Origin: Planctomycetota bacterium
Lineage (GTDB): Bacteria; Planctomycetota; JAJSAM01; JAJVHW01
DNA: 64,000 bases
Assembly (NCBI GenBank): GCA_965248445.1
Contig: CBDFJG010000002.1
Coordinates: 288,001-352,000, forward strand
Direction of reading: 5' to 3'
Position numbers and translations under genes: made by a program. The notes under the pieces are model-generated. The model searched no databases. It was not told where the DNA came from and saw nothing but the letters and a program-made list of their open reading frames with translations. Below are positions 1 through 64,000 of the stretch, one piece after another. The number at the start of each line of letters is the position of its first letter. Position 1 is the first letter of the stretch.

Positions 1-69
1 AGGTACGTCCGAGATCAGCGTGCTCTTGTCGTCGGGCGACGGTTCCGCCATACCCCTCCCCTGGCACAT
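1..69 (-). CDS. Partial CDS running off the window start, product unknown (MCQGRGMAEPSPDDKSTLISDVP...)
   Basis: ATG at 69 preceded by GGGGAG on the minus strand; frame open to position 1; only 23 codons visible. Confidence 0.35.
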   Translation of the reverse strand, partial: MCQGRGMAEPSPDDKSTLISDVP

Positions 70-80
70 CGTAGCTCCCC

Positions 81-180
81 GCTCGACGGAGTCAGCCGGC
101 GACCCAGAGACACCGACGGCCTCAGCCGTGGCGACCCGGCGGCCCCGGCTCGACGGCGTTAGCCGGCGACCCAGAGACAC
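81..180. repeat. Imperfect ~33-bp tandem repeat (two near-identical units flanking one degenerate unit)
   Basis: 81-113 gctcgacggagtcagccggcgacccagagacac vs 148-180 gctcgacggcgttagccggcgacccagagacac (31/33 identical); the intervening 34 bp is a degenerate unit. Confidence 0.75.
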
Positions 181-859
181 AGCCCAGCAGCCCTTCCAGG
201 CCGCCGGGTGGACGTGCTTCGAGCGGGAGGATGCGTTCGCGGGGGTTGCGGCGGTCGCGGATGATGTCGATCTCCACGATCACGAGCGGAGCGCTGATGT
301 CCTCCGTTCTCGTCGGAGGCCGCGCGGTGCCGGCGCGGCGGACCTCGGCGCGCAGGGAGACCAGGGGACCGAGCGACGCCGTGTCGCGCGACTTGGTCGT
401 GAGTGCAAGGGCCGCGGCATCGTGGGTGCGGGACAGGCTGGAGAGACGCGAGAGCAGCGCGGGCGGGAGCCGGCGTCGCCGCCGCTGAGATGACCTGCCG
501 CGAGATGACGCACCGCGGGCCTCGGTCATGTCGAGCACCACCAGACCGAACGCGCCGGATCGGAGCAGGCGGGCGCCGGTGCGTGCGACGTCGGTCCCCC
601 ACCCGCCGCCAATCAACTGGGGAACGCGCAGCACGGCGAGCGCGTCGAGATCGACGCCCGCGCGATCCATGTCGGGCGCGAAGAACGCGCTCGCGGTGGT
701 CGTGATCCAAGCGGTCGTCTCGCCCGCCCGTTGCGCGTCGCGGAGCACGGACGTCGCCGCGGTCAGGAGCGCACCGGGACCGGAGGGCGCCGAGAACTCG
801 ACGAGCCGGCCCGCGCAATCCGCGAACGAGACAGGAGCGGAGAAGGAGGGAGGAGACAT
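122..859 (-). CDS. imuA: ImuA-like / RecA-fold inactive ATPase (SOS mutagenesis cassette protein)
   Basis: GRLVEFS..., AWI...FFAPDMDRAGVDLDALAVLR, LLRSGAFGLVVLD typical of RecA-like ImuA; degenerate P-loop; directly downstream of lexA. Confidence 0.75.
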   Translation of the reverse strand: MSPPSFSAPVSFADCAGRLVEFSAPSGPGALLTAATSVLRDAQRAGETTAWITTTASAFFAPDMDRAGVDLDALAVLRVPQLIGGGWGTDVARTGARLLRSGAFGLVVLDMTEARGASSRGRSSQRRRRRLPPALLSRLSSLSRTHDAAALALTTKSRDTASLGPLVSLRAEVRRAGTARPPTRTEDISAPLVIVEIDIIRDRRNPRERILPLEARPPGGLEGLLGCVSGSPANAVEPGPPGRHG

Positions 860-907
860 CGCTTCAGCTCGAATGGTCCAACACGCGGCTAGAGGACACC
901 AAGAGCC

Positions 908-1609
908 CTACAACACACCAAGAGAACGGCGCACTTCGACGACGCGCCCGAGGATCTCGAGCCGATTGGGATCGGGCACGATCGGGTCGTACGCGGAGTT
1001 GGCGGGCAGCAGCGTGACGCGGCGCTTCTTCTTCTGCCGGCCCGGCTTGACCTGCAGCGTCTTGACGGTCGCCTCGCCGTCCACCAGCGCTACCACGATG
1101 TCGCCGCTCTTCGGGGTGACGTCGCGGCGCACGATGACGATGTCGTTCTCGAGGATGCCCGCGTCCTTCATGCTGTCGCCCTGCACGCGGAGCGCGAGCA
1201 GGGCGCCGACGCGGCGGGTGACCGCCCGGCCCGCGACCGGTACGTGGCCCTCGGGCGCTTCGATGGCCGCGGTCAGTCCGCCTGCCTGCACCAGCCCGAG
1301 CAGCGGGACCATCACCGTGGGAGCCCGTCCGGCCTCGCCCGGCGGGAGCCGGTAGCCGCGGGAGACGCTCGGGTCCTTGGCGAGACGGCCGTCTGCCACG
1401 AGCCTTGCGAGATGCACGCGTGCCGACTCCACCGCCTTGAGCCCCACGGCGTGCTGTACCTCGCGCACGGTCGGCGGCTGGCCGGCGAGCAAACGCCCGC
1501 GCACGTACCGGTAGATCTTCTCGCGGGTTTCGCCTCTCGGACGCCTCCGGGCGGGACGCTGGGCGCGACGCTGCTGTGGAGGACGCTGCTGGCGGCGGCG
1601 TGCTGGCAT
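908..1609 (-). CDS. lexA: LexA SOS repressor
   Basis: N-terminal PPTVREV HTH, VPLLGLVQAG cleavage region, LRVQGDSM catalytic Ser, EATVK catalytic Lys; ATG at 1609 chosen because GAAGGAG lies upstream. Confidence 0.93.
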   Translation of the reverse strand: MPARRRQQRPPQQRRAQRPARRRPRGETREKIYRYVRGRLLAGQPPTVREVQHAVGLKAVESARVHLARLVADGRLAKDPSVSRGYRLPPGEAGRAPTVMVPLLGLVQAGGLTAAIEAPEGHVPVAGRAVTRRVGALLALRVQGDSMKDAGILENDIVIVRRDVTPKSGDIVVALVDGEATVKTLQVKPGRQKKKRRVTLLPANSAYDPIVPDPNRLEILGRVVEVRRSLGVL

Positions 1610-1637
1610 CAGACCGTTCTCCTTCCATCGCCCCATT

Positions 1638-1660
1638 TGCGGACGGATGTCCGCATAGTA
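1638..1660 (-). promoter_or_regulatory. Candidate lexA promoter -10 (TACTAT) and overlapping palindromic operator TGCGGAC-N4-GTCCGCA
   Basis: Perfect 7-4-7 palindrome at 1638-1655 abutting TACTAT (minus strand, 1655-1660), about 30 bp upstream of the lexA ATG. Confidence 0.6.
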
Positions 1661-1692
1661 GCCTCACGGGGCGACGGCTGGCAGGAGTCCCG

Positions 1693-2841
1693 ATGCTGAT
1701 CGATCCTCTCTTCTGGCTGGCGGTGGTCGGCCTGCTGGGATGGCTCGTCTTCGCGGTCGTGGCCGGGCGCGGGGCCGCGACGATCGCCCGGCTCAAAGAT
1801 CAGGAGCCGTGCCGCCCGGAGGAGTGTCCGCGCGTCTCGATCGTCGTGGCGGGACGTGACGAGGAACACGCGATCGAGGGCGCTGTCAGGACACTGCTCG
1901 CACAAGACGTCCCCCACCTCGAGATCGTTGCTGTGAACGACCGCTCGACGGACCGCACGGGCGCGCTGCTTGACGGACTCGCCGAAGACGACGAGCGATT
2001 GACCGTCGTCCACGTCACCGACCTGCCTCCGCGCTGGCTCGGCAAGAACCACGCGTTGCACCTGGGCGCGGCCCGCGCGCAGGGCGAGTTCATCCTGTTC
2101 ACGGACGCGGACGTGCACTTTGCCCGCGATGCGGTGCGTCGCGCGCTCACGTACCAGCGCGAACACTCGCTGGATCATCTGACCGTGTTGCCCGACGTCG
2201 TCATGAAGGGCGCGTTGCTCCAGGCATTCACGGCGACGTTCTCGGTGCTGTTCGCAGGGTTCACGCGGCCGTGGAAGGCGCGCGACCCGACGAGCACCGC
2301 GCATCTCGGCATCGGCGCGTTCAACCTCGTGCGCGCAACGGCGTATCACGAGCGTGGCGGTCACGTCCCCATCGCGATGCGGCCGGACGACGATCTCCGG
2401 CTGGGCCGGCTGATGAAGTCCGCCGGCGGCCGGCAGGACGTGCTCTTCGGCAAGGGCGCGCTCTCGGTGGAGTGGTATCGGAGCGTGGGCGACGTCGTGC
2501 GCGGCTTCGAGAAGAACGCCTTCGCGGGCTTCGACTATCGCCTGTGGCTGCAGGCCCTGGCGACGCCGCTCCAGTTCCTGTTCGGCGTGTGGCCGTTCAT
2601 CGGCGTGTTCGTGACGGACGGTGCCGCCTTCTGGATGTCGCTCGCGACGGTGGCGATCGCGCTGCTCGCCGTCGCCGGCACACGGCGCTCGAGCAGCGTC
2701 AATCCACTCGTCGCGCCGCTGTTCCCGCTCGTGGTGCTGATCTTCCTGTACGTGCAGTGGCGAGCGACGGCGCTGACCCTGCTTCGCGGTGGCATCCGCT
2801 GGCGGGGGACCTTCTACTCGCTCGCGGAACTCCGCGCATGA
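1693..2841 (+). CDS. Glycosyltransferase family 2, membrane-bound (HpnB/CrtQ-like)
   Basis: VSIVVAGRDEE, VNDRSTDRT, WLGKNHAL, LFTDADV, DD motif; C-terminal TM helices; GGAG RBS before ATG 1693. Confidence 0.88.
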   Translation: MLIDPLFWLAVVGLLGWLVFAVVAGRGAATIARLKDQEPCRPEECPRVSIVVAGRDEEHAIEGAVRTLLAQDVPHLEIVAVNDRSTDRTGALLDGLAEDDERLTVVHVTDLPPRWLGKNHALHLGAARAQGEFILFTDADVHFARDAVRRALTYQREHSLDHLTVLPDVVMKGALLQAFTATFSVLFAGFTRPWKARDPTSTAHLGIGAFNLVRATAYHERGGHVPIAMRPDDDLRLGRLMKSAGGRQDVLFGKGALSVEWYRSVGDVVRGFEKNAFAGFDYRLWLQALATPLQFLFGVWPFIGVFVTDGAAFWMSLATVAIALLAVAGTRRSSSVNPLVAPLFPLVVLIFLYVQWRATALTLLRGGIRWRGTFYSLAELRA

Positions 2842-3497
2842 GCCGTACGAACGCACCCACGCCCGCGCAACTCCGCGCGCTCGCCCGGCGCGATCCCGTA
2901 CTCGGCCGCGCGATGCGATCGCTCGAACCCTATCCGGGCTTCCCGCCGCGCGGCGGGGGACGCGCCACGCACTACGAATCGCTCACCCGCGCGATCGTCT
3001 ACCAGCAACTGTCCGGCAAGGCGGCCGGCACGATCCACGGACGAGTGGTCGCGCTCACTCCGGGGAAGCGCTTTCCGCGGCCGCCGGAGCTCCTCGCGCT
3101 GCAAGACGATGCGTTGCGCGGCGCCGGCCTGTCCCGCGCGAAGCTCGCGGCGCTGCGCGATCTCGCCGGACGCATCGACGACGGGCGGTTACGCCTCACC
3201 GCGATCGGACGGCTGCCCGACGACGCGATCATCGAGCGCCTGGTCGAGGTGCGCGGCATCGGCGTGTGGAGCGCGCGCATGTTCCTGATGTTCCGGCTGG
3301 GACGGCTCGACGTGATGCCGTCGGGGGACCTCGGCGTGCGCGAGGGCGTGCGTCTCCTCGACGGCAGGGCGGAGCGACCGACACCCACTGAGGTGGCCGC
3401 CCGGGGCGCGTGCTGGGCGCCGCTGCGGAGCATCGGGGCCTGGTTCATGTGGCGTCTTGTTGAACGGCACCGCGAGCAGCACCGCGCCCGCAGCTGA
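2838..3497 (+). CDS. DNA-3-methyladenine glycosylase II family (AlkA-like, HhH-GPD)
   Basis: AIVYQQLSGKAAGTI, VRGIGVWSARMFLMFRLGRLDVMPSGDLG, WAPLRS; ATGA overlap with upstream stop. Confidence 0.9.
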   Translation: MSRTNAPTPAQLRALARRDPVLGRAMRSLEPYPGFPPRGGGRATHYESLTRAIVYQQLSGKAAGTIHGRVVALTPGKRFPRPPELLALQDDALRGAGLSRAKLAALRDLAGRIDDGRLRLTAIGRLPDDAIIERLVEVRGIGVWSARMFLMFRLGRLDVMPSGDLGVREGVRLLDGRAERPTPTEVAARGACWAPLRSIGAWFMWRLVERHREQHRARS

Positions 3498-3566
3498 GCC
3501 TCTCGCACCCGCCGAGGAGCTGACAGTTCGGCCGGACACATCAGCCTCCAGGCTCGACGTTCCCCC

Positions 3567-3604
3567 TTGACGCGATTACAGGCGTAGTTATGGTTACATC
3601 TGTA
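3567..3604 (+). promoter_or_regulatory. Sigma70-type promoter with tandem BlaI/CopY operators (TACA-NN-TGTA)
   Basis: TTGACG (3567-3572), 16 bp, TATGGT (3589-3594); TACAggCGTA at 3577-3586 and perfect TACAtcTGTA at 3595-3604. Confidence 0.8.
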
Positions 3605-3637
3605 GTCATGGAGCCGGATGCCGGCACGGAGGACGGG

Positions 3638-4018
3638 ATGGGCGGCTTGCCCCGGATCAGCGACGCAGAGTGGGACGTGATGACCGTGCTGTGGGAGGAG
3701 CACCCCCTTTCCGCGCACCAGGTGGCCGAGCGGTTGGCGGACCAGAGGGACTGGTCGCCTCAGACCGTCAAGACGCTGCTCGGCCGCCTCGTGCGCAAGG
3801 GGGCGCTCGGCTTCCTGACGGTGGGGCGGCGCTACCTCTACCACCCGAAGCTGTCGCGTGAACGGTGCGTGCGCGAAGAGAGCAAGTCGTTCGCCGAGCG
3901 GGTGTTCGGCGGTGACGCGCACCCGCTCCTCGTGCACATGGTGCGCGAGACGGAGATGTCCAAGGACGAGATCGCAGAACTGCGCCGCATCCTCGGCGAG
4001 AAGGAAGAGGAGGAGTGA
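3638..4018 (+). CDS. BlaI/MecI/CopY family transcriptional repressor
   Basis: ISDAEWDVMTVLW, WSPQTVKTLLGRLVRKG, GRRYLYHP; GGAGG RBS before ATG 3638 (alternative ATG 3608). Confidence 0.93.
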   Translation: MGGLPRISDAEWDVMTVLWEEHPLSAHQVAERLADQRDWSPQTVKTLLGRLVRKGALGFLTVGRRYLYHPKLSRERCVREESKSFAERVFGGDAHPLLVHMVRETEMSKDEIAELRRILGEKEEEE

Positions 4019-6408
4019 TGCAGACCATCGACTCCATCGCCGGCGTCGTCGTGCAGTACCTCGCTGAGACCGGCCTGCACGTCGTCATCATCGCAGCCGC
4101 CGTTGCGGTCGCGCTTGTCCTGTTCGGACGCAAGCTCGGCCCGCGCGTGCGCTACGCGCTGTGGGGACTGGTCGTTCTCCGGCTGCTGCTACCGGTGGTT
4201 CCGTCGTCGCCGACGAGCGTGCTGAACGTGGCGCAGGTCGCGCGGGCCGACGTCGTCGCGCCGGCCGATCCGAGTGACCTGCCGACCAGGTCTGCGGCCA
4301 TTGCGACGGACGCTCCGACCGCGCCGGCAGCCGCCGTTGCGCGCGATCACTTGGACGAGGAGCGCGCGGAGGGGCACACGAAGCGGAGCAGCCGCCCGGC
4401 GTTCGTCGAGGCGGATCTCCCGACGGTCTCCGAGAACTACGAGGACGAGGCGTCGGCCGCCGCCCTCCTCGGCGTTGTGCCGGAGTCGCCGGGTCCGTTC
4501 CCCTGGAAGAGAGCCGGATTCCTCGTGTGGGCTGCCGGCGCACTGCTCGCGCTGCTTCGTCTCGTCGTGCGCGAGCGGCGCTTCGAGCGGTCGCTGCGAC
4601 ATGCCCGGCCGTTTGCTCCGGGACGGGTGACCGCACTCCTCGCGGCTGCCGCCGACGGCGTGGGCGTTCGCGCACCGATCGTCGTCGAGACCAACGCAGT
4701 GGAGACTCCGGCGCTGACCGGAGTACGCCGTCCCCGGCTGCTGCTGCCAGACGGCCTCGCCGGGCGGCTCACGGACGCGGAACTCGCGTTCGTGTTCCGT
4801 CACGAACTCGCCCATCTGCGGGCGGGGGACGTGTCCGTGAACTGGATGCTCGCACTGTTCGCATCGCTGCACTGGTTCAACCCGGTTGTGCACGTCGCGT
4901 TCTCGCGACTGCGGGCGGAACGCGAGGCCGTCCGCGACCACACGGCGCTCACCGGCGCTGATCAAGGCACCGCCCGCGCGTACGGCGAGACGCTGCTGCG
5001 GCTGCTCTCCGCTCGCCGTCCGCGCGCTGCCGCGCCGGCGGCTGCGGCGGGAATCGTCGAGGGACCACGACTCCCTGGAGGACGGGGGGATCTCAGAAGG
5101 AGGATCACCATGCTCAGTCAATTTGGTTCGCACTCACGCGTCGCGCGGATCGCCGGCGCGGTGCTCGTCGCCACGGTGGCCGTGGGCACGCTGACGACCG
5201 CGACCGGGACGTCGACTCCAGCCCGCGCGCAGGACCGGCCGCTCGCGGAGTTCCAGGCCCCGCGACAGAACACGCCGCAGGGCGTTCGCGTCGAGCGGGA
5301 GCGCACCACGCCGGACTGGGAGCGTGCGTTGCGCCGGAAGCTGGATGCGCAGATCGCGATCACCGGCGACTTGCGCAACCTCGCGGCCGTGTTCGCCCGC
5401 GTCCGCGAGCGGGCCGGGGTCAACCTCGTGGTCCACCCGGAGGACATGGACGATCCGGCCGATCACGACGTCGATCTCCCGGTCGGCGCCGTGATGAGCG
5501 CCGATCAGGTCCTGACCCTCTCCCCGCACGGTACCGACATCGCGCACCACTATGCCGACGGCGCCGTGTACGTGGCGCGAGCCTATCGCCTCCCGAACTA
5601 CGCCGACCGGCGGTACTACGACGTGCGCGCGATGCTCGACCGCGACGCGCGGCGAAGCGTCCGGGAGGAGGGACACGACCTCGCCGAATCCGGCAGGAGC
5701 ATCACCGACTGGTACGAGCACGACGAACTGATCGACCTCGTGCGGGACTTCGGCGGCCGAGACGCGTGGAGCCGTGAAGGCACCTCCATCGAAGCCTGGA
5801 AGGCGCTACTGGTCGTGAAGCAGTCCGACAGTACGCACGCCGAGATCAAGCAGTTCCTGGATCTGCTGCTCTCGCGCGGCGCCACGGCCACGCGTGCCAC
5901 TCCAGAGTGGGAGCAGGCGATCGCGCAACAGCTCGAGAGGCGCATCTCGGTCGGATTCGCCCAGACTCCGCTGGCCGACGTGGTCGCCGCGATCAAGGAG
6001 CAGACCGGCGTGCCTCTCGTCGTGTCCGAGGAGCTGGCGGAGGACGCGGATCACGTGACGCTGTCGCTCGAGGACACTTCGGCTGCCGACGTGATCCGCT
6101 GGATCTCGCGCCTCACGCGACTCCACGTTGCGGCCGAGCACGGAGTCCTGCGGTTCACCGATCTGCCGCCGCTCGAGATTCGGTGCTACGAGATCGATGA
6201 CATCCTCACCGCCCGCAGCGACGACGATGGGACCGACGTCGACCATCTCTACGAACTGATCCGGCACTCGATCGAACCCGTCACGTGGGAGGAGTTGCCG
6301 GTGCGCATCGCCCACTGGGACGGTCTGCTCGTCGTCAGGCAGACGCCGACCACGCACGGGAAGATCGCGGACTTCCTGGCGACCCTGAGAAGGGCATTGC
6401 ACGACTGA
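4018..6408 (+). CDS. BlaR1-like M56 metallopeptidase sensor with two C-terminal secretin-N/STN-like repeats
   Basis: RYALWGLVVLRLLLP, HELAHLRAGD, LHWFNP, ERE..RD, LRRRITM; C-terminal twin repeats (YDV/YEI...W...LLVVxQ...HxxI.xFL); no penicillin-binding domain recognised. Confidence 0.85.
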   Translation: MQTIDSIAGVVVQYLAETGLHVVIIAAAVAVALVLFGRKLGPRVRYALWGLVVLRLLLPVVPSSPTSVLNVAQVARADVVAPADPSDLPTRSAAIATDAPTAPAAAVARDHLDEERAEGHTKRSSRPAFVEADLPTVSENYEDEASAAALLGVVPESPGPFPWKRAGFLVWAAGALLALLRLVVRERRFERSLRHARPFAPGRVTALLAAAADGVGVRAPIVVETNAVETPALTGVRRPRLLLPDGLAGRLTDAELAFVFRHELAHLRAGDVSVNWMLALFASLHWFNPVVHVAFSRLRAEREAVRDHTALTGADQGTARAYGETLLRLLSARRPRAAAPAAAAGIVEGPRLPGGRGDLRRRITMLSQFGSHSRVARIAGAVLVATVAVGTLTTATGTSTPARAQDRPLAEFQAPRQNTPQGVRVERERTTPDWERALRRKLDAQIAITGDLRNLAAVFARVRERAGVNLVVHPEDMDDPADHDVDLPVGAVMSADQVLTLSPHGTDIAHHYADGAVYVARAYRLPNYADRRYYDVRAMLDRDARRSVREEGHDLAESGRSITDWYEHDELIDLVRDFGGRDAWSREGTSIEAWKALLVVKQSDSTHAEIKQFLDLLLSRGATATRATPEWEQAIAQQLERRISVGFAQTPLADVVAAIKEQTGVPLVVSEELAEDADHVTLSLEDTSAADVIRWISRLTRLHVAAEHGVLRFTDLPPLEIRCYEIDDILTARSDDDGTDVDHLYELIRHSIEPVTWEELPVRIAHWDGLLVVRQTPTTHGKIADFLATLRRALHD

Positions 6409-6458
6409 GACCCGAACTCCGTTCGTCTGCGGCACCCTGGCCGGAGAGACTCGCGGGT

Positions 6459-6920
6459 GTGACGTTGACGACGGGATCGGGTGGTGGCGGCGGGCCGCCA
6501 GTGTTGGGCTACGCGCTGGCCTTCGCCGGTGTGTTGCTGGTGGCATTCGTCGCGTGGATCGTGCGGTTCTCGCAGCCGGACCTGATCGAGCAGGTCGATG
6601 CGGGGCTGGCCGCCGCGGTCGCGCGCCGCGAGGCGCCGCCGACCGCGGAGATCGCAGCGCGGTCCACCGCGACCGAAATTCTCATGACCGTCGTCGGCGT
6701 GCCCTCACGCGCGGACCAGACGCGGTTGCTGTTCGCCATAGCCCGGTCCCAGGAGAGCGAGCAGTGGATGCCGGTGGCGGTCTCGTTCGGATCGTACGTC
6801 GAGATCGGCGAGCCTGCTGGGGGAGAGGACGACGCGGATGCGGAGTCCGAGCCGGTGCGTGACCTGCAGATCGACCGCGTCGTGTACGTATCCGACGGTC
6901 AGGTCCCAACCGATCGTTGA
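6459..6920 (+). CDS. Hypothetical membrane-anchored protein
   Basis: One hydrophobic helix, fills the gap between neighbours; start uncertain. Confidence 0.5.
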   Translation: MTLTTGSGGGGGPPVLGYALAFAGVLLVAFVAWIVRFSQPDLIEQVDAGLAAAVARREAPPTAEIAARSTATEILMTVVGVPSRADQTRLLFAIARSQESEQWMPVAVSFGSYVEIGEPAGGEDDADAESEPVRDLQIDRVVYVSDGQVPTDR

Positions 6921-6943
6921 CGGCCGAGCCGCCGAACGCGCGG

Positions 6944-7951
6944 CTAGAAGTCGAGCTGGTACTGCAGAGCGAGCGAACCGAACCGCTGGGAGTCGGCCTG
7001 GCCGTCGAACTCCCGCGAACGCAGGACCTGGCCGAGCGACACACGGAAGTTGCCCCACTGCGCCGCGATGCCGGCTTGCGCCTCGCCGACGAACGGCTTG
7101 CGGTCGACGCTGTGGCTGTCGCGGAAGGTGTTGCCGTCCAGGAAGATGTTGTGTGCGACGCCGCGCGCCTCGCCACCGAGATACGCGTACCAGCGGAAGC
7201 CGTCGCGGCCCTCCACGGGTCCGACCTCCGTCGCCGTGCGGTGAATCGTGTTCACACCGAAGTCGCGGGGCAGGTCCTGCCCGAAGCGCACCATGCCGCT
7301 GACGGATCCCAGCGTGCGGATGTTGCCGAGGTCGATGCCGACTCCGCCGATGGCGTCCCACTCGTGGCCGGTGGTCGTGCGGCCGGCGAGCAGACGCTTT
7401 CGGTAGTTGTAGGTCAGCACGAGGCCCGCCTCGTCCTTCAGTTGGTTGTCCCACCCGCGGGGCTCGCTCGAACCGCTGAACGCGTGACCGGCGCGGTGGA
7501 CCTTCGACGCGCGCGAGCTCGGCCCGATGACGCCGACGTCGAGCTCCCACGAGTTCATCGAGTCGCCCTGGGGACCGTCCTGACGGCGATCCACGTCGGC
7601 GAACATCGCGCCGGCATAGAGCCAGCCGGCGTAGGGGCGGTCCTCGCGGAGCAGCCGCCGGGCGTTGATGTTGCGCGGCGTGTACATCTCCTGGCCCAGC
7701 ACGGCGCCGATGGCCTGCGTGGTCGAGTTCGAGACCGGCAGAAACTTCGGGACGCGCTTGGCGAAGTTGGGCGCGACCTCGTAGGGCACCACCCAGCTCG
7801 CGCGGGCCCCCTGGGTGTAGTGTTCGTCCTCGTTCGACCCGACGGTCAGTCCGTCGTTCTCCTCGTAGAGCGTGTAGGTGCTCCCCGAGACGCAGGACGA
7901 CGTGACGAGCGCCAGCGTCACGAGTGCGACGCGTACGCGATGGACGGGCAT
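6944..7951 (-). CDS. Lipid A 3'-O-deacylase LpxR family outer-membrane barrel
   Basis: END...YTQG, GQEMYTP, DRPYAGWLY, GWDNQL, NIFLDGNTF, terminal F; signal peptide. Confidence 0.88.
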   Translation of the reverse strand: MPVHRVRVALVTLALVTSSCVSGSTYTLYEENDGLTVGSNEDEHYTQGARASWVVPYEVAPNFAKRVPKFLPVSNSTTQAIGAVLGQEMYTPRNINARRLLREDRPYAGWLYAGAMFADVDRRQDGPQGDSMNSWELDVGVIGPSSRASKVHRAGHAFSGSSEPRGWDNQLKDEAGLVLTYNYRKRLLAGRTTTGHEWDAIGGVGIDLGNIRTLGSVSGMVRFGQDLPRDFGVNTIHRTATEVGPVEGRDGFRWYAYLGGEARGVAHNIFLDGNTFRDSHSVDRKPFVGEAQAGIAAQWGNFRVSLGQVLRSREFDGQADSQRFGSLALQYQLDF

Positions 7952-8097
7952 CGTTTCCTCCCCGGACACGGCGCTTCGCGTCCCGGATTCTCATTTCGAG
8001 AGACGCAACGGTGGGCGTTTCGACCCGGTCTCCTCCTCCTCATGTCACAACGCCGCTTCTGCTTGTTGCGTGGCCTCGCGGATGCGACGGTGACGAC

Positions 8098-9015
8098 GTG
8101 CCGTCGCAGAACGAATGGGACGCCGACATCGCCCTCGACGCGGACACCGCGCGCGACGTGCTCGAGGCGCAGTTCCCGGCGGTGTTCTCTCCTCTGGCGC
8201 CGGCGCGGGTCACGCTGCTCCCTGCCGGCTGGGACAACCACGTGTTCCTGGTCAACGACGAGTGGGTCTTCCGCTTCCCGCGGCGGGAGATCGCCGTGCG
8301 CTTCCTCGCGTACGAGCAAGAGTGCCTGCCCGCACTCGCGGCGCACCTTCCGTTGCCGGTCCCCGTCCCCGCGATGCTCGGATCCGCGACCGCCGGCTTC
8401 CCCCGCGCGTTCTTCGGGTATCGGGTGCTCGCCGGCACCACGGCCTGCCGTGCGGATCTCACGCCGGCGCAGCGGGCCGCGTGCGCGCAGCCGCTGGGGG
8501 ACTTCCTGCGCTCTCTCCACGCGCTCTCGCCGTCGATCGAGCTGCCTCCGGGCTTCATTCACCGGGCGGACGTGCGCCGCCGGGCGGGCCCGATGCGTGA
8601 GCGCGTGTTGGCGCTCAGCGGGGAGCCCGGCCTCGACGTGGACGCGCTGGTCGCTGTGATCGACGAGGCCGCGGCGGCAACACCCTGGGACGGCCGGGCG
8701 GTGCCGTGCCACGGCGACCTCTATGCGCGCCACGTCCTCGTGGACGAGGGGCTCCGGCCTTGCGGCATCATCGACTGGGGCGACGTCCACGGGGGCGATC
8801 GCGCGGTGGACCTGGGCGTCGCGTGGAGCTTCCTCCCGGCTGCGGCGCGCCAGGAGTTCCGCGCAGCCTATGGCCCGCTCGACGCCGACACCTGGGCGCG
8901 CGCCCGCTACCGGGCGGTGCACTACGGAGTGCATCTCTTGCGCTACGGCCGTGCCGAGGGCGACGAGGCGATCCTGAGAGCGTCCGCTTGGGCGTTCGAG
9001 GGTGCCTTGGCGTGA
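8098..9015 (+). CDS. Aminoglycoside phosphotransferase (APH)-family kinase
   Basis: GWDN, WVFRFPRR, CHGDLYARHVL, GIIDWGD; GTG start inferred. Confidence 0.85.
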   Translation: MPSQNEWDADIALDADTARDVLEAQFPAVFSPLAPARVTLLPAGWDNHVFLVNDEWVFRFPRREIAVRFLAYEQECLPALAAHLPLPVPVPAMLGSATAGFPRAFFGYRVLAGTTACRADLTPAQRAACAQPLGDFLRSLHALSPSIELPPGFIHRADVRRRAGPMRERVLALSGEPGLDVDALVAVIDEAAAATPWDGRAVPCHGDLYARHVLVDEGLRPCGIIDWGDVHGGDRAVDLGVAWSFLPAAARQEFRAAYGPLDADTWARARYRAVHYGVHLLRYGRAEGDEAILRASAWAFEGALA

Positions 9016-9088
9016 GGGCGGCGGGCGCCGCCGGAAATCGCTTCCCCGGCCGCGGGCGTGTCCCACAATCTCCCGCCCGGGCCGCACG

Positions 9089-9163
9089 GCCAGCGTAGCT
9101 CAATGGCAGAGCCCCTGTTTTGTAAACAGGAGGTTGTGGGTTCGAGTCCCGCCGCTGGCTCCA
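9089..9163 (+). tRNA. tRNA-Thr(TGT)
   Basis: GCCAGCG/CGCTGGC acceptor stem, cctgt-TT-TGT-AA-acagg anticodon arm, GGTTCGAGTCC, encoded CCA. Confidence 0.97.
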
Positions 9164-9228
9164 TGGCCGTGTGTACCGGGTCGCGCGCGACACGATCGCG
9201 TGCGCGCACGCAGCCTGACATCAACGGT

Positions 9229-9314
9229 GGGTAGTTGCCTGAGCGGTCAAAAGGACCAGACTGTAAATCTGGCGGCGTACGCCTTCAGTGGTTCGAATCC
9301 ACTACTGCCCACCA
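9229..9314 (+). tRNA. tRNA-Tyr(GTA)
   Basis: GGGTAGT/ACTGCCC acceptor stem, ccaga-CT-GTA-AA-tctgg, long variable arm, GGTTCGAATCC, ACCA end. Confidence 0.97.
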
Positions 9315-9626
9315 CGCTGCGTCGCGGCACTCGGGTCGCGCAGCGACCCTCGCGCCGCTCCTTGCGTGCGTGTCTCCCGCCTACGCGGTCTCCGACCGCT
9401 ACGGCGGTGGCTCGCTGCGCGCGGGCACTGCGGTCGCTCCGCGACCTCGTGCCCATGCTCGCTCGCGCGCGCCGCTGACACCGGGTCTAAGAACTACACC
9501 TTTAAGCCTGGGCGTGGCTGGATACGGAGCCAGGACCAGCTGATGCGCCCCGACGCTCGGATGTTCCGATTCGAGCCCTCCAATCCGGCCGATTCCGTCC
9601 TGACTCGGTGCGCACGTACTCGTGAG

Positions 9627-11158
9627 GTACCCGTTCAGGGTATGACGATCCGCGGCCTCAGCGCGTGATCGGGAGCGCGACGAGAGCCGGCGGCGAGCGG
9701 TTGTGCGCGAGTGCCGCGCTGACGTCTGCGAGGTAATCGAAGACGCTCTCGCCACGCTGGCGGAGCGTGGCGGTGACGGTCAGGATGCGCTCGACGAAGC
9801 GGAGTCCGCGCTCGCTCTGACTTCCGTGCGTTGCGCGTCTCCACAGGACCGGCTTGCGCACCGCGCGCTCAGCGGCGTTGTTCGTCGGGGAGACGCCAGG
9901 GACGTCGGCGAAGGTCCACAGAGCCTCCGCTCGGTCGAGCAGATGCCGAGTCGTTCCGCGTACTCGGCGGTGCTTGCTGTCTGCGCCGCGCACGAGCAGC
10001 GTCAGGAGTCGGTCCCATGTGAGACGCAGCTCACGCCGCATGCGGTCGCGGTCCCCGTGCTCGCCGAAGTGACGCTGAGCTCGCATGACAGCCTGGGCGA
10101 GACGCACGGCCTGCTTGCCGAAGCGCCGGCCGCCGCGCGAGCCCTCGGCCAGCGCTCGAAAGTCCCTCTCGAGATGCGCCCAGCAGATCTGGCGGCGCTC
10201 GGTGGGATGCTGGTCGTAAGCGCCCATACGGTCGGTCACGAGGACGCCCCTGAAGCGCTTGCCCACGAGTCGCCGCATGGCCTTGGCGCTCCTGCGCCGA
10301 TCGATACGATGGACCGTGGCGTGCTCACAGACCGCGCTCCACAGCCAATGCAGCGTGCCACGACGCGACCACGGTGTCTCGTCTACATAGGCGACGCTGC
10401 TCGTGCGTACGGCCCCGAGGGCCTCGATGTGCGCTGAGGAGATGGCTCCCGACACCCGCTCCTCGATCGCACTGACCGTGCCCGGTGACATCGAGACGCC
10501 GATGACGTCACGCAACAGACGACTGGTCTCGCGCCGCGACAGGCGGAAGACGCCGACCAGAGCCGCGGTGAGCGCACAGAGTCGCGGGCCGAAGGGACTC
10601 GCCGTCACACCGCTTGGCAGCGAGGCAGTGGACGTGGCGCCACAGTCCGTGCACCGTGCCCGGTGCAACCGGTGCTCGGTCACCTGGATCAGCCGTGGCG
10701 GGACCTCGAAGACCTGCTGGCGTGTCGGGGCGCGATCGATCGGGACGAGCACGTCGCTCCCACACGCGCTGCACTCGCGCGGGCGGTGGTCCTCTACGCC
10801 ATCGACCTCGGACTCGTCCACGAGCTTGCGCGTCGCCCCTTTGTGGCCGGGCTGCGCACCCTGGCGCTTGTCCGACGGCGGCTTGCGCCGCCGCCGCTTC
10901 TTGGACCACGACGGATCCGAGGACGGTGGGCGCGAGGAGGTGCGGGAGTCCCGGCGAAGACGGCTCTCGAGATCGTCGATCCGTGCCGCCTGCCGCTCGA
11001 TCACCTCCGCCTGCTCGGCAATCGTCTCGTCCCGAGCGTCCAGACGACGGGTCAGGCGCTCGACCAGATCACGCAGCTCATCGGTGCCCACATCCGATTC
11101 ATCGACCGAACGGAAAGCGATCTGGATCCGAGCTCAGAACCAAGGGCTGAACGGGTAC
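9627..11158 (-). mobile_element. IS66-family element A (single-ORF, ISBst12-like), complete copy
   Basis: Terminal inverted repeats GTACCCGTTCAG (9627) / CTGAACGGGTAC (11147-11158) enclosing one TnpC-type ORF. Confidence 0.93.
9658..11091 (-). CDS. IS66 transposase (TnpC-like)
   Basis: DSRTSSRPPSSD, GAQPGHKG, two CxxC, YVDET, TDR, QICWAHL.RDF, PTNNAAERAVR. Confidence 0.95.
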   Translation of the reverse strand: MGTDELRDLVERLTRRLDARDETIAEQAEVIERQAARIDDLESRLRRDSRTSSRPPSSDPSWSKKRRRRKPPSDKRQGAQPGHKGATRKLVDESEVDGVEDHRPRECSACGSDVLVPIDRAPTRQQVFEVPPRLIQVTEHRLHRARCTDCGATSTASLPSGVTASPFGPRLCALTAALVGVFRLSRRETSRLLRDVIGVSMSPGTVSAIEERVSGAISSAHIEALGAVRTSSVAYVDETPWSRRGTLHWLWSAVCEHATVHRIDRRRSAKAMRRLVGKRFRGVLVTDRMGAYDQHPTERRQICWAHLERDFRALAEGSRGGRRFGKQAVRLAQAVMRAQRHFGEHGDRDRMRRELRLTWDRLLTLLVRGADSKHRRVRGTTRHLLDRAEALWTFADVPGVSPTNNAAERAVRKPVLWRRATHGSQSERGLRFVERILTVTATLRQRGESVFDYLADVSAALAHNRSPPALVALPITR

Positions 11159-12403
11159 GTCCACAGAGCCTCCGCTCGGTCGAGCAGATGCCGAGTCGTT
11201 CCGCGTACTCGGCGGTGCTTGCTGTCTGCGCCGCGCACGAGCAGCGTCAGGAGTCGGTCCCATGTGAGACGCAGCTCACGCCGCATGCGGTCGCGGTCCC
11301 CGTGCTCGCCGAAGTGACGCTGAGCTCGCATGACAGCCTGGGCGAGACGCACGGCCTGCTTGCCGAAGCGCCGGCCGCCGCGCGAGCCCTCGGCCAGCGC
11401 TCGAAAGTCCCTCTCGAGATGCGCCCAGCAGATCTGGCGGCGCTCGGTGGGATGCTGGTCGTAAGCGCCCATACGGTCGGTCACGAGGACGCCCCTGAAG
11501 CGCTTGCCCACGAGTCGCCGCATGGCCTTGGCGCTCCTGCGCCGATCGATACGATGGACCGTGGCGTGCTCACAGACCGCGCTCCACAGCCAATGCAGCG
11601 TGCCACGACGCGACCACGGTGTCTCGTCTACATAGGCGACGCTGCTCGTGCGTACGGCCCCGAGGGCCTCGATGTGCGCTGAGGAGATGGCTCCCGACAC
11701 CCGCTCCTCGATCGCACTGACCGTGCCCGGTGACATCGAGACGCCGATGACGTCACGCAACAGACGACTGGTCTCGCGCCGCGACAGGCGGAAGACGCCG
11801 ACCAGAGCCGCGGTGAGCGCACAGAGTCGCGGGCCGAAGGGACTCGCCGTCACACCGCTTGGCAGCGAGGCAGTGGACGTGGCGCCACAGTCCGTGCACC
11901 GTGCCCGGTGCAACCGGTGCTCGGTCACCTGGATCAGCCGTGGCGGGACCTCGAAGACCTGCTGGCGTGTCGGGGCGCGATCGATCGGGACGAGCACGTC
12001 GCTCCCACACGCGCTGCACTCGCGCGGGCGGTGGTCCTCTACGCCATCGACCTCGGACTCGTCCACGAGCTTGCGCGTCGCCCCTTTGTGGCCGGGCTGC
12101 GCACCCTGGCGCTTGTCCGACGGCGGCTTGCGCCGCCGCCGCTTCTTGGACCACGACGGATCCGAGGACGGTGGGCGCGAGGAGGTGCGGGAGTCCCGGC
12201 GAAGACGGCTCTCGAGATCGTCGATCCGTGCCGCCTGCCGCTCGATCACCTCCGCCTGCTCGGCAATCGTCTCGTCCCGAGCGTCCAGACGACGGGTCAG
12301 GCGCTCGACCAGATCACGCAGCTCATCGGTGCCCACATCCGATTCATCGACCGAACGGAAAGCGATCTGGATCCGAGCTCAGAACCAAGGGCTGAACGGG
12401 TAC
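11159..12403 (-). mobile_element. Truncated tandem copy of IS66-A (equals 9914-11158)
   Basis: Matches copy 1 at offset +1245; ORF 11134-12336 identical up to ...EALWT then reads into the IR of copy 1; lacks the NNAAER catalytic segment. Confidence 0.93.
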
Positions 12404-12842
12404 GCGTGTCGGGGCGCGATCGATCGGGACGAGCACGTCGCTCCCACACGCGCTGCACTCGCGCGGGCGGTGGTCCTCTACGCCATCGACCTCGGACTCG
12501 TCCACGAGCTTGCGCGTCGCCCCTTTGTGGCCGGGCTGCGCACCCTGGCGCTTGTCCGACGGCGGCTTGCGCCGCCGCCGCTTCTTGGACCACGACGGAT
12601 CCGAGGACGGTGGGCGCGAGGAGGTGCGGGAGTCCCGGCGAAGACGGCTCTCGAGATCGTCGATCCGTGCCGCCTGCCGCTCGATCACCTCCGCCTGCTC
12701 GGCAATCGTCTCGTCCCGAGCGTCCAGACGACGGGTCAGGCGCTCGACCAGATCACGCAGCTCATCGGTGCCCACATCCGATTCATCGACCGAACGGAAA
12801 GCGATCTGGATCCGAGCTCAGAACCAAGGGCTGAACGGGTAC
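12404..12842 (-). mobile_element. Second truncated tandem copy of IS66-A (equals 10720-11158)
   Basis: Matches copy 1 at offset +1684; ORF 12344-12775 encodes only the N-terminal ~124 aa; ends in CTGAACGGGTAC. Confidence 0.93.
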
Positions 12843-13118
12843 GGACGCGGCATCTCTCTTCGAGGTCCGGTTCAGGTCATGCGCACCAAGATCTCGGGTG
12901 CCGGCGCCGAGGGCGTCTTCGTGGAACTCGGGGGGACGCTTCTCGACAGGGTGACCATCAAGGACTCGACGCTCGACGGCCTCCACGTCGTCGAGGGAGG
13001 CAATGAGTTCGTGAAGGTCAAGGCGTCGGGGAGCGGCGCACTGGACGTCGTCGACGAAGCGGGCGCCGCCGCGAACACGTACACGAACTGCAAGTTCGGG
13101 AACGCCTCGCCGCCGTAG
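12843..13118 (+). pseudogene. 3' remnant of a beta-helix-like protein gene, 5' part replaced by the IS66 array
   Basis: Frame GRGISLRGPVQVMRTKISGAGAEGVFV...NTYTNCKFGNASPP* begins exactly at the IS end; repeat pattern resembles parallel beta-helix. Confidence 0.55.
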
Positions 13119-13339
13119 CCATGGCGAGTTGATCGGCGGGTGCGAGCCGCGAAGTGTCGCATTTCTGCGCACTTGCGGCGTGAGGCACGCCGACAGGCTC
13201 GTTTCGAGAGACTAAATCGCTCTCAAACGCTTCTGAATGAACAGGAAACACGCTTGCGACCGATATACGAGGTAAGCGACGGTGCGTGCGCAGCACCGGC
13301 GCCGACAGGCTCAGAAGAGAGAGAGAAGGGAGGGACTCC

Positions 13340-13594
13340 ATGAGTACTGCTCCTCTGTTCATCGAGCTCGATGTGTTCGGAGATGCCCTGGGACTCGTCA
13401 ATTCGAGTCAAGGCGGGGCTGACTATCAGGATGTCCGCGGGCTCTACCGCGATCTGTCGATGATCGTCGTGGGCTGGCTGGCAAAGGCGTCACGCTACGA
13501 AGTGGCGAAGGCCTACGAGATCGGCGGTTGGCGCGGCACGCCCAACGTCCATGCGCTGCAACAGGCAGCCCGGATGTGGTACGCCGCGAAGTAA
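13340..13594 (+). pseudogene. Hypothetical gene interrupted by IS66-B
   Basis: GGAGGG RBS and ATG 13340; its TAA stop lies inside the first bases of the IS (GTAA, 13591-13594). Confidence 0.55.
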
Positions 13595-15090
13595 CCGTTC
13601 ACCCCTTCGTCGCGAGCCAGGATCCAGATCGTTCGGCCATCGGTCGATCAAGAGGTTGTGGGCGAGCGGCAGGACGAGGATCTGCGGGCGATGGTCGAGG
13701 GCCTTCTGGCCTGGATCGAGGAGTTGGAGCGTCGCGAAGCGAAGCATCTGCGCCGCATCGACGAGCTCGAGTCGCGTCTGAAGCGTGACTCCCGCAACAG
13801 CTCGAGGCCTCCGTCGTCGGACCCGGCGTGGTCCAAGCGCCGTCGCGGCCGAAGGCCGCGTAGCGGTCGCAAGCAGGGCGGACAGCCGGGCCATGAGGGC
13901 ACGGCGCGCGAGCTGGTGGATCCGTCCAACGTCGATGAGACCAAGGAGCACCGTCCCGACCTCTGCGACGCGTGCGGACACGACGATCTCGAGCAGGGCA
14001 TCGGCGATCCGTACCGGCACCAGGTGACGGTGCTCCCGCGCGTGCTCGTCACGGTGCGGGAGCACCGGCTGCACAAGGCGCGGTGCCGGCGCTGTCGTGC
14101 GGTCACGACGGCGGTCCTGCCCGATGGCGTGCCGACCGGGGCCTTCGGTCCGCGGCTGACCACACTTGCCGGCGCGCTGCGCGGCGTGTACCGCGTGAGC
14201 GTGCGGGAGACGCAGCGGCTGCTCGGTGAGATCTTCGGTGTGAAGATGTCGCTGGGCAAGATCAGCGACTGTGAGCGTCGGCTCAGTGACGCTCTGCACT
14301 CGTCGTACCTCGAAGCCCTCGGGGCAGTCCGCACGTCGCTGCGAGCCAACGTGGACGAGACGTCGTGGAAGGAACGGGGCCGGGTGTGCTGGCTGTGGGC
14401 GGCGGAGAGCGAGCACGCCACAGCCTTCGGGATCGATCGCCGCCGCAGTGCCAAGGCGAAAGGGCGGCTGATCGGGCGGCGCTTCGGTGGCACGGTGATC
14501 AGCGACCGGATGGGTGCCTACGAGTCACACCCACTTGCCCGCCGCCAGCTCTGCTGGGCGCACATCGAGCGCGCCTTCCGTGCGCTGGCCGAAGGCCCGC
14601 GAGGACATCGCCGCTTCGGCAACAAGGGCGTCATGATCGCGCAGTCGGTCATGCGCAGCTACCGGCTCTTCGGTGAGCACGGCGACCGTGACCGGCTGCA
14701 AGGCGAAGCCGCTGTGCTGCGCGGACGGCTCGAGCGACTGATCGCGAACGACGACTCGGCTCTGGCCAACCATCTGCGCCCCCGCGTGGTCGCCCTCTTC
14801 ACCTATGCGCGGACCCAGGACGTGAGTCCGACGAACAACGCCGCCGAGCGCGCGGTCCGCAAAGCGGTGCTCTGGCGCAAGGGCTCCTTCGGAAGCCAGT
14901 CCGCTCGCGGACTCCGCTTCGCCGAGCGCGTGTTGACCGCCGCGGCCACGCTGCGACGCCGTGGCGACCAAGTCTTCGACTTCCTCGCCGACTCGGTCGC
15001 CGCGCACCTCACCGGCGCCGACCCGCCCGTCATGGTCCCGCTGCCCGTCGCACGCTGAGGCTCACACGCTGTCAAGGGGTGAACGGTTAC
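13591..15090 (+). mobile_element. IS66-family element B (1500 bp)
   Basis: Perfect 17-bp IR GTAACCGTTCACCCCTT / AAGGGGTGAACGGTTAC; flanks GCCGCGAA / GCCGCGTC (6/8 match). Confidence 0.93.
13658..15058 (+). CDS. IS66 transposase (TnpC-like), paralogue of element A
   Basis: DSRNSSRPPSSD, NVDET, SDR, QLCWAH, PTNNAAERAVR. Confidence 0.95.
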   Translation: MGERQDEDLRAMVEGLLAWIEELERREAKHLRRIDELESRLKRDSRNSSRPPSSDPAWSKRRRGRRPRSGRKQGGQPGHEGTARELVDPSNVDETKEHRPDLCDACGHDDLEQGIGDPYRHQVTVLPRVLVTVREHRLHKARCRRCRAVTTAVLPDGVPTGAFGPRLTTLAGALRGVYRVSVRETQRLLGEIFGVKMSLGKISDCERRLSDALHSSYLEALGAVRTSLRANVDETSWKERGRVCWLWAAESEHATAFGIDRRRSAKAKGRLIGRRFGGTVISDRMGAYESHPLARRQLCWAHIERAFRALAEGPRGHRRFGNKGVMIAQSVMRSYRLFGEHGDRDRLQGEAAVLRGRLERLIANDDSALANHLRPRVVALFTYARTQDVSPTNNAAERAVRKAVLWRKGSFGSQSARGLRFAERVLTAAATLRRRGDQVFDFLADSVAAHLTGADPPVMVPLPVAR

Positions 15091-15126
15091 GCCGCGTCGA
15101 AGGCCACGGGCAGCACGCCGCACCCC

Positions 15127-15327
15127 CTACTTGCTATCGAGTTCTTCCCGAATCTCTGTCTCGAGCTCGGCCGCCACGTCGTAGTGGCGCCCGATGCGCA
15201 GCCGCGACTCCGTGATGCTCAAGACGGCGTCGATCGCGTCGATCGTCTTGGCCCTTGTTCTTCAGGCGGCGCGCCTCACCGAGTTTCGCCTCCTGCGCGT
15301 CGAGCTGTCTCGTGGCCGTGGCGTCAT
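15127..15327 (-). pseudogene. Short frameshifted gene fragment
   Basis: ...QLDAQEAKLGEARRLKNK in one frame continues as AKTIDAIDAVLSITESRLRIGRHYDVAAELETEIREELDSK* in another. Confidence 0.3.
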
Positions 15328-15761
15328 GACTCCAACTCGCCCCACGTGCACACCCGAATCCCTGAGAATTGCTCCGTGCGCCGCTGGATGAAGCGCAGGA
15401 TCGCGTCACGAACGGACTGCACGTCGCGATCGTGTTTGCTACTCCGCCTGAGGAGCAGCGCGCGCAAGGGCGTATCCATGTGCCAGACCTGAAGAGTCCA
15501 CACGTCTCGATCGGCCTCCCCGGTCGGGCCTATCACTGTCCACGTCAAGTGGATCGCGACGATCGTGGCCCGTGAGTCCACAACCGCCGTGAAGCCAGAT
15601 CCCTCGGCGATCGGTTGCCCCCGCGCCGAGATAGACTCACTCTCGATGCCGTCGAGGATGTGCCGCAGGCACATCCTCCCCGCGGCATCGGGCGACGCAT
15701 TGGGATCGTTGGCTAGGCTCGCCGGGAACATGGCGCTTTCAAAGGCCAAGACCTCATCCAA
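15324..15761 (-). CDS. Small hypothetical protein, candidate immunity protein
   Basis: 145 aa, directly downstream of and co-oriented with the toxin-like remnant; original start probably GTG 15777 before a CTAG duplication. Confidence 0.55.
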   Translation of the reverse strand: MDEVLAFESAMFPASLANDPNASPDAAGRMCLRHILDGIESESISARGQPIAEGSGFTAVVDSRATIVAIHLTWTVIGPTGEADRDVWTLQVWHMDTPLRALLLRRSSKHDRDVQSVRDAILRFIQRRTEQFSGIRVCTWGELES

Positions 15762-15766
15762 CCTAG

Positions 15767-16917
15767 CTAGTAGTCACCTTCGTTCGCGCCCTCCGACGAG
15801 AGAGCATCCCACACCCCGTAGGAGACACCCGCGCCACCAACAACGATAACCCCGCCGGCGACCTTCAGTCGAGTGGGACTTGCGTACCAGCGTACCAGAT
15901 GTACTGCGTCTTGCTGAATGACTCAAGGCCGCCGACAACGTTCGCCGCATTCCACGGTTCCCCCCTGAACAGAGGGAACGTATTGCCTGTCTTGCGTCCG
16001 AAGGGCGCGATCCCGCCGGGGCCCCGGGGCCTCCACCGTGTGCTCGTGCATGGAATTCGTAGAACTGACCCTTCGTCGCTCGCGAGCCGCGAGCCTAGCG
16101 TCTTCAGGTTCCAGGCGCTGTCGACGTATCGACTCAAGAGCCGCCCGCGCAGCGACTCTGGGCCGTACCTCGGGATGAGGACCTTCTTGATGTAGGCGCT
16201 GTGAACGAAGTGATGTCCTGGCCGCGTGTAGGGGGTAGCGAGCCTCTCGGCAGCGCGCTGGGAGTAGCCCTGCTTCAGATAGCGAGTCGTCTGATCGGCT
16301 ACGGCGTCACCGCGCCTCACGATCGTCCCGAGACGCTGATAGTACCGTGAGACGCCCTCTTCGAACGTACCCGCCGTGATGCCCGATGCCTTCGACGCGA
16401 ACGGGCCGAGCACACCACCCAGCACGCCGCACGCCGCCAGCGATGGCAGCTCGAGTTATGGATCCATCGTCCCAGTCGCTCGGGGTAATCGAGTCGTGCT
16501 TCAGCGTCTGCCAGAGCGCCTCCTCTGCGATTGCCGTCGCGGCGCCAACGGCCACACCGGTCCCGACAGCCAACGCCGCCCCCCAGAAGGTCGCCCCGGT
16601 TGCACTCACCGCGGCGGCGACGGAGAGTCCGCCCGCCACCGCCGCCCCGCCAAGTACAGCGATGACCAGTGCCCCGACCGTGTAGACGCCCATCTCCAAG
16701 GGCGTCATGCCCTCGAACATGTCGCCGAGTGCATCCAGGCCGCTCTGGAACGCGCCCTCGGCTTTGGCGAAGTTGAACGCAGCGTGCGCGCGCTCGAGGC
16801 GCAACAACTGATCCGAGTCGTCGATCCCCGCGGCTTCGAGCGCATCGTCAGCGCCGAACCATCGGCCGGCGAGGTCTACCGCGGACTCCAGCAGATTTCG
16901 CGCCGCGGAGCCTGGGA
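15767..16917 (-). pseudogene. C-terminal remnant of a polymorphic (Rhs-like) toxin, 5'-truncated at IS1380 and broken by four micro-duplications
   Basis: Frame open from the IS1380 edge; long Gly/Ala hydrophobic pre-toxin segment, then YTRPGHHFVH...WNLK...KGQFYEFH...IWYASPTRLK; GC lower than flanks. Confidence 0.7.
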
Positions 16918-16921
16918 CTAA

Positions 16922-18590
16922 CCCGAATCGTTCACCAGCCGGGAATCTGAGCGGGCCGTCGTCTGTCTAAGTGCTCGTACTCGCTAGTACTTGCACCGAC
17001 AGGAGCGCCGGCCCGATGACGACAGACTGTAGCCCGCAGGGGACCCTCTTCGCGGGCATCTGTGGACGCACCGCGGTGACGCGCTTCGACGCCGGTACCG
17101 TGACGAGCGACGGGGGCGTGCTGCTGCTCGAGCGGACCGATCGTCGCATCGATCTGCTCTCGCGGTTTGCGCGCTGCTTCGGGGACCACCGGGACCCGCG
17201 TCGGGTCGAGCACACGGTCGGCCAGATGCTGCGTCAGCGGGTCTTCGGGCTGTGCGCGGGCTACGAGGATCTGGTGGACCACGACCATGTCGGCAAGGAC
17301 CCGCTGTTTGCCGCGGCGTGCGGCAAGCGCGAGGGTGCTCTGGCCACGCACCCGACGCTCTCGCGGCTCGAGACCACGCAGCTCGGCGCCACGGCACAGA
17401 CGCGCTACGCCAAGATCGAGATGGACCAGGAGCGCGTGGACAGCGTGCTCAGCGACGTCTTCTGCGAGGCCATGGGGCCGGAGGATCCGGGCCTGCTCGT
17501 GCTGGACCTGGACCACTCCGACGTGCGGCTGCACGGCCGGCAGGAGGGCCGCTTCTTCCACGGCTACTACGGGCACTACTGCTACCTGCCGCTGTACGTC
17601 TTCTGCGGCGAGCACCTCTTGCTCGCTCGGCTCCAGACCGCTGACAGAGATCCCGCGCGCGGAGTCGTGGACGAGCTCCGTGCGCTGGTCTTACGTCTGC
17701 GGCGCCGCTGGCCCCGGGCCAAGGTGCTCGTGCGCGCAGACTCGGGCTTTTGCCGCGAGGAGCTGATGGCCTGGTGCGAGGCCGCCGGCCACTTCTACCT
17801 GCTGGGCATGGCGCGCAATGAGCGCCTTGAGCGACACGTCGAAGACGCGCTCGATGAGGCCGCAGCCCGTGCCGTGCAGACCGGCCGAGCAGCCCGGGTC
17901 TTTCGCGACTTTGCCTGGACCACGCTGGGGAGCTGGAGCCAGAGGCGTCGCGTGGTCGCCAAGGCCGAGCACCTGCCGGGCGGCAAGCGCAATCCCCGCT
18001 TCGTGGTGACCAATCTGCCGCCTCGTAGCTGGAGCAGCAAGCGTCTCTACGAGCAGCTCTACTGCGCCCGGGGCGAGGCGGAGAATCGCATCAAGGAGCA
18101 GCAGCTCGAGCTCTTCGGCACCCGTCTGTCGGTGCACACGATGCAGGGCAACGCCGTGCGGATGGCCATGTCGGCCATGGCCTACGTCCTGACCTGTGCG
18201 CTGCGACGCATCGGTCTCGCCGGCACCGAGATGGCGCGTGCGCAAGCCGGCACGATCCGCCTGCGGCTGCTCAAGATCGGCGCGCTCGTGCGGATCACGA
18301 CGCGCCGGATCTGGGTCTCGATGTCCTCGTCGTGGCCCTGGCAGCACGTCTTCGAGCGCTGCGCGCAACGACTGCTGGCATCCCCGAAGCCGACCTGACG
18401 TCCCGCCGCGCCGTCCGCCACACCACCGCCCGGCCTACGGTCTGCCCACACCGCAGAATCCGCGCCGTTTCGGCCGCTCACTCGCGTTGCCCTTGTGGCA
18501 ACGACGACAGCATCCGCCCTCGCCTGGCCAAGATCTGACCCTGTGGACTCCGAAAGCACCGTCATCGCGACGTCTCGTGAACAGATGCGG
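16922..18590 (+). mobile_element. IS1380-family insertion sequence
   Basis: Imperfect IR CCCGAATCGTTCACCAG ... CTCGTGAACAGATGCGG; flanked by CTAA / CTAG. Confidence 0.85.
17016..18398 (+). CDS. IS1380-family DDE transposase
   Basis: FDAGTVTSDGG, GYEDLVDHD, LDLDHSD..LHGRQEGRFFHGYY, VRADSGF, YCARGEAENRIKEQQ, TIRLRLLKIGA. Confidence 0.96.
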   Translation: MTTDCSPQGTLFAGICGRTAVTRFDAGTVTSDGGVLLLERTDRRIDLLSRFARCFGDHRDPRRVEHTVGQMLRQRVFGLCAGYEDLVDHDHVGKDPLFAAACGKREGALATHPTLSRLETTQLGATAQTRYAKIEMDQERVDSVLSDVFCEAMGPEDPGLLVLDLDHSDVRLHGRQEGRFFHGYYGHYCYLPLYVFCGEHLLLARLQTADRDPARGVVDELRALVLRLRRRWPRAKVLVRADSGFCREELMAWCEAAGHFYLLGMARNERLERHVEDALDEAAARAVQTGRAARVFRDFAWTTLGSWSQRRRVVAKAEHLPGGKRNPRFVVTNLPPRSWSSKRLYEQLYCARGEAENRIKEQQLELFGTRLSVHTMQGNAVRMAMSAMAYVLTCALRRIGLAGTEMARAQAGTIRLRLLKIGALVRITTRRIWVSMSSSWPWQHVFERCAQRLLASPKPT

Positions 18591-18594
18591 CTAG

Positions 18595-18879
18595 GAGCCT
18601 GTCCGAGTAACGCCGCGAGCCACGATCGACAGAGGCCGGATGCCCGCAAGGAGGGCCAAGGATTAAGATCCATCGATCTGCTGACGCGGTCCGGCGCCGC
18701 GGGGGCCGGCCTCTGCCGACCCCTCGCGAGGCTCGCTACCAACACTCGGGGCGCTGCGACGGTGGCGGTCTGCGGCGTTGGACCTCCTCGACAACCCGCC
18801 GGGGGTGCCCTCATCGGTCCGCCTTGCGTCCACGCCACCGGCGCAGCGTCGTGGCCGCGCGGGTTACTCGGACAGGCCC
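18595..18879. mobile_element. Non-autonomous MITE, 285 bp, IS5-like ends
   Basis: IR GAGCCTGTCCGAGTAAC / GTTACTCGGACAGGCCC (16/17); TAG on both sides (18592-94, 18880-82); no credible ORF. Confidence 0.8.
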
Positions 18880-19643
18880 TAGCGCACGTCGCGCTGCCCA
18901 CGCGGTTCGTCGTCGCGGCGGCCCTCACCGGCGCCGGACCAGCGGCGGATCAGGCGCCGGGTGATCACGTTGTAAGGCCTCTTGAGCAGCGCCCGGTTCA
19001 AGCGACGCAAGAGGCCCTGGCCGTCCGCGAGTGCCGTGCGGTCGTCGTCGTTCAGTTGATCCGGCCGGCGGCGTTTGACGTGGCGCGCCAGGTGATACCG
19101 GTCCGCCCGCTGGAGCATGGGGACCAATCCGCCGAGCCACGTGCCCTCCGCGACGCTGATCTGGAAGTCCACCAGCCACGGCCGGTCGTCGGCGTCGCCC
19201 TCCCCCGCTTCGACGAGGACATTCTCTTCCTTCGCCATGTCGGCATACGCGACACCGCGCGCATGGACGGCGGCGAGCACGACGCGCAGTTCGGGAAACA
19301 GACGGTCCGGGACCTCGTCGGTCTGCCGCAGATCGCAACCGGGGATCCACGCGCGCAGGAATGCGTCGTCGGCCGGACGGCCGAGGAGCGCGGGGATCCC
19401 GGGCACGCCGGTCAGCCGCTCGAGGTGATCCGCCTCGCGCGCGGCGAGCATGCGCGCCGCGCGCCCAACGCGCACACCGGGGGGCAGCACGACGACGCTG
19501 CGCTTCCAGATCGCGGGTGTCCCGTCGGCGAGCCGCACGCGCGCGGTGACGGCGTAGCGGTCGGCCTTGAACACGTGTTCGACGAGCGCGTCCGGCACTC
19601 CCGGAGGCGCCGTGCCGACCGCCGGAACGTCGGGCGCGCTCAT
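18879..19643 (-). CDS. Protein-kinase-like (RIO/Kdo-kinase-like) phosphotransferase
   Basis: AREADHLERL, VHARGVAYADMAKEENVLV, WLVDFQ. Confidence 0.75.
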   Translation of the reverse strand: MSAPDVPAVGTAPPGVPDALVEHVFKADRYAVTARVRLADGTPAIWKRSVVVLPPGVRVGRAARMLAAREADHLERLTGVPGIPALLGRPADDAFLRAWIPGCDLRQTDEVPDRLFPELRVVLAAVHARGVAYADMAKEENVLVEAGEGDADDRPWLVDFQISVAEGTWLGGLVPMLQRADRYHLARHVKRRRPDQLNDDDRTALADGQGLLRRLNRALLKRPYNVITRRLIRRWSGAGEGRRDDEPRGQRDVR

Positions 19644-20932
19644 CCGCCCCCCAACGCTCCGGGGAGGAGTGCGCGCACGATGAACACGGTCGCGATCAGG
19701 ATGCCGATCTCGGTCACGTATCCCACGAGCGCGAGGATCGCACGCGCGGCGCCGAGACGCGCAGGCGGAACGCCGCCGTCGATGTCGTCACGCGCACGTC
19801 CGATCAGAGCGTGGTTCACCTCACGAAGCGCAGCACGCAGGCGGCCGCGATTCAGCCCCTCGTCCTCGATCCACAGCTGACTCGCGGCCCGGCGCAGCAG
19901 TGCGGTCGTCGAGAGCACCGAGACCGCGAGGAAGACGAGCAACACGGCGATGCCGATGCCGCTCGCGAAGGGGATGAGGAGCGCCGAGAGAACCGCCGGT
20001 GTGTACGCGACCTTGCTACGCCAGGCGCGGGGCAGCTCGAGGGCGACGGCGTTCCACACGCGGCCGCCGTCCATGGGCATCACCGGCAGCAGATTCAGGA
20101 GGTTGACGCCAAGCGCCCACAACAGGGCTTCCTGGCCCACGTCTTGGTCCAACCAACCCTCGCGCAGCAGGAAGACGATCGCGGCCGTGACCGGGAGCGC
20201 CGTGAGCGGTCCTGCGAGGGCGACGCCGACCTCGTGCCAGCGCGACGGGAAGCTGTGCTCGGGAACCGTACCCGCGCCGACCAACGGTATGAAGATCACG
20301 CCGCGGACCGGGATGTCCCCGAGGCGCATGGCGACTGCGTGCCCGTACTCATGCACGTAGAGCACGATCAACGCTGCCGCGGCCCCGCCCATCGACAAGT
20401 TGAAGACGAACACCAGCGCCGCGAACGAGAGGACGACCAGCACCGGCGGCGCCCAGCGCGGGAGCTTGCGCGGATGAGGATCCACCGGCCGCGCCGGCAG
20501 GTCGGGCGCGCCCCGCCGAAAACAGCCGTCGCCCTCTTCGCCCAACCCGGAACGCGTGATGATCGTCGCGGCGAGCATGCGCATGCGTTCGACCCGCACG
20601 AGCGGTCCGTGTTCCTCGCCGAGCGAGTCGGGTGCGTGCACGACGACGGGTGCGTCGCGCGGCGTGAGGTCGATCGAACGGTCGTCGTCGAACGAGAGGC
20701 GGACGACCGCGATGGAGCCGGGTCCCGCGTCGACGAGACCGACGCGCAGAGTGGAAAGCGAGGCCCACGGATGCCGCTCCCGGCCATCCGGGGCCTCGAC
20801 AAGAAGCTCTTCTCCTGTTGGGAGGAACCTGACAGGACGGTTGTCAGGCAGCGCGCCCTCGAAGACGGGCGCGTCATTCCGATCACCTGGACTGGCGATG
20901 TCGCCGCCGCGCGATCGGGTGGTCTCCTCCAC
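19640..20932 (-). CDS. Site-2 protease (M50) family membrane metalloprotease with N-terminal extension
   Basis: HEYGH, ALAGP, NLLNLLPVMPMDGGR. Confidence 0.88.
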   Translation of the reverse strand: MEETTRSRGGDIASPGDRNDAPVFEGALPDNRPVRFLPTGEELLVEAPDGRERHPWASLSTLRVGLVDAGPGSIAVVRLSFDDDRSIDLTPRDAPVVVHAPDSLGEEHGPLVRVERMRMLAATIITRSGLGEEGDGCFRRGAPDLPARPVDPHPRKLPRWAPPVLVVLSFAALVFVFNLSMGGAAAALIVLYVHEYGHAVAMRLGDIPVRGVIFIPLVGAGTVPEHSFPSRWHEVGVALAGPLTALPVTAAIVFLLREGWLDQDVGQEALLWALGVNLLNLLPVMPMDGGRVWNAVALELPRAWRSKVAYTPAVLSALLIPFASGIGIAVLLVFLAVSVLSTTALLRRAASQLWIEDEGLNRGRLRAALREVNHALIGRARDDIDGGVPPARLGAARAILALVGYVTEIGILIATVFIVRALLPGALGGG

Positions 20933-20953
20933 GGTCGCTACGACGCGGTGCGG

Positions 20954-21352
20954 CTAGTGGTGGCCGCAGCCGCGCCAGTGGTTCCCGTGGTGTCCACCGT
21001 GTCCACCATGGTGTCCACCGTGCCCGCGATACGGACCCGCGTGGCGATACACGACGCGCCGGGGCGCCGCATAGCGGTGCGCCACCGTCGGACGGGAGTA
21101 CCCGTGCGCGTATTGGTGGTGGTCTCCGATCAGACCGCCGACGAGTCCGCCGACCAGTGCGCCGCCGATGGCGCCGGCAGCGGCGTGCCCGTTGTTCGCC
21201 CCGATGGCCCAGCCTGCACCTGCACCGATCACGGCGCCGACGGCAGCACCCTTCTTGGCGCCCGCACTGAGTGAATGGCAGCCACCCAACAGGGAAGCCG
21301 CCGCTGTGATGGCGAGGAGCGACCTCGCCGTATGTCGCGACAATAGTCTCAT
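20954..21352 (-). CDS. Glycine-zipper lipoprotein with His/Gly-rich tail
   Basis: Lipobox LLGGC, GAAVGAVIGAGAG...GAIGGALVGGLVGGLIG, tail GHGGHHGGHGGHH. Confidence 0.75.
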   Translation of the reverse strand: MRLLSRHTARSLLAITAAASLLGGCHSLSAGAKKGAAVGAVIGAGAGWAIGANNGHAAAGAIGGALVGGLVGGLIGDHHQYAHGYSRPTVAHRYAAPRRVVYRHAGPYRGHGGHHGGHGGHHGNHWRGCGHH

Positions 21353-21664
21353 ACGTTCCTCCATCCCGGCACACGCACCGTCCCACCAGGGACGCCGGCA
21401 GAGTTCCCCCGCCAAGGGACCATCCGCGAGACCCGCGTCGTCCGGAGTAAGGGAGCGGCCGGACGGTGCGGTCGGAGCCGCGGACGGCGTACTCGGCTGT
21501 GCCGTCAGGAGAATGTTACACACTCGCTTCCCGATTGGCAGGTGCGAGGTCACTCTCCGGCGCGGATACGGTCCGGCGGGTGTGACCTGGGTCGGGAAGG
21601 GCCGATTCCGGTCGTCTGCGCTGAAGTGACCCCTCTCCCCGCGTCGATGTCTCTAGCGGAAGAC

Positions 21665-22612
21665 ATGTCCGACGTGATCCGGGTCAGCGACCTCACGAAG
21701 ACGTTCCGGCCGCAGGCCCTGCGCCGGCCCGTCGAGGCACTGCGAGGCGTGAGCTTCGCGGTTGCGCCCGGCGAGTGCTTCGGCTACCTCGGCCCGAACG
21801 GAGCGGGAAAGACGACGACCATGAAGGTTCTCACGGGCCTCATGACGCCGACGTCGGGAAGCGTCGAACTGCTGGGGGCTCCGCCGGCGGAAGCGGCCGC
21901 GCGGCAGGCGCTCGGCTACCTGCCCGAGAACCCGTACTTCTACGAGCACCTGACGCCGATCGAGGCGCTCACGTTCTACGGGCGCCTGTCCGGGCTGACG
22001 CGGGCAGAGGCCCGGCGCCGTTCGACGACGCTGCTCGACCGTGTGCAACTCGGTGACGCCGCGGCGCGACGGATCCGCGGCTTCAGCAAGGGCATGCGCC
22101 AGCGCTTCGGCCTCGCGACCGCGCTGATCCACGAGCCCCGCCTGCTCATGCTCGACGAGCCGCTCTCCGGACTCGACCCAGCCGGGCGGCGGCAGGTGAA
22201 GGAGATCGTGCTCGCCGAACGGGCGAAGGGCAGCACGGTCTTCCTGTGCTCGCACGTGTTGGCCGACGTGCAGGAGTTGTGCGACCGCGTCGTGATTCTC
22301 GATCAGGGGCGCGTGCAACGCGAGGGCACGATCCACGATCTCCTGGAGAGTGCCCCGCACTCGTTCGAGCTGTGCGCGGCGAAGGTGCCGGACGACCTGC
22401 GCGAGAAGATCCGCGCGCGGTCCACACTGTTCCGTGAGTCCGGCGGCACGATCACGGCGCAAATTGCCGGTGACGAGGCCGGTCCGGAGTTCGCCGCGGC
22501 CGTCCACGCAGCAGGCGGGCGGGTCCTGTCGCTCATCCCCGAACGCGAGTCGCTCGAGAGCTGGTTCGTCCGGGTCGTGCAGCGCGGTGCCGGCGAGGAT
22601 GGTGACGTGTGA
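21665..22612 (+). CDS. ABC transporter ATP-binding protein (PilH-like)
   Basis: GPNGAGKTT, FSKGMRQR, LMLDEP, H-loop. Confidence 0.92.
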   Translation: MSDVIRVSDLTKTFRPQALRRPVEALRGVSFAVAPGECFGYLGPNGAGKTTTMKVLTGLMTPTSGSVELLGAPPAEAAARQALGYLPENPYFYEHLTPIEALTFYGRLSGLTRAEARRRSTTLLDRVQLGDAAARRIRGFSKGMRQRFGLATALIHEPRLLMLDEPLSGLDPAGRRQVKEIVLAERAKGSTVFLCSHVLADVQELCDRVVILDQGRVQREGTIHDLLESAPHSFELCAAKVPDDLREKIRARSTLFRESGGTITAQIAGDEAGPEFAAAVHAAGGRVLSLIPERESLESWFVRVVQRGAGEDGDV

Positions 22613-23376
22613 CGGACCGCGTCCGCGCCATCGCGTCCGCCACGTTCCGCGAAGCGGTGCGCGACCGCCTGCTGCTGCTCGTGGTCGTGTTCGCGGTCGG
22701 GCTGATCTTGTTCTCCGCGGTGCTCGGGTGGCTGTCCGTCGAGGACCAGTCAAAGATGGTGCTCGACTTCTCGCTGTCGGGTCTGTCGCTGCTCGCGCTG
22801 TTCCTTGCGATGCTCGTCGGAGCGGGCAGCTTGGCGCGCGAGGTCGAACGCCGCACGGTCTACACGGTGCTCACGCGGACGGCGACACGGACGGAGTTCA
22901 TCCTCGGCAAGTTCGTCGGTCTCGTCGGCGTGTTCTGGCTGTGCATCGCCGGCTGCGCCGTCATCCTCGCGGCGTGGGCGGCGCTCATGGGCGCCAGCAT
23001 CGGAGCCTCGTTCGTCGCCGCGATCGCCGGACTGTTGCTCGAGACGCTCCTGCTCACGGCCGTCGCGCTGTTCCTGGGTGCGCTCGCCGCGCCGACCATC
23101 GCATCGGTCGGCACGTTCGCGTTCTACCTGATCGGCCACGGCACCGAGGCGATGCGTGAACTGACCGAGATGGGCAGGAGCGCGGAGTTCGCGGGCGTCT
23201 ACGCGGCGCTGTACCGCTTCCTGCCCAATCTCGAGAACGTGAACTTCATCAACGCGACCACATCAGGGCGCCCGGTCGACTGGGACTCGCTCGCGATGGG
23301 CGCCGGTTATGTGGCGCTCTGGACGGGGGCGTTCCTGACCGGCGCGGTCACGCTCTTCCGCAGGCGGCAGTTCTGA
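22609..23376 (+). CDS. ABC-2 type permease (PilI-like)
   Basis: TFREAVRDR, EVERRTVYTVL, FILGKF, six TM segments, FRRRQF end. Confidence 0.88.
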   Translation: MTDRVRAIASATFREAVRDRLLLLVVVFAVGLILFSAVLGWLSVEDQSKMVLDFSLSGLSLLALFLAMLVGAGSLAREVERRTVYTVLTRTATRTEFILGKFVGLVGVFWLCIAGCAVILAAWAALMGASIGASFVAAIAGLLLETLLLTAVALFLGALAAPTIASVGTFAFYLIGHGTEAMRELTEMGRSAEFAGVYAALYRFLPNLENVNFINATTSGRPVDWDSLAMGAGYVALWTGAFLTGAVTLFRRRQF

Positions 23377-24446
23377 TGCTCGATCCGCGGCTGCTCATCG
23401 TGGGCGGAGCGATCGTCGGCGCTGCCCTGATGCAGCCGGCGCTCGGCGAGACGAACGCCGATCGTCTGCGTGACGGGCTCCACTACACGCCGGACCCGGA
23501 GCTTGCGGGGTTGCTGTCGTTCGGCCACCGCTCGACCTTCGCGGACACGCTATGGCTCCGGTCACTGCCCGACATCTCGCGCGAGTTCAACGACGCCGAG
23601 GAGAAGGAGCGCTGGCTCGCCGGCGTGCTCGACACCGTCACCGAACTGGAACCGACGTTCTCGACGGTCTACGACTACGGCGCCAACTACCTGGCGCTGC
23701 TGGACCGCCGCATCCGGCCGCAGGCGCCCCACGCCGCCCGCGCGGTGCAGCCGATCACGATCGTCCAGAAGGGCATCTCGAGCTTCGAACGGCTCGAGTC
23801 GGAGGACCAGCAGGCGTACGCCGGTCTGTCCACCCTGCTCCGCACGCTGGCACTGATCCACCACCTGGACCGGAAGGACGAGGAGCGCGCACTCGCGTAC
23901 CTGGACCGATGCGTCGAGCGACCGGACTGCGATCTGCTGACGCGCGGCATGTGGTCGACGATGAAGAGTGAACGGGGCGGGCAGTTCGTGGCGCTGGTGC
24001 ACTGGGCCGAACTCGCTGAGCACGCGAACCCCGACATCGCGTTCCACGGACGGCTCCAGTACGCGCGCACCCGTCAAATGATGGCGCGGCGCGCGTGGAC
24101 CGCGTTCGAGTCAAGCGCGGGTCGCCCACCGGCGACGATCGCAGAGTTGCGTGCGGCGGGACACCTGGACGACGACGTGGCGACGCTCGTGTTCGAGGAC
24201 ATGGAGATCCGGGACGGCTCGTTGTTCCTGGCCTCGCTCGCCGACCTGGAGCGCGACGCGTGGCGACGCACAGCCGACGAGGCGATGCACCACTACCGCC
24301 GCGACAAGGGCGCGTGGCCGACGCTCGACTGGGTACTCGACCCCGAGAACGTGTTCCTCATCGGGCGCGGCCACCCGTTCGCGCCGCCGGCGGGAACGGT
24401 GTGGGAGATCATTGGCGGCAGGCTGGTCGCGACGCCGAACGAGTAG
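23376..24446 (+). CDS. Membrane-anchored helical-repeat protein (myxobacterial PilG-like)
   Basis: ADTLWLR...LDTVTELEPTF..VY..GA motif; operonic with the ABC pair. Confidence 0.55.
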   Translation: MLDPRLLIVGGAIVGAALMQPALGETNADRLRDGLHYTPDPELAGLLSFGHRSTFADTLWLRSLPDISREFNDAEEKERWLAGVLDTVTELEPTFSTVYDYGANYLALLDRRIRPQAPHAARAVQPITIVQKGISSFERLESEDQQAYAGLSTLLRTLALIHHLDRKDEERALAYLDRCVERPDCDLLTRGMWSTMKSERGGQFVALVHWAELAEHANPDIAFHGRLQYARTRQMMARRAWTAFESSAGRPPATIAELRAAGHLDDDVATLVFEDMEIRDGSLFLASLADLERDAWRRTADEAMHHYRRDKGAWPTLDWVLDPENVFLIGRGHPFAPPAGTVWEIIGGRLVATPNE

Positions 24447-24527
24447 GCGCGGGGGTTGCCGAGACCCGGGGGACGGCCTGCAGCACGGAGCCGGGCGGAC
24501 GGACTCGAAGAAGCCTCGCCGGACTCT

Positions 24528-24562
24528 CAGCCTACAGCCTACAGCCTTCAGTCTCCAGCCTC
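24528..24562. repeat. Heptamer tandem repeat (CAGCCTA-like) x5
   Basis: cagccta cagccta cagcctt cagtctc cagcctc, intergenic. Confidence 0.8.
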
Positions 24563-24663
24563 TTCGCGCTGCGCGTCGAGTGACGCGCGACGCGCCACGA
24601 ACCTCGACCTCGCGCAAGCGTGCCCGTGTAGCGTTCGTGAGCCGGCGAACGTCGGCAGAACCG

Positions 24664-25377
24664 ATGCGAGGGATGGACCGCGTGACCCAGGGAAGCACAC
24701 CGCCGGGACTCGTCGTCATCGACGACCTCCTCGACGAGGAGGCGTGGACCGAGGTCTGGAGCCTGTTCCAGGTCGTCGATCTCGCGCCCGTCACGCGCAC
24801 CGCCGGCGCGTGGAAGACCGACGACGGTGCGCCCCTCGGCGGCGACGCGATCGTCACTCCGCCGCGGGACGCCGAGCTCTCGGCACCGGGTGAACGTCCG
24901 GACCGCTTCCCGAGCGGGACGGCGCTGGACCACGTCGTCGGCGCCGTGCTCGGGCTCGTGGAGTCGCTCGCGCCCGTGGTCGGCACCGAATGGGCCCACG
25001 TGACGGCTCGTCCGTACGTGTATCCCGCCGGGAGCGCACTGTCGTGGCATGGTGACGACACCGCGCACTACACGGGCGCGTTCATCTACTACGCTCATCC
25101 GCGCTGGAACGCACACTGGGGCGGCGAGCTGCTGCTGGCGGACGTCGATCCCCACGACGACCTGCCGATCATGGCCCACCGTTTCGACGACGAGGAGTAC
25201 TCCGAGGCGCTCCTCGCGCACGGCGCCGGCCGCTTCGTGATGCCGAAGCCGAACCGACTCGTCGTGCTCGGCAACGCGCCGCACATGGTCGCGCCGGTGC
25301 GCGCCGCTGCGGGGTCGAACGTCCGCGCGTCCGTCAGCGGGTTCTTCCTCCGCGAGCCGATCGCGAACGACGGGTGA
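24664..25377 (+). CDS. 2OG-Fe(II) oxygenase (prolyl-hydroxylase-like)
   Basis: WHGD, WNAHWGGEL, PKPNRLV, H.V..V, RASVSGF. Confidence 0.85.
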   Translation: MRGMDRVTQGSTPPGLVVIDDLLDEEAWTEVWSLFQVVDLAPVTRTAGAWKTDDGAPLGGDAIVTPPRDAELSAPGERPDRFPSGTALDHVVGAVLGLVESLAPVVGTEWAHVTARPYVYPAGSALSWHGDDTAHYTGAFIYYAHPRWNAHWGGELLLADVDPHDDLPIMAHRFDDEEYSEALLAHGAGRFVMPKPNRLVVLGNAPHMVAPVRAAAGSNVRASVSGFFLREPIANDG

Positions 25378-25501
25378 GCGTTGGAACGCGAGACACCCGC
25401 AACTAGACCAAGTGATGCAAGGCCGCAGGGAGCGTGTCGTCCGACGGCACGGAACCCGCACCCGCCTCGCGGTTCGATGCCGGGACGGTACGCTAGTGAG
25501 C

Positions 25502-27032
25502 ATGTCGAGCTTGTGGAAGGGCGTGCTGCTAGGCCTCGTTGTGGGAGCCGTTGGCGGATTCGCCGTCGGGGTCGTCACGACGGAGTCGCCTTCCGTTCCA
25601 CCGAGCGCGTGGCAGGGGCCGCAAGGAGCGGATGAGGGGCGTGGCGTCGCGATTGCCTCCGGCGCACCGGCGGTGGGACGCGGAGAGGCGAGGCTCGATG
25701 AGTCCGCGGATCGGGCGTCCGCCGAGGACTCCGAGTCGTCCGTACAGGCGGAGACCAACTCGCGCCGCGCCCCGGCCCCGGGCTCGCGGTCGTCACCTGC
25801 GGCGCATCGCTCGTCTCGACCGCGCGAGCGGCATGTGCACGCTCCAGCCCGTCACCCCATGGTCGCACGGATCTCGGCCGCGGCGCCATCGGTGGACGAG
25901 GTCGTGGCTCACATGTGTGCAGCCTTCCGCGAGCGGACGGGAGCGACTCTGCACGAGCCGCTCGCTCGCGAACTGGCCACGCAGGCGTCGTGCCGGTCTC
26001 CACCGCGGAGCCGAGCAGCAGAGGGTCAACTTCGAGCGTTGGATCGACAGCGACCTGAGCCGACTCGCGTCGCACCAACAGCGCGTAACGGTGATCGGCG
26101 CGTTCGGCGAGACCGTCGAGATCGTCCTCCAAGCGCGCGGCAGTCTCAGCGTCACCGCAGCAACCAGGCTCGAACCGGAGGCACGGAGCAGCGACAGCGC
26201 TGCGGAGTTCGAGATCGTCGCTCCGGAACGCGGTGATCGCGACTCGCGTCGGTTCGTCCGCGGCGGCGGCGCGATCCCGCTCGACCGCGCGCTCGTCGTT
26301 GAACGTGTGGAGACGTACGCGGAGTTCCAGTCCAACTACAGCGAAGTCGAGTTCGAGGTCGGTGGGCGGAGTCTCTTCGAGCTCGAGGATCAAGTGCGTC
26401 CGCGGCGAGAGGCGTTCGAGGGCGTCGTGGTGCTGCTACCCGCCGAGAAGGACGGGATCGAACTCGAGGTGCGGCGAGGGGCGGCAGCCGAGGTTCGCGT
26501 CTTCGGTCGCCTGGTCCCGCGTGCAGAAGCAGCGGAGATCGAACAGGTCCCCTTCACGTGGGTGGAGCGTGGGAGCGAGCCCCGATTCGAAGGCGGGACG
26601 ATCAGGATGCAGATCCTCGCGGACCACGGCGGCGGGAATCCCCGCACGCTCCGGCTCGACGGCTCCGCGAATAACCGTTTCGATGAGATCCGCGAGAACG
26701 AGATCTGGGACCGCGGCGTGGACGTGGAGAAGAACCGCAAGTCCCTCGGCTGGATGTCGGTGGCACCGCGCCTCGGTCCTGATACGAAGATCCGCCTCCT
26801 GCGGATCGACTACCGCGCGCGGCTGGCTCCCGGCGGCAGCTCACACAGCGACCTCACCGTGCGTCACGACGGGAAGGAGTTGATCCGGGTGACCGCGGAC
26901 AAAGACAAGGAGCCGTCTGGGGCCTGGACCGGCGATCTCGTGATCGGCAAGGACGACCTGCGCGAGTTCGAGTTCACCATGCACTACAAGGCCATGGGGG
27001 AGATCACGCTCCACACGTCGATCGTGGAGTGA
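25502..27032 (+). pseudogene. Membrane-anchored hypothetical protein with a single frameshift near 25988
   Basis: MSSLWKGVLLGLVV...LARELATQA in one frame continues as AGLHRGAEQQRVNFERW... in the +1 frame; real mutation or sequencing indel. Confidence 0.6.
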
Positions 27033-27038
27033 GCTGCC

Positions 27039-28409
27039 GTGCGGCGCGTACTCACGATCGCTGGACTCCTAGCGCTTGCGGCCCTACTTCTAGTGGTGGT
27101 GCTGTCGCGCGGTGCGGACGACAGCGAGGCTCGCCGGCCGGCGAGCACGACAACGCCGACGATCACTGAGCAGGCCGACGACGAGTCCCCGTCGGCCGAA
27201 CGCACGCGGCGCCGCGTTGTACAGACCGAGCCGACCCCGCCGCCGGCGTCCGAGCCCGCGTCGGACCCGGACGGCGCAACTGGCCCCGAGCAACAGGTCG
27301 TCGTGCACGTGGTGGACGAGCGGGGCGAGCCGATCTGCGGGGCGTTGGTCGCACGCGCGAGACCGGCCACGTTCCAGACGACGCTGGTGGGCGGACCGCC
27401 GATCATCGACTTCCCGCGCACCTCGGATGCTGCGGGCGATACGCACTTCCGGCCGTCGGAAGACGACGGTTTTTACGGCACGCACGGCGCCCTGACGGGA
27501 TGGGCACAGCAGGAGTCCGACGGTGAAACGCGCAAGAACACGGTCCGCCTCGTGATGCGACCGGGCGTGTACGTGCGAGGCCGGGTCGAGCGGCCCGACG
27601 GTCGACCCGCACCCGACGCCTCCGTGCGGCTCGCGATCAGCGCTGACGCAGCGCGCGTGTTCCGGGGCGTCGCCGTGCCCACCGGGCGCGGCACGACGAC
27701 CGACGCCGAGGGACGGTTCGAGGTCGGTCCGTTCCCACCGCCTCCGTGGCCTGAACCGATGGAGATCCGCGCCCAGCTCGGCGCCGACCACTGCACCGAG
27801 AACGTGTACGACGAACGGATGCTCGTTCTCCGGCTCATCGAGACGCAGTTCGTGCGCGGCAGCGTGCTCTACGAAGATGTCGTCCCGGCGTGGGCGTCGT
27901 TCTGCGTCGCGGTCCTGCGGCCAGAGGGCCAGGACGCGATCGTGGCGAAGGCCCGCGTCGGCGCTGATGGTTCGTTCACGCTCCCCTTCCAGTTGGGTGC
28001 GATCGGCGAGCCCGTCCGGTTCGACGTCGAACTCGTGCCGCCCTGGGTCAGCGTGCACGCGCATGAGCCGCTCCTCACCGGGTGGGCACGCGGCGTCACG
28101 GACGCAGCCGAGGTGACCCTACAGGTCACGCGGGCTCCCGTCGCGCGCGTGCTCATGCGGACCGCCCCGGAGGTCGACGCCACCCGCGCCTACGGCGGCA
28201 CGATGACCCTCACCTCGCTCGACGGGGCCACGACCGTGTCTCAACGCACGACACTCCGAGGAGGCGGCGGCATCCTCTACATCGCGCGTCCTGCCGGACG
28301 CGGCCGCCTGGCGATCGCGTTCGGCGCAGCCGGCACGTGGACGGGCGACATCGACGTGCCCTCCGACGGCGTCGTCGATCGCGAGGTCGTCCTCGTCCCG
28401 CCGCGTTGA
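27039..28409 (+). CDS. Secreted protein with carboxypeptidase-regulatory-like beta-sandwich repeats
   Basis: N-terminal TM, VVDERGEPI.GA.V, VRGRVERPDGRP...A.V, TTDAEGRFEV. Confidence 0.75.
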   Translation: MRRVLTIAGLLALAALLLVVVLSRGADDSEARRPASTTTPTITEQADDESPSAERTRRRVVQTEPTPPPASEPASDPDGATGPEQQVVVHVVDERGEPICGALVARARPATFQTTLVGGPPIIDFPRTSDAAGDTHFRPSEDDGFYGTHGALTGWAQQESDGETRKNTVRLVMRPGVYVRGRVERPDGRPAPDASVRLAISADAARVFRGVAVPTGRGTTTDAEGRFEVGPFPPPPWPEPMEIRAQLGADHCTENVYDERMLVLRLIETQFVRGSVLYEDVVPAWASFCVAVLRPEGQDAIVAKARVGADGSFTLPFQLGAIGEPVRFDVELVPPWVSVHAHEPLLTGWARGVTDAAEVTLQVTRAPVARVLMRTAPEVDATRAYGGTMTLTSLDGATTVSQRTTLRGGGGILYIARPAGRGRLAIAFGAAGTWTGDIDVPSDGVVDREVVLVPPR

Positions 28410-28432
28410 CCCAGTACAGAGCACCTAGCACG

Positions 28433-28990
28433 TTAGGTGCTCTGCGGGATCTCCTGGCCGTCCTTGATGAGCGTCGAGTACGACGTCGCGATCATGTCGC
28501 GCTCGTCGAGACCGAAGTCGTGGGCCAGTCGCGCGAGATCCAGCAGCGCCGCCCACTCGTCGTAGTCGTCCTCGAGCACGCCCTCGAACTCGATGAAGTC
28601 GCCGAGCCCCTCCACGCGATCCACGTGGATGCGCACGTGGCCCTCGAAGATGAACACCCGGCGCCACTTGCGGACGACCACCTTCACGCCGTAGGTCTTC
28701 GCCAGGAGCTTCCGCTTCGACTCGGGGTTCTCCACCGGCTGGAGCCGGAACTGTGACTTGCGCGCGCCCGGCTCGTCCGGCCGTGAGTAGCCAATCAGGC
28801 AGTGCTGCCCGTCGGAGGACTCGCGGAGCTTGATCCTGTAGCGCCCGAGCGAGAAGTACGTGTCCTCCTGCTCGATCTCGCCGCGGTCCTCCGCCCCGAG
28901 CGAAAGGGCCGTGGCCAGAGCCGCATCGTGATCGTCGATGCGAGCTTTCTGCTCGATGTTGGCACGGAGGGGCTCGCGGGACAGCAGCAT
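28433..28990 (-). CDS. CYTH-domain protein (class IV adenylate cyclase-like)
   Basis: NIEQKAR, QEDTYF, KLRE, VRK.R, RIHVDRVEGLGDFIEFE. Confidence 0.9.
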   Translation of the reverse strand: MLLSREPLRANIEQKARIDDHDAALATALSLGAEDRGEIEQEDTYFSLGRYRIKLRESSDGQHCLIGYSRPDEPGARKSQFRLQPVENPESKRKLLAKTYGVKVVVRKWRRVFIFEGHVRIHVDRVEGLGDFIEFEGVLEDDYDEWAALLDLARLAHDFGLDERDMIATSYSTLIKDGQEIPQST

Positions 28991-29008
28991 GGCGCCGAAG
29001 TATATGGC

Positions 29009-30517
29009 ATGAGCAGGTCAGGGCGTTGGGCGAGGCTGCTGATCGTGATCGTCTGCACTCTCGTGGGCGCAGCCGTGCGCACGTACGTGGTGCGGGACGC
29101 GCCGGCAAGCGTGGAGGAGCAGATCCTCATCGCCTCCGGCGTCCACCTGATACGGCACCACGACACCGACGTGACCGCCTTCCACCACGACATGCCGCTC
29201 GCCGCGCACGCCACCGGCTTGCCACTCATCGGGCTCGCGGTTGCGCTGCCGGAGCGCGACCCGGCAGGGCCCGCCGAGCAGGTGGGCTGGACGGCACTGA
29301 ACATGACGTCCGTGTCCGCGTCCGGCACGAAGAAGCACCCGCCGGAGTTCGTACCGGCCGAGACGCTCCTACGCCTCTCGCGAGCGCCATCGCTGCTGGC
29401 GCTCATCCTGACGCTGATCGCGGTCGTGCTGCTGACCGACGGTCTGTTCGGCAAGGGCGCCGCGCTCGTCGCGGGGCTTGTTGTCGCCATCGAACCGATG
29501 AGCGCACTGCGCGGCGGCCTCGCGGTGACGGACCCGTTCGTCCAGGCCGCCGTCGCGTGGCTGCTGGTGGCCGCCGCCGTGCACTGGGAGCGCATGGTCG
29601 GGACGACCGACCGGCACCCCGGCAAGGAGAAGCGAAGCGCCATCGCGCTCGGTGCGGCGTTCGGATTCACGCTGCTTGCGTCGGTGACTGCCTGGCCCCT
29701 CGCACTCGCCGTCCTGGGCTGGCTGGGCATGCGGGGGGCGGCGGCACGGCGTCGCGGCGAGGAGTTCCGCGGTGGCCGGGGCAGCCGGATGGTGTGGGCC
29801 GCGCTGGTCTGCGGGGCGTTCGTCGCGGCCGGCTACCTCGTGGTCGACGTTCGCGCGATCCCGCAGCCCTTGGCGTATGCCGCGGAACTCTGGGAGATCG
29901 GTAGTTGGAAGTCGATGCCGAGCGGCACCGCCCGTTCGATGGCGCTGCCCGTCGCGTGGCTGACGATCTTCGCTCTGCTGGGTCTGCCGTTCCTGTTCCG
30001 CGAGCGAGCGGACTACCCGGCGCTCCTGTCCACAGCCGTGGCCGCCGGCCTTCTGACGACCGTGCTCGCGCCCGATCACCTGGCGCACACCGCCTACGCC
30101 GTGGCCGTACCCGCGCTGGCGGTGACGGTCGGCTCCTCGGTCGGGCTCGTGGGCACGAGCCGTTCGGGGTTCACCGCATCGCTCGGTGTGCTCCTGCCGC
30201 TGGCCGTGATCAGCGGTTTTCTGGTCGCGACGCACGAGCCGCAACGAATGGACGACAACCACCATGCTCAGTGGTTCACGAAACGTGTGGTCGACGCGGT
30301 GCAACCGCGCGTAATGCACATCGTCGGAAGCGAGTGGTCGGAGAAGATCGAGGTGCGCGGAAGCTCGCGCACCCACACCCACCCGGCGGCGACGGAAGAG
30401 CAGATCCTCGAGTGGCTCGCCGGCGAACGCACCATCGTCGCGCTGTCGGGCGATGTCCCCGAGTCCCTGCGGGAACGGGTCGTGTCGCGCGCCCGCGGGC
30501 TGGCGTTCCTCGAATAG
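29009..30517 (+). CDS. Polytopic membrane protein, GT-C/ArnT-PMT-like
   Basis: EE near the N-terminus, HHDMPL, VTD, many TM helices. Confidence 0.55.
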   Translation: MSRSGRWARLLIVIVCTLVGAAVRTYVVRDAPASVEEQILIASGVHLIRHHDTDVTAFHHDMPLAAHATGLPLIGLAVALPERDPAGPAEQVGWTALNMTSVSASGTKKHPPEFVPAETLLRLSRAPSLLALILTLIAVVLLTDGLFGKGAALVAGLVVAIEPMSALRGGLAVTDPFVQAAVAWLLVAAAVHWERMVGTTDRHPGKEKRSAIALGAAFGFTLLASVTAWPLALAVLGWLGMRGAAARRRGEEFRGGRGSRMVWAALVCGAFVAAGYLVVDVRAIPQPLAYAAELWEIGSWKSMPSGTARSMALPVAWLTIFALLGLPFLFRERADYPALLSTAVAAGLLTTVLAPDHLAHTAYAVAVPALAVTVGSSVGLVGTSRSGFTASLGVLLPLAVISGFLVATHEPQRMDDNHHAQWFTKRVVDAVQPRVMHIVGSEWSEKIEVRGSSRTHTHPAATEEQILEWLAGERTIVALSGDVPESLRERVVSRARGLAFLE

Positions 30518-30544
30518 CCGGCAGCGCGTTACTTCAGCGCACTG

Positions 30545-32377
30545 CTACCGGTCGCCGCCAATGCCGCCGCCGGTGTCGGTGGCGCCGCGGCCGGGACCGT
30601 CGGGCGGCTCCGTGTCGCCGCCCTCGCCGAGATCGACCGAGGCTCCCTCGGCGGCGCCGCGCGGCTCCGTGATCGCGCCGCCTCCTGCCGGAAGAGCGGC
30701 GTCGGTCAACAGCACCGCGTGCTGCACGCGCCCGTTCTCGACGAGGGCGCGTCCGAGCAGGCCCGCTTCGGGGGAGACGAACGTGACGAGACCGCCATCG
30801 CGGCCGCCACCGGCGTCCGCCGCGATGCGCGCGGCCGCGAGTGCCGCCACGACGTCCTCACGGCTGGGTGGTGAACCGCGGACGCTGCCGCGCGAGAGCA
30901 CCTCGAGCACGTAGCTGCGCAGCACGCGGTCCGACGCCGCCTGGAACGTCGTCGCGTCGCCGAACACCTCGATGCCCAAGAGCTCGCCGCCCGCCGCAAC
31001 GGCGAAACCGACGACGTCGTCGCCCCCGAGCCGCGGGGTGAGCGCGCGCACGTAGCGGTCGGCGCGGGAGATCAGCTGATCGTTGCCGAAGAGGTCGTCC
31101 AAGCTGCCGCGTCCGCCGGCCGACCCGAGCCAGGGCAGACTGGCCGCGACGGCGGCATCGATCTCGCTCTGCGGCGCTTCGGTCGCGAGCAGGGCGCGCA
31201 CGCGCAGAGGCGCGACGCCGTCGGAGTGGCGGAACGTCTTGCTGCGCCGCTTGTGTGCGCGTCCGGAGGTGCGCGTGCGCACCGATCGGCGCTGGCCCGG
31301 GGCGAGCAGCACGTCTTCGGCCGCCACACGGTCACGGCCGCCGCCGGCCAGAACGTCGCCGGCGATGACGAGCACGGGACGTCCGCCGAGGTCACGGTTT
31401 TCGAGCACGACGGATCCGCCGTCCCCACTCTCCGTCGCGCGCAGGCCGCGAAGACGCAGCGCCTCGGCCGTCATGAGCGGCGTCACGAAGTCCGCGGCGC
31501 GGCCGGGGCGCGTGATCGCAAAGACCTGGATCTCCTTGTACGGGCGCGAGGCCTCGGCCACGTCGAGTGCGGCGAGGAACGTCCCGAGCGGTGCCGAGGC
31601 CGGTGCGGCTGCGGTCGTGCGATCGGGCACGTTGAGTGCAGCAGCGGCGGCCAGTCGGCGCCACTCCGCTGTGAGCGCGAGCTCGCGGCGATCCCGGTGG
31701 AAGCGGTCGAAGTCCGCGTAGGTGTCCTGGACGATGCGGCGGTCTCCGTGCTCCTCCCACTGCGGCTGGTACCCCGGCGTCTCGGGGGCGCCGATGTCGT
31801 CGCCGCCGTCGTCCGGCCAGGCCACGACGGACTGCCACGTCTCGAGCGGTTGCACGTCCAGAGGGATCCTCTCGGCGCGTGTCGGCGCGTTCTCGATGCG
31901 AGCCACGGCATCCCGCGCCTCCGTGCGCACGCGCTCGATCTCGGCGCGCAGATCCGCGACGTCGAGCGGGTTGGCCGGGCGCCTGGCAGAGAGAGCCAGC
32001 GCGGCGCCCGCACCGAGGCCGACGAGAACGACGGCCGCCGCCGCCGAACGCATCAACAGAACGCGGCCGGCGGGAGTCGGCTCGTCGGTGGCGCCGCCCT
32101 CCGCACCATCGCCAGCCTCCGCACCATCGACTGGCTCGCCACCGATCCGTTGCAGGACGCGGCGCCGGAACACGGGTGTCGCGACGGCGCGGGTCTCCGC
32201 GCTCTCCCAGCGGCGCAGAACGCCGCTGACCGCGCCCAACCGCGCCAGGTCGCGTGCGCACGGGCCGCACGCTTCGACGTGACGCCGAATCTCCCGTTCG
32301 CGGGCGGGCTCGAGTTCGCCGTCGAGCAGAGCGGAGAGATCCGGCTCGTGCTCGGCGCAGTCACCACGGATTCTCAT
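30545..32377 (-). CDS. zf-HC2 anti-sigma factor with TM helix and C-terminal DUF6569/ARPP-1-like domain
   Basis: C...LSALLDGEL...HVEACGPC; TM; LEN...PVLVIAGDVLAGGGRDRV..DVLLAPG; VVGFAVA.GG...IEVF...F......LRSY. Confidence 0.72.
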   Translation of the reverse strand: MRIRGDCAEHEPDLSALLDGELEPAREREIRRHVEACGPCARDLARLGAVSGVLRRWESAETRAVATPVFRRRVLQRIGGEPVDGAEAGDGAEGGATDEPTPAGRVLLMRSAAAAVVLVGLGAGAALALSARRPANPLDVADLRAEIERVRTEARDAVARIENAPTRAERIPLDVQPLETWQSVVAWPDDGGDDIGAPETPGYQPQWEEHGDRRIVQDTYADFDRFHRDRRELALTAEWRRLAAAAALNVPDRTTAAAPASAPLGTFLAALDVAEASRPYKEIQVFAITRPGRAADFVTPLMTAEALRLRGLRATESGDGGSVVLENRDLGGRPVLVIAGDVLAGGGRDRVAAEDVLLAPGQRRSVRTRTSGRAHKRRSKTFRHSDGVAPLRVRALLATEAPQSEIDAAVAASLPWLGSAGGRGSLDDLFGNDQLISRADRYVRALTPRLGGDDVVGFAVAAGGELLGIEVFGDATTFQAASDRVLRSYVLEVLSRGSVRGSPPSREDVVAALAAARIAADAGGGRDGGLVTFVSPEAGLLGRALVENGRVQHAVLLTDAALPAGGGAITEPRGAAEGASVDLGEGGDTEPPDGPGRGATDTGGGIGGDR

Positions 32378-33081
32378 GAGCGCACCTCGCGCTCCACGAT
32401 TCGGCGCAGTCGCTCGGCGAGCCGCTTCCGGCCGCGGTGGATCCAGGTCTTCACCTCGGCGAGCGTCGCCTCCATCACGGTCGCGATCTCGTCGTACGAC
32501 AGACCCTCGAACTCGCGGAGTGAGAGCGCGCGCATGTGCTTCTCGGGCAGGGTCGCCACGACGCGTCGCACGAGCATGCGGTCCTCCTCGGCCTCGGCCA
32601 GGACGTCGGGTCGGTGGGCACCGGGGTGCGCCACCGACGCGTCCAGGACGAAGCTGTCCTCGATGGTCTCGCCGCCCTCCTGCCGCCGCCGCGCCTTTCG
32701 CAGCTGGTCGCGGCAGAGGTTGCCGAGCACGGTGTAAAAGTACGTACTGAAGCGCGCATCGGGCCGGTAGCGGTGCGCGGCCCGGTAGAGCCGCACGAAC
32801 GTCTCCTGGGCCACGTCCTCGGCCAACTGGTGGTCGCCGAAGACGCGGAACGCATACCGCTTGGCAGGCCCCTCCCAGCGCTCCATCAGCAGACGGAGAG
32901 CCGGCAGGTCGCCCGCAGCGATCCGCTCCATGAGTTGCTCGTCACCTGGCACCGGGGTCCGGAACCTCCTGCGCACGAGGGTAAACGAGGGCCGCGGACC
33001 CGGAGTTGCACCCTCAGCGCCAGAAGCCGCCCTCGGAGCCTGGCCTGGGCTCGCCGGGGGCCCGTCAGCCCGCCCGTTCAC
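32374..33081 (-). CDS. ECF RNA polymerase sigma-70 factor
   Basis: DEQLM, AEDVAQETFVRL, FSTYFY..N.C.D, LREFEGLSYDEIA, VKTWIHRGR; 4-bp overlap with the anti-sigma gene; start uncertain. Confidence 0.93.
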   Translation of the reverse strand: MNGRADGPPASPGQAPRAASGAEGATPGPRPSFTLVRRRFRTPVPGDEQLMERIAAGDLPALRLLMERWEGPAKRYAFRVFGDHQLAEDVAQETFVRLYRAAHRYRPDARFSTYFYTVLGNLCRDQLRKARRRQEGGETIEDSFVLDASVAHPGAHRPDVLAEAEEDRMLVRRVVATLPEKHMRALSLREFEGLSYDEIATVMEATLAEVKTWIHRGRKRLAERLRRIVEREVRS

Positions 33082-33313
33082 CAGGTTTGCGCGGTCGTGG
33101 CGCGCAGCGAACGAGGTCCGTGTCTGTCTTGCGTGCGGCGATTTTGCGCGCGCCTTACCGAGGTCGTCCTGAGCCAGGACAGAGTGTCGAGCTCAAGGCG
33201 CGCCGCCGAACGCACTCCTGAACGGGTTGTGGAGGCGGCGCAACGCAGAGATCGGCGCTCTGGGCCGCTCAGGCGCGTGAAGCCGGTGAACGATGCGGGT
33301 TAGAGTCGCGCCC

Positions 33314-34663
33314 ATGCGAGTACTCATCGTGGACGACGAACAGGACATCCGGGACACCCTGGCCATGGTCCTGGACTACGAGGGCTACGAGACCGTCCAG
33401 GCGGGGAGCGCCTCGAAGGCCCTCCAGATCCTCGACACGGAGGAGACGCCCGACGTCTGCATCCTGGACGTCAAGATGCCCGGCCGCGACGGCCTGGACC
33501 TCCTGGCCGAGTTGCGCGACCGGTATCCGTCGATGGCGGTCGTGATGGTCTCCGGCCACGGCGACGCGCACATGGGCTTCGAGGCGAGCAAGCGCGGCGC
33601 GTACGAGTTCATGGAGAAGCCGCTCAGCGAGGAACGCGTGCTCCTGTCGGTCCGCAACGCCGCCGTGCGTTCGGAATTGCAGAAGGAGAACGTCGTCCTC
33701 AAGCGCAAGGTCGGCGACCGCTTCGCGATCCTCGGCGAGAGCCAGCCGATGATGGACATCCAGGCGATGATCGACCGCGTCGCTCCCGCACAGGCGCGTG
33801 TGCTCATCACCGGCGAGAACGGCACCGGCAAGGAACTGGTCGCGCGCAACCTGCACGAACGAAGCACGCGGTGGAAGAAGCCGTTCGTCGAGGTCAACTG
33901 CGCGGCGATCCCGCGCGAACTGATCGAGAGCGAATTGTTCGGTCACGAGAAGGGCTCGTTCACCGGCGCACAGGAAGCGCGCAAAGGGCGCTTCGAGGTC
34001 GCGCACAGCGGCACGCTGTTCCTCGACGAGATCGGTGACATGGATCCCTCAGCGCAGGCCAAAGTGCTGCGCGTGCTCGAGACGGGCGAGGTGACGCGCG
34101 TCGGCTCGGACAAGTCCCACCAAGTGGACGTCCGGGTCATCGCGGCCACCAACAAGGACCTGCAGGCGGAGGTGGACGAGGGCCGCTTCCGCGAGGATCT
34201 GCTCTACCGCTTGAACGTCGTCGAGATCCACCTCCCCCCGCTCCACCGTCGGAAGGAGGACGTTCCCCTCCTCGCCCGCCACTTCCTGCTCGCGGCCTGC
34301 CGGCGCAACGACATGAAGCCACGGAAGCTGCACAAGGACTGCGAGGCGTGGCTCTCGGCCCAGGTCTACCCAGGCAACGTCCGCCAGCTCCGCAACCTGA
34401 TGGAGAGACTGGCGATCTTGGCCGATGGAGATCCCGTCCCCCAGTCCGAGGCCGAGCGCCTGCTGCGCCCGCGCCGAGGAGCGGCGGCGGGCGACCCCTT
34501 CACCAGTTGCGAGACGTTCTCCGAGTTCAAGGACGAGAGCGAACGCCTCTTCTTGGAGCAGAAGCTCATCGAGAACGGATGGAACATCAAACGCACCTCA
34601 GAGCGGCTCAAGATGATGCGCTCGAATCTCTACAAGAAGATCGAGAAGTACAAGCTGAAGTGA
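33314..34663 (+). CDS. Sigma-54-dependent response regulator (NtrX/NtrC-like)
   Basis: REC (VDDE, LDVKMP), [42 protein letters not shown], Fis-type HTH. Confidence 0.95.
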
Positions 34664-36645
34664 CGGCGGCCGCGGGCTCGCGGGGGCGCGCGGCACACAC
34701 GCTGCTTCCTCGCGACGCCCGTCCCGTGGCCCTCACCCTCTTCGCCGGCCTGGTCCTCCTCGCCGGATGCGCGTCGTCGGGGAACGACGCCGATGCAACG
34801 GCGGTCCGTGCCCGCATGGACGGCGACCGCCTCCTCGACGCGGGCGACTATGTCGGCGCCTCCCGCGCGTACGACCGACAACTGCAAGCCGCAGAGGACT
34901 CCCCCGCCGTCCGCGAGCGTGTGCGCACCGCGCGGCTCCTCGGCGCCAAGCGACTAGCGGACAACGCGCTGCGCTTCGCCGAGCGCGGCGAGTCGGACCG
35001 AGCGATGGCGGCCATCGAGGGCGCCGAGCGCCTGTGGAAAGGGCACGCGTACGTGCGGCGCGCCCGCGCACAGGTCGAGGCGCTCGCGGGCGGCGACGCG
35101 CGTGCACGCTCGCTGCGGGACGCAGGACGCGACGCCCTGCTCGACGATCCCTCGGGCGCTGTGGACCTGCTGGCTGAGGCCCGCGAGGCCGACCCGAACG
35201 ACCCGCGCACCGTCGCGCTCTTGCGAGAGGCGACGCTGCGGTCCGAGGCTGATCGCGCCGCGCAGCGTGCGGGCCGGGCCTGGGACCAGGGCGAGCGGAA
35301 GCGCGCGCTCCGCGACCTCGCAGTGGCGCAGTTCGGCGGACGGCCGGTGCCCGCTGCTGACGCGCTGCGCGACGTCATCGCGTTCGATGTCCTCTCCGAG
35401 GCGGAGGAGGGCGACCTGCTGACGGCGGCCGGCGCACTGTCCGTCGCCACGCGAGCCGGCTTGCGCGCACGCGACGTCCGCGCGGTGCGCAGTGCCTACG
35501 GGACGCGGCTCATTGCGGAGCGCGACCGGCTGCTGCGAGACGGCCGGCCCGCGCTGGCTGCGCTCCACGAAGTCGCAGCGGAGCGCTCCGGTGCGCGGGC
35601 CGGAACCCGCGCGCGTACGGAGGCCGCGGAACGCGCGCGCCTCGTCATCTTTGTTCCGCCGTTCGCGGATCCGACAGGCGCCGTCGACGGAACAGCAGTC
35701 GCCCGACTGACGGCGGAACGCCTGGCCGCCGACGCCCGCCATGGCGGGATCGCCATCAGCGTGCTGGGTCCGGAGGACGCGGGCGTCGCGACGGCACACC
35801 CGCGCGCGCTGGTCGTCGATGCGGTCATCGAGCAATCCCGCGTCGGCCAGGGACCGCATGCCGCGACGTCCCGCAACGTGGAAACGCGGGTCGGTGAGCG
35901 CCTCGAATCCAACCCGGCGGCCGCAGCCGCGGCCGACCGCTTGAAGCAGGCGCGTCAAGACCTGGCGCACGTGGATGAGAACCTCGCCGCCGCGAACGCC
36001 GAACTGCGCGCGCTGCGGGCATCGCCATTCAGTGGATCGCGGAGGAACTCCGCAGAGTCACTCGACCTGGCGATGGCGCGAGCGCGCGAACTCGTCAAGG
36101 CGCTCGAGACCCAGCGGGCCGAACTACGGACCGAGGAGCAGAAGGCCCGCCGCGCCGTCGTCGCCGCGCCGCCGACGCGCAGGGTGGACGTCACCGAGTC
36201 CCGACGCGTGAAGATCACGTCGTTCCGCAAGGCCGCGGTCGTCACCGCCCGGGTACGGCTGCTGGACTCCGGGGCGGTGCTCCTCGACGAACGGATCTCC
36301 GGCAGCGCGGTCCACGACGAGCGGTTCCACGACGGCGTCCCGGGCGCGGACCTGGCCGAGGACCCCGACGAGAGCCCCGACGACCTCGGGATGGCCGGCC
36401 TGGCCGAGGAGCACCTGGCGAGGCTGGTCGCAGCCCGGCTCCGGTCCGCGGCGGCTCAGGGGGCCGGCCGGTACCTCACGGCCGCCGACGCCGCCCTGGC
36501 CGCAGGGCGGACGAGTGACGCCACGGAGGGATACGCCCTGTATCTTCTGGTGACACCCGACGTAGCCTCAGAGGCGCGGGAACGGGCGGCCCGCGCCTTG
36601 CGTGAGACAGCTGGGTTCGAGCCGCCCGTGCGGCGCCTGCGCTGA
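34660..36645 (+). CDS. TPR/coiled-coil lipoprotein, unknown function
   Basis: Lipobox LLAGC, Ala-rich helical repeats; GTGA overlap with upstream stop. Confidence 0.65.
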   Translation: MTAAAGSRGRAAHTLLPRDARPVALTLFAGLVLLAGCASSGNDADATAVRARMDGDRLLDAGDYVGASRAYDRQLQAAEDSPAVRERVRTARLLGAKRLADNALRFAERGESDRAMAAIEGAERLWKGHAYVRRARAQVEALAGGDARARSLRDAGRDALLDDPSGAVDLLAEAREADPNDPRTVALLREATLRSEADRAAQRAGRAWDQGERKRALRDLAVAQFGGRPVPAADALRDVIAFDVLSEAEEGDLLTAAGALSVATRAGLRARDVRAVRSAYGTRLIAERDRLLRDGRPALAALHEVAAERSGARAGTRARTEAAERARLVIFVPPFADPTGAVDGTAVARLTAERLAADARHGGIAISVLGPEDAGVATAHPRALVVDAVIEQSRVGQGPHAATSRNVETRVGERLESNPAAAAAADRLKQARQDLAHVDENLAAANAELRALRASPFSGSRRNSAESLDLAMARARELVKALETQRAELRTEEQKARRAVVAAPPTRRVDVTESRRVKITSFRKAAVVTARVRLLDSGAVLLDERISGSAVHDERFHDGVPGADLAEDPDESPDDLGMAGLAEEHLARLVAARLRSAAAQGAGRYLTAADAALAAGRTSDATEGYALYLLVTPDVASEARERAARALRETAGFEPPVRRLR

Positions 36646-36739
36646 CGCGGAGGCTCCTGCGAGCTCGGAGGACACTCCGGGGTACGTTGCTGCCGAATGA
36701 GGACCGCCAAGCGGGCCCGAGCCGATCGAGAGAGAAACC

Positions 36740-37270
36740 GTGATCACGAAGCGCCCTGCCACCGTCCTGACCCTGCTCGCCGCTCTGGCGATGCTGGGCC
36801 CGGTCCCCGATGCGCATGCGCGGGGCGCCCCCGCGCGCGGGGGCATGGCCGGCGGCGCGGCCCTCCTGCGCGGTGGTGGCGAGAAGAAGAAGAAGAAGAA
36901 GAAGCGCACGGCCGACCAGCGGCTGCTCGACGCGGTCGCGAGTCAGTTCCAGGCCGAGGACTACACCGCGCTCGGGCGCCGGATGCCCGGCGGGAAGAGC
37001 AAGATGTCGTTGCGCCTCGGCGACGCAGTGGGTCGCTATCAGCGGGCCAGTGCCGAGGGCGTGCTGAAGGAGTGGTTCCGCAAGCGGGAGATCGTTCTGG
37101 TCAAGCGGACATCCAACGACGGCCTCGTCGGCGAATTCGAGCTGACGTTCCGCCGGACCGGGCGCGACGAGAAGCAGAAGCGAACGCTGACGATCGGCCT
37201 GCGCCGCTCCAAGACCAAGGACGGCAAGGAAGTCGAGACACTCGTTCAGATCGAGGTCCACGGGACGTAG
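36740..37270 (+). CDS. Secreted basic protein (DUF4783-like)
   Basis: Signal peptide, K7 tract, G.Y.RASAEGVLKEWF motif. Confidence 0.6.
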   Translation: MITKRPATVLTLLAALAMLGPVPDAHARGAPARGGMAGGAALLRGGGEKKKKKKKRTADQRLLDAVASQFQAEDYTALGRRMPGGKSKMSLRLGDAVGRYQRASAEGVLKEWFRKREIVLVKRTSNDGLVGEFELTFRRTGRDEKQKRTLTIGLRRSKTKDGKEVETLVQIEVHGT

Positions 37271-37419
37271 CTGCGTGCCGCAGCCAGCCATCGAGGTGGC
37301 GGGCGGCGATCTCGCCGAAGTCCCCGATCGCGCTGCTAGCGGGCGTCCGGCGCGCCCACATGCGACGATCTCCACTCGATGGAGCAAGCAAGTGAGTTCC
37401 GTGCAGTGGAGCGCACGCG

Positions 37420-40400
37420 GTGACGAGTGACGGCGTGCGTCGCGCCTCCGTCGTCGCGCTGCTCGCTGCAGCAGGGGTGCTCGTGCTGCTCGTCGGTCTG
37501 TCCGAGTGGCGTACTGCCGCGGAACGGGGACGAGCGGGCGAGGGCCCCGTCGCCGTCGACGTTGAGGCGGCGCGGACCGAACTGGCAAACCGGCTGCTGG
37601 CGCTCGAGGAGGCCTGCGCGGACACCGCGGAGGAGGCGCTCGAGCGCACCGCGCAGCGGGTGGAGCCGGTGGCCATCTTCGAAGCGCTCCATGCGGTGCC
37701 GCTACCCGCGGGCGCCGGAGCTCACGTCGAGGATCGCCTCGGGCGGATTCTGGCGTGGGCCGGCACGACCCTCGACGACACCGTCGCTCGTGCGATCCCG
37801 CGCGACGGCGACGGCGGGCGGCTGTTCGACACACCGAACGGACGCCGCATCTCCGTGCGCCGCACGCGCTCGTCGCCGGTGGAGGAAGAGCCCGTCATCG
37901 CGCTCTGTCACATGCCCGTCGAGCAGCTATTCCCGCAACGTACTCGGTTCCTGACCTCTTTCTCGCTCGGTGACGAGATTGCGGACGGGTACCGCGTCGG
38001 CGCCGTGCGGATCCTGCCGCCCGAAGCCGGAGTCGGCATCGTGCTGCCGAGCATGTTCGGCGGCGACCTGGTCAGTGTGGACGTGGAACCGCTCTCACCG
38101 ACGGCGTGGCGCGAGCGTGTTTCGCAGCGCGCGGACGAATCGCGCGCGCTCCTCCTGCTCTTGCTGACGCTCGTGCTCACACTGCTGGCGTGGTGGCGGG
38201 CGCCTGCCGTCGCGCACCGCTGGTCCGGGAGTTCGCACGCAGGGCATCTTGCGCGCGGCGTCGTCGTCGTTGCCGCACGCGTCGCGCTGGCGTTCGTGTC
38301 GCTCCGCGACGTGTTTCCCGGTGGATCCATGACCAGCGCCGGCACGTTCAACGCCAGCTGGCCGCTCGGTCTGGGAGCGACGCCTCTGGATGTCCTTCTC
38401 ACGTGCCTGGCGGCACTCGGCGTCATCCTCGCCTTGCGGGGCGCTGCGGAAGCCGGGCGCCGTCGACCGCTGCCGGCCCCCGTGTTCATCGGCATCGTCG
38501 TCGTCGCCGCGATCGCCGCCCGGATCGTGCTGGGAGCGCTCATCTCGGAGGTAGCGCTCACGGCACGCGTTCAGGTGTTCGTGCCCGAGCAGATCCTGCC
38601 GGGAGCCGCCGGAGCAGCGCTGTTCGGTGGGTTCGTCGTCGCGGGTTCCGCGGCGGTGATCCTGATGGAGTCGCTCTGGCGCCACTTCGCGCCGGACTCG
38701 CTCGCAGGACCGCAGTACCGGTTGCTCGCCTGCGTCCTGGGCGCGGCCCTGCTCTCTCCCGTGTCGTACTCGGACGCGCGCTTTCAGTGGCTGCTGGTGG
38801 TCATCGGCATGCTGGGCTTCGGGGCGGCCTTGGCCGCGACCGCGTTCGGGCGCGGCGCGGCCGCGCGGGCCGCGGCCATCCCGCTGGGCGTGGCGATCGG
38901 CGTGTTCGCACCCGCACAGCTCGGTCTGCTCGCGTCGGCGCAAGCGGACGTCGAGGATCTCGTGCAGATGCGCGACGAAGGCGGCGTCGACGAAGAGACG
39001 CGCATCGCGCGCCTGCGCGTGAAGTCGCTCCTCACGGAACTCACCGAGTCCGAGCGCCTGCAAGCGGGACTGGCACGGCGGAACACACCGCCCGACCTCG
39101 CGGCTACGCTGTGGAAGCACAGCCGGCTCGCGGAGCTTCATTACGGGTCGTCGCTGTCGGTCGGTCCGCTGGATCCGCAGGCGGGGCACATCTCGCCCGT
39201 GGGGTTCTCCGCCGGGCTGCCACCAACGCAGTGGCTACCCGATCCGGGCGCGTTCCCGGGCAACCGTGAACTGTGGGTACACGAATACAACGAGGGCCGC
39301 GGCGCTGGACGCGGTGGCCGCTGGGTGGTCGGAGAGACGCCCATAGCAGTCGACGGCACGGAGGTCGCCTACGTCCGTGTGATCCTGCAGGTTCGTCCCC
39401 CATCGGTGCAGGAGGTGCCGCGGCTGGCGTCCGTCGAGGAGATGAAGACGCACCCGGAGACGGCGCGTCTCCCGCCGATGGACTTGTACGACTACGAGGG
39501 CAAGCTCGAGGTCATCGACAACCCGAGACGGCCAGGCGGCCCCCGCCTCGACGACGAGGCGCGCGCGGACGTGCTCGAAGAGGGTCGGTCGCTCTGGCGC
39601 AGCGACACCGTAGCGGGCGAGAACATCGACGTTCTCATCCACCCCCGCCGTGACGAGAGCGGGAACGTGATCGGCGCGTACGCCGCCGCGTTCGAGGGCA
39701 GCAGCGGACGGCGACTCGTGCTCAACGCGACGAAGGCGTCACTGTTCGGCGCGCTCCTCTCGCTGCTCGCCCTGGTCGTCTCCGCGCCGTGGTGGGCGCG
39801 TGGAGCGAAACTCCGCTTCTCCTACCGGCTGGTCATCTCGTACGCGCTCGTGGCCGCGCTGCCGCTGCTCGTGCTGGCCTGGGTCAACCGGGAGCTCGTG
39901 CGCGGTCGCGAGGCGACGGCGCGGCAGGACGCTGTCCGCGAACTGGTCTCGGCGCTCGCCGCGACTCTGCACGCCGACGACGTGCCCGAACGCCTGGCGC
40001 GCTTGCAGCCGGGCGACCTCGAGGTCGGTAGCGGCGCGACCGACGCGCTGAAGTCGGAGCTGTACTCCCCCGGCTACCCGCAGGGCCTCTACCTGGACGC
40101 GAGCCTTGGTCTCGTCACCGATCACGGACTTCTCGACACCCCGGTCATGCCGCCGCGCATGGACGGTAAGGCGTACCTCGAAGTGAACCTGCTCGAACGC
40201 CCGTTCCACGTCAGCAGCGTCGCGGCCGAGCGGGACGCTGTGGACGTGGGCTTCGCGCCGCTGCGCGGTCCGAACGGCGACGTCATCGGCGCGCTGTCAG
40301 TCCCGGTGATCCGAGAGGCGTGGCGCCGCGAGAAGGAGGAAGTCGACTCGATCACCACAGTCGCGGGCTTCTATCTGTTCTCGCTCGTTACCGTGATGCT

Positions 40401-41301
40401 CATCGGCGCGCTGCTCGCGCGCCGTCTGGCGGCACCACTGCGCGCGCTCCGCGACGGAACGAGGAGGGTCGCCCACGGCGACCTCTCGGTCCCGGTGCCG
40501 CCGCGCGGAAGCGGCGAGATGACGCAGGTCATCGAGGCGTTCAACGGGATGATGAGCGACTTGGCGGAGAGCCGCGAGAAGCTGGTTCGTGCCGAGAAGG
40601 AAGCCGCGTGGCGAGACATGGCTCGCCAGGTCGCGCACGAGGTCAAGAACCCGCTCACTCCGATGCGTCTGGCCGCGGAGCACCTGCGGCGCGCCCACGA
40701 GGACAACCACCCCGAATTCGACAGCGTGCTGCGTCGCGCCGTGGACGTGATCATCCGGCAGACGGAGACGCTGCGCCGGATCGTGACGGACTTCCGAGAC
40801 TTCGCCCGCATGCCGGTGCAGCGCCGCGACCCGGTCGACCTCGGCGGCCTGGTGCGGGACGTCCTCGCGCTCTACCGGGACATGCCGAACGTCACGGTCC
40901 AGATCGATGTCGCGCGGGGCGTCCCGGCCGTGCTGGCCGATCCGGACGAGCTGCGGCGGGTCATCGTCAACATCGCGGGGAACTCCGTCGAGTCGTTCGA
41001 CGGCCGCGACGGCACCGTGACCGCCCGCGTCACGGCGGACGGCGAGCACGTCGTCGCGACGCTCGTCGACGACGGGCCGGGCATCCCGGACAAGATTCTC
41101 CCCCGTCTCTTCGAGCCCTCGTTCTCCACGAAGACCGGCGGCACGGGCCTCGGTCTCGCGATCTGCAAGCGCGCCGTCGAGGATCTCGGAGGGACGATTG
41201 CGATCGAGAGTGCGCGCGGGAGCGGCACGCGCGTCACGATTCGCATTCCGCGCGCGCCGACGCAGGGAGCCGTCACTCCGCCCCCGTCGACGCTCGGCTG
41301 A
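37420..41301 (+). CDS. Large multi-TM HAMP sensor histidine kinase (NtrY-like)
   Basis: AWRDMARQVAHEVKNPLTP, N box, DDGPGI, FEPSFSTKTGGTGLGL. Confidence 0.93.
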   Translation: MTSDGVRRASVVALLAAAGVLVLLVGLSEWRTAAERGRAGEGPVAVDVEAARTELANRLLALEEACADTAEEALERTAQRVEPVAIFEALHAVPLPAGAGAHVEDRLGRILAWAGTTLDDTVARAIPRDGDGGRLFDTPNGRRISVRRTRSSPVEEEPVIALCHMPVEQLFPQRTRFLTSFSLGDEIADGYRVGAVRILPPEAGVGIVLPSMFGGDLVSVDVEPLSPTAWRERVSQRADESRALLLLLLTLVLTLLAWWRAPAVAHRWSGSSHAGHLARGVVVVAARVALAFVSLRDVFPGGSMTSAGTFNASWPLGLGATPLDVLLTCLAALGVILALRGAAEAGRRRPLPAPVFIGIVVVAAIAARIVLGALISEVALTARVQVFVPEQILPGAAGAALFGGFVVAGSAAVILMESLWRHFAPDSLAGPQYRLLACVLGAALLSPVSYSDARFQWLLVVIGMLGFGAALAATAFGRGAAARAAAIPLGVAIGVFAPAQLGLLASAQADVEDLVQMRDEGGVDEETRIARLRVKSLLTELTESERLQAGLARRNTPPDLAATLWKHSRLAELHYGSSLSVGPLDPQAGHISPVGFSAGLPPTQWLPDPGAFPGNRELWVHEYNEGRGAGRGGRWVVGETPIAVDGTEVAYVRVILQVRPPSVQEVPRLASVEEMKTHPETARLPPMDLYDYEGKLEVIDNPRRPGGPRLDDEARADVLEEGRSLWRSDTVAGENIDVLIHPRRDESGNVIGAYAAAFEGSSGRRLVLNATKASLFGALLSLLALVVSAPWWARGAKLRFSYRLVISYALVAALPLLVLAWVNRELVRGREATARQDAVRELVSALAATLHADDVPERLARLQPGDLEVGSGATDALKSELYSPGYPQGLYLDASLGLVTDHGLLDTPVMPPRMDGKAYLEVNLLERPFHVSSVAAERDAVDVGFAPLRGPNGDVIGALSVPVIREAWRREKEEVDSITTVAGFYLFSLVTVMLIGALLARRLAAPLRALRDGTRRVAHGDLSVPVPPRGSGEMTQVIEAFNGMMSDLAESREKLVRAEKEAAWRDMARQVAHEVKNPLTPMRLAAEHLRRAHEDNHPEFDSVLRRAVDVIIRQTETLRRIVTDFRDFARMPVQRRDPVDLGGLVRDVLALYRDMPNVTVQIDVARGVPAVLADPDELRRVIVNIAGNSVESFDGRDGTVTARVTADGEHVVATLVDDGPGIPDKILPRLFEPSFSTKTGGTGLGLAICKRAVEDLGGTIAIESARGSGTRVTIRIPRAPTQGAVTPPPSTLG

Positions 41302-41515
41302 ATCCCGAAAGTCGGCCGACGATGAACGCACCATGCATGCACAGCGTCGAAGCGTCAGATTGACGTGACAGCGCGACGCGAACCGTGATTCCGTGTCGTG
41401 CGCATCGCGTGACCAACTCGCGCGGTTCACGCAATCTTGGTGCATCATGGACGCGGGAAAACCGTCCCGGGGGAGCGCTCCCCCAACCAATTCTATGCAG
41501 GGAGGCACTCGCACC

Positions 41516-41830
41516 ATGAAGAAGACGCTCTTCACTCTTATGCTGGTCGGCGCGCTCGCGACGTCGGCATGCCGCTCGGGTCCATCGCACCTCAGCTACT
41601 CGGTTGACGACTGGCGCAACCAGAACTACGTCGAGGATCCGGCGATGACGGGGCTGTTCACGGACGTCATCCCGTTCTATCCCGTCGTCACGCTGCTCGC
41701 CGGCATCCCCGATTGGCTCATTCTCAACCCGGTCCAGTTCTGGGGCGGCGACGTCTGGGAAGGCGCCGGAGCAGGCTTCTATCACGAGAATCCGGCCAGC
41801 GATCCGAAGACCCCCTGGTTCCACAGGTAG
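41516..41830 (+). CDS. Small lipoprotein (DUF3332-like)
   Basis: GGAGG RBS, lipobox TSAC, IPFY...DWLILNPVQFWGG. Confidence 0.7.
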   Translation: MKKTLFTLMLVGALATSACRSGPSHLSYSVDDWRNQNYVEDPAMTGLFTDVIPFYPVVTLLAGIPDWLILNPVQFWGGDVWEGAGAGFYHENPASDPKTPWFHR

Positions 41831-41888
41831 CGCTCACGTAGCGCAACCGGACCCCTGATCGAGCTCACAACCGGATCGAACTGTCACA

Positions 41889-41920
41889 GAACGGGCCGGC
41901 GCTCACGCGCCGGCCCGTTC
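41889..41920. terminator. GC-rich hairpin between convergent genes
   Basis: gaacgggccggcgc-tcac-gcgccggcccgttc, 14-bp perfect stem, no U tract. Confidence 0.65.
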
Positions 41921-41949
41921 GCGTTCAGCAACGCGCTCGCAACGCGCGG

Positions 41950-42987
41950 TCAGTCGTCCCTGCGCGGCAGGCTGGCCCCGACGTTGATCGGCACGTCCTT
42001 TCCGTCGCCGTGCAGCGTCCCGGTGATCGTCAGGCAGACTTGCTCGCCCTGTCCGCCGGCCGCTTCGATCGTGACCTTCCAATCGGTGCCGTCCCCCACG
42101 GACACGTAGCCGGAGTTGCCGACGCTGGAGATGTCCAGAGCCGAGACGGCCGGCGTCTGGATCTTGTTCGTGTCGATGCACTTCGAGAACGGGCCCGTGT
42201 CGAGGCCGCCCGGCACCTGCACCTGCACGGTCAAGATGACGTTCTTGTCCGTGACCTGGAGAATCCCGCACTGGTCGAGCGGGTCGTAGACGAACTCACC
42301 CAGGAACCGGCCCTTCGCACGGAACGGCTTCCCGTCGATCGTGCCGTCAACCGTGTTCCTCTTCTTCTTCACGGGCGGTAGCTCGATCTCGAGCGCGTCC
42401 GGACCGTCGAGCACAGCCGAACCGGCGCGCGCCTTGATCTCCACGACGGCGGGCGACTGCTTCACCTTCTTCGGCACGACGAACTGGATCATCGTGTCGG
42501 TCCAGACCTTCACCTTCGCCTTCTTGCCGCCGACGCAGACCTTCCCCTTCTTCCCGAAGCACACCCCAATGACCGTGACGAGATCCTTCGGGTTCGCGGG
42601 GTTCGGCGTGATCGACTCGTACGTCGGGACCTTGATCACGAGCCCGCACAGGATGACGAAGTCGGGCTGGCCAGGGCCGCTCACCGTGACGTCCCGCTTG
42701 CCCTCCAGCCCGCGCTTCAGCGTGCAGGAGATCAGGCCGAGTACGGCAGCGTGGACCTTGACCTTCGGCCGCTTGGGCTTCTTCGCACCGGTCTCGACGC
42801 TGGGCGTCAGGCGTACCTTGATCTTCTTTCGGTTGTCACCGAACTCGGGCGGCACCTCGACGTCGAACGTGTGACCGACCGCCACGGCGTTCGGCGTGAC
42901 GTCACCGACGTCGGCGCGAGCGATGCCCGGAAGTCCGATCCACGCGACTCCCAACGTGAGAACCAGAATCGACAACGATCGCAGCAC
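41950..42987 (-). CDS. Secreted Lys-rich protein with IPT/TIG domain
   Basis: Signal peptide; SITP......VTVIG..FG.KGKV.VGG..AKV..WTDT.I...VP. Confidence 0.7.
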   Translation of the reverse strand: MLRSLSILVLTLGVAWIGLPGIARADVGDVTPNAVAVGHTFDVEVPPEFGDNRKKIKVRLTPSVETGAKKPKRPKVKVHAAVLGLISCTLKRGLEGKRDVTVSGPGQPDFVILCGLVIKVPTYESITPNPANPKDLVTVIGVCFGKKGKVCVGGKKAKVKVWTDTMIQFVVPKKVKQSPAVVEIKARAGSAVLDGPDALEIELPPVKKKRNTVDGTIDGKPFRAKGRFLGEFVYDPLDQCGILQVTDKNVILTVQVQVPGGLDTGPFSKCIDTNKIQTPAVSALDISSVGNSGYVSVGDGTDWKVTIEAAGGQGEQVCLTITGTLHGDGKDVPINVGASLPRRDD

Positions 42988-43126
42988 GGTTGTCCCCTCT
43001 CCTTTGCAGCGGACGATCCCGAGCGGACCATCCCACCACGGTGGGAGGCGTCATCCACGACAACCCTGCCTCCGGCACCGCGCGGAGATGATGGCCTCCG
43101 GGCGCCGCGGGCGCCAGCGCGGTCCC

Positions 43127-44011
43127 CTAGAAGCCCAGGTCCGTCAGTTCCCGCAGCGTGTCGTCGACGAGCGGAGCGGGGAACGACGGATCGAGCGCCA
43201 GGACCCGCGGCCAGTCGGACCGAAGCTGGAAGCGCAGGTCCTTCCACCCAACTAGCCCGGCGTTCGGCGGCAATCGCCCGCCGAGCGGCGACCAGTCGCA
43301 CAGCGTGACTCCGCCGGTGCGCGGACCGAGCTGTTCGAGCCACTCTTCCTGGCGGCACACGCCGAGCGCGAACAGGTGCGCTGCGTGTCCGGCGTCGTGC
43401 CAGTAGCCGAGCGACTTGCCCCGGAACTCGTCGAGCAGGTGCCGCGCCTCTGCCGGATGCGGCAGACCGAGCGCGCTGGAGGACGTCTCGATCAACAGAT
43501 TCGTGTCCGGTCGCGCGGAGAGCAGCGCGTGCAGGCGCTCACACAGTGCGCCGAGCATGCGATCGCGCTCGGCCCGGTCTGCGTCGATCGCGGCGCGCAC
43601 TTCCGCGTGGAGAGTTGCCGTCTGGCCCTCTTGCAGCATCTGCTCGTGCCACCGCGCCTCGCGGCCAGGGTCGAGCGCCGGCACGCTGCCGGCACGGAGC
43701 ACGGCCACGCCACAGGACAACTGCGCCGCGGCGTCGATGGCTGCGAGGGAGTTGCGAACTGCGCGCTCTCCGACTTCGCCACGGAGCGAGGACAAGCCGG
43801 ACACGCTCCCCGGATCCGCGTCGTCACCGGGGCTCTGCGCGAAGACGCACGTCACGTGCGCCCGCGCCGCGCGCGCTACACCGGCGGCCGTCGCCACGTC
43901 GGCGGCGTCGAGTCTGCCGTCGAGCGCCACCGCACGGTGGCCGAGCCGTACCAACTCCTCCACAGCAGGCGCCTGACCGGCGCTGCGGCCTGCGTTCCAC
44001 AGCGTGGACAT
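43127..44011 (-). CDS. Xylose-isomerase-like TIM-barrel protein
   Basis: STLWN, L.IET, GYWHDAGHA, G.V.W; some metal ligands look degenerate. Confidence 0.75.
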   Translation of the reverse strand: MSTLWNAGRSAGQAPAVEELVRLGHRAVALDGRLDAADVATAAGVARAARAHVTCVFAQSPGDDADPGSVSGLSSLRGEVGERAVRNSLAAIDAAAQLSCGVAVLRAGSVPALDPGREARWHEQMLQEGQTATLHAEVRAAIDADRAERDRMLGALCERLHALLSARPDTNLLIETSSSALGLPHPAEARHLLDEFRGKSLGYWHDAGHAAHLFALGVCRQEEWLEQLGPRTGGVTLCDWSPLGGRLPPNAGLVGWKDLRFQLRSDWPRVLALDPSFPAPLVDDTLRELTDLGF

Positions 44012-44081
44012 GGCAATCATCCCGCCAGGCTACCCCTGTTCTGCAGCGTCGTCGGTCGGACCGCGTAACGTGCCGGGCCCC

Positions 44082-46316
44082 ATGGTCGCGTCCAAGTTGG
44101 TCTCCGTGTGCCTGCCGCTCCCTGTGCGGACGTCGTTCACGTACAGGGTCCCGGACCCGCTGCAAGAGGGTCTGAGCCGCGGCCGCAGAGTCCGAGTGCC
44201 GTTCGGTCCGCGGACCATGGACGGCTGGTGCATCGGGTTCCCCGACGAGGCCGAGGGTGCGCACGGGGACCGCGAGCTGAAGGCCGTCACCGAGATCCTC
44301 GACGACGGTCCACTGCTCGATGCCGGCATGATGGACGTGGCGCTCTGGATCTCCGAGACGTACGCGTGCTCGTGGGGCGAAGCCCTGACCGCGTGCGTGC
44401 CCGCGGGCGTGCGCAGCGGTGCGACGGAGGCGACCGTCCGGACGGCGACCCTGACGGTGAGTCTGGACGCCGCGGAGGCAGAGGCCGCCCGTCTGTCCGA
44501 GAAGCAGATCAAGCGCAGCCGCGTCCTGCGCTTGCTGATCGAGCATCCCGAGGGTCTCGCGGTGCGCGACCTGGCCCGCTCCGCGCAGTGCACGGAATCG
44601 CCGGTGCTCACACTCGTGAAACACGGCTTCGTCTCGATCCAGGAGAGACGCGTATCGCGGGATCCGTTCGCCGGGCGCGAACCGGAGCCGCCGGCGGACG
44701 TCGCGCCGAACGCGGAACAACTTCGCGCTCTCGAAGCGATCGGTGCATCCGTCGCGGCGGGCACCCACGAGGCGTTCCTGCTGCACGGCGTGACCGGCAG
44801 CGGCAAGACCGAGGTGTACCTGCGAGCGATCGACCAGGTCGTTTCGAACGGAAAGAAGGCGATTGTTCTCGTGCCGGAGATCGCGCTCACGCCGCAGACC
44901 GTCGCGCGGTTCCGAGGGTGGTTCGAGCGCGTCGCGGTGCTTCACAGCGCCCTGACCGATGCCGAACGCCGGAACCAGTGGCACCTCATCCGCGCAGGCG
45001 GAGCCGACGTCGTGATCGGTCCCCGGAGCGCGATCCTCGCTCCGCTACCCGACCTCGGGATCGTGGTCGTCGACGAAGAGCACGAGCCCTCGTTCAAGCA
45101 GCAGTCCGCGCCGCGCTACAACGCCCGTAGCGTGGCGCTCGAGCGGGGGCGGCGGGCGGGCTGTCCCGTGGTCCTCGGCTCGGCCACGCCGGCGCTCGAG
45201 ACGTACGCCGCTGCCGTGCAGGGTGAGTTGACCCTGTTGTCGCTCCCCCGCCGGGCCGGCCCCGGGCGGATGCCGATCGTGGACGTCGTCGACATGGCCC
45301 GCGAGCACCGCGACACCAAGCGGCGAAACCTCCTGTCCCGACGGCTCGTCGAGATCGTGCGCCGCGCTCTCAACCGCGACGAGCAGGCAATACTGCTGCT
45401 CAACCGACGCGGTTTTGCGACCAGCGTGTACTGCACGCGCTGCGGACACACGCTTGCCTGCGATCGCTGCAGCGTGATGCTCACGTTCCACCGCGTGAAC
45501 GGCACGGTGCTGTGCCACCCGTGCGGGCGCGAACACCGGATGCCCACCTCGTGCTCGGAGTGCCACATCCCTGGACTGTCACGGCTCGGCGCGGGCACCG
45601 AGCGGCTGGAGGACGCTGTTCACTTCGTGTTCCCCGGGGCGCGCATCGCACGGATGGACAGCGACGCGATGCACGACCGCGCCGCGTACGAGAACGTGCT
45701 CGGCCGCTTCCGCCGCCGCGAGGTCGACATCCTGCTCGGCACGCAGATGATCGCCAAGGGCCTCGACTTCCCGCGGGTGACGGCCGTCGGAGTCGTGTCG
45801 GCCGATACGTCACTCATGGTTCCTGATTTCCGCGCGGCGGAACGCACGTTCCAGCTCGTCTCACAGGTGGCCGGTCGCGCGGGCCGCGCGGATCGCCCCG
45901 GAACGGTAGTCGTGCAGACGGTGCAGCCGCGCCACGCAGCGCTCATGCGTGCGCGGGAGCACGACTACGAGGGCTTCGCACGCGACGAACTGACAGACAG
46001 AGCGCGCACCGGCTGGCCGCCTTCAACCCGGCTCGTGCGCGTGGTCGCTCAGGCGAAGGACGATGCTGCAGCCCGCCGGAGGGCGCAAGAGGTTGCCGAC
46101 GTGCTCCGCGACTCGCTTCCGCCGGGCAGCGCCGACGTCCTCGGTCCCGCCCGCTGCCCGATCGGACGTGTGCGCGGACGGCAGCGCTGGCACGTCGTCC
46201 TCCGCGCGGCGGACGAACCGGTGCAGCGGGCCGCCGTGCTCCGCCTGTCTCGCGTGACGGCGCGCGCGCGCGGTGCCGAGATCACGATCGACGTCGATCC
46301 CGTCGACCTCACCTAG
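44082..46316 (+). CDS. priA: Primosomal protein N'
   Basis: HGVTGSGKTEVY, VPEIALTPQ, DEEH, GSATP, four CxxC, GTQMIAKGLDFP, QVAGRAGR. Confidence 0.97.
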   Translation: MVASKLVSVCLPLPVRTSFTYRVPDPLQEGLSRGRRVRVPFGPRTMDGWCIGFPDEAEGAHGDRELKAVTEILDDGPLLDAGMMDVALWISETYACSWGEALTACVPAGVRSGATEATVRTATLTVSLDAAEAEAARLSEKQIKRSRVLRLLIEHPEGLAVRDLARSAQCTESPVLTLVKHGFVSIQERRVSRDPFAGREPEPPADVAPNAEQLRALEAIGASVAAGTHEAFLLHGVTGSGKTEVYLRAIDQVVSNGKKAIVLVPEIALTPQTVARFRGWFERVAVLHSALTDAERRNQWHLIRAGGADVVIGPRSAILAPLPDLGIVVVDEEHEPSFKQQSAPRYNARSVALERGRRAGCPVVLGSATPALETYAAAVQGELTLLSLPRRAGPGRMPIVDVVDMAREHRDTKRRNLLSRRLVEIVRRALNRDEQAILLLNRRGFATSVYCTRCGHTLACDRCSVMLTFHRVNGTVLCHPCGREHRMPTSCSECHIPGLSRLGAGTERLEDAVHFVFPGARIARMDSDAMHDRAAYENVLGRFRRREVDILLGTQMIAKGLDFPRVTAVGVVSADTSLMVPDFRAAERTFQLVSQVAGRAGRADRPGTVVVQTVQPRHAALMRAREHDYEGFARDELTDRARTGWPPSTRLVRVVAQAKDDAAARRRAQEVADVLRDSLPPGSADVLGPARCPIGRVRGRQRWHVVLRAADEPVQRAAVLRLSRVTARARGAEITIDVDPVDLT

Positions 46317-46355
46317 CCTGCAGCTCAGGCGCGGGAGTCTCGTGAACGATGCGGG

Positions 46356-46553
46356 CTACTCGAAGCTGATCACGCCGCCGAGCAGGGCGCCGCCGAGCAG
46401 GACCATCATGACGCCCGACAGGACCAGCGAGCCGACGATCATGGGCCGTTGAGCGGGATCCTGCACGCGTGGCCCGACGACGAAGCGACCCATCGCGGCG
46501 TCGAGGAGGCCGGCGACGATCAGCACGACACCGATGATCTGCGAAGTCTCCAC
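46356..46553 (-). CDS. Small two-TM membrane protein
   Basis: 65 aa, two hydrophobic helices, GAGAGGAGG RBS. Confidence 0.65.
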   Translation of the reverse strand: METSQIIGVVLIVAGLLDAAMGRFVVGPRVQDPAQRPMIVGSLVLSGVMMVLLGGALLGGVISFE

Positions 46554-46664
46554 GCACTTGCCTCCTCTCCCCTCGTCATCGACCGCGGGCTGCGGCCCAT
46601 GGAATGACGGATGCCGCTACACTCGCCCCGGTCGGGGGCGCGAGTACATCCGGGGCACACATCC

Positions 46665-48038
46665 ATGCAGTTCGTGATCACACTGCGCCGTTCGTGGCGC
46701 GCTGCGCACCCCCTCTCTTCCGCCGCCCTCCTGTCCGCCGCCGCCCTCCTCGCCCTTCCCGCAGCGGCCGTCGAAGCAGATGACGGCGTGGACATGCGCA
46801 TCCTCGGCACGCCGGCCGAGGTGCACTTCCGTGTCACGCTGCCCAAGCGCGGAGCGCGGTTCCAGGCGGCCAAGATCCGCGGGGCGGACGGCTGGGTCAT
46901 CGAGCTTGCCGCGCGCAGCGCCCGCTCCGACAGCGCGTGGCCCACGCCTGCCACGGATGGCAAGCGTGTGTTCGCCGGTGGCCCGCTCAACTCGTCCGAG
47001 ATGTTCGCCGTCGACTTCCTGACCGGACGGTTCAGCTGGCGCACGCGCATGAACGACAACGGACCGACACCGCCCGTCGTCCGCGACCGCCGCGTCTACG
47101 TGAACACGCAATCCTGCACGCTGTACGCATTCGACACGCGCAACGGGCACGAAGTCTGGTCGAACTTCCTCGCCAGCTCGCTCGAGTCGGTCCCGTCGCT
47201 CGCGGACGGCGCCGTCGTGACAGCGCGGCCGAAGCGCGCCAAGAACCCGACGCGCGACGAGAGCGAGATCCCCGCGCTGACTCTCGTGGCCCCGGAGACG
47301 GGCGAGGTCCTCGCCGATGTCGCGATCGACGCCGACGGCCGGGGGGCGCCTGTCGTGCGCGACGGCGCGGCGATCCTGACGACCAAGAGCGGCGCCGTCT
47401 ACTGCGTGGACCTGGCGGAGGGCCGGACCCGCTGGCGCAAGGAGATCGGAGCGCGCGGCATGCCGGCCGTCGACGATTCAGGCGTCTACGTCGCCGGGTC
47501 CAGCGCCGTGGCGTGCCTCGACCTCAGAACCGGCCGCGATCGTTACTCAGAGATGGCGTTCACGCCCAGCAGTCGCGACACGATGACGGTGAGGGACCCC
47601 GTGCGCGCGCCGACCGTCCGGGCGGAAGCCGCGAACACGATCGACGGCGGCGCGTTCTGGGGCGACGGGCTGCGTCCGACACTCGCCGACGACAAGTTGG
47701 TGCTCGCCGCCGCCAAGACGCTCCGCGTCTTCGACAAGCGAACCGGTCAGGATCTGGCGTGGTGGGAGCTGGACGTCGAGGGGGCGATCGTCGGCCAAGC
47801 TGCACTCGCCCGCGGAACGGTCGTCGTCGCCACGCGTCTGGGTGAGATCCGCGCCGTGGACCTGAAGCACGGCGAGGTCGCCTGGGCCGTCGATCTCGGC
47901 GCGCGACTCGCCGGCGGCGTCATCGTCCACGACAGCCGCGTCATCGCGACGACCACCGACGGCCGGCTGATCAGCGTGCACACGGGCGACCTCCGCGCCG
48001 ACGGCTGGCCCATGTGGGGAGGCAGCGCGGCGCGCTGA
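46665..48038 (+). CDS. PQQ-like beta-propeller repeat protein
   Basis: Signal peptide; repeated A.D..TG...W motifs; GWPMWGG. Confidence 0.82.
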   Translation: MQFVITLRRSWRAAHPLSSAALLSAAALLALPAAAVEADDGVDMRILGTPAEVHFRVTLPKRGARFQAAKIRGADGWVIELAARSARSDSAWPTPATDGKRVFAGGPLNSSEMFAVDFLTGRFSWRTRMNDNGPTPPVVRDRRVYVNTQSCTLYAFDTRNGHEVWSNFLASSLESVPSLADGAVVTARPKRAKNPTRDESEIPALTLVAPETGEVLADVAIDADGRGAPVVRDGAAILTTKSGAVYCVDLAEGRTRWRKEIGARGMPAVDDSGVYVAGSSAVACLDLRTGRDRYSEMAFTPSSRDTMTVRDPVRAPTVRAEAANTIDGGAFWGDGLRPTLADDKLVLAAAKTLRVFDKRTGQDLAWWELDVEGAIVGQAALARGTVVVATRLGEIRAVDLKHGEVAWAVDLGARLAGGVIVHDSRVIATTTDGRLISVHTGDLRADGWPMWGGSAAR

Positions 48039-48098
48039 TTTGTCTGGCTCGCCGGCTGACGCCGGCGACGCGATTGGGGCGATGCCAGTGCCCGCTGC

Positions 48099-49025
48099 TC
48101 ACCGTCGCTGTGCGTGTTCCTCGAGTTCCTTGAGGAAGGTGCGGAAGCTTGCGTAGCGGCTGTCGGCCACGTCGCCCGACTCCAGCGCTTCGCGCACAGA
48201 GCAACCCGGCTCGCTGATGTGCAGGCAGTCGTCGAACCGGCACGCCGCCGGTCCCGGGAACTCGGGGAAGTTCAGATCGAGGTCACGCGGCGCGATGCCG
48301 ACGAGCCCGAACTCCTTGATGCCCGGCGTGTCGATCACGTGCCCCGCGTCGTTGGGTATGCGTACGAGCTGCGCGGCGGTCGTGGTGTGCTTGCCCTTCC
48401 CGGAGTGACGGCTGATCTCGCCGGTGCGCAACTCGATGCCCGGAAGAACGCGGTTGATCAAGGACGACTTGCCGGTGCCCGACGGACCGGCGAACACGGA
48501 GCTGCGGGCGGACAGCAGAGCGGACAACGCATCGCAGCCATCTCCGGTCGACGCACACGTGTGCAGCACCTCGTACCCAAGGCGCTCGTACAGCGAGATG
48601 GTCTCTTTCGTCTCGGCGGAAGCCTCGAGGTCCGACTTGTTGAAGACCAGGACCGGCGGCACCTCGCCGGCGTGGCAGGCGACGAGCAAGCGGTCGATCA
48701 GACCGGAGCGGGGCGCAGGGTCGGCGTGGGAGAACACGAGCACGCTGCGATCGGCGTTCGCGACCAGCACCTGATTGCGCCAGCGGCCGACGACCTCGGG
48801 GCGGAGCAGCACGCTGCGCCGCTCGTCTACGCCGGCGATCACGTAATCGCCGGCGTCGGTCTCGTCCACCGCCGCCAGGTCCCCGACGGCAACCGGGCTC
48901 TTCAGGCGCCCCTTGCCGCGGTGGAACGTGCCCCTGATCTGCGCGTCCGTGACCCGGCCGTCCGGCAGTTCGACGACAACACGCTTTCGATCGACGCGGA
49001 GGACGAGGGCGCGCTGCATGCGCAC
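48099..49025 (-). CDS. rsgA: Ribosome small subunit-dependent GTPase A
   Basis: NKSD, GPSGTGKSS, GKHTT, DTPG, CRFDDCLHISEPGC. Confidence 0.96.
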   Translation of the reverse strand: MRMQRALVLRVDRKRVVVELPDGRVTDAQIRGTFHRGKGRLKSPVAVGDLAAVDETDAGDYVIAGVDERRSVLLRPEVVGRWRNQVLVANADRSVLVFSHADPAPRSGLIDRLLVACHAGEVPPVLVFNKSDLEASAETKETISLYERLGYEVLHTCASTGDGCDALSALLSARSSVFAGPSGTGKSSLINRVLPGIELRTGEISRHSGKGKHTTTAAQLVRIPNDAGHVIDTPGIKEFGLVGIAPRDLDLNFPEFPGPAACRFDDCLHISEPGCSVREALESGDVADSRYASFRTFLKELEEHAQRR

Positions 49026-49075
49026 TCAGTGTGTGCGCTGGCCTCGCGAGCGGTGACAAATGAGCCCGCGGAGGC

Positions 49076-51001
49076 TCAGTCGGCGGCTTCGGGCTTCCTC
49101 TCGACGCAAACTCGGTTGCGGCCGTAGTTCTTGGCGGCGTACATCGCCTCGTCGGCTCGCTGGACCAGTTTGTCCACGTCGTCGCCGCGCACGAACTCGG
49201 TGACGCCGATCGACACGGAGAGGCGCTGCGGCTGGTACTGCGGGAACATCTCCCCACCTTCGGTCTCCATGGTGAAACGAAGGCGCTCGGCATAGAGGAC
49301 GGCGTGCGACAAAGCAGTCTCCGGCAGGACGACGAGGAATTCCTCTCCGCCGTAGCGGCCGTACGCATCGACGTCGCGACTGCAGGACGCGATGAGCTGG
49401 GCGACCGCCTTCAGCACGACATCGCCAACCTGGTGGCCGTGGTGATCGTTCCACCGCTTGAAGAAGTCCACGTCGAGGAGCGCGACGGACAGGCTGTGTC
49501 CGAACCGGTCCGCGCGGCGGATCTCGCGATCGAGGATCGAGACGATGTTGCGGCGGTTGTTGATGCCCGTCAGTTCGTCCTTCTCCGCGAGCGACCGCAG
49601 AGTCTCGCCCTGCACGTCGAGCGCCGCGTTCTGAAGCACGAGGCCGAGCGCGTCACAGAGCAGTCCGAGCAGTGCGGCGTCTTCGTCGGTCAGGCGGCGT
49701 CCGGAAAAGAACTGATCCACGACCACGACGCCGAAATTGGCGGCTCCCGCGGACAGGCGGGCGGCGAGCATCTGATCCACTGCGAGGCGCGAGAGCGCGC
49801 CGCCGTCCGTCTCGTGATCCTCAATCAGAACAGCGTCGCCGGCAGCCACGACGCGCTGCAGAGCGCCACCGTGGCTGCACGGGACCTCGAACCCGAGCAA
49901 CCCGCCTGCCAGCGGCAGGCCCGAAGGATCGATCACGGTGCGCGCGCGCATGCGGGTCGCGTCCGTGGAGTCGGGATCGAGCAGCACCACTCGACCGAAG
50001 CCCAGTCCGTCGCGGATGGCGTGCAGCCCGCGCTCGAGTATTCCCGTCACCGAGTTGCACGCTCGCGCTGCCATCAGCTTGCGGTGCACCTCGGCGACGC
50101 GGCCGGCGGTCCTCGCGACGTGCACGCCTGGTACACCCCGCTCGCCCTCGATCGCGCGCATCTCCGCGTTCGTGAGCTGGCGGACGAAGTCGTGCGGCTC
50201 CGCGTCGTCGAGGCCCAACAACGCAGCAGCGTGTCGCAACTCCAGCTCGATCGCCTCGCGCACCTGTCCGATGGCGCGGCTCTCAGGGACGTCGCTGTCG
50301 ATCGGTTCGTAGTCGCTCGACTGGCCGTCGTCGTAGCCGAGTCCGCTTACGAGCTGGTCAGCGCGTGCCAGCAGGATCAGCAGGCGACGGGTCCGTTCGG
50401 GCAGTGGCTGACCGGAGATCGCAATCGACTCCGCCGGCATCCCGCGCTGCACAGCGCGATGGAAGCGCACCGCAGAGACGACCTCGTCCTGGAGGGCGTA
50501 AGAACGCAGCAGACCGTCTGTCACCTTCTCCGGCGCCTCCGTGTCGGTTCCGGCGAAGCGCCAAGCGAGGTCGTGGAGGAGTCCCGCGACGAACGCGAGG
50601 CTGGCGTCGTCGAACCCGCCGTCGTTCGCCAGGGCCCTGCAAGCCGCGGCCACGGCCACGTCGTGGGCCCAGTGGCGGCAGGCGGACTCGACGTGATCGC
50701 GATCGTCGCCGAGCGCGTACCCGGGCATCGCTTCGGTGATCCGCCGCAGGATCGCCACCGAGGTACGCTCCGCGGCCCGCCTCACCATTGCCCCACCGGA
50801 GGTGTCTTCGTAGACGTAGAGCGGGCAGTGCACGCCGCGTAGGACGGCCCCGGCCATCGCTCCGTCCACCTCGACGATCTGCGCGACGCTTCCGCGGCTC
50901 TCCGGGTCGTCCAGCAGCGTCTGCATGCGAGCACGCACGTGCGCCAGCGTCGGCGCGTGCACGCGTGCGAGGGTCGGGACTGTGAGTTCCGTGGTTGCCA
51001 T
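49076..51001 (-). CDS. HDOD-GAF-GGDEF diguanylate cyclase
   Basis: AFVAGLLHDL (HDOD), DELTGINNRR, DVDFFK..ND..GH..GD, RDVD I-site, GGEEF. Confidence 0.92.
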   Translation of the reverse strand: MATTELTVPTLARVHAPTLAHVRARMQTLLDDPESRGSVAQIVEVDGAMAGAVLRGVHCPLYVYEDTSGGAMVRRAAERTSVAILRRITEAMPGYALGDDRDHVESACRHWAHDVAVAAACRALANDGGFDDASLAFVAGLLHDLAWRFAGTDTEAPEKVTDGLLRSYALQDEVVSAVRFHRAVQRGMPAESIAISGQPLPERTRRLLILLARADQLVSGLGYDDGQSSDYEPIDSDVPESRAIGQVREAIELELRHAAALLGLDDAEPHDFVRQLTNAEMRAIEGERGVPGVHVARTAGRVAEVHRKLMAARACNSVTGILERGLHAIRDGLGFGRVVLLDPDSTDATRMRARTVIDPSGLPLAGGLLGFEVPCSHGGALQRVVAAGDAVLIEDHETDGGALSRLAVDQMLAARLSAGAANFGVVVVDQFFSGRRLTDEDAALLGLLCDALGLVLQNAALDVQGETLRSLAEKDELTGINNRRNIVSILDREIRRADRFGHSLSVALLDVDFFKRWNDHHGHQVGDVVLKAVAQLIASCSRDVDAYGRYGGEEFLVVLPETALSHAVLYAERLRFTMETEGGEMFPQYQPQRLSVSIGVTEFVRGDDVDKLVQRADEAMYAAKNYGRNRVCVERKPEAAD

Positions 51002-51122
51002 GGGCCCACTCGGACTATCGGCAGGGCGGCCTGCGCGTGTGTAGCGCGGACACCTCGTCAGGCTCGACCCAGGCTCGAACTGGCCCCGCGGGCCGCGGCT
51101 GGCTGCCCGATCGGCCCCGGCC

Positions 51123-51881
51123 TCAGGCGGAGCGGCCGGCCAGGCTCGCGAGGAGCACACACCCGGCCATCGCGACGTTGAGGCTTCCGACGCGCCCCGG
51201 CTGCGCCACGCCGACGGCGCGGCTCGCACCCTGCCGCAGCGCGGCGGGCAGCCCCTGCGCCTCCCCGCCAAGGGCCAGCGCGAGCAACGGCGGCGGAGTC
51301 ACCTTGGAGACGTCCTCCCCGTCCGCGGCGGCCGCCCACAGCTCGCCCCCAGCAGCCATCAACGCCGCGAGCGCCGACTCCGCGGCCTCGGCCTGCGCGA
51401 TCGGAACGTGCAGGTGCGCACCCTGTCCGGCGCGGACGGCGCGTGGTCCGAACAGGTCGGTGGTTCCGGGCAGGCCGAGCACGGACCGCGCACCGAGCGC
51501 TTCGGCCGCGCGCACCAGGGTTCCAGCGTTCCCGGGATCTTGGACTCCCGCAAGAACGAGATGGAGCCCACCGGCGGTCCACGCCGACGGGTCGTACGCG
51601 GGCTCCCTGAGCACCGCAACGACTCCCTGCGGCGCCGACGTGCCGGCGACCTCGCGCAGCGCCTTCGATCCGACGTCGCGCACCCGCACGCCCGCTGCCC
51701 GGAGCCGCGCCACCGTCGCCGACGCCGCGTCGTTGGCGATCTCCGGGCATGCGAACGCGTCACACACGTCGACGTGCGCCTCGAGGGCAAGGTCGATCAC
51801 GTGCGGCCCCTCCGCGAGGAACAGCCCGCTCCGCCGCCGTACGCGCGGCTTCAGGAGTTTGCGTGCGCCTGCGAGCGGCAC
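51123..51881 (-). CDS. TrmH/SpoU family RNA methyltransferase
   Basis: FLAEG, QDPGNAGTLVR, GGEAQGL, SLNVA. Confidence 0.92.
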   Translation of the reverse strand: MPLAGARKLLKPRVRRRSGLFLAEGPHVIDLALEAHVDVCDAFACPEIANDAASATVARLRAAGVRVRDVGSKALREVAGTSAPQGVVAVLREPAYDPSAWTAGGLHLVLAGVQDPGNAGTLVRAAEALGARSVLGLPGTTDLFGPRAVRAGQGAHLHVPIAQAEAAESALAALMAAGGELWAAAADGEDVSKVTPPPLLALALGGEAQGLPAALRQGASRAVGVAQPGRVGSLNVAMAGCVLLASLAGRSA

Positions 51882-51882
51882 G

Positions 51883-52878
51883 TCAGCACCGCTCCCTGAG
51901 GAAGTCGAGCACCGACTGGAGGTCCGCCGGCAGCGGTGCCTTGTACACCGCGCGTTCGCCGGTCACCGGGTGGCGGATCTCGAGCCGGGACGAGTGCAGC
52001 GCAACGCGCTCGAGCAGGACCGACTCGTCACCGCCCGCTGGATCCACGTCGCGCGCGTGCACCGGCCTGGTGCCGCCGTACGTCTCGTCGGCAAGAAGCG
52101 GGTGCCCGGTGTGCGCCGAGTGCACGCGGATCTGATGCGTGCGGCCGGTCAGCGGAAAGAAGCGCACCAGCGACGCGGTGCCGAACCCCTCCTCGACCCG
52201 GTACTCGGTGCGGCTCGGCAGCCCGTCCGGATCGACGATCAGCCGAGGCCAATCGACCCGCCGGTGGAGGATCGGCGCGTCGATGACGCCCTCCGCCGGC
52301 GACGGCTCCCCGTGCACCAGCGCCAAGTACTCCTTCTTGACCTCGCGCGCCTCGAACTGGAGCGACACGTCCGCCTTCAGCTTGTCGGAGAACGCGAACA
52401 GCAGGACGCCCGAGGTCTCCTTGTCGATGCGGTGGCATATGTGCGGAACGCGGTCCCGCTCCGGGTTCGCCGTGTCGCGGTAGCGGGCGTGCAGAGCGGA
52501 GAGCACGTTCGTCAGCGTGTGGCCGCTGGTCGGGTGCACGACGATCCCGGGTCGCTTGTTGACCGCCATCAAGTGTCCGTCGTCGACCAGCACGTCGATG
52601 GGGATGCTGGCCGGGTCGACCGCGACGTCGGGCTGCGGTATCCGGATCACGACACGGTCGCCGTCGTGCAGCCGTGTGGAGCTCTTGCGCAGCGACTCGT
52701 TCACCGTGACACGCCCCTCGTCTACGAGTTGCTGCAGCTCGGTGCGGCTACGCCAGCGCACGCGCTCCGCCAGAAACCGATCGAGGCGCATGCCGTCCTG
52801 CGGCAGCTCGACGCGGAGATTCCAGTGCGTGCGCGGCTTCGAGAGGTCGGCGTACTGCCGTGGCTGGCGGGAACCCAT
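51883..52878 (-). CDS. RluA/RluD family pseudouridine synthase with S4 domain
   Basis: RLDRFL, VNKRPG, HRIDKETSG, TGRTHQIRVH. Confidence 0.95.
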   Translation of the reverse strand: MGSRQPRQYADLSKPRTHWNLRVELPQDGMRLDRFLAERVRWRSRTELQQLVDEGRVTVNESLRKSSTRLHDGDRVVIRIPQPDVAVDPASIPIDVLVDDGHLMAVNKRPGIVVHPTSGHTLTNVLSALHARYRDTANPERDRVPHICHRIDKETSGVLLFAFSDKLKADVSLQFEAREVKKEYLALVHGEPSPAEGVIDAPILHRRVDWPRLIVDPDGLPSRTEYRVEEGFGTASLVRFFPLTGRTHQIRVHSAHTGHPLLADETYGGTRPVHARDVDPAGGDESVLLERVALHSSRLEIRHPVTGERAVYKAPLPADLQSVLDFLRERC

Positions 52879-52897
52879 GGCTACTCGACTGCCTTCG

Positions 52898-54025
52898 TCA
52901 CGTGACGATCCTGTCGAATCGGGCGAGCGCGAGCGCCGTGAAGAACGCAGGCGCGAACCAGGCCGCGATCATCGGTTGCAGCTCGCCGCGCGTGCCCATC
53001 TCCTGGAAGAACAGGTCGACGGCCATGTACGAGACCGCACAGCCGAACGCGACGGCCAGCCCGGCCGCGATGGAGCGCTGCCCGGGCCGCGCCACGAACG
53101 GCAACCCGAGTAACAGGAGGACGAAGCTCGCCACCGGGCGGGCTCTCCGCGTGAGCAGTTGCATCTCGATCCTGTCTCGCCGATCGGGATAGAGCTCCTG
53201 CATTGCCTCGAGCTTGGCCCGCGAAAGCGACGCCGTCTCGTCCTCGATCAGCACTTCGATGTCGTCCGGCGTCAGTTCCATCGGGATCGGGGTGCGCAAG
53301 TCGATGACGTGGGGATTCTGCAGCCGGCCCTCGGCGTCCGTGCCCTCCGGCTGGATCGTCCCGTCCACCGGGAACCACGAGGTGGCGCCCGCGTGCTGGC
53401 GGTAGACGAGCGCGCGTGCGAGCAGCCGCCCGCTCGGGAGGTCGCCGTTCGTATCCGTGAATCCGATCGACGAGATTCCGGTGAGCTTCATCTCGTCGCG
53501 GAACCAGCGGTCCGCCACGAAGGTGTTCGGCCCGGAGCGGAGGTGCGGAACGGTGCGGCCGCGCGCCACGTCGTCGATGTCCATCCGCCGCTCGATCCGT
53601 TCGAGCTGACGCAGCGACGGCGGCACGATGTGCTCCTCGGCCACCATCAGGAGGACGGTCAGTCCGACGGCGACCAGATACACGGGCAGGAGGATGCGGT
53701 GCACGCTCCGGCCGGCGGAGATCATGGGGCCGAGCTCGTTGTGCCGGGTGAACGTCATCAAACAGGCGATCGCCGCGAAGAGCGTCAGGTACGGCGCAAA
53801 GACCAGCGTCATGACCGGGATGCGCGCGGCGTAGAACTCGATGGCGAGCCGCGTGATCGAGACGTCGTTGCGAGCATCACCTGCGACCTCGAGGAACTCG
53901 TCGATCTTGCCGACACCGTCCACCACGAGGAACAGCAGCAGGAAACCGAACAGGCAGATGCCGTACACGCTCATGAAGCGCCGCAGCACGTAGCGGTCGA
54001 GCTGTCCGAAGACGCGGGTCCACAT
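52898..54025 (-). CDS. lptG: LPS export permease LptG-like
   Basis: LDRYVLR, NEL..MISAG.S..RI, terminal AAW.AP; paired with lptF. Confidence 0.82.
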   Translation of the reverse strand: MWTRVFGQLDRYVLRRFMSVYGICLFGFLLLFLVVDGVGKIDEFLEVAGDARNDVSITRLAIEFYAARIPVMTLVFAPYLTLFAAIACLMTFTRHNELGPMISAGRSVHRILLPVYLVAVGLTVLLMVAEEHIVPPSLRQLERIERRMDIDDVARGRTVPHLRSGPNTFVADRWFRDEMKLTGISSIGFTDTNGDLPSGRLLARALVYRQHAGATSWFPVDGTIQPEGTDAEGRLQNPHVIDLRTPIPMELTPDDIEVLIEDETASLSRAKLEAMQELYPDRRDRIEMQLLTRRARPVASFVLLLLGLPFVARPGQRSIAAGLAVAFGCAVSYMAVDLFFQEMGTRGELQPMIAAWFAPAFFTALALARFDRIVT

Positions 54026-54027
54026 GT

Positions 54028-55152
54028 TCACGTCCGCACGGCCCTGCGGAGCATGTAGAGCCCGCCGCCCACGAGCATCAGATTGCCGAGGTTCAGCCCG
54101 AGGGGCGCCGGGAGCGTCCCGGCCTCTGCCAGATTCTCGCCGAGGCGCAGCAGCGGGTAGTAGACCGGCAACGCCACGATCAGGGCGGTGATGAACGCGG
54201 CCGCGCGCGAACCGCGGCCGGTGACCAGGCCGAGGGGCGCGCCGACAATCCCGAACACCAGCGGGGCGATGCCGAGCGCGAGACGCCGCCACAATTCGGA
54301 CTGCCAGTCGCGCTTCTCCTGAGGGTCGGGAGTGTCGCGGCCCATCCGGTAGAGCAACTGTGGGACCGTCATCAGCGCGGCGCGCTTGTGCTCCTCGTGA
54401 GGCGACTCCCCGACCAGGCTCTCGAGGTTCACGGCGATCAGCGCCTCGCGCTTCGTGACGCGCGTGTCCCCCTGCCGCCATTGCGCCTCGAACAGACGGA
54501 GGAACAGCGTATCGCCATCGTCGGCGAGCCACAGCAGCGCACGCTCAGCCCGCAGTTCGAGTTGTGCGGTCCCGAGCGCCAGCCCGTCGATTGACGCGTC
54601 CGCGCTGGAGCTGTTCTTGCTGCCTCGGTACGTGATGTAGACGTCGAGAAACCCGCCCTTGTCGTCCCGCCCGCCGGCCGACATCTGGAAGTGCTTCCCG
54701 ACCGTGACGCTCGTCGACTCGCCCGCACCGAGCGCGCGCACCAACTGCTGAATCTGGTCCTTGAGGATCGCCTTCTTGCCGAGCGTCGCCCACGGCAGGA
54801 CGTCCATGTTCAGCCAGAGCGTTCCGAACGAGAGGACGATCCCGATGAGGATGGCCGGAGCGACGGCGTGCCAGGGGTGCACTCCGCCCATCTTGAAGGC
54901 CGTGAACTCGTTGTCTGAGGCGAAGCGGCCGTACGAGAGGAGGCACGCCACCAGGAACGCGAGCGGCAGCGTGATCGGGAACGCCTCGGGCAGCACGAAC
55001 GGCAGTGCTTGGAGCATCGCCACGAGGCCGAGCTCCGGGGCCTTGTGCAGGAACTGCAGGATCAGCGCGGCCCCGACGATCGCCGTGACGATCGCGAGGA
55101 GCAGGAAGAACGCGAGGATCAGTTCCTTCCCGATGTACCGCTGGAGCCTCAT
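54028..55152 (-). CDS. lptF: LPS export permease LptF-like
   Basis: LQRYIGKEL, LP.AFL...L..YGR...DNE.TA....G, G.PLG....R. Confidence 0.82.
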   Translation of the reverse strand: MRLQRYIGKELILAFFLLLAIVTAIVGAALILQFLHKAPELGLVAMLQALPFVLPEAFPITLPLAFLVACLLSYGRFASDNEFTAFKMGGVHPWHAVAPAILIGIVLSFGTLWLNMDVLPWATLGKKAILKDQIQQLVRALGAGESTSVTVGKHFQMSAGGRDDKGGFLDVYITYRGSKNSSSADASIDGLALGTAQLELRAERALLWLADDGDTLFLRLFEAQWRQGDTRVTKREALIAVNLESLVGESPHEEHKRAALMTVPQLLYRMGRDTPDPQEKRDWQSELWRRLALGIAPLVFGIVGAPLGLVTGRGSRAAAFITALIVALPVYYPLLRLGENLAEAGTLPAPLGLNLGNLMLVGGGLYMLRRAVRT

Positions 55153-55309
55153 GTCGGGCGCGCCCCCTCTCCTATCGCATCCAGACTTCCCGCCCGCTTC
55201 TGTCACGGTGCGTTCCGAGCCTGGCCGCAAGTCGCCAACCGCCGGAGACGGAGGACCCGCGCACGCCCCGCCTGAGGTGGATACGATCTTGCCCGCTCGC
55301 CCAACCCTC

Positions 55310-57163
55310 ATGAAATCCACCCGGTCCCACGACCCCGCCTCGGGCGCCTCCACGGTCCGCCGACTGCTCCGAGCGCTGCAGCCCCGCGTCCATCGCGTGG
55401 CGCTGGGCACCGTGCTCGGCATCGTGGCAGGCGCCCTGGCGGTCGGCGGCATCACCACACTGGCCCCCGTGCTCGACGTGATCTTGGAACCAGGAGGAAT
55501 CGACGAGACGCTCGCGCGGCTGCGCGGCATGGGCGCGCTGGGAGCCGCCGCCGCGGATCGGGCGGATGCATTCGCGGGCGGCAGCGCCCTACGGCTCCTG
55601 GCGGTGTTCCTCGGCGTGATGGTCGTGCTCTCGGCGCTGGCGGCGGTCGCCACGTTCGCGCACAAGGTGATCGTCGAGCTCGTGACGTCGCGCACGCAGC
55701 TCGATCTCGCCGAGCAGCTGTACGACCGGATCACGGAGCAGGACGAGCACACTCTGGCGCGGCTCGGCGCCGGGACGCTGTCTGCGCGCTTCAGCTACGA
55801 CCTCGACATGACGGGTAAGGCGATCGGCACGCTGATCGGGATCCTCGTGCTCGAGCCGTGCCGTTTCGTCTTCGCGCTCGGTGCAGCGCTCTTCATGTCA
55901 TGGAAGCTCGTCGTGGTGTCACTCGCTGTCGTGCCACCGGCGGCGCTCGTGCTGCAACTGCTCGGGAGACGCATCCGCAAGGCGGCCGAAGGCATGCTCG
56001 CCAAGCGCAGCGAGATGCTGTCGCGCGTGCACGAGACGGTCACGGCACTCCCCGCCGTGCAGGTCTACGGTCGCGAGGACCGCGAGCGTTCGCGCTTCCG
56101 CCAGGTGACCGGCCGCGTGTACGCGTGGACGAAGCGATTGGCGCGGCTCGAGGCGGCCAACGGACCCGGTCTGCAGTTGGCCGAAGTGCTCGCCATTGCA
56201 CCGGTGCTCTGGTTCGGCGGGTGGCTCGTCGTGAACGGCGAACTGCGCAAGGGCGCGCTCATGGCGGTCTTCGCGCTGCTCGGCGCCGCCTGGGGACCGC
56301 TGCGTAAGACGGCCGGCGCTGCTAATCGTCTGCAGGGCGGCATCGCGGGCGCGGCGCGTCTGTTCGGATCGATCGACATGCCCCGCCGCGTGGAGGAGCG
56401 CAGCGGCGCACAGCCGTTCCCGCCCGTGGCGCACGAGGTGAGGTGGGACGGCGTGCGCATCGTGCACGCGGACGGGCGCGTCGCGCTCGACGGCGTCTCG
56501 TTCCACGCGCCGGCCGGTAGGACAACAGCTCTGGTCGGGCCATCCGGATCCGGCAAGACGACCGCGCTGCACATGCTCCCCCGTCTGCTCGATCCAGACG
56601 ACGGGAGCGTCACACTCGACGGACGCGACGTCCGGGATTGCACCCTCGTGTCGCTGCGTGCGCGCCTGGCACTCGTGACGCAGCATTCGCGGCTGTTGGG
56701 CGGCACGCTTGCGGAGAACATCGCGTACGCGCGGCCGGCGGCGTCTGCCGAGGAGATAGCAGCGGCGGTTCGCATCGCGCGCGTGGACGAGATCGCCGAT
56801 CGTCTTCCCCAGGGGCTAGAGACCGTGCTCGACGAGGGGGGGGCCGGTCTATCGGGCGGTGAGCGGCAGCGCGTCGCGATTGCACGCGCTGTAGTGCGGG
56901 ATCCCGAGATCCTGCTGCTCGACGAACCGACGTCTGCTCTGGACCCCGAGAACGAACGTCTGGTCGAAGCGGCGATGACGGAGATGGCGCGTGGCCGCAC
57001 GACGATCGTCGTGGCGCACCGGCGCGAGACCGTGCTCGCGGCAGATCACGTCGTCGTGCTGGCCGGAGGGAGGGTCGAGGCCGAAGGCACGCCAGACGAC
57101 GTGGCCGTGGCCTCGGCCACGTTCCGGGAGCTCTTCGGCGACGTGGTAAGACAGGAGGCATGA
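55310..57163 (+). CDS. ABC transporter, fused permease/ATPase (MsbA-like)
   Basis: TM domain, GPSGSGKTT, LSGGERQR, LLLDEPTSALD; divergent from lptFG. Confidence 0.9.
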   Translation: MKSTRSHDPASGASTVRRLLRALQPRVHRVALGTVLGIVAGALAVGGITTLAPVLDVILEPGGIDETLARLRGMGALGAAAADRADAFAGGSALRLLAVFLGVMVVLSALAAVATFAHKVIVELVTSRTQLDLAEQLYDRITEQDEHTLARLGAGTLSARFSYDLDMTGKAIGTLIGILVLEPCRFVFALGAALFMSWKLVVVSLAVVPPAALVLQLLGRRIRKAAEGMLAKRSEMLSRVHETVTALPAVQVYGREDRERSRFRQVTGRVYAWTKRLARLEAANGPGLQLAEVLAIAPVLWFGGWLVVNGELRKGALMAVFALLGAAWGPLRKTAGAANRLQGGIAGAARLFGSIDMPRRVEERSGAQPFPPVAHEVRWDGVRIVHADGRVALDGVSFHAPAGRTTALVGPSGSGKTTALHMLPRLLDPDDGSVTLDGRDVRDCTLVSLRARLALVTQHSRLLGGTLAENIAYARPAASAEEIAAAVRIARVDEIADRLPQGLETVLDEGGAGLSGGERQRVAIARAVVRDPEILLLDEPTSALDPENERLVEAAMTEMARGRTTIVVAHRRETVLAADHVVVLAGGRVEAEGTPDDVAVASATFRELFGDVVRQEA

Positions 57164-58098
57164 GCCCACTCCTGCCCCGCCACCCTGTTTCCATCGTCGG
57201 CGTGCGGCTCGATCTCGGGGCCGGACGCCGCGGCACCGACATGGGTCCCTCCGCCGTCCGTATCGCCGGCCTGCACGATGGCCTGGCCCGGGCCGGCTTC
57301 AGGGACGTCGTCGATACCGGCGACGTGGGACACGACGCCGTCGAGACACTCGACGCCGGCGATCCCAAGGCCAAGCACCTGGACGAGATAGCAAGCGTCT
57401 GCACGCAGCTCGCTGCGCGCGTCAGGGGTGTGCTCGATGAAGGCCGCGTTCCCGTGGTCATCGGCGGCGATCACTCGTGCGCTGTCGGCACGTTCTCCGG
57501 CGTCGTCGCGCACTTCCGCCAGAAGGACGTCCAGCCCGGGATCATCTGGGTCGATGCGCACGGGGATATGAACACGCCCTCGTCCTCGAACAGCGGCAAC
57601 GTGCACGGGATGCCGCTCGCAGCGCTGCTCGGCATGGGCCCGGGTGAACTGACGGACATCGCCGGCGCCAAGCCGAAGGTCACCTCCGACCGCGTTGCGC
57701 TCGTCGGCATCCGCGACCTCGACTACGAGGAGCGCAAGATCGTCCACAACTCGAACGTCACCGTCTTCACGATGAAGGACATCGACGAGATGGGCATGAC
57801 GGCCGTCATGCGCGAGGCGATTGGAGTCGCGAGCGGTCCGGGAGCCGAGCCGTTCCACATGAGCTTCGACCTCGACGGCGTGGACCCGGAGCACGCCCCC
57901 GGCGTCGGCACCGCCGTGTTGGGCGGTCTGACCTACCGCGAGGCGCACCTCGCGATGGAACTGGCCGCCGAGTCCCGCCGCATGTGCAGCGTCGAAGTCA
58001 CCGAGATCAACCCGATCCTCGACGTCGCCAACCGCACCGGCAAGCTGGCCATGGAGCTGATCCTGTCGGCCCTCGGCAAGCGCATCTTCGCTGACTGA
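57160..58098 (+). CDS. rocF: Arginase
   Basis: GGDHS, DAHGD.N, SGNVHGMP, SFDLDGVDP, TEINP. Confidence 0.95.
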   Translation: MSPLLPRHPVSIVGVRLDLGAGRRGTDMGPSAVRIAGLHDGLARAGFRDVVDTGDVGHDAVETLDAGDPKAKHLDEIASVCTQLAARVRGVLDEGRVPVVIGGDHSCAVGTFSGVVAHFRQKDVQPGIIWVDAHGDMNTPSSSNSGNVHGMPLAALLGMGPGELTDIAGAKPKVTSDRVALVGIRDLDYEERKIVHNSNVTVFTMKDIDEMGMTAVMREAIGVASGPGAEPFHMSFDLDGVDPEHAPGVGTAVLGGLTYREAHLAMELAAESRRMCSVEVTEINPILDVANRTGKLAMELILSALGKRIFAD

Positions 58099-58228
58099 CC
58101 GCCGGTCGAAGCGGCCCTGCGGGTCACGAATCGTCGCTGCGCGGCGAACCCGTTGGCATCCTCGGCCGTTCTGGTGGCGGACGCCGGTCCATGGCGGACC
58201 GGGGTGGACACACGAAGAAGAGGCAGCC

Positions 58229-59197
58229 ATGGCGACCAAGCGACATCTCAGCGGCCTGCAGCCGTCGGGGCTGTTGCACCTCGGCAACTACTTCGGCGCC
58301 ATCGTCCAGCATCTCGAGAACCAGACGGCCGGCGAGTCGTACTACTTCATCGCTGACTACCACGCGCTGACCACGATCCATGACGCCGGGGCATTTCGCG
58401 CGAACGTGCGCGACGTGGCCGTGACGTATCTCTCGCTGGGACTCGACCCGGAGACGTCGACGCTCTATCGCCAGAGTGACGTTCCCGAGGTCACAGAGCT
58501 GGCCTGGCTGCTGGCGACGGTGACGCCCATGGGGCTGCTCGAACGCGCCGTGTCCTACAAGGACAAGGTCGCAAAGGGCCTGTCCGCGTCCGCGGGGTTG
58601 TTCACGTACCCCCTGCTGATGGCTGCGGACATCCTCATCGTCGACTCCGAGGTCGTGCCGGTCGGCAAGGACCAGAAGCAGCACGTCGAGATGACGCGCG
58701 ACATCGCCGGGTACTTCAATCAGCGGTACGGCGAGGTCTTCGTGCTCCCCGAGGTGCAGCTCAACAGCGCCCCCCTCGTTCCCGGCACGGACGGCGAGAA
58801 GATGTCGAAGTCCTACGGCAACCACATCCCGCTGTTCGAGTCGGGCAAGCGTCTCACGAAGCTCGTGATGTCGATCGTCACGGACTCGACCCCGGTCGAG
58901 GACCCGAAGGACCCGGACAACTGCACGGTCTTCGAGCTCTACTCACTCTTCGCCAGCGTGGCGGAGCGCGACGCGCTGGCGGCACGCTACCGCGCGGGCG
59001 GCATGGGCTACGGCGACGCCAAGAAGCAGTTGCTCGGGAAGATCGAGGAGCACTTCGCGCCATTCATCGCACGGCGGGAGGAGTTGCTAGCGGACCCGGG
59101 TTACGTCGATGACGTCTTGCGCGAAGGTGCTGTGCGTGCGCGCGCCGTGGCGCGCGACGTCACGAACCGAGCGCGCCGCGCGTGCGGCATCGACTGA
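58229..59197 (+). CDS. trpS: Tryptophan--tRNA ligase
   Basis: SGLQPSG.LHLGNY, YPLLMAADIL, VPVGKDQ.QH, KMSKS. Confidence 0.97.
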   Translation: MATKRHLSGLQPSGLLHLGNYFGAIVQHLENQTAGESYYFIADYHALTTIHDAGAFRANVRDVAVTYLSLGLDPETSTLYRQSDVPEVTELAWLLATVTPMGLLERAVSYKDKVAKGLSASAGLFTYPLLMAADILIVDSEVVPVGKDQKQHVEMTRDIAGYFNQRYGEVFVLPEVQLNSAPLVPGTDGEKMSKSYGNHIPLFESGKRLTKLVMSIVTDSTPVEDPKDPDNCTVFELYSLFASVAERDALAARYRAGGMGYGDAKKQLLGKIEEHFAPFIARREELLADPGYVDDVLREGAVRARAVARDVTNRARRACGID

Positions 59198-59231
59198 CCG
59201 CGGGTGTTCCGCACGCCGACGACACCACGGT

Positions 59232-59304
59232 TGTAGGGGCGGGCCGCTGCGCCCGCCCGCGAAACCCGTCGAGGCACGGGCGGGCGCGGCGGCCCGTCCC
59301 TACA
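59232..59304. repeat. Inverted pair of GTAG-type REP sequences
   Basis: TGTAGGGGCGGGCCGCTGCGCCCGCCCG ... CGGGCGGGCGCGGCGGCCCGTCCCTACA between convergent genes. Confidence 0.75.
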
Positions 59305-59340
59305 GGGGTTCCGCGTACTCGCCCCCTTCGTCGCTACCGC

Positions 59341-60651
59341 CTACTTCGAGAATTCATCCAGGATCTCGCGCAGCTTCTGGCGTGCGCGGTCAGCGAGTTC
59401 GGGGATGCCGATGTCGTTCGCCGCGTTCGTGAGGACCTTGCTGGCCTGGAAGTTCGTGCCCTGCTCGGCCTTCTCGTAGGCGCGGGAGATCCGCATGCCG
59501 AGCCACTTCTCAGCGTCCTTGAACAGCTTGCGCTCCATGTCATCGCTCTGCCGCCCGAGCGCCGGATCTGCCGCGCCGAACTTCGTGCGGAACTCCTTGC
59601 ACTTGTCGATCGCGGCGCCGAACCGGCCGAGCTTGCTCAGTCCGGCGACGTCCGCCTGCAGGCGGTTCCATCCCTCTTGCGCGGTCCTCGGTTCGTCGGC
59701 GCCCGACGACCCGGTGATCTTGACACGCTCCTTGCGCACTTCGTCGACCGCGGGGCCGCCCAGATGGCCGTACTCGGCGAGGAACGAGTCGAGTTTGATC
59801 AGGTACTCCGCGTCGTTCTTCCAGTTGTCGTCCTGTCGCCAGGTCCGGATCGCGATCTGCGCCTGGATCGACTCGTTGACTCTCCCCGCGTTCTTCTCCG
59901 ACTCGATGTTGCGCGCCGCGCGCTCCTTGAGTTCGGTGATGCGACCGCCGAACGCCGGGTCGTTCTCGTCGGCGGCCTGCGCGGCGGTGAGCACGCCCTG
60001 CCAGTTCATCTTGCGCTCGGCCGCCTGCATGTCGATGAAGGCGCGCTCGGCGGGCGCGACGGTGTCATTGAGCATCATCCAGCCGAGTCCGGCGATGATG
60101 ACCAAGCCGCCGAGCAAGCCCATGATCATCGGCGCGGGACTGGACTTCTTTCGGCGGAACCGCCGGCGCGGGCGCTCTTCCTCGTAGCCGTCGTCGCGAC
60201 GAGAGGACCGGCGGGCGGGCGCGGCGCGCCGTGACGTCCGTGCCGGCGCTCGGCGCGCTGAGGCGCGACCGGGAGCCGCGCGCCCGCTTCCCGCGCTCGA
60301 GACCGCCCGCCGAAGTTCCGCTTCCGAGACCACGGAGGTTGTGGCGGGAGCGGCACCGGTCGCTCCCGCGTCGTCGCGGAACACGAGCCGGACGTCGCCC
60401 ACCTCGAGAACGTCGTCAGCGCGCAGCGGGTGCTGGTTGACGTAGCGGCCGTTCACGCGCGTGCCCGCGTCGCTCTCGAGGTCGACGACCTTCCACGCAC
60501 CCATCACCGCGACGATCTTGCAATGCTCGGACGACACCGAGCGATGGTCCAGCACGACGTCGCACGCCGTGTCCGAACCGATCACATTGTCGCCGGTCGA
60601 CAGGACGTAGCTGCGTTCGCCGAGCGGACCGCTGGTCTCGAGCTTGGGCAC
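59341..60651 (-). CDS. FHA-domain membrane protein with helical extracytoplasmic region
   Basis: IGS...CDVVL....VS..H, DLES..GT.VNG; Arg-rich linker; one TM; GTG start 60651. Confidence 0.85.
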   Translation of the reverse strand: MPKLETSGPLGERSYVLSTGDNVIGSDTACDVVLDHRSVSSEHCKIVAVMGAWKVVDLESDAGTRVNGRYVNQHPLRADDVLEVGDVRLVFRDDAGATGAAPATTSVVSEAELRRAVSSAGSGRAAPGRASARRAPARTSRRAAPARRSSRRDDGYEEERPRRRFRRKKSSPAPMIMGLLGGLVIIAGLGWMMLNDTVAPAERAFIDMQAAERKMNWQGVLTAAQAADENDPAFGGRITELKERAARNIESEKNAGRVNESIQAQIAIRTWRQDDNWKNDAEYLIKLDSFLAEYGHLGGPAVDEVRKERVKITGSSGADEPRTAQEGWNRLQADVAGLSKLGRFGAAIDKCKEFRTKFGAADPALGRQSDDMERKLFKDAEKWLGMRISRAYEKAEQGTNFQASKVLTNAANDIGIPELADRARQKLREILDEFSK

Positions 60652-60860
60652 GTGCCCCCCCCCTCTGTCCTCTCGCGGGCTCTGACGCCGGTCAGAACCC
60701 GTCGTTCGTGGCGCGGAAACCGAAGGAGTGGGCGCCACGCTTTCGCCAGTCTCCCGCCGCCGGTCGCCGAGGCTAACACGGTCCCTGGGCGCGGGGGTGG
60801 ACCGACCCAGAGCCGCCAGCATGGCCCCCGACATGGCCCCAAGCTCTCGGTCGTGGCGGC

Positions 60861-61334
60861 ATGACACCGCGCCAACGATTGCCTCGTCCCCCGTGCGCCC
60901 GCTGCGGGCAGCCCGCGGGGCAGCGCCACAACAAGCACTGCTCTCGTGCGTGCGCTCGGGAGGCCGCTGCGCAGGGGCTTCGCAAGTTCGACCTACCCAA
61001 CGACGAACTCGCCCGGCTCGTGTGGGAATTCACGATGCCGGAGCTGGGTCGCCGGTTCGGGGTGTCTTCGACGGCGGTCGCGATCCGGTGCAAGAAGCGC
61101 GGCATCAAGACCCCTGTCCCGGGGTTCTGGAACGGACGCGCCTCTGGGCGCTTCGATGCGCGCGGACGGTTCCGTAATCAGATCGTCTGGTGCGGCTGCG
61201 GCTGTGGCGAAGTCATGAAGGGGCGTAGCGGCTACCGCCTGCAGGAGGCGGGGCTGGTCGAACTCACCGTCGCGCCGGGGTTGTCCGACTGGCGGCGGCT
61301 GCGGAAGTCCCCCACCCAGAGCAAGGAGACGTGA
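60861..61334 (+). CDS. Phage-type Cys-rich + HTH DNA-binding protein
   Basis: CARC...CSRAC; ELARLVWEFTMPELGRRFGVSSTAVAIRCKKRGIKTP.PGFW; CGCGCG. Confidence 0.65.
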   Translation: MTPRQRLPRPPCARCGQPAGQRHNKHCSRACAREAAAQGLRKFDLPNDELARLVWEFTMPELGRRFGVSSTAVAIRCKKRGIKTPVPGFWNGRASGRFDARGRFRNQIVWCGCGCGEVMKGRSGYRLQEAGLVELTVAPGLSDWRRLRKSPTQSKET

Positions 61335-61981
61335 TGGCGGAAGTGACGTTCAACGAGACGACGCTCCTCTTCGCAATCTCGCAGGGCTGGAAGCTGACCG
61401 GTGGAAGCGGCTCTGTGTTGTTCCACCGGCCCGACGGGACGACGTGCGGGCAGAGCGTCGCAGAGACGGAGATCCCGCAGTGGTACGCAGAGCAGCAGTC
61501 CCGCGTCACCGCTGGGGACGCGCTACGGGAGGCCGTTCAGTCGCCCACCGTCACTGAGTGGTTGGCGCTTGATGGGCCGTCCTTGGCGGACTCGTTCGCT
61601 CCCGCGCACGACGACACGCAAGCCGAGGCTTGGTGGCGGCGCGCTGCGTGGTCCCTTGCCCAGCAGCTCGCCGACCTGAAGAACGCGGAGAAGGGGGAGC
61701 CCGAGGAGGAGACAGTCCAGCGTTGCCGCGCATCCCAGACGGGCGTGGACAAGTTCTGCTCGCGGCCACCAGGTCACCTCGGCGACCACATCGCGCGCTT
61801 CGGCCACGAGGAAGCCGGTGCGCTCATGGAGTGCTGGCCGCAAGACGCCTGGATCGAGGAGGCGGCTGCGCGGGCATGGGATGAGCACAAGCGCCAGTTC
61901 CCTCGCTTCAGCGAGTGGATCGGCACCGAGCCGCTCGCCAGCATCATCCGCGACTGCTACCGGAACCGAGGCGCGAAGTGA
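61334..61981 (+). CDS. Phage hypothetical protein
   Basis: AGGAG RBS, TGATG coupling, C...C.R..GH.G.H motif. Confidence 0.65.
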   Translation: MAEVTFNETTLLFAISQGWKLTGGSGSVLFHRPDGTTCGQSVAETEIPQWYAEQQSRVTAGDALREAVQSPTVTEWLALDGPSLADSFAPAHDDTQAEAWWRRAAWSLAQQLADLKNAEKGEPEEETVQRCRASQTGVDKFCSRPPGHLGDHIARFGHEEAGALMECWPQDAWIEEAAARAWDEHKRQFPRFSEWIGTEPLASIIRDCYRNRGAK

Positions 61982-62247
61982 GCCACTGCCAAGGGTGCGC
62001 CACGCTGGAGGCTGAGGCTCTAAGCCTTGCTCGCGACCATCAGTTCCAGATGGAGAAGCGCGTAGCGGCTGAGGCCGAGGTCAAGCGACTGACTGCGGAG
62101 CGGGACGACCACTCTCTCCGCGCCATCGGCCGACGCATCGTCGCCGAGGCGCAGGCCGACACGACACCCGGATCCCCGTTCGCCGCCCGCATTGAGGAGG
62201 CAGCCGTGCGCGTCTTGCGCGAGCAGCTCGAAGGGAGCGCCACATGA
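61978..62247 (+). CDS. Phage hypothetical protein (CxxC + coiled coil)
   Basis: GTGA and ATGA overlaps at both ends; MSHCQGC. Confidence 0.6.
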   Translation: MSHCQGCATLEAEALSLARDHQFQMEKRVAAEAEVKRLTAERDDHSLRAIGRRIVAEAQADTTPGSPFAARIEEAAVRVLREQLEGSAT

Positions 62248-62663
62248 GCGCTCGCTGTCCCCACTGCCAAGAGAGCAAGCGACTCACCGAACTCGAGGAA
62301 CGCGTCGCAACGCTCGAAGGGCTGATCAAGGGCACCGGCACCAGCGATCGCTTCGACGGCTCGCTCAGCACGATCGTCGAGACCGTCGGACGCCTCTGGC
62401 TCCTGAAGCCGGCCGTCATCATCGGCCCGCAGCGCACGAAACGCATCTCCGAAGCGCGCCAGGTCGTGTTCTACATCGCGTGCCTCTCTCTGGATGAGTC
62501 GCTCGTGGAGATCGGCCGGTGGCTTGGCGGGCGCGATCACAGCACCGTCATCTACGGCCGTGACCGAGCGACCGCGCGACTGGCGACGGACAGTGCGTTC
62601 GCTGATCGCGTGACGGGTGCGCTCGCTGCGCTCGGACTCCTGGAGACGGAGCAGGCGGCGTGA
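62244..62663 (+). CDS. Stand-alone DnaA C-terminal (domain IV) HTH protein
   Basis: RTKRISEARQVVFY...SLVEIGRWLGGRDHSTVIYG; no AAA+ domain. Confidence 0.85.
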   Translation: MSARCPHCQESKRLTELEERVATLEGLIKGTGTSDRFDGSLSTIVETVGRLWLLKPAVIIGPQRTKRISEARQVVFYIACLSLDESLVEIGRWLGGRDHSTVIYGRDRATARLATDSAFADRVTGALAALGLLETEQAA

Positions 62664-63718
62664 GCACCACGAAGATCGAGTGGACACGCGGCGACGACGG
62701 AACGCCGGGTAAGACGTGGAACCCGTTGCGCGGCTGCAGCAAGGTCAGCGCCGGCTGCAAACACTGCTACGCCGAGACGATGGCGATGCGCTTCTCCAAG
62801 CCGGGACTCTGGGGCCACGGCGTCGCCGATGCGAACGGTTGGACCGGCAAGGTCGTCCTCGCTCCCGAGAAGACGCTCACGGCGCCGCTGCGGTGGCGGA
62901 AGCCGTGTCGCGTGTTCGTCAACTCGACGAGCGACCTGTTCCACGAGCGGGTCGCGTTCGAGTGGATGGCGCTGATCTTCGCGGTTATGGCGCTCTCGCC
63001 ACAGCACACGTTCCAGTGTCTGACCAAGCGGCCGGCACGGATGCGCCGGTTCGTCGAGATGCTCACCCCACCAGGCGAGTCGCGTCGCCTCATGGCGGAC
63101 GCACTCGGGCGCTACCCCGTCGATCTCCCGAAGCGGAACGGCGGGTGGCAGGTCCCGTACGAGTGGCCCCTCCCGAACGTGCACGTCGGCTTCTCAGCAT
63201 CCAACCAGGAGACGTTCGACGCGCGCGTGGACGACGCCGTCGCGACGCCGGCTGCGGTCACGTTCGTCTCCCTCGAGCCCATGCTCGGGCCGGTGGATCT
63301 CACGGGCTGGTTCCCGGACCGACTCGCGCCCGGCGCGCGCTGGGCGGACTGCCTCTGCGCGGAGATCGACCCGAGTGACGTGCCCTGCGTCGTGTGCGAG
63401 GCGCAGAACGGAATCGACTGGGTCATCTGCGGCGGCGAGAGCGGCCCCGGCGCGCGGCCGTTCGATCTCAAGTGGGCACGGTCGGTTCGCGATCAGTGCG
63501 CCGATGCGGGCATCGCGTTCTTCCTGAAGCAGACCGGCGCCTGGCCGATGGACACGACGCATAACCTCCTCGACGCCGGGTCGTCGGCGTACGCGAACCG
63601 CTGCGCCACGGGTATCCACGACAAGAAGGGTGGGGACCCATCGGAATGGCCGGACGACCTGCGCACCTGCCGCGCGTTCCCCGCGTCCCCCCAGCAGCCC
63701 GGAGGTGCAGCGCAGTGA
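62660..63718 (+). CDS. Phage Gp37/Gp68 (DUF5131) family protein
   Basis: TKIEW...TWNPLRGCSKVSAGCKHCYA, FVNSTSDLFH, LTKRP, SLEPMLG, WVICGGESG..ARP, FFLKQ.G. Confidence 0.92.
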   Translation: MSTTKIEWTRGDDGTPGKTWNPLRGCSKVSAGCKHCYAETMAMRFSKPGLWGHGVADANGWTGKVVLAPEKTLTAPLRWRKPCRVFVNSTSDLFHERVAFEWMALIFAVMALSPQHTFQCLTKRPARMRRFVEMLTPPGESRRLMADALGRYPVDLPKRNGGWQVPYEWPLPNVHVGFSASNQETFDARVDDAVATPAAVTFVSLEPMLGPVDLTGWFPDRLAPGARWADCLCAEIDPSDVPCVVCEAQNGIDWVICGGESGPGARPFDLKWARSVRDQCADAGIAFFLKQTGAWPMDTTHNLLDAGSSAYANRCATGIHDKKGGDPSEWPDDLRTCRAFPASPQQPGGAAQ

Positions 63719-63741
63719 AAACCCATAACAGGAGGAACGAC

Positions 63742-64000
63742 ATGGACATCGAACGACTGAGACGATCCACGCTGCGTGTCGGAGGCGTCTGTAACACGAC
63801 GACCCGCCGCAAGGTCATCGAGGACGCCATCGCTGCGATCCAGGAGGACGGCGTCACGGCGCTCGCTCGTGAGTTCATGGGCGTGAAGCGGTACGCGCAC
63901 TTTGGAGACCAGCGCACGGACTGCGCGTACGGCATGGGGCCGCGGCACGGGTCCATCGCCTTCAGAGTCGGGCGCGACACGTCGCACCGCAGTCGCGCGC
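63742..64000 (+). CDS. Phage hypothetical protein, partial
   Basis: AGGAGG RBS, ATG 63742, MDIERLRR...GVKRYAHFGDQRTDCAYGMGPRHGSIAF..., open to the window end. Confidence 0.65.
   Translation, partial: MDIERLRRSTLRVGGVCNTTTRRKVIEDAIAAIQEDGVTALAREFMGVKRYAHFGDQRTDCAYGMGPRHGSIAFRVGRDTSHRSRA

What the first reader, a model, noticed from the sequence alone, without database searches (positions are those of the whole stretch)
15763..16435. Toxin gene riddled with TSD-sized micro-duplication scars; collapsing them restores one ORF
Seen: four exact tandem duplications within ~550 bp: gcacgcc x2 (16422-16435, 7 bp), cgcgagc x2 (16081-16094, 7 bp), ccggggcc x2 (16016-16031, 8 bp) and gcgtacca x2 (15882-15897, 8 bp). 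Deleting one copy of each gives a single minus-strand frame from the IS1380 edge to TAG at 15767: ...AIAGGV|LGGVLGPF...NLKTLGSR|ATKGQFYEFHARAHGGGP|GGIAPFGRK...QYIWY|ASPTRLKVAGGVIVV...EGDY*. Every frameshift I needed sits on a duplication. Known: IS66 makes 8-bp target duplications. Inference: these are empty footprints of elements that inserted and were then removed with the flanks rejoined, keeping the TSD. Repeated footprints like this are not the usual outcome for bacterial IS. They could indicate an excision/end-joining activity, or aborted strand transfer with staggered-cut fill-in, acting on foreign DNA as a gene-inactivating mutator.
Basis: partly seen in the sequence, partly recalled or inferred. 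Interest (0 to 1): 0.85.

Follow-up and report, generated by a model that had tools for sequence, protein, structure and literature searches.

The report
IS66 transposon footprints scar bacterial genes
The four tiny duplications that break this bacterial toxin gene are real and recur across the genome; they look like marks left where a jumping gene (IS66) once sat, a kind of scar familiar from plants and animals but not expected in bacteria, and this organism also carries a DNA end-joining kit not found in the close relatives searched.

Summary
Observation confirmed. The four 7/8-bp tandem duplications are present and form the densest such cluster in the 5.4-Mb genome. Read-derived contigs of three runs from one sample span them unchanged. 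Intact homologues (an unnamed Rhs/PT-TG polymorphic toxin tip, with a conserved downstream immunity gene) carry the window's out-of-frame pieces in one frame.

The pattern is genome-wide. Frame-breaking duplications are enriched only at 8 bp (12 of 68) and 7 bp (5 of 243), and orthologues confirm 5 of 6 tested. Twelve confirmed scars match the target context of one resident single-ORF IS66 (p<0.0002), not of the IS1595 elements. All ten 7-bp candidates fit an 8-bp target joined through one shared base. Ku and LigD are present here; Ku was found in 0 of 16 family/order relatives.

Best reading: IS66 leaves, and end joining seals the flanks with both target copies kept (about 50%). IS66 authorship by any route is about 80%. 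No occupied/empty site pair was found, raw duplication density is not above relatives, and targeting of foreign DNA is not shown. The scan's notes hold similar scars in eukaryotes and one single bacterial case.

The parts
15767..16917 (-). Pseudogene of a polymorphic (Rhs/PT-TG-type) toxin tip of an unnamed family; 5' part cut off at IS1380; broken at four duplications
   Evidence: homologues carry RHS_repeat (P0006) or PT-TG (P0004); conserved G-x-H, N, H-x3-H columns suggest an HNH-like nuclease (inference)
16422..16437 (.). 7-bp tandem duplication (match run 9); also present in the second copy on contig C3
16081..16095 (.). 7-bp tandem duplication (match run 8); best IS66 target-context score of the four (99th-100th percentile of null)
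16016..16031 (.). 8-bp tandem duplication
15882..15898 (.). 8-bp tandem duplication (match run 9); homologue length matches exactly across it
15324..15761 (-). Intact 145-aa ORF, probable cognate immunity gene; carries no scar
   Evidence: 43% identity, E 1e-31, to the gene directly downstream of the intact toxin homologue in L121
13591..15090 (+). IS66B, single-ORF (ISBst12-type) IS66 with about 49 left and 49 right ends in the genome and 8-bp target duplications; the family whose target context best fits the scars
9627..12842 (-). IS66A: one full copy plus two abutting partial copies
16918..18594 (+). IS1380-family element (about 72 copies) between 4-bp CTAR cores; truncates the toxin gene
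16095..16921 (.). 827-bp segment copied at 100% identity to C3:1128047-1128873, bounded by CTAR cores and joined to an IS1380 right end; carries the 16422 scar
9089..9314 (+). tRNA-Thr and tRNA-Tyr at the left edge of the IS-rich island (context)

Best explanation
The duplications are empty-site footprints of a single-ORF IS66, most likely IS66B. The element inserts and duplicates 8 bp (shown for this genome). It is later cut out at its tips (inferred). The two flanks, each still carrying the target copy, are sealed by the host's Ku/LigD end joining (inferred). A flush join leaves an 8-bp duplication; a join through one shared terminal base leaves a 7-bp duplication whose match runs 8 bp or more. 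Scars persist where selection is weak, such as this already truncated toxin tip, and in some conserved genes of an IS-flooded genome. IS66 authorship by any route: about 0.8. This exact route: about 0.5.
For: Size spectrum: with >=8 matching bases, frame-restoring repeats are enriched only at period 7 (5) and 8 (12), with 0 at 5, 11 and 13 and 1 at 10; 8-mers 12/68 versus 5-mers 42/3151, the same frame class, p=5e-10. Orthologues show exactly +8 at four sites and +7 at one, 5 of 6 tested. In multi-copy DNA the internal tandem insertions over 3 bp were one 7-bp and two 8-bp events; the 7-bp one is shared by 3 of 10 IS3 copies on three contigs. Target context of 12 confirmed scars fits IS66B: summed LLR +8.9 versus null -9.1, 0 of 5000 draws; outer flank alone p=0.0002; far-flank control p=0.31; IS66A -2.5; the two 1-kb IS1595 families p=0.54. 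10 of 10 confirmed or frame-restoring 7-bp cases have run >=8 against 0.46 expected (p=4e-4; confirmed only 4 of 4, p=0.04). Ku (over cut-off), LigD (PE-LIG-POL) and a second NHEJ ligase lie together at C1:348-352 kb; Ku found in 0/7 family, 0/9 order, 1/14 phylum relatives. Read-derived contigs carry the scars.
Against: No site occupied in one copy and scarred in another: 0 of 106 IS-end flanks that recur elsewhere. Raw 8-mer density (3.2/100 kb) is not above relatives (4.5 in G005 at the same GC, 8.1 in G001); the excess of frame-restoring 8-mers over relatives is modest, 12/68 versus 2/45, p=0.03, and G005 shows a similar unclassified/in-frame ratio on small numbers. The most diagnostic IS66 position (G depleted two bases outside the target, 10%) is not reproduced in 30 unambiguous candidate 8-mers (30% versus 35%), a pool that includes chance repeats. 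Only one of the four window scars scores highly on its own. One ISBst12-group element was reported to keep its donor sites (PMC12898284, passages). Ku/LigD is a single-genome correlation.
Confidence: 0.5

Rival explanations
1. Aborted integration: the IS66 transpososome cuts or partly joins a target with its 8-nt stagger, the element never settles, and fill-in plus ligation (LigD or gap repair) leaves the duplication.
For: Predicts the same sizes, the same IS66 target context and the same 1-nt-overlap 7-bp class; explains the absence of occupied/empty pairs and clustering of scars (8-mer pairs within 600 bp, 9 versus 3.3 expected, p=0.006); compatible with donor retention reported for ISDge4.
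Against: DDE transposases normally break the target only by joining an element end to it (established knowledge, recalled); no IS-end remnants were seen between spaced 8-bp repeats at periods 10-25, which neither model requires.
Confidence: 0.2
2. IS66 loss by a route that does not need Ku/LigD: a copy-out intermediate resolved by strand switching or another host polymerase, in the manner of IEE, here keeping both target copies.
For: IS66 context; four AEP-TOTE primase-polymerase ORFs are present; G005 has IS66, no Ku found, and a similar unclassified 8-mer ratio, 11 versus 6.
Against: The AEP-TOTE ORFs read (2 of 4, in part) look like integrative-element primases, and none of 14 ResIII helicase matches lies in them; IEE is described as giving precise excision and deletions.
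Confidence: 0.12
3. Transposon-independent micro-duplication (replication slippage, or end joining of random staggered breaks) fixed in a decaying genome.
For: Raw densities are not elevated; scars sit in weakly selected DNA near IS; the G-at-minus-2 test failed.
Against: No excess at 4, 5, 10, 11 or 13 bp; sizes equal the resident target duplication; IS66B context with a negative far-flank control.
Confidence: 0.12
4. Assembly or library artefact (collapsed IS copies, amplification chimeras).
For: All runs come from one sample that may be the assembly's source; one loose end looks like an amplification adapter (recalled).
Against: Independently assembled read contigs of three runs show no difference and no IS junction at the scars; one scar is copied in a second locus and another is inherited by three IS3 copies sharing a SNP state; some 250 IS copies are assembled intact.
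Confidence: 0.05

Closest known systems
Excision footprints of eukaryotic cut-and-paste transposons sealed by NHEJ (Ac/Ds hAT, Tc1/mariner, MULE; recalled, and seen as search listings)
   Same: Target duplication kept after the element has gone; frameshifting; occasional loss of a base at the join; end-joining machinery present.
   Different: Bacterial host and an IS66 DDE transposase; only two products seen (flush 8, 1-nt overlap 7), with no palindromic or element-end bases between the copies; departure of an element not directly shown.
IS66 family, ISBst12 group (e.g. ISDge4; PMC12898284, passages)
   Same: Single ORF of 466-477 aa over the NCBIfam IS66 cut-off, terminal inverted repeats starting GTA, 8-bp target duplication.
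   Different: ISDge4 was reported to keep donor loci; empty footprints are not described in the passages read; the authors call the family's mechanism insufficiently characterised.
IEE-stimulated IS excision in E. coli O157 (PMC9943667 and bioRxiv 10.1101/2023.06.07.543989, passages)
   Same: Transposase plus a host AEP polymerase with microhomology joining removes IS copies.
   Different: Products described are precise excision and adjacent deletions; IEE is an AEP fused to an SF2 helicase, an architecture not found here; IS66 is not mentioned in the review (0 occurrences).
Repeat-mediated trace-free transposon removal in Haloquadratum (PMC3119063, passages)
   Same: Names the target duplication left as a footprint as one theoretical outcome of transposon exit in a prokaryote.
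   Different: What that paper infers is removal down to one target copy; here both copies remain.
Polymorphic toxin systems (Rhs / PT-TG tips with adjacent immunity gene)
   Same: Variable N-terminus, conserved C-terminal domain, conserved downstream partner gene.
   Different: The tip domain matches no Pfam or NCBIfam family and no solved fold; here it is a truncated pseudogene.

Membership tests
Transposon excision footprint (NHEJ type) | Duplication length equals the target duplication of a resident element | tested here: met
   IS66A/B/C and three IS1595 families give 8-bp duplications; scars are 8 bp, or 7 bp with run >=8
Transposon excision footprint (NHEJ type) | Sites carry the element's target preference | tested here: met
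   IS66B profile, 12 confirmed scars, 0 of 5000 null draws; far-flank control negative; one single-position test on a mixed pool failed
Transposon excision footprint (NHEJ type) | Ancestral state has one copy of the repeat | tested here: met
   orthologues at 5 of 6 sites; paralogous IS copies; toxin homologues
Transposon excision footprint (NHEJ type) | Same site seen occupied by the element | tested here: inconclusive
   0 of 106 recurring IS flanks lead into a scar; no IS loose ends at the four scars in read contigs, which drop rare variants
Transposon excision footprint (NHEJ type) | Dependence on end-joining proteins | not testable with these tools
   Ku and LigD genes are present and open; dependence needs genetics
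IS66 family, ISBst12 group | Single IS66 transposase ORF, GTA...TAC inverted repeats, 8-bp DR | tested here: met
   NF033517 247 and 295 bits versus cut-off 180; ends and DRs
IEE system | AEP domain fused to a C-terminal SF2 helicase | tested here: not met
   4 AEP-TOTE matches, none sharing an ORF with the 14 ResIII matches; a diverged IEE could be missed
Bacterial NHEJ (Ku + LigD) | Ku gene beside LigD with polymerase, phosphoesterase and ligase domains | tested here: met
   TIGR02772 233.6/150; TIGR02778 251.5/214.7; adjacent ligase TIGR02779 236.9/227.75; the LIG and PE domains within LigD score under their cut-offs
Polymorphic toxin with immunity gene | C-terminal domain on Rhs/PT-TG carriers with conserved downstream partner | tested here: met
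   RHS_repeat in P0006, PT-TG in P0004 (2 of 13 scanned); partner conserved in 1 of 4 loci
HNH-like nuclease toxin | Beta-beta-alpha-metal fold and catalytic His/Asn | tested here: inconclusive
   invariant H, N, H, H columns; model of natural homologue P0002 pLDDT 64, best Z 4.7 on a terminal helix only

The most novel reading that the evidence does not exclude
A bacterium that gained Ku/LigD during an IS explosion repairs IS66 donor gaps the eukaryotic way, so IS66 acts as a hit-and-run frameshift mutagen. It has left roughly 50-70 footprints (rough estimate), a fossil record of past insertions and of IS66's unresolved transposition chemistry, with clusters marking local hopping.
Probability: 0.4. 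Interest if true: 0.8.

Novelty: new variant of a known kind. Interest (0 to 1): 0.62.

Why it matters
Bacterial insertion sequences are generally thought to leave the donor intact, destroyed or precisely restored. A genome-wide class of both-copies-kept footprints tied to one IS66 would show that donor-site fate depends on host repair. It would give a testable handle on the uncharacterised IS66 mechanism and add a hidden route to pseudogenes in IS-expanding genomes: frameshifts with no element left to annotate. The test is cheap: count 8/7-bp frame-breaking duplications across complete genomes grouped by IS66 load and Ku/LigD.

Tried and rejected
The search for homologous proteins on the largest piece found nothing at E<=0.001; the exhaustive search did (P0012 and P0014 are unrelated repeat matches and were dropped, leaving 13 of 15, of which 12 span the scars). 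Pfam and NCBIfam gave no family for the toxin pieces or immunity ORF. Atlas: no usable hit for P0002; three unnamed clusters for the immunity ORF. Fold search uninformative. IS1380 as scar maker rejected: its target is the 4-bp CTAR. IS1595 families rejected on context: F1040a/b p=0.54; F1100 scored above its null on the 12 confirmed sites (p=0.007) but with a strongly negative LLR (-48) and not on 29 sites. IS66-specific local hopping not shown: 8-mers per 100 kb are 8.3 near IS66 only, 5.2 near other IS only, 2.7 far; with distance to IS held fixed and the 16422 scar masked, the largest cluster (3) has p=0.23 for the mixed class. The symmetric alignment test against 1.2 Mb of relatives was underpowered: 1 of 10 G000 8-mers and 0 of 13 relatives' 8-mers were net insertions. 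The L014 site falls at a gene start and was inconclusive. The 7-bp repeat at 12965 (run 7) lies in an ORF that reads through it, and 9-bp repeats like 15227 are not enriched near IS, so both are treated as probably chance. No relative of the IS66B transposase was found by pattern scan. Run X4 covers only 16095-16915. Eight paper searches on IS excision, footprints, NHEJ and IS66 and two more listed no report of genome-wide both-copies footprints in a bacterium; the library lacks most subscription papers, including the primary IS66 papers cited. No supplements were read.

Full report
Observation. The four duplications are at the stated places: 15882 (8 bp), 16016 (8 bp), 16081 (7 bp) and 16422 (7 bp). 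Both 8-bp duplications of the 64-kb window lie here. In the 5.4-Mb, four-contig genome this is the only 700-bp stretch with four 7/8-bp duplications; two others have three. A uniform rate gives P=9e-7 locally and about 0.03 expected clusters genome-wide. Contigs assembled from the reads of three runs cover all four sites with no other letters, no gaps and no IS junction at a scar. These runs are one sample and may be the assembly's source, so they test the assembler, not the biology.

The gene. An exhaustive protein search with the largest piece returned 15 hits, 13 of them one family. Twelve span the region and carry, in one frame and in order, the pieces that lie in three frames in the window; 4 of 4 intact loci do the same for the three middle pieces. 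The length match is exact at 15882, loose at 16016 (variable loop), and one residue off at 16081, which is unexplained. The link at 16422 rests on weak N-terminal similarity. Two of 13 homologues carry RHS or PT-TG domains. The ORF at 15324-15761 is 43% identical to the gene directly downstream of the homologue in L121. This is a polymorphic toxin tip with its immunity gene; the immunity ORF is intact and the toxin is cut at its 5' side by IS1380. Invariant His/Asn columns suggest an HNH-like nuclease (inference), but the fold search did not confirm it. The host is probably a planctomycete, from earlier scan notes and homologue record titles; I did not test this.

The genome. About 11% is repeated DNA: some 72 IS1380, 49 IS66B, 35 IS66A, 8 IS66C, and IS1595, IS3 and other families. 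IS66 and IS1595 duplicate 8 bp; IS1380 uses a 4-bp CTAR core. Only 2 of 40 full IS66B and 14 of 32 IS66A copies keep their own target pair; many halves match another copy, as recombination between copies and adjacent deletion would give (PMC11708052, abstract).

The scars are genome-wide. A coding-frame model applied to all unmasked tandem duplications found frame-restoring cases in 12 of 68 classifiable 8-mers and 5 of 243 7-mers, against 42 of 3151 5-mers and 53 of 9605 4-mers (p=5e-10 and 0.014). Requiring eight matching bases, periods 5, 11 and 13 gave none and period 10 one; periods 14-25 gave 0-4 each, and multiples of three cannot be tested. Orthologues in same-family genomes showed exactly +8 bases at four sites (13 of 13 alignments) and +7 at one (2 of 2); a sixth site at a gene start was inconclusive. 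In multi-copy DNA, one 7-bp and two 8-bp tandem insertions were found; the 7-bp one is shared by 3 of 10 IS3 copies on three contigs. The 16422 scar is also in a second copy of 16095-16921 on C3. From the excess of unclassifiable cases I estimate about 55 8-bp and 15 7-bp scars (derived; rough).

Against. Raw 8-mer density in G000 (3.2 per 100 kb) is below that in sampled DNA of G005 (4.5; 397 kb) and G001 (8.1; 800 kb, higher GC). Frame-restoring 8-mers were 2 of 45 in those samples (p=0.03 against G000), and G005 has a similar unclassified/in-frame ratio on 11 versus 6 cases. The signal is in the frame-breaking class, not in total counts.

Who made them. Flanks of resident elements give target profiles. 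Twelve confirmed scars (four here, four 8-bp and one 7-bp orthologue-confirmed, three from repeats) fit the IS66B profile: summed LLR +8.9 against -9.1 for random synthetic duplications, 0 of 5000 draws; outer four bases alone p=0.0002; far-flank control p=0.31. IS66A fits less well (-2.5) and the IS1595 profiles are strongly negative. In-frame chance 8-mers do not score above null. A stricter single-position test failed: G two bases outside the target is 10% at IS66 sites but 30% in 30 unambiguous candidates from a mixed pool. Of the window's four scars only 16081 scores highly alone.

The 7-bp class. No resident element was shown to make 7-bp duplications (one possible chance pair). All ten confirmed or frame-restoring 7-bp cases have a match run of 8 or more, against 0.46 for random 7-bp duplications (p=4e-4). 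Enrichment near IS ends is stronger for run>=8 7-mers (2.6-fold within 1 kb versus 1.2-fold). This is what an 8-bp target with equal first and last base gives when joined through that base; 23 of 52 real IS66 targets have that property. The in-frame 7-bp repeat at 12965 has run 7.

Repair machinery. Ku, LigD and a second NHEJ-type ligase sit together on C1 as open frames. Ku was not found in 7 same-family or 9 same-order genomes (76-98% complete) and was found in 1 of 14 others of the phylum; IS66 was found in 5 of 7 family members at low number. Four AEP-TOTE ORFs exist; the two read in part look like integrative-element primases, and none shares an ORF with a ResIII helicase match, so no IEE architecture was found.

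Mechanism. Shown: derived 8- and 7-bp duplications, IS66-sized, in IS66B-like context, in a Ku/LigD-positive, IS-flooded genome. Inferred: an IS66 sat at each site, was cut out at its tips, and the flanks were joined flush or through one base (0.5). Aborted target cutting with fill-in predicts the same products (0.2), and nothing here separates the two: 0 of 106 recurring IS flanks led into a scar. One ISBst12-group element was reported to keep its donor sites (PMC12898284, passages). The pile-up in this gene is best explained by relaxed selection after truncation, perhaps with local clustering (8-mer pairs within 600 bp: 9 versus 3.3, p=0.006); conserved genes are hit too, so a mutator aimed at foreign DNA is not shown.

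Relation to what is known. It works like eukaryotic cut-and-paste footprints (recalled; listings), but one defining test, the occupied site, is inconclusive. IEE gives precise excision and deletions (passages). A Haloquadratum paper names the retained target duplication as a theoretical outcome while inferring trace-free removal (passages). Passages of PMC5001619 and PMC10359306 added nothing on footprints. Ten searches listed no genome-wide bacterial case; the library is partial and no supplements were read. The scan's notes hold eukaryotic scar sets and one single 8-bp duplication in a bacterial pseudogene, unchecked here. Verdict: real, a new variant of a known kind, interest 0.62.

Noticed in passing
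window 16095-16921 and G000:C3:1128047-1128873 (L004): In the window this segment abuts the IS1380 left end; on C3 an identical copy abuts an IS1380 right end, both borders falling on CTAR cores, and the 149 bp beside it are repeated at C3:1114420-1114568 next to another IS1380. This suggests circular permutation or strand exchange at the CTAR core. Read contigs confirm the junction.
   Followed up: partly
G000:C4:1198091-1203113; C3:1041255-1044604; C3:1101663-1105012: Head-to-tail IS1380 dimers and a trimer sharing a single CTAG between copies.
   Followed up: no
window 9627-12842: One full IS66A followed by two partial copies (1245 and 439 bp) that keep the same end; the target half at the first junction is matched on C4:380457, so nested insertion followed by rearrangement.
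   Followed up: partly
L001:5347-5825 (G000:C4:1854360-1854824): Three 8-bp duplications within 465 bp beside an IS1380; one lies at the end of a small basic ORF with no Pfam match.
   Followed up: partly
G000:C1:348436-352300 (L005, L009, L120): ku-ligD-ligase cluster not found in 16 family/order relatives, about 5 kb from an IS1380; probable lateral gain.
   Followed up: partly
L119 and two other IS3 copies: A frameshifted IS3 sub-lineage carrying a 7-bp duplication in orfB is present three times, so it was copied in trans or by gene conversion.
   Followed up: yes
L006, L007, L008: Two related elements, each matched twice, encoding a 930-1010-aa AEP-TOTE primase downstream of a RecD-like helicase; one pair lies in a 9.2-kb repeat at the start of contig C2.
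   Followed up: partly
L115 family (IS1595, 10 copies): Most copies have CTAG or CTAA immediately outside the 8-bp target duplication, a strong site preference.
   Followed up: no
L114 (G000:C4:879505-880549): This IS1595 copy's transposase is split across two frames near its 3' end.
   Followed up: no
window 15227-15245: 9-bp tandem duplication downstream of the immunity gene; 9-mers are not enriched near IS, status unknown.
   Followed up: partly
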